Assembly (NCBI GenBank): GCA_051959035.1
Contig: JBQCFN010000148.1
Coordinates: 1 to 27,791 of the forward strand
Direction of reading: 5' to 3'
Length of the DNA stretch: 27,791 nucleotides
DNA from: Lysobacteraceae bacterium
Lineage (GTDB): Bacteria; Pseudomonadota; Gammaproteobacteria; Xanthomonadales; Xanthomonadaceae
In this document: one piece after another, positions 1-27,791 of the stretch
Position numbering within the stretch: the first letter of the stretch is position 1
Layout of the letters: the number at the start of each line of letters is the position of its first letter
Position numbers and translations under genes: made by a program
The notes under the pieces: generated by a model
Told to the model about the DNA's origin: nothing
The model's database searches: none
Seen by the model: the letters and a program-made list of their open reading frames with translations, nothing else

Positions 1-69
1 CGATAGACAGCGGCGATCCGCGCGGAATACCATCACGTTTCGGCGATTCGACGAAAGGGGCTCGTCACA

Positions 70-2827
<2,758 letters not shown>

Positions 2828-2904
2828 CGGCTTGCAAGGCCCGCGCCGCGCCCCCAATCCGTGCCCACGGTCGCGCCGGCCCGCCGGGGCAGGGCGCGCC
2901 CGCA

Positions 2905-2913
2905 TGGCATAAT
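2905..2913 (+). promoter_or_regulatory. Putative extended -10 promoter (TGG-CATAAT) for yajC-secD-secF
   Basis: TGn plus a 5/6 -10 hexamer, 27 nt upstream of the yajC ATG. The same 9-mer TGGCATAAT recurs at 27706-27714 in an equivalent position. Confidence 0.6.
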
Positions 2914-2940
2914 CCCGCGTTATTTGCACTGGACCGACCG

Positions 2941-3291
2941 ATGACCCTGCTCGACCTGATCGTTTCCCCCGCCTACGCCCAGGCCGCCGGCCAGCCTGCC
3001 CCGGGCGGCCTGTTCGGCGGCGGCCTCGGCATGCTCTTCCCGCTCGTGCTGATCGGGGTGATGTATTTCCTGATGATCCGCCCGCAGATGAAGCGGCAGA
3101 AGGAACACCGCGCCATGCTCGACAAGCTCGGCAACGGCGACGAGGTCATCACCAACGGCGGCATCGCCGGCGTGGTGCGCGAGATCGGCGACCACTTCAT
3201 CACCGTGGAGATCGCCGACAACGTGCGCGTGCGCCTGCAGAAGGGCGCGATCGCCAACGTGCTGCCCAAGGGCACCCTGAAGTCGGCCTGA
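2941..3291 (+). CDS. yajC: Preprotein translocase subunit YajC (116 aa)
   Basis: One TM helix then YFLMIRPQMKRQKEHRAML, GDEVITNGGIAG, KGAIANVLPKGTLK. Sits between tgt and secD. Confidence 0.96.
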   Translation: MTLLDLIVSPAYAQAAGQPAPGGLFGGGLGMLFPLVLIGVMYFLMIRPQMKRQKEHRAMLDKLGNGDEVITNGGIAGVVREIGDHFITVEIADNVRVRLQKGAIANVLPKGTLKSA

Positions 3292-3350
3292 GCCCGGCCT
3301 TTTTTCCTTTCGACTTGCGCGGCCGCCGCGGCCGCGCGTGAGGTTACGCG

Positions 3351-5222
3351 ATGCTCGTCTACGGCCGCTGGAGAACCCTCGTCGCCGTGCTGGTGCTGCT
3401 GTTGAGCGCGCTCTACGCGCTGCCCAACCTGTACCCGCAGGATCCCTCCGTGCAGATCACCGCCACCCACGGCGCGAAGATCGACGACGCCTTCCGCCAG
3501 AAGGTCGCCGCGACGCTGAAGCAGGCGGGCGTGGCGCCGAAGGCGATCGAGGTGCAGAAGGACGGCAACCTGCTGGTGCGCCTGCGCTCGCCGAACGCGC
3601 AGGTGCTGGCCGCCGACACCCTGCGCGACAGCGTCGGCAACGACTACGTCGTCGCCCTCAACCTCGCCTCCACCGTGCCGGGCTGGCTGTCCGCGATCGG
3701 GGCCCGGCCGATGCTGCTCGGCCTCGACCTGCAGGGCGGCGTGCACTTCCTGATGCAGGTGGACCAGAAGGCGGCGATCGACAAGCGCATCGACGCCTAC
3801 GCCGAGGACCTGCGGGTGATGCTGCGCGACGGCCGCATCCGCTACGAATCGGTCGAGCGCCTGCCGGACAACAGCCTGCGCGTCACCCTCGCGCCGGGCG
3901 CCGACGTCGCCGCCGCCCAGGCGCTGATCGGCAAGAACCTCTCCAACCTGCCGAGCGACACCCAGGGCAACGTGATCACGGTGCGGGTGCCGGACAAGGA
4001 ACTGCAGCAGATCACCACCGACGCGATCGAGCAGAACGTCGGCACCCTGCGCAACCGCATCAACGAGCTCGGCGTGGCCGAGCCGATCATCCAGCGCCAG
4101 GGCAGCGACCGCATCGTGGTCGAGCTGCCGGGCGTGCAGGACACCGCCCAGGCCAAGCGGATCCTCGGCGCCACCGCCACGCTGGAATATCGCGGCGTGG
4201 TCGATGGCAACGCCTACGACGCGATCGCCAGCGGCAACGTACCGCCGGAGGCCCGCGTGTACTACCGCAAGGAGACCGGCCCCGACGGCAAGCCGATCCC
4301 GATCCTGCTGAGCAAGCGGGTGATCACCTCGGGCGACCAGCTGGTCACCGCGCGCTCGGGCTACGACCAGCGCAGCGGCACCCCGTCGGTGAACGTGACG
4401 CTCAACGGCGTCGGCGGCGAGCGCATGTTCGACTTCACCAGCCAGAACGTCGGCAAGCCGATGGCGGTGGTGTACGTGGAGCGGGTGCCGGAAGTGCGCA
4501 AGGGCCCGGATGGCAAGGAAATCCGCACCAGCCGCATCAACGAGCAGGTGATCTCGGTCGCGACCATCCAGGGCGTGTTCGGCAAGGAGTTCCAGACCAC
4601 CGGCCTGAACAGCCCGAAGGAAGCCGCCGACCTCGCGCTGCTGCTGCGCGCCGGCGCGCTCGCCGCGCCGATGGACTTCGCCGAGGAGCGCATCATCGGC
4701 CCGAGCCTGGGCGCCGAGAACATCCAGCGCGGCCTCGAGGCAGTCGGCTACTCGTTCCTGTTCGCGCTGGTGTTCTTCCTCATCTACTACCGCATGTTCG
4801 GCGTCATCACCTGCCTGGCGCTGCTGCTGAACCTGCTCGCGGTGCTGGCGATCCTGTCGGTGATGGGGGCGACGATGACGCTGCCCGGCCTCGCCGGCAT
4901 CGCGCTCACGGTCGGCATGTCGGTGGACGCCAACGTGCTGATCAACGAGCGCATCCGCGAGGACCTGCGGCTGGGCATGAACCCGCTGACCGCGATCTCG
5001 GAGGGCTACCAGCGGGCCAAGGGCACCATCTACGACGCCAACATCACCACGCTGCTGGCGGGCGTGGCGCTGTTCGCGTTCGGCACCGGCCCGCTGAAGG
5101 GCTTCGCGGTGACGCTGATCGTCGGCATCCTGACCTCGATGTACACCGCGGTGTCGGTGTCGCGCGGCATCGCCACGCTCATCTACGGCCGCCGCCGCAA
5201 GCTGCAGTCGATCGCAATCTGA
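3351..5222 (+). CDS. secD: Protein translocase subunit SecD (623 aa)
   Basis: LGLDLQGGVHFL, LRNRINELGVAEPIIQRQG, RIVVELPG, IGPSLGAENI, TLPGLAGIALTVGMSVDANVLINERIREDL, GPLKGFAVTL. GAGG RBS at 3340-3343. Confidence 0.98.
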   Translation: MLVYGRWRTLVAVLVLLLSALYALPNLYPQDPSVQITATHGAKIDDAFRQKVAATLKQAGVAPKAIEVQKDGNLLVRLRSPNAQVLAADTLRDSVGNDYVVALNLASTVPGWLSAIGARPMLLGLDLQGGVHFLMQVDQKAAIDKRIDAYAEDLRVMLRDGRIRYESVERLPDNSLRVTLAPGADVAAAQALIGKNLSNLPSDTQGNVITVRVPDKELQQITTDAIEQNVGTLRNRINELGVAEPIIQRQGSDRIVVELPGVQDTAQAKRILGATATLEYRGVVDGNAYDAIASGNVPPEARVYYRKETGPDGKPIPILLSKRVITSGDQLVTARSGYDQRSGTPSVNVTLNGVGGERMFDFTSQNVGKPMAVVYVERVPEVRKGPDGKEIRTSRINEQVISVATIQGVFGKEFQTTGLNSPKEAADLALLLRAGALAAPMDFAEERIIGPSLGAENIQRGLEAVGYSFLFALVFFLIYYRMFGVITCLALLLNLLAVLAILSVMGATMTLPGLAGIALTVGMSVDANVLINERIREDLRLGMNPLTAISEGYQRAKGTIYDANITTLLAGVALFAFGTGPLKGFAVTLIVGILTSMYTAVSVSRGIATLIYGRRRKLQSIAI

Positions 5223-5355
5223 CCTTGGCCGGAGGCGGCTCATCCGAGCCGCTCCGGCGCCGCGGGTCCGGTACGCGCCGGACCCGCTCCCGCCACCCGG
5301 GCTGGTCCGGCTGGCGAGCGGGCCCTCCCCGGCCCGCCAACAACAGGGCACTTCG

Positions 5356-6342
5356 ATGAAACCGTTCAACCTGTTCCCCTACGGCAGCAACATCCACTTC
5401 ATGCGCCTGCGCTGGGTGTCGCTGACGATCGCCGCGCTGCTGATGTTCGTCTCGCTCGGCGCGATGGTCTACAACACCTTCCAGGGCGGCCAGTTCAATG
5501 GCGCCGGCACCTTCAATTACGCGCTGGACTTCACCGGCGGCGTCGGCGTCGAGCTGCGCTACCAGAAGGCGCCGGACGTCGACCAGGTCCGCGAGAAGCT
5601 GGAGAAGGCCGGGTTCCAGCACGCGGTGGTGCAGACCTTCGGCAGCTCCAGCGACCTGCTCGTGCGCCTGCAGACCCGGCAGGCCGAGGCCAACCAGGAC
5701 GCCACCAGCAGCATCGGCGACGCCGTCGCGCAGGCGGCCTCGCTGCCGGGCAACGCCGCGACCAAGCGCAGCAGCGCGGCGATCAGCGCCCAGGTCGGCA
5801 AGGAGCTCGCGCTCAACGGCTTGTACGCGCTGCTGTTCGTGATGATCGGCTTCCTGATCTACATCTCGTTCCGCTTCGAGCTGAAGTTCGCGATCGCGGC
5901 GATCATCGCCACGCTGCACGACGTGCTCATCGTGTGCGGCTGGTTCGCGATCACCGGCCACGAGTTCAACCTGAACGTGCTCGCAGGCGTGCTTGCGGTA
6001 ATGGGCTTCTCGATCAACGACACCATCGTGGTGTTCGACCGCGTGCGCGAGAACTTCCGCAGCATGCGCGCCGAGCCCAGCGAGATCATGAACGCGGCGG
6101 TCAACCAAACCCTGTCGCGCACGATCATCACCTCGTTCGTGGCCTTCCTCAGCATGCTGGCGCTGTACCTGTTCGGCGGCGAGTCGCTGCGCGGCCTGGC
6201 CGAGGCGCAGATCATCGGCGTGGTGATCGGCACGCTGTCGTCGATCTTCGTCGCCTGCCCGCTGCTGCTGTGGCAGAACGTCACCAAGCAGGACCTGATG
6301 CCGAAGGCCCGCGACGACGCGGCGCTGGCGCGGCGGCCGTAA
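5356..6342 (+). CDS. secF: Protein translocase subunit SecF (328 aa)
   Basis: LDFTGG, VGKEL, YISFRFE, ATLHDV, GFSINDTIVVFDRVRENF, NQTLSRTIITS. Follows secD. Confidence 0.98.
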   Translation: MKPFNLFPYGSNIHFMRLRWVSLTIAALLMFVSLGAMVYNTFQGGQFNGAGTFNYALDFTGGVGVELRYQKAPDVDQVREKLEKAGFQHAVVQTFGSSSDLLVRLQTRQAEANQDATSSIGDAVAQAASLPGNAATKRSSAAISAQVGKELALNGLYALLFVMIGFLIYISFRFELKFAIAAIIATLHDVLIVCGWFAITGHEFNLNVLAGVLAVMGFSINDTIVVFDRVRENFRSMRAEPSEIMNAAVNQTLSRTIITSFVAFLSMLALYLFGGESLRGLAEAQIIGVVIGTLSSIFVACPLLLWQNVTKQDLMPKARDDAALARRP

Positions 6343-6364
6343 GCCGCGGCGCCACCGGCAATGG

Positions 6365-6395
6365 GAAAAGGCCGCGCACCCGCGCGGCCTTTTTC
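6365..6395. terminator. Bidirectional intrinsic terminator between convergent secF and suhB
   Basis: GAAAAGGCCGCGC-ACCC-GCGCGGCCTTTTTC: 8-bp GC stem, 4-nt loop, A-tract on the left and T-tract on the right. Confidence 0.88.
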
Positions 6396-6407
6396 ATCGC
6401 CGTCCTG

Positions 6408-6491
6408 CGCAGGAGCGGCCCATGGCCGCGAGCTTTTTCCCGGGGTTTCGACAGGGGCTGAAAACGCCCGCGGCTGCGGGCCGCTCCTGCG
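6408..6491. repeat. REP-doublet (REPIN-like) long imperfect inverted repeat
   Basis: Perfect 14-bp outer arms CGCAGGAGCGGCCC (6408-6421) / GGGCCGCTCCTGCG (6478-6491), with pairing continuing inward to about 6439/6460. The left unit contains its own short palindrome GCGGCC-CAT-GGCCGC preceded by GCAG, similar to GTAG-family REPs. Confidence 0.65.
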
Positions 6492-6500
6492 AAGGGCAGC

Positions 6501-7331
6501 TCAAACGAAGCTGGCGGCGTAACCGGAGCCGACCACCACCTTCTGCACCGCCTCGCTGACCTTGACGTTGCCGGCGATCACCTGCCGGCCGCGCGCGTCG
6601 GCCACGTCGAGCTTGCCCAGCGCGGCGCCGCGGTAGTCGCAGACGCGACCGCCGGCCTCGCGCACCAGCAGCACGCCGGCGGCGATGTCCCAGGGCTGCA
6701 GGCCGGCCTCGAAGTAGGCGTCGGCGCGGCCGCACGCGGTCCAGGCGAGGTCGAGCGCAGCCGATCCGGTGCGGCGCACGTCCTCGGCCTGCGCCAGCAG
6801 CTCGCGCAGGCACTCCAGCTGCTGCGGGGCGCGGGCGCGCTCGCGCGGCGGGAAACCGGTGATCAGCATGGCGCCGGCCAGTTCGGCGCGTTCGCCGATC
6901 CGGATGCGGCGCTCGTTGAGCACCGCGCCGCTGCCGCGGCTGGCGGTGAACAGCTCGTTGCGCAGCGGGTCGAACACCACGCCGTGGATCGGTTCGCCGC
7001 CTTCCAGCAGCGCGATCGACACGCACCAGTGCGGGATGCCGTGCAGGTAGTTGCTGGTGCCGTCCAGCGGGTCGACCACCCAGGTGTAGCGGCTGGCGCC
7101 GCGGTTGCCCTTGCGCGCGCCGCCTTCCTCGCCGAGCACCGCGTACTCGGGGTAGGCCCGGCGCAGTTCCTTGACGATTTCGGTCTCGGCGAGGCCGTCG
7201 ACCTCGCTGGCGTAGTCCATGCGCTGCTTCTCGACCACATTCAGCGCGTCGATGCGGTGCATGTTCCGCAGCAGCACGTTCCCCCCGGCCCGGGCTGCCT
7301 TGACCATGACGTTGACGGCGGGCTTCTGCAT
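6501..7331 (-). CDS. suhB: Inositol monophosphatase family protein SuhB (276 aa)
   Basis: [59 protein letters not shown]. Divergent from trmJ, as in other gammaproteobacteria. Confidence 0.95.
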
Positions 7332-7403
7332 GGCGACGGACCTCGGACGGGCGGCGGGAAGGGCAAGGGAAAAGAGCGCGCCGGCGGCGGGGCCGGGATG
7401 CGC

Positions 7404-7413
7404 AGTTTACCAT
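7404..7413. promoter_or_regulatory. Overlapping divergent -10 elements for suhB (minus: TGG-TAAACT) and trmJ (plus: TACCAT)
   Basis: AGTTTACCAT reads TACCAT on + (7408-7413) and extended -10 TGG-TAAACT on - (7412-7404). It is the main AT-rich patch in the spacer. Confidence 0.6.
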
Positions 7414-7419
7414 TCGCGC

Positions 7420-8196
7420 ATGAGTGCCGATTCCACCTTCCCCACTGCGGCCGCGTCGCGCATTCGCGTGGTGCTGGTCGGCACCCAGCATCCGGGCAAC
7501 ATCGGCTCGGCGGCGCGGGCGATGAAGACGATGGGCCTGTCGCGGCTGGCGCTGGTCGCGCCCGAGCGCTATCCGCACCCCGAGGCGGCGGCGCTGGCCG
7601 CCGGCGCCGACGACGTGCTGGCCGCCGCGACCGTCCACCCGGAGCTGGCGGCGGCGGTCGCCGACTGCCACCTCGTCTATGGCTGCACCGCCCGCAGCCG
7701 GCGCATCGCCCTGGACGAATACGCCCCGCGCGCGGCCGCCATCGGCCTGCGCGATGCCGCGCGCGCCGGTGCCGAGGTGGCGCTGGTGTTCGGCCGCGAG
7801 CGCACCGGCCTCACCAACGAGGAACTGCAGCTGTGCCACGCGGCGGTGCACATCCCCGCCAATCCGGAGTACAGCTCGCTCAACCTCGCCCAGGCGGTGC
7901 AGGTGCTGGCCTACGAGCTGCGCATGGCGATGCTCGGGGCGCCCTCCGCGGTCGTCGAGGGCCACCGCGAGGCGGCGGCGTCGCACGCGCAGCTGGAGAG
8001 TTTCTTCGCCCAGCTGGCCGATACCCTGGACGCGATCGACTTCCACAAGGGCCGAGCCCCGGAGGCGGCGATGCGCAAGCTGCGGCGGATCTTCCTGCGC
8101 GCCGGCATGGACGAGCGCGAGGTGCGCATCCTGCGCGGGGTGCTGGCCGACGCGCAGCGGATGGCGAGGCTGGCCTCGGAGCGGGGCGCCGGATGA
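7420..8196 (+). CDS. trmJ: tRNA (cytidine/uridine-32 2'-O)-methyltransferase TrmJ, SPOUT family (258 aa)
   Basis: IRVVLVGTQHPGNIGSAARAMKTMGL, FGRERTGLTNEEL, IPANPEYSSLNLAQAVQV. Start set at ATG 7420. Confidence 0.93.
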   Translation: MSADSTFPTAAASRIRVVLVGTQHPGNIGSAARAMKTMGLSRLALVAPERYPHPEAAALAAGADDVLAAATVHPELAAAVADCHLVYGCTARSRRIALDEYAPRAAAIGLRDAARAGAEVALVFGRERTGLTNEELQLCHAAVHIPANPEYSSLNLAQAVQVLAYELRMAMLGAPSAVVEGHREAAASHAQLESFFAQLADTLDAIDFHKGRAPEAAMRKLRRIFLRAGMDEREVRILRGVLADAQRMARLASERGAG

Positions 8197-8273
8197 CGGC
8201 CAAGGCGGGCGTGTTCCGCGCCCGCCGCAATTGGGCTAGGCTCGCGGCTGCTTTGCCCCGCCGGACACGCCGC

Positions 8274-9200
8274 GTGCGCCAGCTCCTGACCAGCCTGCTG
8301 TGCGGCCTGCTCGTGCTGAGCGCCGGCGCGGCGCCGGCATCGCCGCCCGCGGGCGGCGACCCACGCGTGCTGGTGCTGGGCGCGATCAGCGACGACCCTG
8401 CCGCCGACTACGGGCGGCTCAAGCCGCTGCTCGATTACGCCGTGGCCCACCTGGCGGGGGTCGGCGTGCGCGAAGGCCGCATCCTGATGGCGCGCGACGT
8501 CCGGCAGATGGCCAGCTACCTGCGGCGCGGCCGGGTCGACTGGGTGACCGGCGGCGCCGCCACCGGCATGCGCCTGCAGGCCCGGGCCGGCGCGCTGCCG
8601 CTGCTGGTGGACGAGCGCAACGGCATGAGCCGCAGCCGTACCCTCGTGTTCGTCCGCCGCGACGCCGGCCTGCGCCGGCTGGAGGACCTGCGCGGGCGCA
8701 GCATCGCGTTCGCCGACGGCGCCTCGGCCGGCGCCTACTACATGTCCGCGCTGCAGCTCCTCGAGCACCACCTGCCGATGCAACTGCTGGCTTCGCCGCT
8801 CGACCGGCCGGGCGGCGACGCGGTCGGCTACCTGTTCGCGCATTCGCAGGCCAACGTCGCCGCCTGGGTGCACCGCGGGCTGGTGGACGCGGGGACCGCC
8901 AGCGACGTCGACTGGGACAACCCGCAGGCGATGCCGCCGGCGCTGCGCGAGGCCTTCGTGGTGGTCGACCGCAGCGAGGACTACCCGCGCGCGCTGGAGG
9001 TGGTGCGCGCCGACCTCGCGCCCGCCGTGCGCGAGCGCCTGCGCGAGGTGCTGCTGCAGGCCGCCGCCGATCCGGAGGCGCGCGAGCCGCTGCTCGAGTT
9101 CGCCGGCACCACCCGCTTCCTGCCGGTCGACGAGGAAGCCGAGGCCGGGCTGCGCCGCCTCGGCGAAGGCGTGGCACGCGTGCGCGCGGAGGTCGAATGA
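8274..9200 (+). CDS. PhnD/PtxB-like (phosphate/phosphite/phosphonate-type) periplasmic substrate-binding protein (about 308 aa, GTG start)
   Basis: Sec-type signal peptide MRQLLTSLLCGLLVLSAGAAPA; LVLGAISDDP, LKPLLDY, LVFVRRDAGLRRLEDLRGRSIAFAD, WVHRGLVDAG, VRADL...RERLREVLL are typical of PhnD-class binding proteins. An alternative ATG at 8193 is possible. Confidence 0.78.
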   Translation: MRQLLTSLLCGLLVLSAGAAPASPPAGGDPRVLVLGAISDDPAADYGRLKPLLDYAVAHLAGVGVREGRILMARDVRQMASYLRRGRVDWVTGGAATGMRLQARAGALPLLVDERNGMSRSRTLVFVRRDAGLRRLEDLRGRSIAFADGASAGAYYMSALQLLEHHLPMQLLASPLDRPGGDAVGYLFAHSQANVAAWVHRGLVDAGTASDVDWDNPQAMPPALREAFVVVDRSEDYPRALEVVRADLAPAVRERLREVLLQAAADPEAREPLLEFAGTTRFLPVDEEAEAGLRRLGEGVARVRAEVE

Positions 9201-11338
9201 AGCGGTTCGCCGGCCTGCGCGGCCTGCAGGCGCGCTTCAGCCTGGTGGTCGCGGCCACCCTGCTGCTGATGCTGGCGATCGTCCTACTGATGCTGCAGCG
9301 GCAGGGCGCGATGCAGCGCGAGGTGCTGGCGCTGGGCCGCCAGGCGATGCACCAGCTGGTGTTCGAGCGCCTGCGCCGCCATGGCGAGGCGCGCGCGGCG
9401 CAGGTGGCCGATGCGCTGGCCAACCCGCTGTACTACTTCGACCTCGACAGCATCGGCACCGTCGCGCGCGACGTCCTGCACGAACCCGGCGTGCGCTACG
9501 TGCTGGTGTTCGACCGCGACGGCGACATTGTCGACGACGCCACCGGCGAGACGCCGGCCTACGGCCAGGCCATGCGCGACCCGCTCGCCTACGAGGCGGT
9601 GGCGGCGCGCGAGGTGCACGTGCAATGGACCGACCACGTGCTCGACGTCTCCAGCCCGATCCACGTCGGCGACCAGCGCCTGGGCGGCGTGCGCATCGGC
9701 TACGGGCTGGACGCGCCACGAACGGAGGAGGCGGCCGCCGTGCGCGCGCTGGACGCGCGGCTGGACCCGCTGGGCCAGCGCCACCTGCTGTGGATCGGGC
9801 TGCTGCTGGCGGCGCTGCTGGCGCTGGGCGCGCTGGCCTGCCTGCTGCTGCAGCGCGCGCTGGTGTGGCCGATCCGCCGGCTCGCGGACGCCGCGCGCGA
9901 GATCGAGGCCGGCAACTTCGCCGCGACGGTGCCCACCAGCCGCCGCAACGACGAACTCGGCGACCTGGTGCGCGCGTTCGGCCGCATGGGCGCGAGCATC
10001 GCCCGCCACGACCGCGACATCCGCCGCATGGCCTACACCGACGCGCTCACCGGCCTCGCCAACCGGCTCGCCTTCCGCGAGAGCCTCGACCAGCGCCTGA
10101 TGCAGCTGCGCGGCGCCGGCCGCCAGCTGGCGCTGCTGTTCTGCGACATCGACGACTTCAAGCGGGTCAACGACACGCTCGGCCACGAGGCCGGCGACGA
10201 GGTGCTGGTGCAGTTCGCCAACCGCATCCGCGCGGCGGTGGCGCAGTACGGCGCCGACGAGAGCCTGATCGCGCGCTTCGGTGGCGACGAGTTCGTGGTC
10301 CTGCTGCAGGCCGGCACCGCGCCCGGCCACGACGCGCGCACGCTGGCGGGCGAACTGGCCGCGACCCTGGTCGACGCGCTTGCGCGCCCGCTGCTGGTGC
10401 AGGGCCGCCAGGTCTTCCTCGGCGTGTCGATCGGCGTGACCCTGTTCCCCGAGGACGCGGCCGGCGGCACCGCGCTGCTGAAGAACGCCGACATCGCGAT
10501 GTACCAGGCCAAGGTCGCGGGCAAGGGTTGCCACCGCTTCTACAGCCGCGCGATGGACCAGGCGGTGGAGCGGCGGGTGCGCATGGAGCAGGACCTGCGC
10601 GGCGCGTGGGAACGCGGCGAGCTGAGCCTCGCCTACCAGCCGGTGTTCCGGTTGTCCGACGGCCAGCTCGCCGGCGCCGAGGCGCTGCTGCGCTGGCGCC
10701 ACCCGGAGCAGGGCGTGATCGCGCCATCGGTGTTCGTCGACGTCGCCGAGCAGAGCGGCCTGATCGAGACGATCGGCCCGCAGGCGCTGCGCGCGGCCTG
10801 CGTGGAGGCGATGGAATGGTACGCGCGGCGCGGGCGCGGCGAGGGCCTGTTCGTGTCGGTCAACGTGTCGCCGCGCCAGCTGCGCAGCGGCACGCTGCCC
10901 GACGAGGTCGCCGCCGCGCTGGCCGACAGCGGCCTGCCCGCCGGCCTGTTGCACCTGGAGCTCACCGAGACCGCGGTGATCGGCGACGAGCAGCACGCCA
11001 GCGCGATGCTGTCGAGGTTGCGCAGCAGCGGCGTGAAGGTGTGGCTGGACGACTTCGGCACCGGCTTCTCCGGCCTGAGCCACCTGCGCCGGGTGCCGGT
11101 GGACGGCGTCAAGATCGACCGCAGCTTCGTCGCCGACGTGCTGCGCGATCCCGACGACCTCGCGCTGACCACCGCGATCATCGCGATGGCGCATTCGCTC
11201 GGCATCACCGTGGTCGCCGAGGGCGTCGAGCAGGAAGGCCAGTACAACATCCTGCGCGAGCGCGGCTGCGACCTCGCCCAGGGCTACTGGCTTGGCCACC
11301 CGCTCGCGCCGGACGATTTCGCCGCGCTGCTTGCCTGA
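9197..11338 (+). CDS. Membrane-bound HAMP-GGDEF-EAL c-di-GMP signalling protein (713 aa)
   Basis: Two TM segments around a periplasmic domain; HAMP (PIRRLADAAREIEAGNF...DELGDLVRAFGRM); DALTGLANR, DIDDFKRVNDTLGHEAGD, RFGGDEF; AEALLRW, DDFGTGFS, KIDRSFV, VAEGVE. ATGA overlap with the binding-protein stop. Confidence 0.95.
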   Translation: MKRFAGLRGLQARFSLVVAATLLLMLAIVLLMLQRQGAMQREVLALGRQAMHQLVFERLRRHGEARAAQVADALANPLYYFDLDSIGTVARDVLHEPGVRYVLVFDRDGDIVDDATGETPAYGQAMRDPLAYEAVAAREVHVQWTDHVLDVSSPIHVGDQRLGGVRIGYGLDAPRTEEAAAVRALDARLDPLGQRHLLWIGLLLAALLALGALACLLLQRALVWPIRRLADAAREIEAGNFAATVPTSRRNDELGDLVRAFGRMGASIARHDRDIRRMAYTDALTGLANRLAFRESLDQRLMQLRGAGRQLALLFCDIDDFKRVNDTLGHEAGDEVLVQFANRIRAAVAQYGADESLIARFGGDEFVVLLQAGTAPGHDARTLAGELAATLVDALARPLLVQGRQVFLGVSIGVTLFPEDAAGGTALLKNADIAMYQAKVAGKGCHRFYSRAMDQAVERRVRMEQDLRGAWERGELSLAYQPVFRLSDGQLAGAEALLRWRHPEQGVIAPSVFVDVAEQSGLIETIGPQALRAACVEAMEWYARRGRGEGLFVSVNVSPRQLRSGTLPDEVAAALADSGLPAGLLHLELTETAVIGDEQHASAMLSRLRSSGVKVWLDDFGTGFSGLSHLRRVPVDGVKIDRSFVADVLRDPDDLALTTAIIAMAHSLGITVVAEGVEQEGQYNILRERGCDLAQGYWLGHPLAPDDFAALLA

Positions 11339-11341
11339 CCG

Positions 11342-11950
11342 CTAGGCCAGCGCGTGCAGCCACGCAGTGGCGCGCGCGAGCAGGTTGCCCGACAGCAACC
11401 CGGCGCTGGCCACCGCGGCGGCGCCGGCGATCCAGCCCGCCAGCAACAGCGCGCCGTCGCGTTCCAGCAGGGCGAGCGCGAACACCAGCAGCAATCCGCC
11501 GAACAGGTAGTTGGTGAGCGGGATCGGCAGCGACAGCAGCAGGCCGATCAGCACCAGCAGCAGGCCGCTCACCATCGCCGCGGCGCGGTAATGCAGCACC
11601 TGCGGCAGGCGCGGCCGGACCACCGTCTCCAACCAGCCGAGCGGGCGCTCGGCCTTGCGCGCGAAGCGCGCCAGCGCGCCGCGGTGCGGGCCGCGCCGCG
11701 CCAGCGCGCGCGGCAACCAGGGTTCGCGCCGCCCCGCCAGCAACTGCAGGCCGACCAGCACCGCCAGCGGCCCGCCGATCGCGCCGCCGCCCGGGATGGG
11801 GATGAAGGCGGGCAGGGCGGCGATCAGCAGCAGCATGCCGAACGCGCGCCGGCCGAGCCCGGCGAGCATGCCGGACAGCGGGAGGATCTCGTCGGGATCG
11901 CCTTCCGCGAATGCGCGCAGCAACGCGCGGATGCCCGCCTCAGCCGCCAT
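11342..11950 (-). CDS. exoD: ExoD-family (exopolysaccharide synthesis ExoD) membrane protein (202 aa)
   Basis: LGRRAFGMLLLIAALPAFIPIPGG, LQLLAGRREPWLPR, LERPLGWLE..VRPR, LLSLPIPLTNYL, LALLERDG match my recollection of the ExoD pattern. Start ATG 11950 overlaps the hlyC stop. Confidence 0.82.
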   Translation of the reverse strand: MAAEAGIRALLRAFAEGDPDEILPLSGMLAGLGRRAFGMLLLIAALPAFIPIPGGGAIGGPLAVLVGLQLLAGRREPWLPRALARRGPHRGALARFARKAERPLGWLETVVRPRLPQVLHYRAAAMVSGLLLVLIGLLLSLPIPLTNYLFGGLLLVFALALLERDGALLLAGWIAGAAAVASAGLLSGNLLARATAWLHALA

Positions 11951-13259
11951 CGGAGGCCTCGCCGGGCAGCCGCAGCACCAGCAGCTTGTCCACGCGCGGG
12001 CCGTCCAGGTCGACCACTTCGATCCGCCAGCCGCCCCAGTCGAAGTGCTCGCCGGTGTTGGGGATCCGGCCGAACCACGCGATCGCCATGCCGGCGGCGG
12101 TGTGGTAGTCGTGCTCGTCCTCGTAGGGCAGCGCTCCGCCGCCGAGCAGTTCGCGCAGGTCGTCCACCGGCAGCGAGCCGTCGACCAGCAGCGAACCGTC
12201 GTCGCGCACGACCACCAGCGCCTCGGCATCGGCGTTCTCGCCCGACTGCACGCGGCCGATCACCGCGCCCATCAGGTCGTTGAGCGTGACCATGCCGGTG
12301 ACGTCGCCGTACTCGTCGACCACCAGCGCCAGCGACTGCTGCTCCTCGCGGAAGATCTCCAGCAGCTTGAGCGCGTGGGTGGACTCGGACACGAACACCG
12401 GCGGGCGCAGCGCGCGGCTGCTGAGCAGGTTGCCGAGCTCGAACCCGGGCTGGCCCATGTTGGCCACCAGCGACTTCACCTCGAGCACGCCGAGCACGTC
12501 CGAGTCGCCGTGGCGGTAGACCGGATAGCGCGAGTAGGGCGTCTCGCGCATGGTCTCGAGGTTCTCGCCGGCGGGGGCGGCGGCATCGAGCCAGGCGATG
12601 CGGGTGCGCGGCGTCATCAGGCTGTCGACCGTGCGGTCGCCCAGCCGCATGACCCGCTGCATCATGTTGCGTTCGTCCGAGTCGATCACGCCCTGCTCGT
12701 GGCTCTCGGCGACCAGCAGGCGGATCTCCTCCTCGGACACGTGCGAGCCGGCCGCCTCGCTCAGGCGCAGCAGGCGCATCATCGCGCGCGTACTGCGCGA
12801 CAGCGCGACCACGAACGGCGTGGCCACCAGCGCGAAGAACTCCATCGGGTAGGCGACCGCCGAGGCGATCTGCTCCGGCCGCAGCGTGCCCACGCGCTTG
12901 GGCACCAGCTCGCCGATCAGGCCGAAGAAGAACAGCATGACGAGGAAGCCGGTGACGAAGCCGAGCTTGCCTGCGTAGGGCGCGAGCAGGGGGATGTCGG
13001 CGATGGGCTCGGCGATGCGCGCACCCATCGTCTCGCCGCCGAAGTAGCCGACCAGCAGGCTGAGCAGGGTGATCCACAGCTGCACCGCGGACAGGAAGCT
13101 CTCCGGGTGTTCGGCCAGCTGCAGCGCCTTGCGCGCGCCGCGGCTGGTCTCGGCCATGTGCTTGAGGCGGATCTTGCGCGAGGTCATCACCGCCATCTCC
13201 GACAGGGCGAAGAAGGCGTTGAACAGGACCAGCACGAGGACGATCAGCAGTTGCAGCAC
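11940..13259 (-). CDS. HlyC/CorC (CNNM-CBS-CorC) hemolysin-family transporter (439 aa, GTG start)
   Basis: FFALSEMAV...SR, FLSAVQLWITL, GELVPKR, CBS pair (LMTPRTRI; YSRYPVY; VVDEYGDVTGMVTLNDL) and C-terminal CorC domain (LVDGSLPVDDL...GRIP..GE). Confidence 0.93.
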   Translation of the reverse strand: MLQLLIVLVLVLFNAFFALSEMAVMTSRKIRLKHMAETSRGARKALQLAEHPESFLSAVQLWITLLSLLVGYFGGETMGARIAEPIADIPLLAPYAGKLGFVTGFLVMLFFFGLIGELVPKRVGTLRPEQIASAVAYPMEFFALVATPFVVALSRSTRAMMRLLRLSEAAGSHVSEEEIRLLVAESHEQGVIDSDERNMMQRVMRLGDRTVDSLMTPRTRIAWLDAAAPAGENLETMRETPYSRYPVYRHGDSDVLGVLEVKSLVANMGQPGFELGNLLSSRALRPPVFVSESTHALKLLEIFREEQQSLALVVDEYGDVTGMVTLNDLMGAVIGRVQSGENADAEALVVVRDDGSLLVDGSLPVDDLRELLGGGALPYEDEHDYHTAAGMAIAWFGRIPNTGEHFDWGGWRIEVVDLDGPRVDKLLVLRLPGEASDGG

Positions 13260-13348
13260 GTCGGTTCCAGCGGGGGCGGGGCGGGCGCGCGGTCGCCCGG
13301 TGTGCGGGCCGTGAAGGCCCCGCCACGCGGGAGCCGGCGGCGCGGCGC

Positions 13349-13357
13349 ATCATAGCA
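13349..13357 (-). promoter_or_regulatory. Putative extended -10 promoter (TGC-TATGAT) for hlyC/corC-exoD
   Basis: The reverse complement of ATCATAGCA is TGC-TATGAT, about 90 nt upstream of the GTG start. Confidence 0.6.
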
Positions 13358-13386
13358 ACGGCCCCCGCGGGGCCGGCCCGGGACGC

Positions 13387-13420
13387 GTGCAACGAAAGCG
13401 TCACAAAGCGCCCCTATCCT
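13387..13420 (+). promoter_or_regulatory. Degenerate Pho-box-like promoter for DUF47-pit: GTGCAAC-GAAA-GCGTCAC-N10-TATCCT
   Basis: 7-4-7 layout with an A-rich spacer. The downstream half-site matches CTGTCAC at 5/7, and exactly 10 nt separate it from the -10 hexamer, the same geometry as the phoB box at 25114-25147. The upstream half-site is weak. Confidence 0.45.
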
Positions 13421-13447
13421 TGCCCCGTTCCCACCAGGACCGCGCCG

Positions 13448-14074
13448 ATGTTCTCCCTGCAGACGATCTTCGGCCAGGGCAAGCAGTTCTTCGCCCTGCT
13501 CGACGAAGCGGCCGACGCCGCCCACGACAGCACCCGCGCGCTGCACGAGATGCTGAAGGCGCCGCAGGACACGCCCAGCCTGGACGCCTTCAAGCTGGCG
13601 CGCCAGCGCGAGCGCGCCGCCTCCGACAAGATCAGCCAGGCGCTGGTCGACAGCTTCATCACCCCGATCGAGCGCGAGGACATCGAGGCGCTGGCCTCGG
13701 CCCTGTACAAGATCCCCAAGCAGGTGGAGCGCTTCGCCGACCGCTACGCGCTGGCCCGCCACCGCCTCGAGGGCATCGACTTCGCCCCGCGCGCGGCGAT
13801 GCTGGAGAAGGCGGCCGCGGTGGTGGTGGAGATGGTGCACGCCCTGCGCGACATGCACCTGGAGCAGATGAAGCAGCTCAACGACCGCCTGCGGGTGATC
13901 GAGACCGAGGCCGACCGGCTGATCCTCGAGCTGCACCGCGACATCTACTCCGGCCGGCTGGACGCGGCCGAGATGTTCCTGCTCAAGGAGTTCTTCGAAA
14001 TCCTCGAGAAGGCGATCGACCGCTGCCGCGAGGCCGGCGTGGTCGCCTACGAAATCGTGCTGAAGAACAGCTGA
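13448..14074 (+). CDS. DUF47 / PhoU-like phosphate transport regulator (208 aa)
   Basis: FITPIEREDI..LA..L, ETEADRL, KEFFEILEKAIDRC. All-helical, directly upstream of pit, the usual DUF47-Pit pairing. Confidence 0.9.
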   Translation: MFSLQTIFGQGKQFFALLDEAADAAHDSTRALHEMLKAPQDTPSLDAFKLARQRERAASDKISQALVDSFITPIEREDIEALASALYKIPKQVERFADRYALARHRLEGIDFAPRAAMLEKAAAVVVEMVHALRDMHLEQMKQLNDRLRVIETEADRLILELHRDIYSGRLDAAEMFLLKEFFEILEKAIDRCREAGVVAYEIVLKNS

Positions 14075-14109
14075 GAACCCGCCATGCGCGCTGACCGAGG
14101 GGGTCGCCG

Positions 14110-15234
14110 ATGCTGACCCTGGTGCTGGTGGTGGTGTTCGCCGCCTTCGTCTTCGAGTTCATCAACGGCTTCCACGACACCGCCAATTCGATCGCGGCGT
14201 CGGTAGCGACCAAGGTGCTGTCGCCCGGCCAGGCGGTCATCCTCGCCGCGGTGATGAACCTGGTCGGCGCGCTGACCGGCACCGCCGTCGCGGCCACCAT
14301 CGCCACCGGCATCGTCAACACGGCGGTGGTCGACCCGACCATGCACGTGATGCTGAGCGCGCTGCTCGGCGCGATCGGCTGGAACCTGATCACCTGGTGG
14401 CTGGGGTTGCCGTCGTCCTCCTCGCACGCGCTGATCGGCGGCCTGTGCGGCGCCGCGCTGGCGGCCGGGCACAACGACTGGAACGCGCTGATCTGGTCGC
14501 AGCACCTCGGCGGCTGGACCGAGAACAAGGGCCTGGTGTGGAAGGTGTTCCTGCCGATGGTCACCTCGCCGATCGCGGGCTTCCTGCTCGGCTTCCTGAT
14601 GATGCTGCTGCTGTGGGCGGTCATCTCGGCGATGGCGCGCGCCGGCGGCGTGTTCGCGCGGATGGCGCGGCCGCGCTGGGTCAACGCGTTCTTCGGCAAG
14701 GTGCAGATCCTGTCGGCCGCCTACATGGGCTACGCCCACGGCCACAACGACGCGCAGAAGACGATGGGCGTGATCGCGCTGACCCTGTACGGCGCGGAGG
14801 CGAGCGGCGCGCTGCGCGGCCTGCCGTCGTGGCTCGGCTTCATGCACCCGGGCAGCGGCGGGCCGGGCAACCACGTGGCGATGTGGATCGTGGTGAGCTG
14901 CGCGCTGGTGATGGCGGCCGGCACCGCCTCCGGCGGCTGGCGGATCATCAAGACGCTCGGCCACAAGATGGTGAAGCTGCAGCCGATCAACGGTTTCGCG
15001 GTGGACACCAGCTCGGCGACGATCCTCACCCTCGCCGCGCACTACGGCATGCCGGTCTCGACCACCCACAGCATCTCCACGGCGATCATGGGGGTGGGCT
15101 TCGCCAAGAACCCGCGGGCGCTCAAGCTGACGGTGATCGAGCGCATCGTGTGGGCGTGGATCCTGACGATCCCGGCCGCCGCGTCGGTGGCCTACGCGCT
15201 GTACCTGCTGGTCGGCGCGCTGGGCGTCGCGTAG
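14110..15234 (+). CDS. pit: PiT-family inorganic phosphate transporter (374 aa)
   Basis: Both PiT signatures (INGFHDTANSIA; GHNDAQKTMG), plus GLPSSSSHALIGG, GGWRIIKTLG, GMPVSTTH, WILTIP. Confidence 0.96.
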   Translation: MLTLVLVVVFAAFVFEFINGFHDTANSIAASVATKVLSPGQAVILAAVMNLVGALTGTAVAATIATGIVNTAVVDPTMHVMLSALLGAIGWNLITWWLGLPSSSSHALIGGLCGAALAAGHNDWNALIWSQHLGGWTENKGLVWKVFLPMVTSPIAGFLLGFLMMLLLWAVISAMARAGGVFARMARPRWVNAFFGKVQILSAAYMGYAHGHNDAQKTMGVIALTLYGAEASGALRGLPSWLGFMHPGSGGPGNHVAMWIVVSCALVMAAGTASGGWRIIKTLGHKMVKLQPINGFAVDTSSATILTLAAHYGMPVSTTHSISTAIMGVGFAKNPRALKLTVIERIVWAWILTIPAAASVAYALYLLVGALGVA

Positions 15235-15262
15235 CCGCGCGAGCGGGGCCTGGCGGCGCCGC

Positions 15263-15673
15263 TCAGAGCAGGTCGCCGCCCGCCGACAGGGCCCGCTCCA
15301 TGCGGTCGCCCATGCCGCCGATCTCGAGGATGAGGCGGTCGACTTCGGCCGCCGTCAGCCCGGTGTACGGACGGTTTTCGACCAGCTGCAGGTAGGGCAC
15401 GCCGTCGAGGTCGCCGATCGACAGGTAACCCACCCGGCTTTCCCAGTTGAAGGCGAGCGCGCGCCGGCAGTCGATGCCGGTGGTCGGCGCGACCGCGGTG
15501 CTCACGCGCAGGTAGCAGCGCTGGTCGTCGTCCTGCAGCTCGGACAGGAAGATCGCCTGGTGCCGGCTGCCGTTCTCGAGCGAGAGCTCCACGCACAGCA
15601 CGTACGGCTCCTGCATGGTCACGTGGAAGCCGCTGGCGGCGAGGTGGCTGCGGATCTGCTCGAAGTTCTGCAT
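15263..15673 (-). CDS. Hypothetical protein (136 aa), possibly YbjN/type III chaperone-like fold
   Basis: Normal amino-acid composition, unlike the Arg/Ala/Pro-rich shadow ORFs; fills the gap between pit and the ATL gene; -10-like TAGCAT upstream. The fold call is pattern-based only. Confidence 0.75.
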   Translation of the reverse strand: MQNFEQIRSHLAASGFHVTMQEPYVLCVELSLENGSRHQAIFLSELQDDDQRCYLRVSTAVAPTTGIDCRRALAFNWESRVGYLSIGDLDGVPYLQLVENRPYTGLTAAEVDRLILEIGGMGDRMERALSAGGDLL

Positions 15674-15700
15674 GGTGGCGGCGCGGCGCGGGGGAGCCGC

Positions 15701-15707
15701 TATGCTA
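15701..15707. promoter_or_regulatory. Shared divergent -10 heptamer TATGCTA (plus TATGCT for the ATL gene; minus TAGCAT for the hypothetical gene)
   Basis: Both strands give TANNNT hexamers within a 39-nt divergent spacer. Confidence 0.55.
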
Positions 15708-15712
15708 CCCCG

Positions 15713-16060
15713 ATGAAGGCCCGGGCTCCGCAGCAAGCCACCGCCGAGCAGCGCATCCTGGCCGCCGTGCGCGCGATCCCGCGTGGCCAGGTCGCCGGCT
15801 ATGGAGAGGTCGCGCGGCGCGCGGGCCTGCCGGGCCGTGCCCGCCTCGCCGCGCGCGTGCTCAGCGGCAACGCCGACCCGACCCTGCCCTGGCACCGCGT
15901 GCTGCGCTCGGACGGCCGGATCGCCTTCCCGCCCGGCTCGGAGGGCTTCCGCGAGCAGTCGCGGCGGCTGCAGGCCGAAGGCGTGGTGGTGGCGAATGGA
16001 CGGGTGCGCGTCGCGCGGCAGGCGCCCGACCTCGACGCGGCGCTGTGGGGCATGGGCTGA
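15713..16060 (+). CDS. atl: Alkyltransferase-like (ATL/YbaZ) MGMT-family DNA base-flipping protein (115 aa)
   Basis: IPRGQVAGYGEVA, GRARL, and PWHRV in place of catalytic PCHRV (the Trp defines non-catalytic ATL proteins), followed by SDGRI. Confidence 0.9.
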   Translation: MKARAPQQATAEQRILAAVRAIPRGQVAGYGEVARRAGLPGRARLAARVLSGNADPTLPWHRVLRSDGRIAFPPGSEGFREQSRRLQAEGVVVANGRVRVARQAPDLDAALWGMG

Positions 16061-16145
16061 GCCAGCGCGGGCCGGGGCACGCATGCGCGGGCGTTGACCA
16101 CGCTGCCGGTATCATGGCGGACCGTTTTGCCACAGCCGCCCGCCG

Positions 16146-16802
16146 ATGTTCTCCCGACTGCCCCCCGTCACCAAGGCGCTGCTGATCGCCAACGGCGTGG
16201 TGTTCCTGCTGCAGAAGCTGCTGGGGGATGGCCTGTTCGCCTCCTTCATGCTGTGGCCGCCGGCGGCCGACGGCGGCTTCGGCATGGGTCCGTCCTTCAT
16301 GCCCTGGCAGCTGGTGACCTACGCCTTCCTGCACGGCAACCTCCCCCACGTCGCCTTCAACATGCTCGCGCTGGCGATGTTCGGCGCGCCGCTGGAATAC
16401 ACCTGGGGCGAGCGCCGCTTCGCTTCGTACTACTTCGTGTGCGTGGTCGGCGCGGGCCTGTGCCAGCTCGCGGTGGGCTACTGGACGGCGGTGCAGGGCG
16501 GAGGCCTTTACCCGACGGTGGGGGCGTCCGGCGGCATCTTCGGCCTGCTGCTCGCCTACGGCCTTCTCTTTCCGAACCAGCGGGTGATGCTGCTGATCCC
16601 GCCGGTGCCGATGAAGGCGCGCACGCTGGTCATCGTGTACGGCGCGATCGAACTGCTGCTCGGCGCAACCGGCCTGCAGCCGGGGGTGGCGCACTTCGCG
16701 CACCTGGGCGGGATGCTGTTCGGCTGGCTGCTGATCCAGTACTGGCGCGGCAAGCCGCCGTTCGGCCGGCGCGGGCCGCCGCGGACACGCATCGTGCGCT
16801 GA
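16146..16802 (+). CDS. Rhomboid family intramembrane serine protease (218 aa)
   Basis: WQLVTYAFLHG..PHVAFNM, catalytic GASG (VGASGGIFG) and AHFAHLGG. Confidence 0.95.
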   Translation: MFSRLPPVTKALLIANGVVFLLQKLLGDGLFASFMLWPPAADGGFGMGPSFMPWQLVTYAFLHGNLPHVAFNMLALAMFGAPLEYTWGERRFASYYFVCVVGAGLCQLAVGYWTAVQGGGLYPTVGASGGIFGLLLAYGLLFPNQRVMLLIPPVPMKARTLVIVYGAIELLLGATGLQPGVAHFAHLGGMLFGWLLIQYWRGKPPFGRRGPPRTRIVR

Positions 16803-16829
16803 GCCGGCGCGCCCGCGCGCGCCGTCCGG

Positions 16830-17381
16830 TCAGGCCGCCGCGGCCGGCCGCAGGTCCAGCACCACCCGCACCAGCCCGGGGGCGTCGCCGCGCTCGCGGT
16901 GGAAGCCCATCGACTCGGCCAGTTGCAGCATCGGCTGGTTGTGCTCCAGCACGTCGCCGTAGAGCCGGTCCAGCTCCTTGCCGCGCGCCCAGCGCACCAG
17001 CCGGCGCATCAGGTGCCGGCCCAGGCCCATGTTGGCGATGAAGCGGCTCACCAGGATGGCGAACTCGGCCTCGCGCCGGCCCGGCGTCACCGCCGCGCGG
17101 GCGACCGCCCCGACCAGGGCCTCGCCCGGGGGGAGCGGCTCGGCGACCACGATCGCGAACTCGTTGCGGGGGTTCGGATGGGTGAGCCGCTCGGCCATCT
17201 CCGGCGAGAGCTCGCTCATCGAATGCAGGAAGCGGTGGCGGATCTCGTCCGGTTCGAGCAACGGGAACGCCGCGCGCAGCGGCACCGCGTCGTCGGGGCG
17301 GATGGGACGGATGAGCACTTCGCGCCCGTTGGGGAGGCGCTGCTGCTCATGCCACGGCGGGAGTCGGTTGCGGGCGGCCAT
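16830..17381 (-). CDS. GNAT family N-acetyltransferase resembling the GNAT domain of Pat/PatZ protein acetyltransferases (183 aa)
   Basis: LIRPIRPDD, IRHRFL, AEFAILV, MGLGRHLM, LYGDVLEHNQPMLQLAESMGF. Confidence 0.85.
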   Translation of the reverse strand: MAARNRLPPWHEQQRLPNGREVLIRPIRPDDAVPLRAAFPLLEPDEIRHRFLHSMSELSPEMAERLTHPNPRNEFAIVVAEPLPPGEALVGAVARAAVTPGRREAEFAILVSRFIANMGLGRHLMRRLVRWARGKELDRLYGDVLEHNQPMLQLAESMGFHRERGDAPGLVRVVLDLRPAAAA

Positions 17382-17520
17382 AGTGCGCGGGATGCTGGCA
17401 CGGACCAGGTGAAAGCGGGCTCTAGATCACAGTTCCGCGCCGGGCCTTCACGCGGACGGCCTCGCGCGGCCCCCGCCTTCACGCCGGTACACTCTGCGGC
17501 CCCCACGCGAAGGCCCGGTC

Positions 17521-18438
17521 ATGGCAGGCAATGGCGACTCCACCCGCGCGGTGCTGTTCGCGCTCGGCGCCAACCTGGCGATCGCGCTGGCCAAGGGCGT
17601 CGCGGCCTTCTTCACCGGCTCCAGCGCGATGCTGGCCGAGACCGTGCACTCCTTCGCCGACTGCGGCAACCAGTTGCTGCTCCTGCTCGGCATGCGCCAG
17701 GCCAGGCGCCCGCCATCACCGGACTATCCGCTCGGCTACGGCAAGGCGATCTACTTCTGGTCGTTCCTGGTCGCGCTGATGCTGTTCACGGTCGGCGGCA
17801 TGTTTTCGCTCTACGAGGGCGCGCACAAGCTGCAGCACCCCGAGCCGCTGCGGCAGTGGTGGTGGGCGGCCGGCGTGCTGGTGTTCGGCATCGTCGCCGA
17901 GGGCGTCTCGATGCGCGCCTGCCTGCAGGAAGTGGCGAAGGCGCGCGGCGGCCGCGGACTGTGGCGCTGGTTCCGCGACAGCCGGCAGAGCGAGCTGGTG
18001 GTGATCTTCGGCGAGGACTTCGCGGCACTGGTCGGCCTGGTGTTCGCGCTCGCGGCGGTGCTGCTCAGCGTGGTGACCGGCAATCCGCTGTGGGATGCGG
18101 CCGGCAGCCTCGCGATCGGCGCCCTGCTGATCGTGGTGGCGGTGCTGGTGGCGATCGAGGTCAAGGCGATGCTGATCGGGCAGAGCGTGGATCCGGCGCG
18201 CGAGGCGGAGTTGCGCGCCTTCCTCGAAGCCCGCCCGGAAGTCGCGCGGATCATCAGCCTGATCACCCTGCAGCTCGGCAACCAGGTGATGGTGTCGGTG
18301 CAGGCGCACATGCGCGAACGCGGCAGCGCCGACGCGCTGGTGGCCCAGATCAACGCCGTCGAGCGGGCGATGAAGCAGTCCTTCCCCGAGGTGCGCTGGA
18401 GCTTCTTCGAGCCGGATACCCGCGATAGCCGCGACTAG
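17521..18438 (+). CDS. Cation diffusion facilitator (CDF) family transporter (305 aa)
   Basis: TGSSAMLAETVHSFAD (TM2 HxxxD), YPLGYGKAIYFWSF, EDFAALVGL, WDAAGSLAIG and a cytoplasmic C-terminal domain. -10-like TACACT at 17488-17493. Confidence 0.93.
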   Translation: MAGNGDSTRAVLFALGANLAIALAKGVAAFFTGSSAMLAETVHSFADCGNQLLLLLGMRQARRPPSPDYPLGYGKAIYFWSFLVALMLFTVGGMFSLYEGAHKLQHPEPLRQWWWAAGVLVFGIVAEGVSMRACLQEVAKARGGRGLWRWFRDSRQSELVVIFGEDFAALVGLVFALAAVLLSVVTGNPLWDAAGSLAIGALLIVVAVLVAIEVKAMLIGQSVDPAREAELRAFLEARPEVARIISLITLQLGNQVMVSVQAHMRERGSADALVAQINAVERAMKQSFPEVRWSFFEPDTRDSRD

Positions 18439-18444
18439 GCCGCT

Positions 18445-19302
18445 TCAGCCGGGCGCGCGCAGCCAGTCCACGCGCGGCGGCGTCGCGTCGTTCGCGAGCA
18501 GGCGGGCGAGCGCCGGCAGGCAGCGCCGCAAGCCCTCGTCGAACCGGTATGGCGGATTGAGCAGCAGCATGCCGCTGCCGTTCATGCGCAGGGGCGAATC
18601 GTCCGCGCGCACCAGCAGTTCGGCGCACAGCACCGACTTCGCCGGCAGCGCGGCGGCGGCGCGATAGAACGGCTGCAGCACGCGGCGCTGCTTGACCGGA
18701 TACCAGAGGGCGGCCATGCCCTGCGGCCAGCGCGCGAGCCCTTCGCGCAATGCGGCGAGGGCGGCGTCGAACTCGGCCAGCTGGGCCTCGTAGGGCGGAT
18801 CGACCAGCACCAGCCCGCGCGCGTAGCGCACGCCGTTCACGCTGGGCGGCAGCAGCGCGCGCAGCGCCGCGTAGCCGTCGCGCTGGTGGACGCCCACGCG
18901 CGGATCGCCGGCGAACACCGCCCTGAGCGCCGAGGCTTCGTCCGGCTGGAGCTCGCAGCAGGCGATGCGGTCCTGCGCGCGCAGCGCATGGGCGAGCAGC
19001 CACGGCGAGCCCGGGTACGCGGCCTCGCCGTGGCGCGCGCGGCAGGCGCGCACGGCGTCCAGGTAGGCGGCGATCCACGGATCCGCCGGCGGCGCGGCGA
19101 GCAGGCGCCGGATGCCTTCGTCCGCCTCGCCGGTGCGTTGCGCGGCCTCGTCGTCGAGCGCGTACAGGCCGCGCCCGGCGTGGGTGTCGAGCGCGAAGCA
19201 GGCCGCGGGCTTGCCGGCCAGCGCCTCGCACAGCGCCAGCAGCACGACGTGCTTGAGCACGTCGGCGTGGTTGCCGGCATGGAAGGCGTGGCGGTAGTTC
19301 AT
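18445..19302 (-). CDS. rlmJ: 23S rRNA (adenine-2030-N6)-methyltransferase RlmJ (285 aa)
   Basis: MNYRHAFHAGNHADVLKH, LDTHAGRGLY, YPGSP, CELQP, VLVDPPYE, WYPVK, MNGSGMLLLNPPY. Confidence 0.97.
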   Translation of the reverse strand: MNYRHAFHAGNHADVLKHVVLLALCEALAGKPAACFALDTHAGRGLYALDDEAAQRTGEADEGIRRLLAAPPADPWIAAYLDAVRACRARHGEAAYPGSPWLLAHALRAQDRIACCELQPDEASALRAVFAGDPRVGVHQRDGYAALRALLPPSVNGVRYARGLVLVDPPYEAQLAEFDAALAALREGLARWPQGMAALWYPVKQRRVLQPFYRAAAALPAKSVLCAELLVRADDSPLRMNGSGMLLLNPPYRFDEGLRRCLPALARLLANDATPPRVDWLRAPG

Positions 19303-19308
19303 CGCGGC

Positions 19309-19314
19309 AGTGTA
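19309..19314 (-). promoter_or_regulatory. Putative -10 (TACACT) 6 nt upstream of the rlmJ ATG (leaderless-type)
   Basis: The minus strand reads TACACT-GCCGCG-ATG, with no Shine-Dalgarno. Confidence 0.55.
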
Positions 19315-19342
19315 CGCAGCGGCGTCCGCGCCGGCATCCGCG

Positions 19343-20890
19343 TCAGTGGGTTTCCAGCACCAGCTTCACGCCGAGCGGGGCGATCTCGTGCATCTCGGTC
19401 TCGAGGTCGGCGCGCAGCAGCGGGCGCGCGTCGAGCCAGGCCTTCGGCAGGTCCAGCACCAGCTGCTCGCCGTGCGCGGACAGCCGCAGCGGCGGCAGCT
19501 CGCCCGGTTCGTGCGAGCGGTGGAACAGCACCGCGAGCCGCAGCAGCGCCGCGGTGTGGCGCGCGCCGGGCAGCAGGCGGTCGGGCAGGGCGTCGAATGC
19601 CGACTTCGGGATCTTCCTGCGGTGGCTGCGCACCAGCGCGGCGAGGAAGCGCTGCTCCTGCTGGGAGAAGCCGGCGATGTCCGAATGGGCGAGCACGTAG
19701 GCGCCGTGCACCTGGTACTGGCTGTGCGCGATGGCCAGGCCGAGCTCGTGCAGGCGCGCCGCCCAGGCCAGGCGCAGGCGGTCGTCGACGTCGAAGTGCC
19801 AGGCCAGCGCGACGCGCTCGAACAGCTGCAGCGCGGTCGCCTCCACCCGCGCCGCCTGCGCCGCGTCGATGCCGTAGCGCTGCATCAGTGCGGCCACGGA
19901 CGCATCGCGCGGATCGGCCTCGCTGCCGCGGCCGAGCATGTCGTACAGCACGCCCTCGCGCAGCGCCGCCTTGCTCACGGCCATGCGGACGAGGCCGAGC
20001 GCGTCGAAGGCCGCCTCCAGCACCAGCAGGCCGCCGGCGATGATCGGCCGGCGGTCGTCGGACAGTCCGGGCAGGTCGATCGCGTCGATGCTGCCGGCGC
20101 GCAGCAGGCGGTCGCGCAGCGGCGGCAGCGCCTCGGCGGTGATCGCGCCCTTGGTCAGCTTCATCGCGGCGCAGATCTCGCCGATCGCCTTGTTGGTGCC
20201 GGACGCGCCAAGCGCTTCGTCCCAGCCGAGCCCGCGGTAGACACCGGCGAACTGCTGGAACTCCGCCGACACCTCCACCAGCGCGTCCTGCCAGCGCCGG
20301 CGCGACAGCCGGCCGTCGCCGAAGAAGCGTCGCGTGCTCGCCACGCAGCCGGCCTGCAGGCTCTCGCGTTCCAGCGCTTCCAGGCCGGTGCCGATGATGC
20401 ATTCGGTCGAGCCGCCGCCGATGTCCAGCACCAGCCGCAACTGGCCCGGCTTGGGCGGCTGCGCATGGGCCACGCCGAGGTAGATCAGGCGCGCCTCCTC
20501 GCGGCCGGACACCACCTCGACCGGATGCCCGAGCGCGGTCTCGGCCGGCAGCAGGAAGGCCTGCGGCGCCGCCAGCTGGCGCACGGTGTTGGTCGCGATC
20601 GCGCGCACCCGCTGCGGCGGGATGTCGCGCAGGCGCTGGCCGAAGCGGGCCAGGCATTCCAGCGCGCGCTGGCGCACGTCGGCGCGCAGGCCGCCCTTCG
20701 CGTCGAGGCCCTCGGCCAGGCGCACCGTCTCGCGCAGGCGGTCGACCGTGCGCAGCTGGCCGAGCACGTAGCGCGCGACGACCATGTGGAAGCTGTTGGA
20801 GCCGAGGTCGACGGCCGCAAGCAGGTCGCCGTCCTGCAGCGGCAGGGCGCGTGAGTGCGCGTGCAGGTGGGTCCGGGGCGTGTCATTCAT
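19343..20890 (-). CDS. ppx: Exopolyphosphatase Ppx/GppA family (515 aa)
   Basis: AAVDLGSNSFHM, SGREEARLIY, LDIGGGSTE, ALREGVLY and a C-terminal HD-like domain (AARLHELG). Overlaps the ppk1 stop by 8 nt. Confidence 0.96.
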   Translation of the reverse strand: MNDTPRTHLHAHSRALPLQDGDLLAAVDLGSNSFHMVVARYVLGQLRTVDRLRETVRLAEGLDAKGGLRADVRQRALECLARFGQRLRDIPPQRVRAIATNTVRQLAAPQAFLLPAETALGHPVEVVSGREEARLIYLGVAHAQPPKPGQLRLVLDIGGGSTECIIGTGLEALERESLQAGCVASTRRFFGDGRLSRRRWQDALVEVSAEFQQFAGVYRGLGWDEALGASGTNKAIGEICAAMKLTKGAITAEALPPLRDRLLRAGSIDAIDLPGLSDDRRPIIAGGLLVLEAAFDALGLVRMAVSKAALREGVLYDMLGRGSEADPRDASVAALMQRYGIDAAQAARVEATALQLFERVALAWHFDVDDRLRLAWAARLHELGLAIAHSQYQVHGAYVLAHSDIAGFSQQEQRFLAALVRSHRRKIPKSAFDALPDRLLPGARHTAALLRLAVLFHRSHEPGELPPLRLSAHGEQLVLDLPKAWLDARPLLRADLETEMHEIAPLGVKLVLETH

Positions 20891-23012
20891 GCGCGTGCAC
20901 CCCGCACAGCCGGGCGAGCAGCGCCCGCTGCGCCGAATGCGGCCGTTCCCCCGGCCCCGGCGCGAGCCGCTCGTAGCGGCCGTCCGGGTGCAGGGCCCAG
21001 GCGTCGCAGTTGTCGGCGAGGTAGTTGTCGAGCGCCTCGGCCTTGACCCGCGCGGCGAGCGCCGGATCGAGGACCGGGAAGGCGACCTCGATCCGGCGCA
21101 GCAGGTTGCGCTCCAGCCAGTCGGCGCTCGAGCAGAACAGTTCCGGCTCGCCGTCGTTGGCGAACCAGTACACCCGGCTGTGCTCGAGGAAGCGCCCGAC
21201 GACCGAGCGCACGCGGATGTTGTCCGACACCCCCGGCACGCCGGGACGCAGCGTGCACGCGCCGCGCACGATGAGGTCGATTTGCACGCCCGCCTGCGAC
21301 GCCGCGTACAGCGCGCGCACCACCGCCGGTTCATTGAGCGCGTTCATGCGCGCGACCAGGCGCGCGGGCCTGCCGGCGCGGGCGTGGCGCGCCTCGCGCG
21401 CGATCCGCTCGACCACGCCGCCGTGCAGCGTGAAGGGGGACTGCAGCAGGCATTCCAGCTCGATCGCGGGGGCGAGCCCGGACAGCTGCTGGAACACCTG
21501 GTGCACGTCGCTGCCGATGCCCGGGTGCGCGGTCAGCAGGCCGATGTCGGTGTAGGCGCGCGCGGTGCCGGCGTGGTAGTTGCCGGTCGACAGGTGCACG
21601 TAGCGGCGCAGCTTCTGTCCCTCGCGGCGCACGACCAGCAGCATCTTCGCGTGGGTCTTGTAGCCGACCACGCCGTACACCACCTGCACGCCGGCCTGCT
21701 GCAGGCGGTCGGCGAAGGCAAGGTTGGCCTCCTCGTCGAAGCGCGCGCGCAGCTCCACCACCGCGGTGACGTCCTTGCCGTTGCGCGCGGCCTGCACCAG
21801 CGCGTCGACGATCTGCGAGTCGCGCCCGGTGCGGTACAGCGTCTGCTTGATCGCCAGCACGCGCGGGTCCTCGGCGGCCTGCCGCACCAGCTCCACCACC
21901 GCCGGGAAGCCGTCGTAGGGGTGGTGCAGCAGCACGTCGCCGTCGGCGATGCGCTCGAACATCGCCTCGCCGCCGGCCAGCTGGCGCGGCTGGAACGGCG
22001 GGTATTTCAACTCGGGCCGCTGCACGAGGTCGTAGACCTGGATGGCGCGGTTGAGGTTGGCGGGGCCGTCGATGCGGTAGACCGCGTTGTCGCCGAGGTC
22101 GAAGTTCTCCAGCAGCAGCCGCACGATGTCGTCGGGGCAGTCGCGCGCGATCTCCAGCCGCATCGCGCGCAGGTAGCCGCGCCCGGCGAGCTCGTCGCGC
22201 AGCGCCAGCGCGAGGTTCTGCACCTCGTCCTCGTCGACGATCAGCTCGGAATTGCGGGTGACGCGGAACTGGTAGGCGCCGAGCACCCGCATGCCCGGGA
22301 ACAGCTCGGCGACGAACGCGCCGAGCACCGCAGCGAGGAACACGAAGTCGTGTTCGCCGCCCGACACCTCGCGCGGCAGCTGGATGATGCGCGGCAGCGA
22401 GCGCGGCGCGCGCACCACCGCCAGGTGGCCGGCGCGGCCGAAGGCGTCGCGGCCCTCCAGCACCACCACGATGTTGAGCGACTTGTTGAGGATCTTCGGG
22501 AACGGATGCGCGGGATCGAGGCCCAGCGGCGACAGCACCGGCTGGACCTCGTCGCGGAAGTAATCGCGCAGCCACGCCGACTGCGCTGCGTTCCACGTAT
22601 CGCGCGGCAGGATGCGCACGCCGGCTTCGTTGAGCGCGGGCCGCAGCACCTCGTTCCAGCAGCGGTACTGCGCGTCCACCAGTTCCGCCGCGCGCTCGTG
22701 GATGCGGCGCAGCACGGTCGCGTGCGGCAGGCCGTCGGCGGCCACCGGCAACGCGAACTCCTCCGCGTGGCGCACGGTCGCCGCGCGTATCTCGAAGAAC
22801 TCGTCGAGGTTGGTGCAGGAGATGCACAGGTAGCGCAGGCGCTCCAGCAGCGGCACCGCCGGGTCCTGCGCCTGCGCGAGCACGCGGAAGTTGAAGTCGA
22901 GCTGGGACAGCTCGCGGTTGGCGTACAGCGCCGGATCGCGCAACGCGTCCGGCGTCCCGCCGTCGTCCGGCGGCTGCGGGCCCGCGCGGCCGTGCGCGCG
23001 CGGCGCCTTCAT
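20883..23012 (-). CDS. ppk1: Polyphosphate kinase 1 (709 aa)
   Basis: NRELSQLDFNFRVL, NLDEFFEIR, HPFPKILNKSLN, LLHHPY, IKQTLYRT, ELRARFDEEAN, KTHAK, STGNYH, VRSVVGRFLEHSR, SSADWLERNL. ATGA overlap with the phoR stop. Confidence 0.98.
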   Translation of the reverse strand: MKAPRAHGRAGPQPPDDGGTPDALRDPALYANRELSQLDFNFRVLAQAQDPAVPLLERLRYLCISCTNLDEFFEIRAATVRHAEEFALPVAADGLPHATVLRRIHERAAELVDAQYRCWNEVLRPALNEAGVRILPRDTWNAAQSAWLRDYFRDEVQPVLSPLGLDPAHPFPKILNKSLNIVVVLEGRDAFGRAGHLAVVRAPRSLPRIIQLPREVSGGEHDFVFLAAVLGAFVAELFPGMRVLGAYQFRVTRNSELIVDEDEVQNLALALRDELAGRGYLRAMRLEIARDCPDDIVRLLLENFDLGDNAVYRIDGPANLNRAIQVYDLVQRPELKYPPFQPRQLAGGEAMFERIADGDVLLHHPYDGFPAVVELVRQAAEDPRVLAIKQTLYRTGRDSQIVDALVQAARNGKDVTAVVELRARFDEEANLAFADRLQQAGVQVVYGVVGYKTHAKMLLVVRREGQKLRRYVHLSTGNYHAGTARAYTDIGLLTAHPGIGSDVHQVFQQLSGLAPAIELECLLQSPFTLHGGVVERIAREARHARAGRPARLVARMNALNEPAVVRALYAASQAGVQIDLIVRGACTLRPGVPGVSDNIRVRSVVGRFLEHSRVYWFANDGEPELFCSSADWLERNLLRRIEVAFPVLDPALAARVKAEALDNYLADNCDAWALHPDGRYERLAPGPGERPHSAQRALLARLCGVHAHE

Positions 23013-24319
23013 GCAACGCCCCGCGCGCCCGCGCGCGGCAACACCCGGTCGGCGCCGAAGCGGCAGGCGAAGCTGCTGCCGTGCCCGACTTCGCTGCGGA
23101 TGTCCAGCCGTGCCTGGTGCAGCCCGAGCACGTGCTTGACGATCGCCAGGCCCAGCCCGGTGCCGCCGCTCTCGCGCGAGCGGCTGGTGGACACGCGGTA
23201 GAAGCGTTCGGTGAGCCGCGGCAGGTTGGCGGCGGGGATGCCCACGCCGCTGTCCTCGACCGCGAGCACCACGCCGTCGCCGTCCCGGCGGAAGCGGATG
23301 CGCACGCTGCCGCCGGCCGGGGTGTAGCGCACCGCGTTGCTGACCAGGTTGGAAAACGCGCTGTGCAGCTCGCCCGGCGAACCGAGCAGGTCCACGCCGG
23401 CCTCGTCCTCGACGCTGATCGCATGGCGCTGCTGGCTGAGCGCCTCCGCCTCGCGCCGCAGCGCGGCCAGCATCGGCGCCATCGCCACCTCCTCGTCGGC
23501 CACCGCGTCCTGCGCCTCCAGGCGGGACAAGGCCAGCAGGTCCTCGACGAGCCGGCGCATGCGCTCGGACTGCCGGCGCATCTCGCCGAGCATCGGCGCC
23601 CAGTCCGGCCGCTCGGCGGGATCGAGCATCTCGAGGTAGCCGTGGATCACGGTCAGCGGGGTGCGCAGCTCGTGCGAAACGTTGGCGACGAAATCGCGGC
23701 GCATGTGCTCCAGTCGCACCACCTTGGTGACGTCGCGCGCGACCAGCAGCCACAGCTCGTCGGAGTAGGGGATCAGGCGCAGGTTGAGGCGGAGGTCGGG
23801 GTCGGCGGGCGAGGCGACGTCCAGCAGCGGCTCGGCGTTGCGACCGGCGGCGAGCCAGTGCGCCAGCGGCAGGGGCTGCAGGCGCTCGCCGAGCGGGGCG
23901 TCGATGTCATCCGGGTAGCGCAGCCCGAGCAGGTGGCCGGCGGCCTCGTTGAACCAGAGCGCGCGCTGGTGGTCGCGGTCGACCACCACCACCGCGTCGG
24001 GCAGGGCCGCGGCGGCCGCGCGGTAGGCGCGCAGCATGCCGAGCAGGCGCAGCTTGCGCGCGCGCATCTCGCGCTGGCGGCGTTCGAGCTGCTGGTCCAG
24101 CTCGCCCCACAGTCCGGTGCCGCGTGCCGACGCGCGGCGGCGCCCCTGCAGTCGCGCCACCAGGCGTTGCAGGCGCCAGGTGTGCAGGCCGAGCAGCGCG
24201 AGCGCCGCCAGCGCCAGCGCCATCCACGGGTGGCCGAGCAGCGCGCCCGCCACCAGCGCGGCGGCGAGCGCCAGGCCGAGGCGGAGGACGGTCGTCGAAC
24301 GGGCGGCGCGCAATGCCAT
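23009..24319 (-). CDS. phoR: Phosphate regulon sensor histidine kinase PhoR (436 aa)
   Basis: N-terminal TM hairpin, PAS region, H-box FVANVSHELRTPLTVIHGYLE, N-box NLVSNAVRYT, G boxes DSGVGI and GGTGLGLAIVKH, ERFYRV. Between phoB and ppk1. Confidence 0.96.
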   Translation of the reverse strand: MALRAARSTTVLRLGLALAAALVAGALLGHPWMALALAALALLGLHTWRLQRLVARLQGRRRASARGTGLWGELDQQLERRQREMRARKLRLLGMLRAYRAAAAALPDAVVVVDRDHQRALWFNEAAGHLLGLRYPDDIDAPLGERLQPLPLAHWLAAGRNAEPLLDVASPADPDLRLNLRLIPYSDELWLLVARDVTKVVRLEHMRRDFVANVSHELRTPLTVIHGYLEMLDPAERPDWAPMLGEMRRQSERMRRLVEDLLALSRLEAQDAVADEEVAMAPMLAALRREAEALSQQRHAISVEDEAGVDLLGSPGELHSAFSNLVSNAVRYTPAGGSVRIRFRRDGDGVVLAVEDSGVGIPAANLPRLTERFYRVSTSRSRESGGTGLGLAIVKHVLGLHQARLDIRSEVGHGSSFACRFGADRVLPRAGARGVA

Positions 24320-24325
24320 GCGGTG

Positions 24326-24331
24326 AGTCTA
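24326..24331 (-). promoter_or_regulatory. Putative -10 (TAGACT) 6 nt upstream of the phoR ATG (leaderless-type internal promoter)
   Basis: The minus strand reads TAGACT-CACCGC-ATG within the 55-nt phoB-phoR spacer, with no Shine-Dalgarno. Confidence 0.55.
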
Positions 24332-24374
24332 GCGGGGGCAGGGCCCGCGGCGGGCGCGTCGTTGCGGGCGGAGG

Positions 24375-25079
24375 TCAACCCGCGGCCGAGAACCGGTAGC
24401 CCGCGCCCCGCACGGTCTGCACCATCGCGTCCAGGCCGCTGGGCTCCAGAGCCTTGCGCAGGCGGCGGATGTGCACGTCGACGGTGCGCTCCTCGACGTA
24501 CACGCTGCCGCCCCAGACGTGGTCGAGCAGCTGGGCGCGGCTGTACACGCGCTCGGGATGGGTCATGAAGAAGTGCAGCAGGCGGTATTCGGTCGGGCCG
24601 ACCGCGAGCGGCTCCCGGCCCCCGGCCGCTTCGGCGAACACGCGGTGCGCCGCGCCGTCGATGCGCAGCGCGCCCACGCGCACGCTGCCGTCGGCGTCGT
24701 CCTCGCGCGCGCGCCGCAGCACGGCGCGGATGCGCGCGAGCAGCTCGCGGGTGGAGAAGGGCTTGATGACGTAGTCGTCCACGCCCGCCTCGAGGCCGCC
24801 GACGCGGTCGTTCTCCTCGCCGCGCGCGGTGAGCATGATGATCGGCACGTCGCGGGTGAGCGCCTCGCGGCGCCAGCGCCGCGCCAGGTCCAGGCCGCTG
24901 CTGCCGCCGGGCAGCATCCAGTCGAGCAGGATCAGGTCGGGCACGCGGTCGGCGATCGCCGCCTGCGCCTCGCGGCCGTCGCCGGCCGCCACCGGCTCGA
25001 AGTCGTCCTTGCGCAGGGCGAAGGCGACCATGTCGCGGATGGCGGGTTCGTCCTCGACGATCAGGATGCGTTTCTGCAC
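24375..25079 (-). CDS. phoB: Phosphate regulon response regulator PhoB (234 aa, GTG start)
   Basis: [99 protein letters not shown]. Confidence 0.97.
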
Positions 25080-25113
25080 CGGGTTACCGTGGCACTCGCG
25101 GGGGGACGGCGCA

Positions 25114-25147
25114 AGTAGACGGCGGTCGTGTGACCGGCGGATGACAG
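25114..25147 (-). promoter_or_regulatory. Pho box promoter of phoB: CTGTCAT-CCGC-CGGTCAC-N10-TCTACT
   Basis: The first half-site is a perfect CTGTCAT (25147-25141) and the second is 6/7 to CTGTCAC, at an 11-bp period, with a 10-nt spacer to a weak -10. PhoB autoregulation through such a box is established. Confidence 0.85.
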
Positions 25148-25158
25148 GACCGCGCGGA

Positions 25159-26739
25159 TCAGCGCTCCAGGTCCTCGTCGCGGATGCCTTCGCGCTGCAG
25201 CTCGAGCACCACCGGCGTGATCGCGGCGATGCGGGCGTCCACGCGGGCGCGGGCGTAGTAGTCGAGGTCGGCGCGCTTTTTCAGCGTGTTGAGCTGGACC
25301 AGGGCCTGCTCCGGGCGGCCATTGAGGTAGGCGGCTTCGGCCCAGGCCTCGCCGGCGCGGGCCTGGTCGCCGCAGATCTCGCTGGCGCGGGCGAACGTCT
25401 GCTGGAACAGCGGATCGGACGCCGCATCGCTGCCGAGCAGCGGCCGCAGCACCGCCTGCGCGCGTCGCCCGGCGGCCGGCGTGTTGCGCTCGGCAAGCAC
25501 GCCGGCGGAGGTAAGCCCGACCCCCCGGTTGCCCGGCATGCGCGCCACCAACCCCTCGAATCGCGCGTCGGCCGCGGCGGCCTTGCCGGCATGCGCCTCG
25601 GCCTGGCCCATGGCGAGCTCGAGCCATGCGTCGCCCGGATGCGCGGCGAGCAGCGGCGCGAGCTCCTCCATCGCGGTCGCGTAGCTGCCGTCCAGCAGGT
25701 GGGCCACGGCCAGGCCGTAGCGCTGCGGGTCGGTCAGCGGCGCGGTGCGGCGCATGCGCTGGTATTCGCGGACCGCCATGCCCGGCGTGTCCGCGCTCAG
25801 CGCGCGCAGGCGCTCGCGCGCCCAGGCGAACTGGCCGCTGTCGCCGGACGGGCTGGCGTCGATGCGCAGCGAGCCGGGCAGCAGCGGGTTGTCCGGCGCG
25901 GTGGCGCCGGCGCTGAAGCCCTTCGGCTGCGCCGCGAGCTGGCGCGCGCGCTCGCGCGACTCGCTGATGCGGCTGGTGGTGACCGGGTGCGTCTGCAGGT
26001 AGTCGGGCGTGCGTTCGCGCTCGCCGCCCTGGTTCGTGCGCACCACCGCCTGCAGCTTCTCGAAGAAGTCGGCCATCGCCTCCGGGTCGTAGCCGGCGCG
26101 CCACAGCGTGCGGATGCCGATGCGGTCGGCCTCGGCCTCGCTGCCGCGGGTGTAGTCGATCTGGCGCTGCGCCATCAGGCCCTGCGCGGAGGCCATCGCG
26201 GCCATCGAGGCGTTGCCGGCCGACTCGCTGTGCGAGGCCTGCGACACCGCGATCGCGCCGAGCATCGCCAGCAGGATCGGCACGCTGTCGCGCTGCGCGC
26301 GCTCGACCGCGCGCAGCACGTGCGACTGGGTGACGTGGGCGATCTCGTGCGAGAGCACCGCGGCGACTTCGTCCTCCTCGTCGGCGGCGAGGATCAGTCC
26401 GGAATTGACTCCGACGTAGCCGCCGAGGGTGGCGAAGGCGTTGATCTGGCGGTCGCGCATCAGGAACAGGTGGAAGGGCTGGTCCGGCTTGTCGCTGGCC
26501 GCGCCCAGCCGCGTGCCCAGCGCCTGCAGCCAGCCGCCGACCAGCGGATCCTCGAGCGTGTAGCCGTAGTTGCGCAGCTGGCTGAGGGTCATCTCGCCGT
26601 ACTGGCGCTGCTGCGCGGGCGACAGCACCGTGCCCGCGGAGGAGCCGATGTCCGGCAGGCGCACCTCCTGGGCGGGGACGGCGGGCGCCAGCGCCGCGGC
26701 GAGCGCGAAGGTCAGCAGGGCGGGCAGGAAGGGGCGCAT
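25159..26739 (-). CDS. bepA: M48 family periplasmic metalloprotease/chaperone BepA (YfgC) with TPR C-terminus (526 aa)
   Basis: Signal peptide, then [30 protein letters not shown] in [34 protein letters not shown] and a TPR-like C-terminal half. Confidence 0.88.
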
Positions 26740-26866
26740 CAAGGAGCCGTGGAGGAGGCTGGCGGGAGCATGACCGCTGGCCGGCGGGAGGGAGTGAATC
26801 GCGAGTTAATCCTAGCGGTTGGTCACGCTGCGTTCCGCCGGTGGAGGCCCGTGGCGCGCCGCGATG

Positions 26867-26893
26867 TCGGACAATGGACGGCGTCGCAAGTTC
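26867..26893 (-). promoter_or_regulatory. Putative sigmaE (RpoE/AlgU-type) promoter for bepA: GAACTT-N16-TCCGA
   Basis: Exact GAACTT -35 (26893-26888), 16-nt spacer, TCnnA -10 (26871-26867). bepA/yfgC is a sigmaE regulon member in E. coli. Confidence 0.7.
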
Positions 26894-26928
26894 GGGCCCG
26901 CCGCCGGGTCCGCAGCCCGGAGCCGTCC

Positions 26929-27207
26929 ATGTCCCCGTCCAGCCACCCGCCCATCACCCTCTACTCGTCCGCGATGTGCGGCTACTGCGTCGCCGCCAAG
27001 AACTTCCTGAAGAGCAAGGGCCTGGACTGGAACGAGGTCCGGGTCGACCTGCACCCGGAGGAGCGCACCCGCATGGTCGCGCGCACCGGCCGCACCACGG
27101 TGCCGCAGATCTTCGTCGGCGAGACGCATGTCGGCGGCTACGACGACATGATGGCGCTGCACCGCGCAGGCGGCTTCGAGCCGCTGCTGGCGGGCGAGGG
27201 CGCGTAG
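26929..27207 (+). CDS. grxC: Glutaredoxin 3-like dithiol glutaredoxin (92 aa)
   Basis: ITLYSSAMCGYCVAAKNFL, GRTTVPQIFVGETHVGGYDDM. GGAG RBS at 26919-26922. Confidence 0.92.
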   Translation: MSPSSHPPITLYSSAMCGYCVAAKNFLKSKGLDWNEVRVDLHPEERTRMVARTGRTTVPQIFVGETHVGGYDDMMALHRAGGFEPLLAGEGA

Positions 27208-27264
27208 GTCCTGCCCCCGAGGCATGCTTTTTCCGGCGGGCGCGGCCCGCCTCCTGGAGTCCCC

Positions 27265-27648
27265 GTGGAAGACAGCAACGACCGCGTCCGCCAGTTCACC
27301 GACTTCCGCAAGCGCATGAACGAGCGCATCCTGGCCGAGCCCAACCAGGTGGTGCGGCGCTTCTTCGCGCTCGACACCCAGGCCTACCAGGCCGGCGCGC
27401 TCGACGTGAAGACCAAGGAACTGCTGGGCCTGGTCGCCTCGCTTGTCCTGCGCTGCGACGACTGCATCAGCTACCACGTCGCGCAGTGCAGGGAGGCGGG
27501 CGTCGACCGCGACGAGATGTTCGAGGCGTTCTCGGTGGGCCTGGTGGTCGGCGGTTCGATCGTGATCCCGCACCTGCGCCGCGCCGTGGACTTCCTCGAC
27601 CGGCTCGAAGCCGGCGCGGACGCCCCCGCGGCGCACGAGCACGCCTGA
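27265..27648 (+). CDS. Carboxymuconolactone decarboxylase / AhpD-like protein (127 aa, GTG start)
   Basis: GALDVKTKELLGLVASLVLRCDDCISYH (CxxC...H core), EMFEAFSVGLVVGGS. GGAG RBS. Confidence 0.88.
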   Translation: MEDSNDRVRQFTDFRKRMNERILAEPNQVVRRFFALDTQAYQAGALDVKTKELLGLVASLVLRCDDCISYHVAQCREAGVDRDEMFEAFSVGLVVGGSIVIPHLRRAVDFLDRLEAGADAPAAHEHA

Positions 27649-27705
27649 GGACGCGGCCGGCCTCCCGGAGCTTGACGCACGTCAGCCGGCCGGCAACGGC
27701 CGCTC

Positions 27706-27714
27706 TGGCATAAT
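27706..27714 (+). promoter_or_regulatory. Putative extended -10 promoter (TGG-CATAAT) for the next gene
   Basis: Same 9-mer as upstream of yajC, 66 nt before ATG 27781. Confidence 0.55.
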
Positions 27715-27780
27715 TCGCGCTCCGTTTTTTCGCGCCATGCGCCGGTTCCGGCGCCGGCGCCCCACGTCGGCAGCTCCCCA

Positions 27781-27791
27781 ATGACCCAAAC
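27781..27791 (+). CDS. Probable start of the next gene (MTQT...), truncated by the window edge; from memory, isocitrate dehydrogenase follows grxC-CMD in Xanthomonadales
   Basis: Only ATG ACC CAA AC is visible. The identity is recollection of synteny and cannot be verified here. Confidence 0.3.

Follow-up and report, generated by a model that had tools for sequence, protein, structure and literature searches.

A transporter-free PF12974 binding protein and its GGDEF-EAL partner in a Lysobacteraceae genome: a probable ortholog of XAC2383-XAC2382 with an apparently remodeled ligand pocket

The overlap of a gene for a secreted solute-binding protein (SBP) with a gene for a membrane-bound c-di-GMP enzyme provokes a question: does this binding protein serve a transporter, or does it act on its neighbor? 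Both genes lie on the + strand of the stretch of Lysobacteraceae DNA analyzed here (27,791 nt in all; hereafter, the window). The SBP gene (8274..9200) starts with GTG and encodes 308 amino acids, and the enzyme gene (9197..11338) encodes 713. The frames 8274-9200 and 9197-11338 confirm the overlap that the first-pass annotation of this DNA had described: they share the four nucleotides ATGA (9197..9200, + strand), with the ATG of the enzyme (9197-9199) lying over the TGA of the SBP (9198-9200). Such an arrangement is a sequence signature of translational coupling, and it would keep the SBP and the enzyme co-expressed.

The SBP is a periplasmic member of the PF12974 family (Phosphonate-bd; E = 1.7e-39 in Pfam), with a signal-like N-terminal helix at residues 2–17 and a folded domain that begins at about residue 30. 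In a sequence search of solved structures, residues 32–308, the whole of the mature protein, matched PDB entries 5UB3, 5UB4, 5UB6 and 5UB7 with an E-value of 9e-77. The AF2 model of the SBP (pLDDT 91) agrees: Foldseek aligned it to 5ub3 with a TMt of 0.93, an rmsd of 1.8 Å and 48% identity. Entry 5ub3 is XAC2383 of Xanthomonas citri, and the PDB titles for this protein describe complexes with chloride and ATP. ArrX, AioX and PtxB were the next-best structural matches. An assignment of the SBP as PhnD was rejected: it scores 51.2 bits against the 261.1-bit cutoff of TIGR03431 (PhnD) and 55.3 bits against the 112-bit cutoff of TIGR01098 (the PhnD subfamily), no PhnE was found in its own genome or in five complete relatives, and the STS-H motif and ligand tyrosines are not kept.

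In X. citri, XAC2383 is paired with XAC2382, and this pair has been published under a title that calls the enzyme a diguanylate cyclase (Teixeira et al. 2018, J Biol Chem 293:10767). The window pair resembles it closely. The SBPs belong to one family (48–52% identity, TM 0.93), their partners share the order TM-Cache-TM-HAMP-GGDEF-EAL (64% identity), and the two pairs agree in gene order after suhB/trmJ, in overlap-type coupling and in bacterial family, which makes them positional orthologs. A complete, Xanthomonas-like genome, L090, illustrates this relationship: one of its proteins matches three 29-mers of 5ub3 at 25–27 of 29 residues, the gene for this protein stands in the order suhB/trmJ-SBP-sensor, as in the window, and the accompanying sensor is 64% identical to the window enzyme over residues 9–713. 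We therefore hold it very probable that the window pair is the Lysobacteraceae ortholog of XAC2383-XAC2382, that is, a transporter-free SBP acting on a Cache-GGDEF-EAL enzyme, with its pocket remodeled in this lineage. The core of the first-pass annotation, namely the coupling of a transport-independent SBP to a HAMP-GGDEF-EAL enzyme, was right in that it matches an experimentally studied ortholog.

We surveyed relatives for the same arrangement. We found an SBP ortholog in 125 of 150 Lysobacteraceae genomes, always as one full-length copy, which bears out the expectation that similar pairs occur in other Xanthomonadales. In every genome of the family with both genes on one contig, the N-terminus of the enzyme is encoded directly downstream of the SBP on the same strand; the two are adjacent and co-oriented at all 80 named loci, and the 4-nt overlap is kept at 65 of 75 orthologous loci. 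Because of this consistency, the pairing is far above chance. The dependence is not strict on the sensor's side, as four complete relatives carry the sensor at the same position and no SBP gene. Outside the family, other gammaproteobacterial families have the same SBP followed by a homologous N-terminal module; two of these modules lead into GGDEF-EAL outputs and one (L099, in which Pfam found a HAMP domain) into HisKA-HATPase. The input module, comprising the SBP and the N-terminal part of the sensor, thus appears to be modular, paralleling AioX/AioS.

The enzyme itself has the architecture TM1-sCache-TM2-HAMP-GGDEF-EAL, which, apart from the identity of the periplasmic domain, had been recognized from its sequence, and the same architecture is found in all of its best 120 homologs. 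All of its features lie on the + strand. Its periplasmic part, a single-Cache (PDC-like) domain at residues 36–198 (9302..9790), is situated between hydrophobic segments at about residues 14–34 and 197–218. Pfam places an sCache_3_2 match within it (residues 73–170) at 28.8 bits, barely above the cutoff. A sequence search of solved structures with the N-terminal 275 residues gave only weak matches to HAMP domains, and a fold search was therefore needed to place the periplasmic domain: for the AF2 model of this part (pLDDT 77), the best solved folds were the sensor domains of CitA, WalK and DcuS. The HAMP domain (residues 220–268; 9854..10000), the GGDEF domain (279–443; 10031..10525) and the EAL domain (465–702; 10589..11302) were all assigned by Pfam. 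In the second of these, DIDDFKRVND and the GGDEF motif (residues 362–366; 10280-10294) are present and are kept in 88 of 89 orthologs, and by these motifs the domain should be catalytically competent. The RxxD inhibitory site is absent, as first noted: residues 353–356 (10253-10264) read ADES, and the R..D pair is missing from all 89 orthologs compared. None of the catalytic and metal residues is missing from the EAL domain (EAL, NVS, ELTE, DDFGTG, KIDRSF, EGVE and QG). With this domain intact, the net output of the enzyme, cyclase or phosphodiesterase, is not readable from its sequence.

How might such a pair operate? The secreted SBP, feeding no transporter, would dock onto the single-Cache domain of the membrane enzyme downstream, which is the presumed docking site. 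Via TM2 and HAMP, the ligand state of the SBP would then reach the GGDEF domain, perhaps the EAL domain as well, and alter the output of c-di-GMP. XAC2383 reportedly binds the Cache domain of XAC2382 and is said to restrain the cyclase, and opposing motility phenotypes have reportedly been observed for the X. citri pair; the window SBP may act as a restraint in the same way. For the window pair, we infer both the physical contact between SBP and Cache domain and the sign of the regulation by transfer from this ortholog. A complex prediction that combined the mature SBP (residues 27–308) with the Cache domain (residues 36–198), each with an alignment, scored 0.11 against a mark of 0.32 in a run without controls, a result that tips the question of contact neither way.

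The enzyme could instead be mainly a phosphodiesterase, or, as the first-pass annotation proposed, a true bifunctional switch whose EAL and GGDEF activities the SBP toggles, rather than a cyclase that it restrains. The EAL catalytic and metal residues are not only intact here but kept in 84–88 of 89 orthologs; the best NCBIfam similarities of the enzyme are to phosphodiesterases, e.g. DibA, although all fall below the cutoff; and NspS/MbaA provides a precedent for an SBP that controls a GGDEF-EAL enzyme. However, the GGDEF active site is conserved as well as that of EAL, and the published ortholog bears the name diguanylate cyclase in the title of its report (Teixeira et al. 2018). We consider a phosphodiesterase or a switch somewhat unlikely.

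Is the ligand of this system the one suggested by the family name? The first-pass annotation had called the SBP a sensor of the phosphate/phosphonate class. Apart from its PhnD score (51 vs. 261 bits), the residues at the putative binding site speak against this claim. The mapping of ligand contacts rests on an alignment to PtxB (5o2j) rather than to an XAC2383 complex, and it reports on residue conservation, not on measured binding. In PtxB, S124-T125-S126 form the oxyanion motif and Y94 is a hinge tyrosine that binds the ligand (PMC5700983). At the position of the former, the window SBP has S-A-G (residues 151–153; 8724..8732, + strand), where at least 96% of orthologs have S-T-S; at the position of the latter, it has Ser121 (8634..8636, + strand), where 93% have tyrosine. 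Further changes replace Gln147 with alanine and Glu192 with glutamine. In an alignment of orthologs, the SBP departs from the family at 26 of 135 near-invariant columns. The sensor has barely changed in this lineage, and the identity of the SBP lies 10–13 points under the expectation from that of the sensor. By these comparisons, the canonical oxyanion contacts appear to be lost and the ligand pocket to be remodeled. Since the contacts have changed, the window copy should not be credited with a phosphate-class ligand; it probably either binds something other than the phosphate-type anion of the XAC2383 crystals or no longer binds a ligand.

Pocket variation is not restricted to this lineage. 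An independent lineage, L051, carries changes at about 12 of these mapped positions, mostly to different residues, and the characterized Xanthomonas lineage diverges at other, fewer positions (F121, K192). With a pocket that differs between lineages, the ligand assignment of X. citri should not be extended to the whole family. Compared directly, XAC2383 keeps the S-T-S loop that the window SBP lacks; residue 192 is lysine in XAC2383, glutamine in the window SBP and glutamate in most orthologs; and the partner's EAL motif reads EAL in the window and EVL in the Xanthomonas copies. Given these differences and the 26 changed positions, the window SBP likely has a ligand that differs from that of XAC2383.

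A more drastic outcome would be a ligand-blind SBP: its pocket would have decayed in this lineage, leaving it to serve the enzyme only as a constitutive structural partner or as a brake, or else heading for loss. Most of the conserved ligand contacts are absent, and ligand-dependent control therefore may not apply in the window copy. The 26 altered columns, S-A-G, Ser121, Ala147 and Gln192 among them, the lag of the SBP behind its sensor, and the complete disappearance of the SBP gene from the four relatives mentioned above all favor this reading. Against it, relatives at 74–84% identity share most of the substitutions, at 16 of the 26 positions, which points to a retained new state and not to continuing decay; the SBP still has an intact reading frame, a confidently predicted fold and the ATGA coupling; and the changes in L051 fit a re-tuning of the pocket equally well. 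We regard ligand blindness as unlikely. Re-tuning of the pocket is a proposal that we make tentatively, and with some way to go before it could be favored: on a fixed sensor and coupling, the pocket would have changed at least twice at some 12 shared positions, in the sub-clade of the window and in Cognatiluteimonas telluris, and the window copy would sense another ligand. If this is true, the family would amount to a naturally occurring set of switches in ligand specificity, all built on a single signaling chassis, and the four genomes that have lost the SBP would show where such plasticity ends.

No ABC permease or ATPase gene was found among the genes of the whole window, as the first inspection had indicated. 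PhnE searches were likewise negative: the best hit in the window's own metagenome-assembled genome (MAG; 78% complete) reached 30 bits, and the best among five relatives with the SBP ortholog and a complete genome on a single contig reached 55 bits, against a cutoff of 217. From this gene content, the SBP does not appear to be part of a transporter. That it is the ordinary transport SBP of a phosphonate/phosphite-type importer encoded elsewhere, with an incidental GGDEF-EAL neighbor, is hardly credible: PF12974 does consist mostly of transport SBPs, and a transporter could be absent from so incomplete an assembly, but PhnE stays under its cutoff in the complete relatives too, the SBP scores far under both PhnD cutoffs, adjacency to the sensor and the 4-nt overlap are conserved over 56 genera, and the signaling SBPs ArrX and AioX are among its nearest solved relatives after XAC2383.

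The neighborhood of the pair does not supply a signal either. Directly upstream of the SBP gene lies a trmJ-like SpoU methylase gene (7219..8196, + strand), which is upstream of the pair at 80 of 80 named loci; together with the divergent suhB (6501-7331, − strand), it fixes the pair's conserved place in the genome. Other window neighbors are PhoU_div, Pit, Ppx, Ppk, PhoR and PhoB, in agreement with the original description of this region. A phosphate signal read from Pit, PhoU_div, Ppk and PhoBR was considered and rejected: the block secF-suhB-trmJ-SBP-sensor-exoD-corC-phoU_div-pit is conserved synteny across the family, and the SBP lacks phosphate-binding residues. The conserved proximity of Pit is thus no evidence of functional coupling to Pit, PhoBR or Ppk. 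A scan of positions 7900-11700 for promoters and terminators returned no sites, a result that is uninformative in a genome of 72% G+C.

The system is therefore a known and ordinary one with a modest, lineage-specific twist. Novelty had been expected in its function and ligand, but function, interaction and crystal structures with ligand have reportedly been published already for the positional ortholog XAC2383-XAC2382 (Teixeira et al. 2018; PDB 5UB3-5UB7). Architecture, wide distribution, crystal structures and the part played by the SBP all reportedly appeared in print with the system in 2018, and the locus has little weight as a discovery. The sole new point is that the residues by which a phosphate-type ligand is normally held appear to be gone from the window copy. 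Two recent reviews of SBP signaling and of c-di-GMP sensing do not list the pair, so it is easily rediscovered; in the literature searched, we found it only as reference-list citations and never as a text description of the results. The automatic annotation given to named members of the ortholog group in public sources needs correcting.

Several better-known systems offer useful comparisons. In AioX/AioS and ArrX/ArrS, too, a PF12974 SBP signals via a sensor protein instead of transporting, and AioS has an sCache-like periplasmic domain, as the window enzyme has an sCache. AioX and ArrX, in contrast, are only about 20% identical to the window SBP, their ligands are arsenite and arsenate, respectively, and their output is a histidine kinase with a response regulator, where the window pair has GGDEF-EAL. 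PhnD, PtxB and HtxB share the Pfam family and fold of the window SBP, which differs from them in having no PhnE that could be found and in lacking the conserved STS-H motif and the ligand tyrosines. NspS/MbaA of Vibrio cholerae and ScrB/ScrC of V. parahaemolyticus have the same plan, in which an orphan SBP adjoins and controls a membrane GGDEF-EAL enzyme. When the window pair was first called a counterpart of NspS/MbaA, this shared design was correctly seen, but the input modules are not homologous: NspS and ScrB belong to PF13416 and PF00497, whereas the window SBP is PF12974, and the periplasmic domains of MbaA and ScrC are dCache-like, whereas that of the window enzyme is a single Cache. 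The ligands of those systems are polyamines or S-signal, and a polyamine pair of the NspS/MbaA type was rejected here, as the SBP is not PotD-like (PF13416) and the sensor domain is not dCache-like. What the window pair shares with NspS/MbaA and ScrB/ScrC is an analogous design and not a homologous input module.

The solute-binding protein (SBP) gene of the pair (8274–9200, + strand) encodes a 308-residue PF12974 protein with an N-terminal hydrophobic helix (Pfam Phosphonate-bd, E 1.7e-39). In the sequence, its TGA stop (9198–9200) overlaps the ATG at 9197 of the second gene (9197–11338, +). The 713-residue product of that gene carries two hydrophobic segments (residues ~14–34 and ~197–218) and, by Pfam, cytoplasmic HAMP (220–268), GGDEF (279–443) and EAL (465–702) domains; the periplasmic stretch between the segments matched sCache_3_2 with 28.8 bits, barely above the cut-off. 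The enzyme's motifs are DIDDFKRVND, GGDEF, EAL, DDFGTG and EGVE, and ADES occupies the RxxD position. In this DNA of 72% G+C, the pair is preceded by genes for an Lrp-family regulator, queA, tgt, yajC, secD, secF, suhB (−) and trmJ; it is followed by ExoD (−), CNNM/CorC (−), PhoU_div, Pit, a family-less ORF, rhomboid, GNAT and CDF genes and, further on, by RlmJ, Ppx, Ppk, PhoR, PhoB, M48 peptidase and CMD. No ABC transporter component was found among the window's genes. Because frames, overlap, motifs and neighbors were all as described and no ABC gene was present, the anatomy drawn in the first-pass annotation (two genes, an ATGA overlap, the domains and named motifs, no RxxD, no ABC genes) proved right in every detail. 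The PhoU_div (DUF47) gene and the PHO4/Pit phosphate transporter gene (13448–15234, +) represent the usual Pit accessory pairing. Between Pit and rhomboid, a 273-residue ORF (15263–16084, −) has a strong coding-type GC3 bias (0.88) and no Pfam family.

The window's SBP is not a transporter component. Its score against the PhnD equivalog was 51 bits, well short of the cut-off of 261, and its gene is the sole PF12974 gene in the window's genome (a 2.17-Mb MAG, 78% complete). No PhnE permease of at least 217 bits, the cut-off, was found in this 78%-complete MAG (best score, 30 bits) or in five relatives with complete, single-contig genomes and an SBP ortholog (best score, 55 bits).

A survey of co-occurrence and synteny, as proposed at the outset, found the pair to be co-conserved. 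SBP orthologs were present in 125 of 150 same-family genomes, spanning 56 of 64 genera, at 45–76% identity and with one full-length copy each. Wherever both genes share a contig, an ortholog of the enzyme's N-terminal 275 residues is encoded directly downstream of the SBP on the same strand. The order trmJ-SBP-sensor is uninterrupted in all 80 named loci, whose genera include Luteimonas, Cognatiluteimonas, Lysobacter, Pseudoxanthomonas, Thermomonas, Vulcaniibacterium and Noviluteimonas; within the fetched 6-kb flanks, exoD and corC occur in 58–59 of the 80, and phoU_div and pit lie downstream in 45–50. SBP and sensor genes share a 4-nt start/stop overlap in 65 of 75 loci, the remainder having gaps of at most 38 nt. 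Four relatives with genomes 99–100% complete (loci L086, L087, L088 and L089 in G023, G048, G060 and G063) have the sensor directly after trmJ, with gaps of ~160–430 bp, and no SBP gene was found in that interval or elsewhere in these genomes at E 1e-10. In the L088 sensor, the motifs read GGGEF and DDFGAG, and none of the other three N-termini has diverged as far; in this one case, the changes are consistent with relaxed constraint after loss of the partner.

The best 120 homologs of the enzyme's N-terminal region were all HAMP-GGDEF-EAL proteins of ~710 residues. Among 89 orthologs, 88 retain GGDEF and nearly all retain the DxDxFKxxND segment; 84 have EAL, the remaining five, Xanthomonas-like copies among them, having EVL; and NxS, ELTE, DDFGTG, KID, EGVE and QG are conserved. 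Given this conservation of catalytic motifs, both the GGDEF and EAL domains of the window's enzyme look competent. RxxD was present at the I-site position in none of the 89 orthologs, which argues that absent I-site feedback is a trait of the family. In the model of the periplasmic domain (pLDDT 77), an alpha/beta core comes after a long helix. The closest solved folds are the sensor domains of CitA, WalK and DcuS; at the level of the model, this confirms a single Cache/PDC fold.

To what known system does the pair correspond? A sequence search returned a single outstanding solved-structure match for the SBP, PDB entries 5UB3, 5UB4, 5UB6 and 5UB7 (E 9e-77, residues 32–308). A published table lists 5ub3 as XAC2383 of Xanthomonas citri, a PF12974 protein; one PDB title reads “XAC2383 from Xanthomonas citri bound to chloride ion” and another “bound to ATP”. 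The AlphaFold model of the window's SBP (pLDDT 91) matched 5ub3 with a TMt of 0.93 and an rmsd of 1.8 Å at 48% identity; next in the structural ranking were ArrX, a signaling binding protein, and then PtxB, with AioX lower. At L090, a locus of a complete 5.2-Mb Xanthomonas-like genome (G129), the SBP matches three 29-residue 5ub3 peptides at 27, 25 and 26 of 29 positions, the order suhB/trmJ-SBP-sensor is that of the window, and across residues 9–713 the sensor shares 64% identity with that of the window. Together with the family-wide synteny, the XAC2383-like SBP, gene order and sensor identity of L090 show that XAC2383-XAC2382 is the positional ortholog of the window's pair.

The X. citri pair is the subject of a paper by Teixeira et al. 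The two genes are said to be co-transcribed, their mutants to have opposing motility phenotypes, and XAC2383 to bind the periplasmic Cache domain of XAC2382. The crystal structures reportedly indicate that phosphate-containing ligands with a negative charge are preferred, and the authors are said to propose inhibition of the cyclase by the binding protein in its liganded form; homologous pairs, with a range of output modules, are reported from several phyla. The mechanism first guessed for the window, a ligand-to-c-di-GMP sensing pair, is essentially this published model for the ortholog, and thus the finding is already known. XAC2383-XAC2382 is absent from two recent reviews, on SBPs in signaling and on sensory input to c-di-GMP enzymes (PMC8050422, PMC8846402); according to the second, SBP_bac_3 is the only PBP-clan domain whose part in c-di-GMP networks has been investigated (PMC8846402).

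The sole new element, of modest interest, is a lineage-specific remodeling of the candidate SBP pocket. Of the columns with a conservation of 90% or more across 84 orthologs, the window's SBP is off-consensus at 26 of 135 and its sensor at just 9 of 307; within the sensor's Cache domain, the figure is just 2 of 34. In pairs involving the window's sub-clade, SBP identity is 10–13 points lower at a given sensor identity; at 75–80% sensor identity, it is 63% with the sub-clade vs. 76% otherwise. Most of the substitutions are common to close relatives (P0004, P0006, which is the protein of L003, and P0007; 74–84% identity), arguing that the divergence is a retained sub-clade state, not noise.

In PtxB, the conserved STS-H motif comprises S124, T125, S126 and H155, and the hinge tyrosine Y94 hydrogen-bonds the oxyanion (PMC5700983). 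These residues were placed on the window's SBP via a HMMER alignment to 5o2j. S124-T125-S126 correspond to residues 151–153, which are S-T-S in the consensus and in L090 and S-A-G in the window; Y94 corresponds to residue 121 (consensus Tyr, L090 Phe, window Ser) and H155 to residue 192 (Glu, Lys and Gln, respectively). Tyr121 and S-T-S are retained in 79 of 85 orthologs. With these oxyanion-position residues changed, the phosphate/phosphonate-class label given in the first-pass annotation is unsupported for the window's copy, whose ligand would be either different or lost. The SBP of L051 (Cognatiluteimonas telluris, 6001–6921), from an unrelated lineage, is off-consensus at 26 near-invariant columns; ~12 of these fall on pocket-candidate positions that are also altered in the window, mostly to other residues, and its Cognatiluteimonas congeners retain the consensus. 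This looks like an independent change of one functional patch, and its joint occurrence in two lineages suggests that these positions act as a single functional unit, for which the ligand pocket is the simplest candidate. The XAC2383-like SBP of L090 is off-consensus at 19 near-invariant columns; Phe stands in place of Tyr121, and Lys in place of the Glu192 of most orthologs. Since the characterized Xanthomonas lineage is itself atypical, the ligand preference of XAC2383 may not represent the family.

Beyond the family, a strong SBP match was found in just 3 of ~247 genomes of a class-wide sample. In all three, the next gene has a homologous N-terminal module (with HAMP by Pfam in the kinase case); the outputs are GGDEF-EAL in two and a HisKA-HATPase kinase in one (a 35% G+C genome). 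In this last genome, which belongs to a gammaproteobacterium from a different family, locus L099 (G299:C2, 4119–6745) holds a PF12974 SBP gene (30% identity) whose end overlaps the beginning of a HAMP-HisKA-HATPase kinase gene. The N-termini of the kinase and of the window's enzyme are 25% identical; here, the input module seen in the window is joined to a kinase output. This layout matches that of AioX/AioS, a PF12974 SBP with a kinase. AioX/AioS and ArrX/ArrS share the SBP family of the window's pair but have kinase outputs, and the AioS sensor domain is sCache-like. NspS/MbaA, to which the pair had been likened, is a valid analogy, but the true nearest relatives are the orthologous XAC2383-XAC2382, along with AioX/AioS and ArrX/ArrS.
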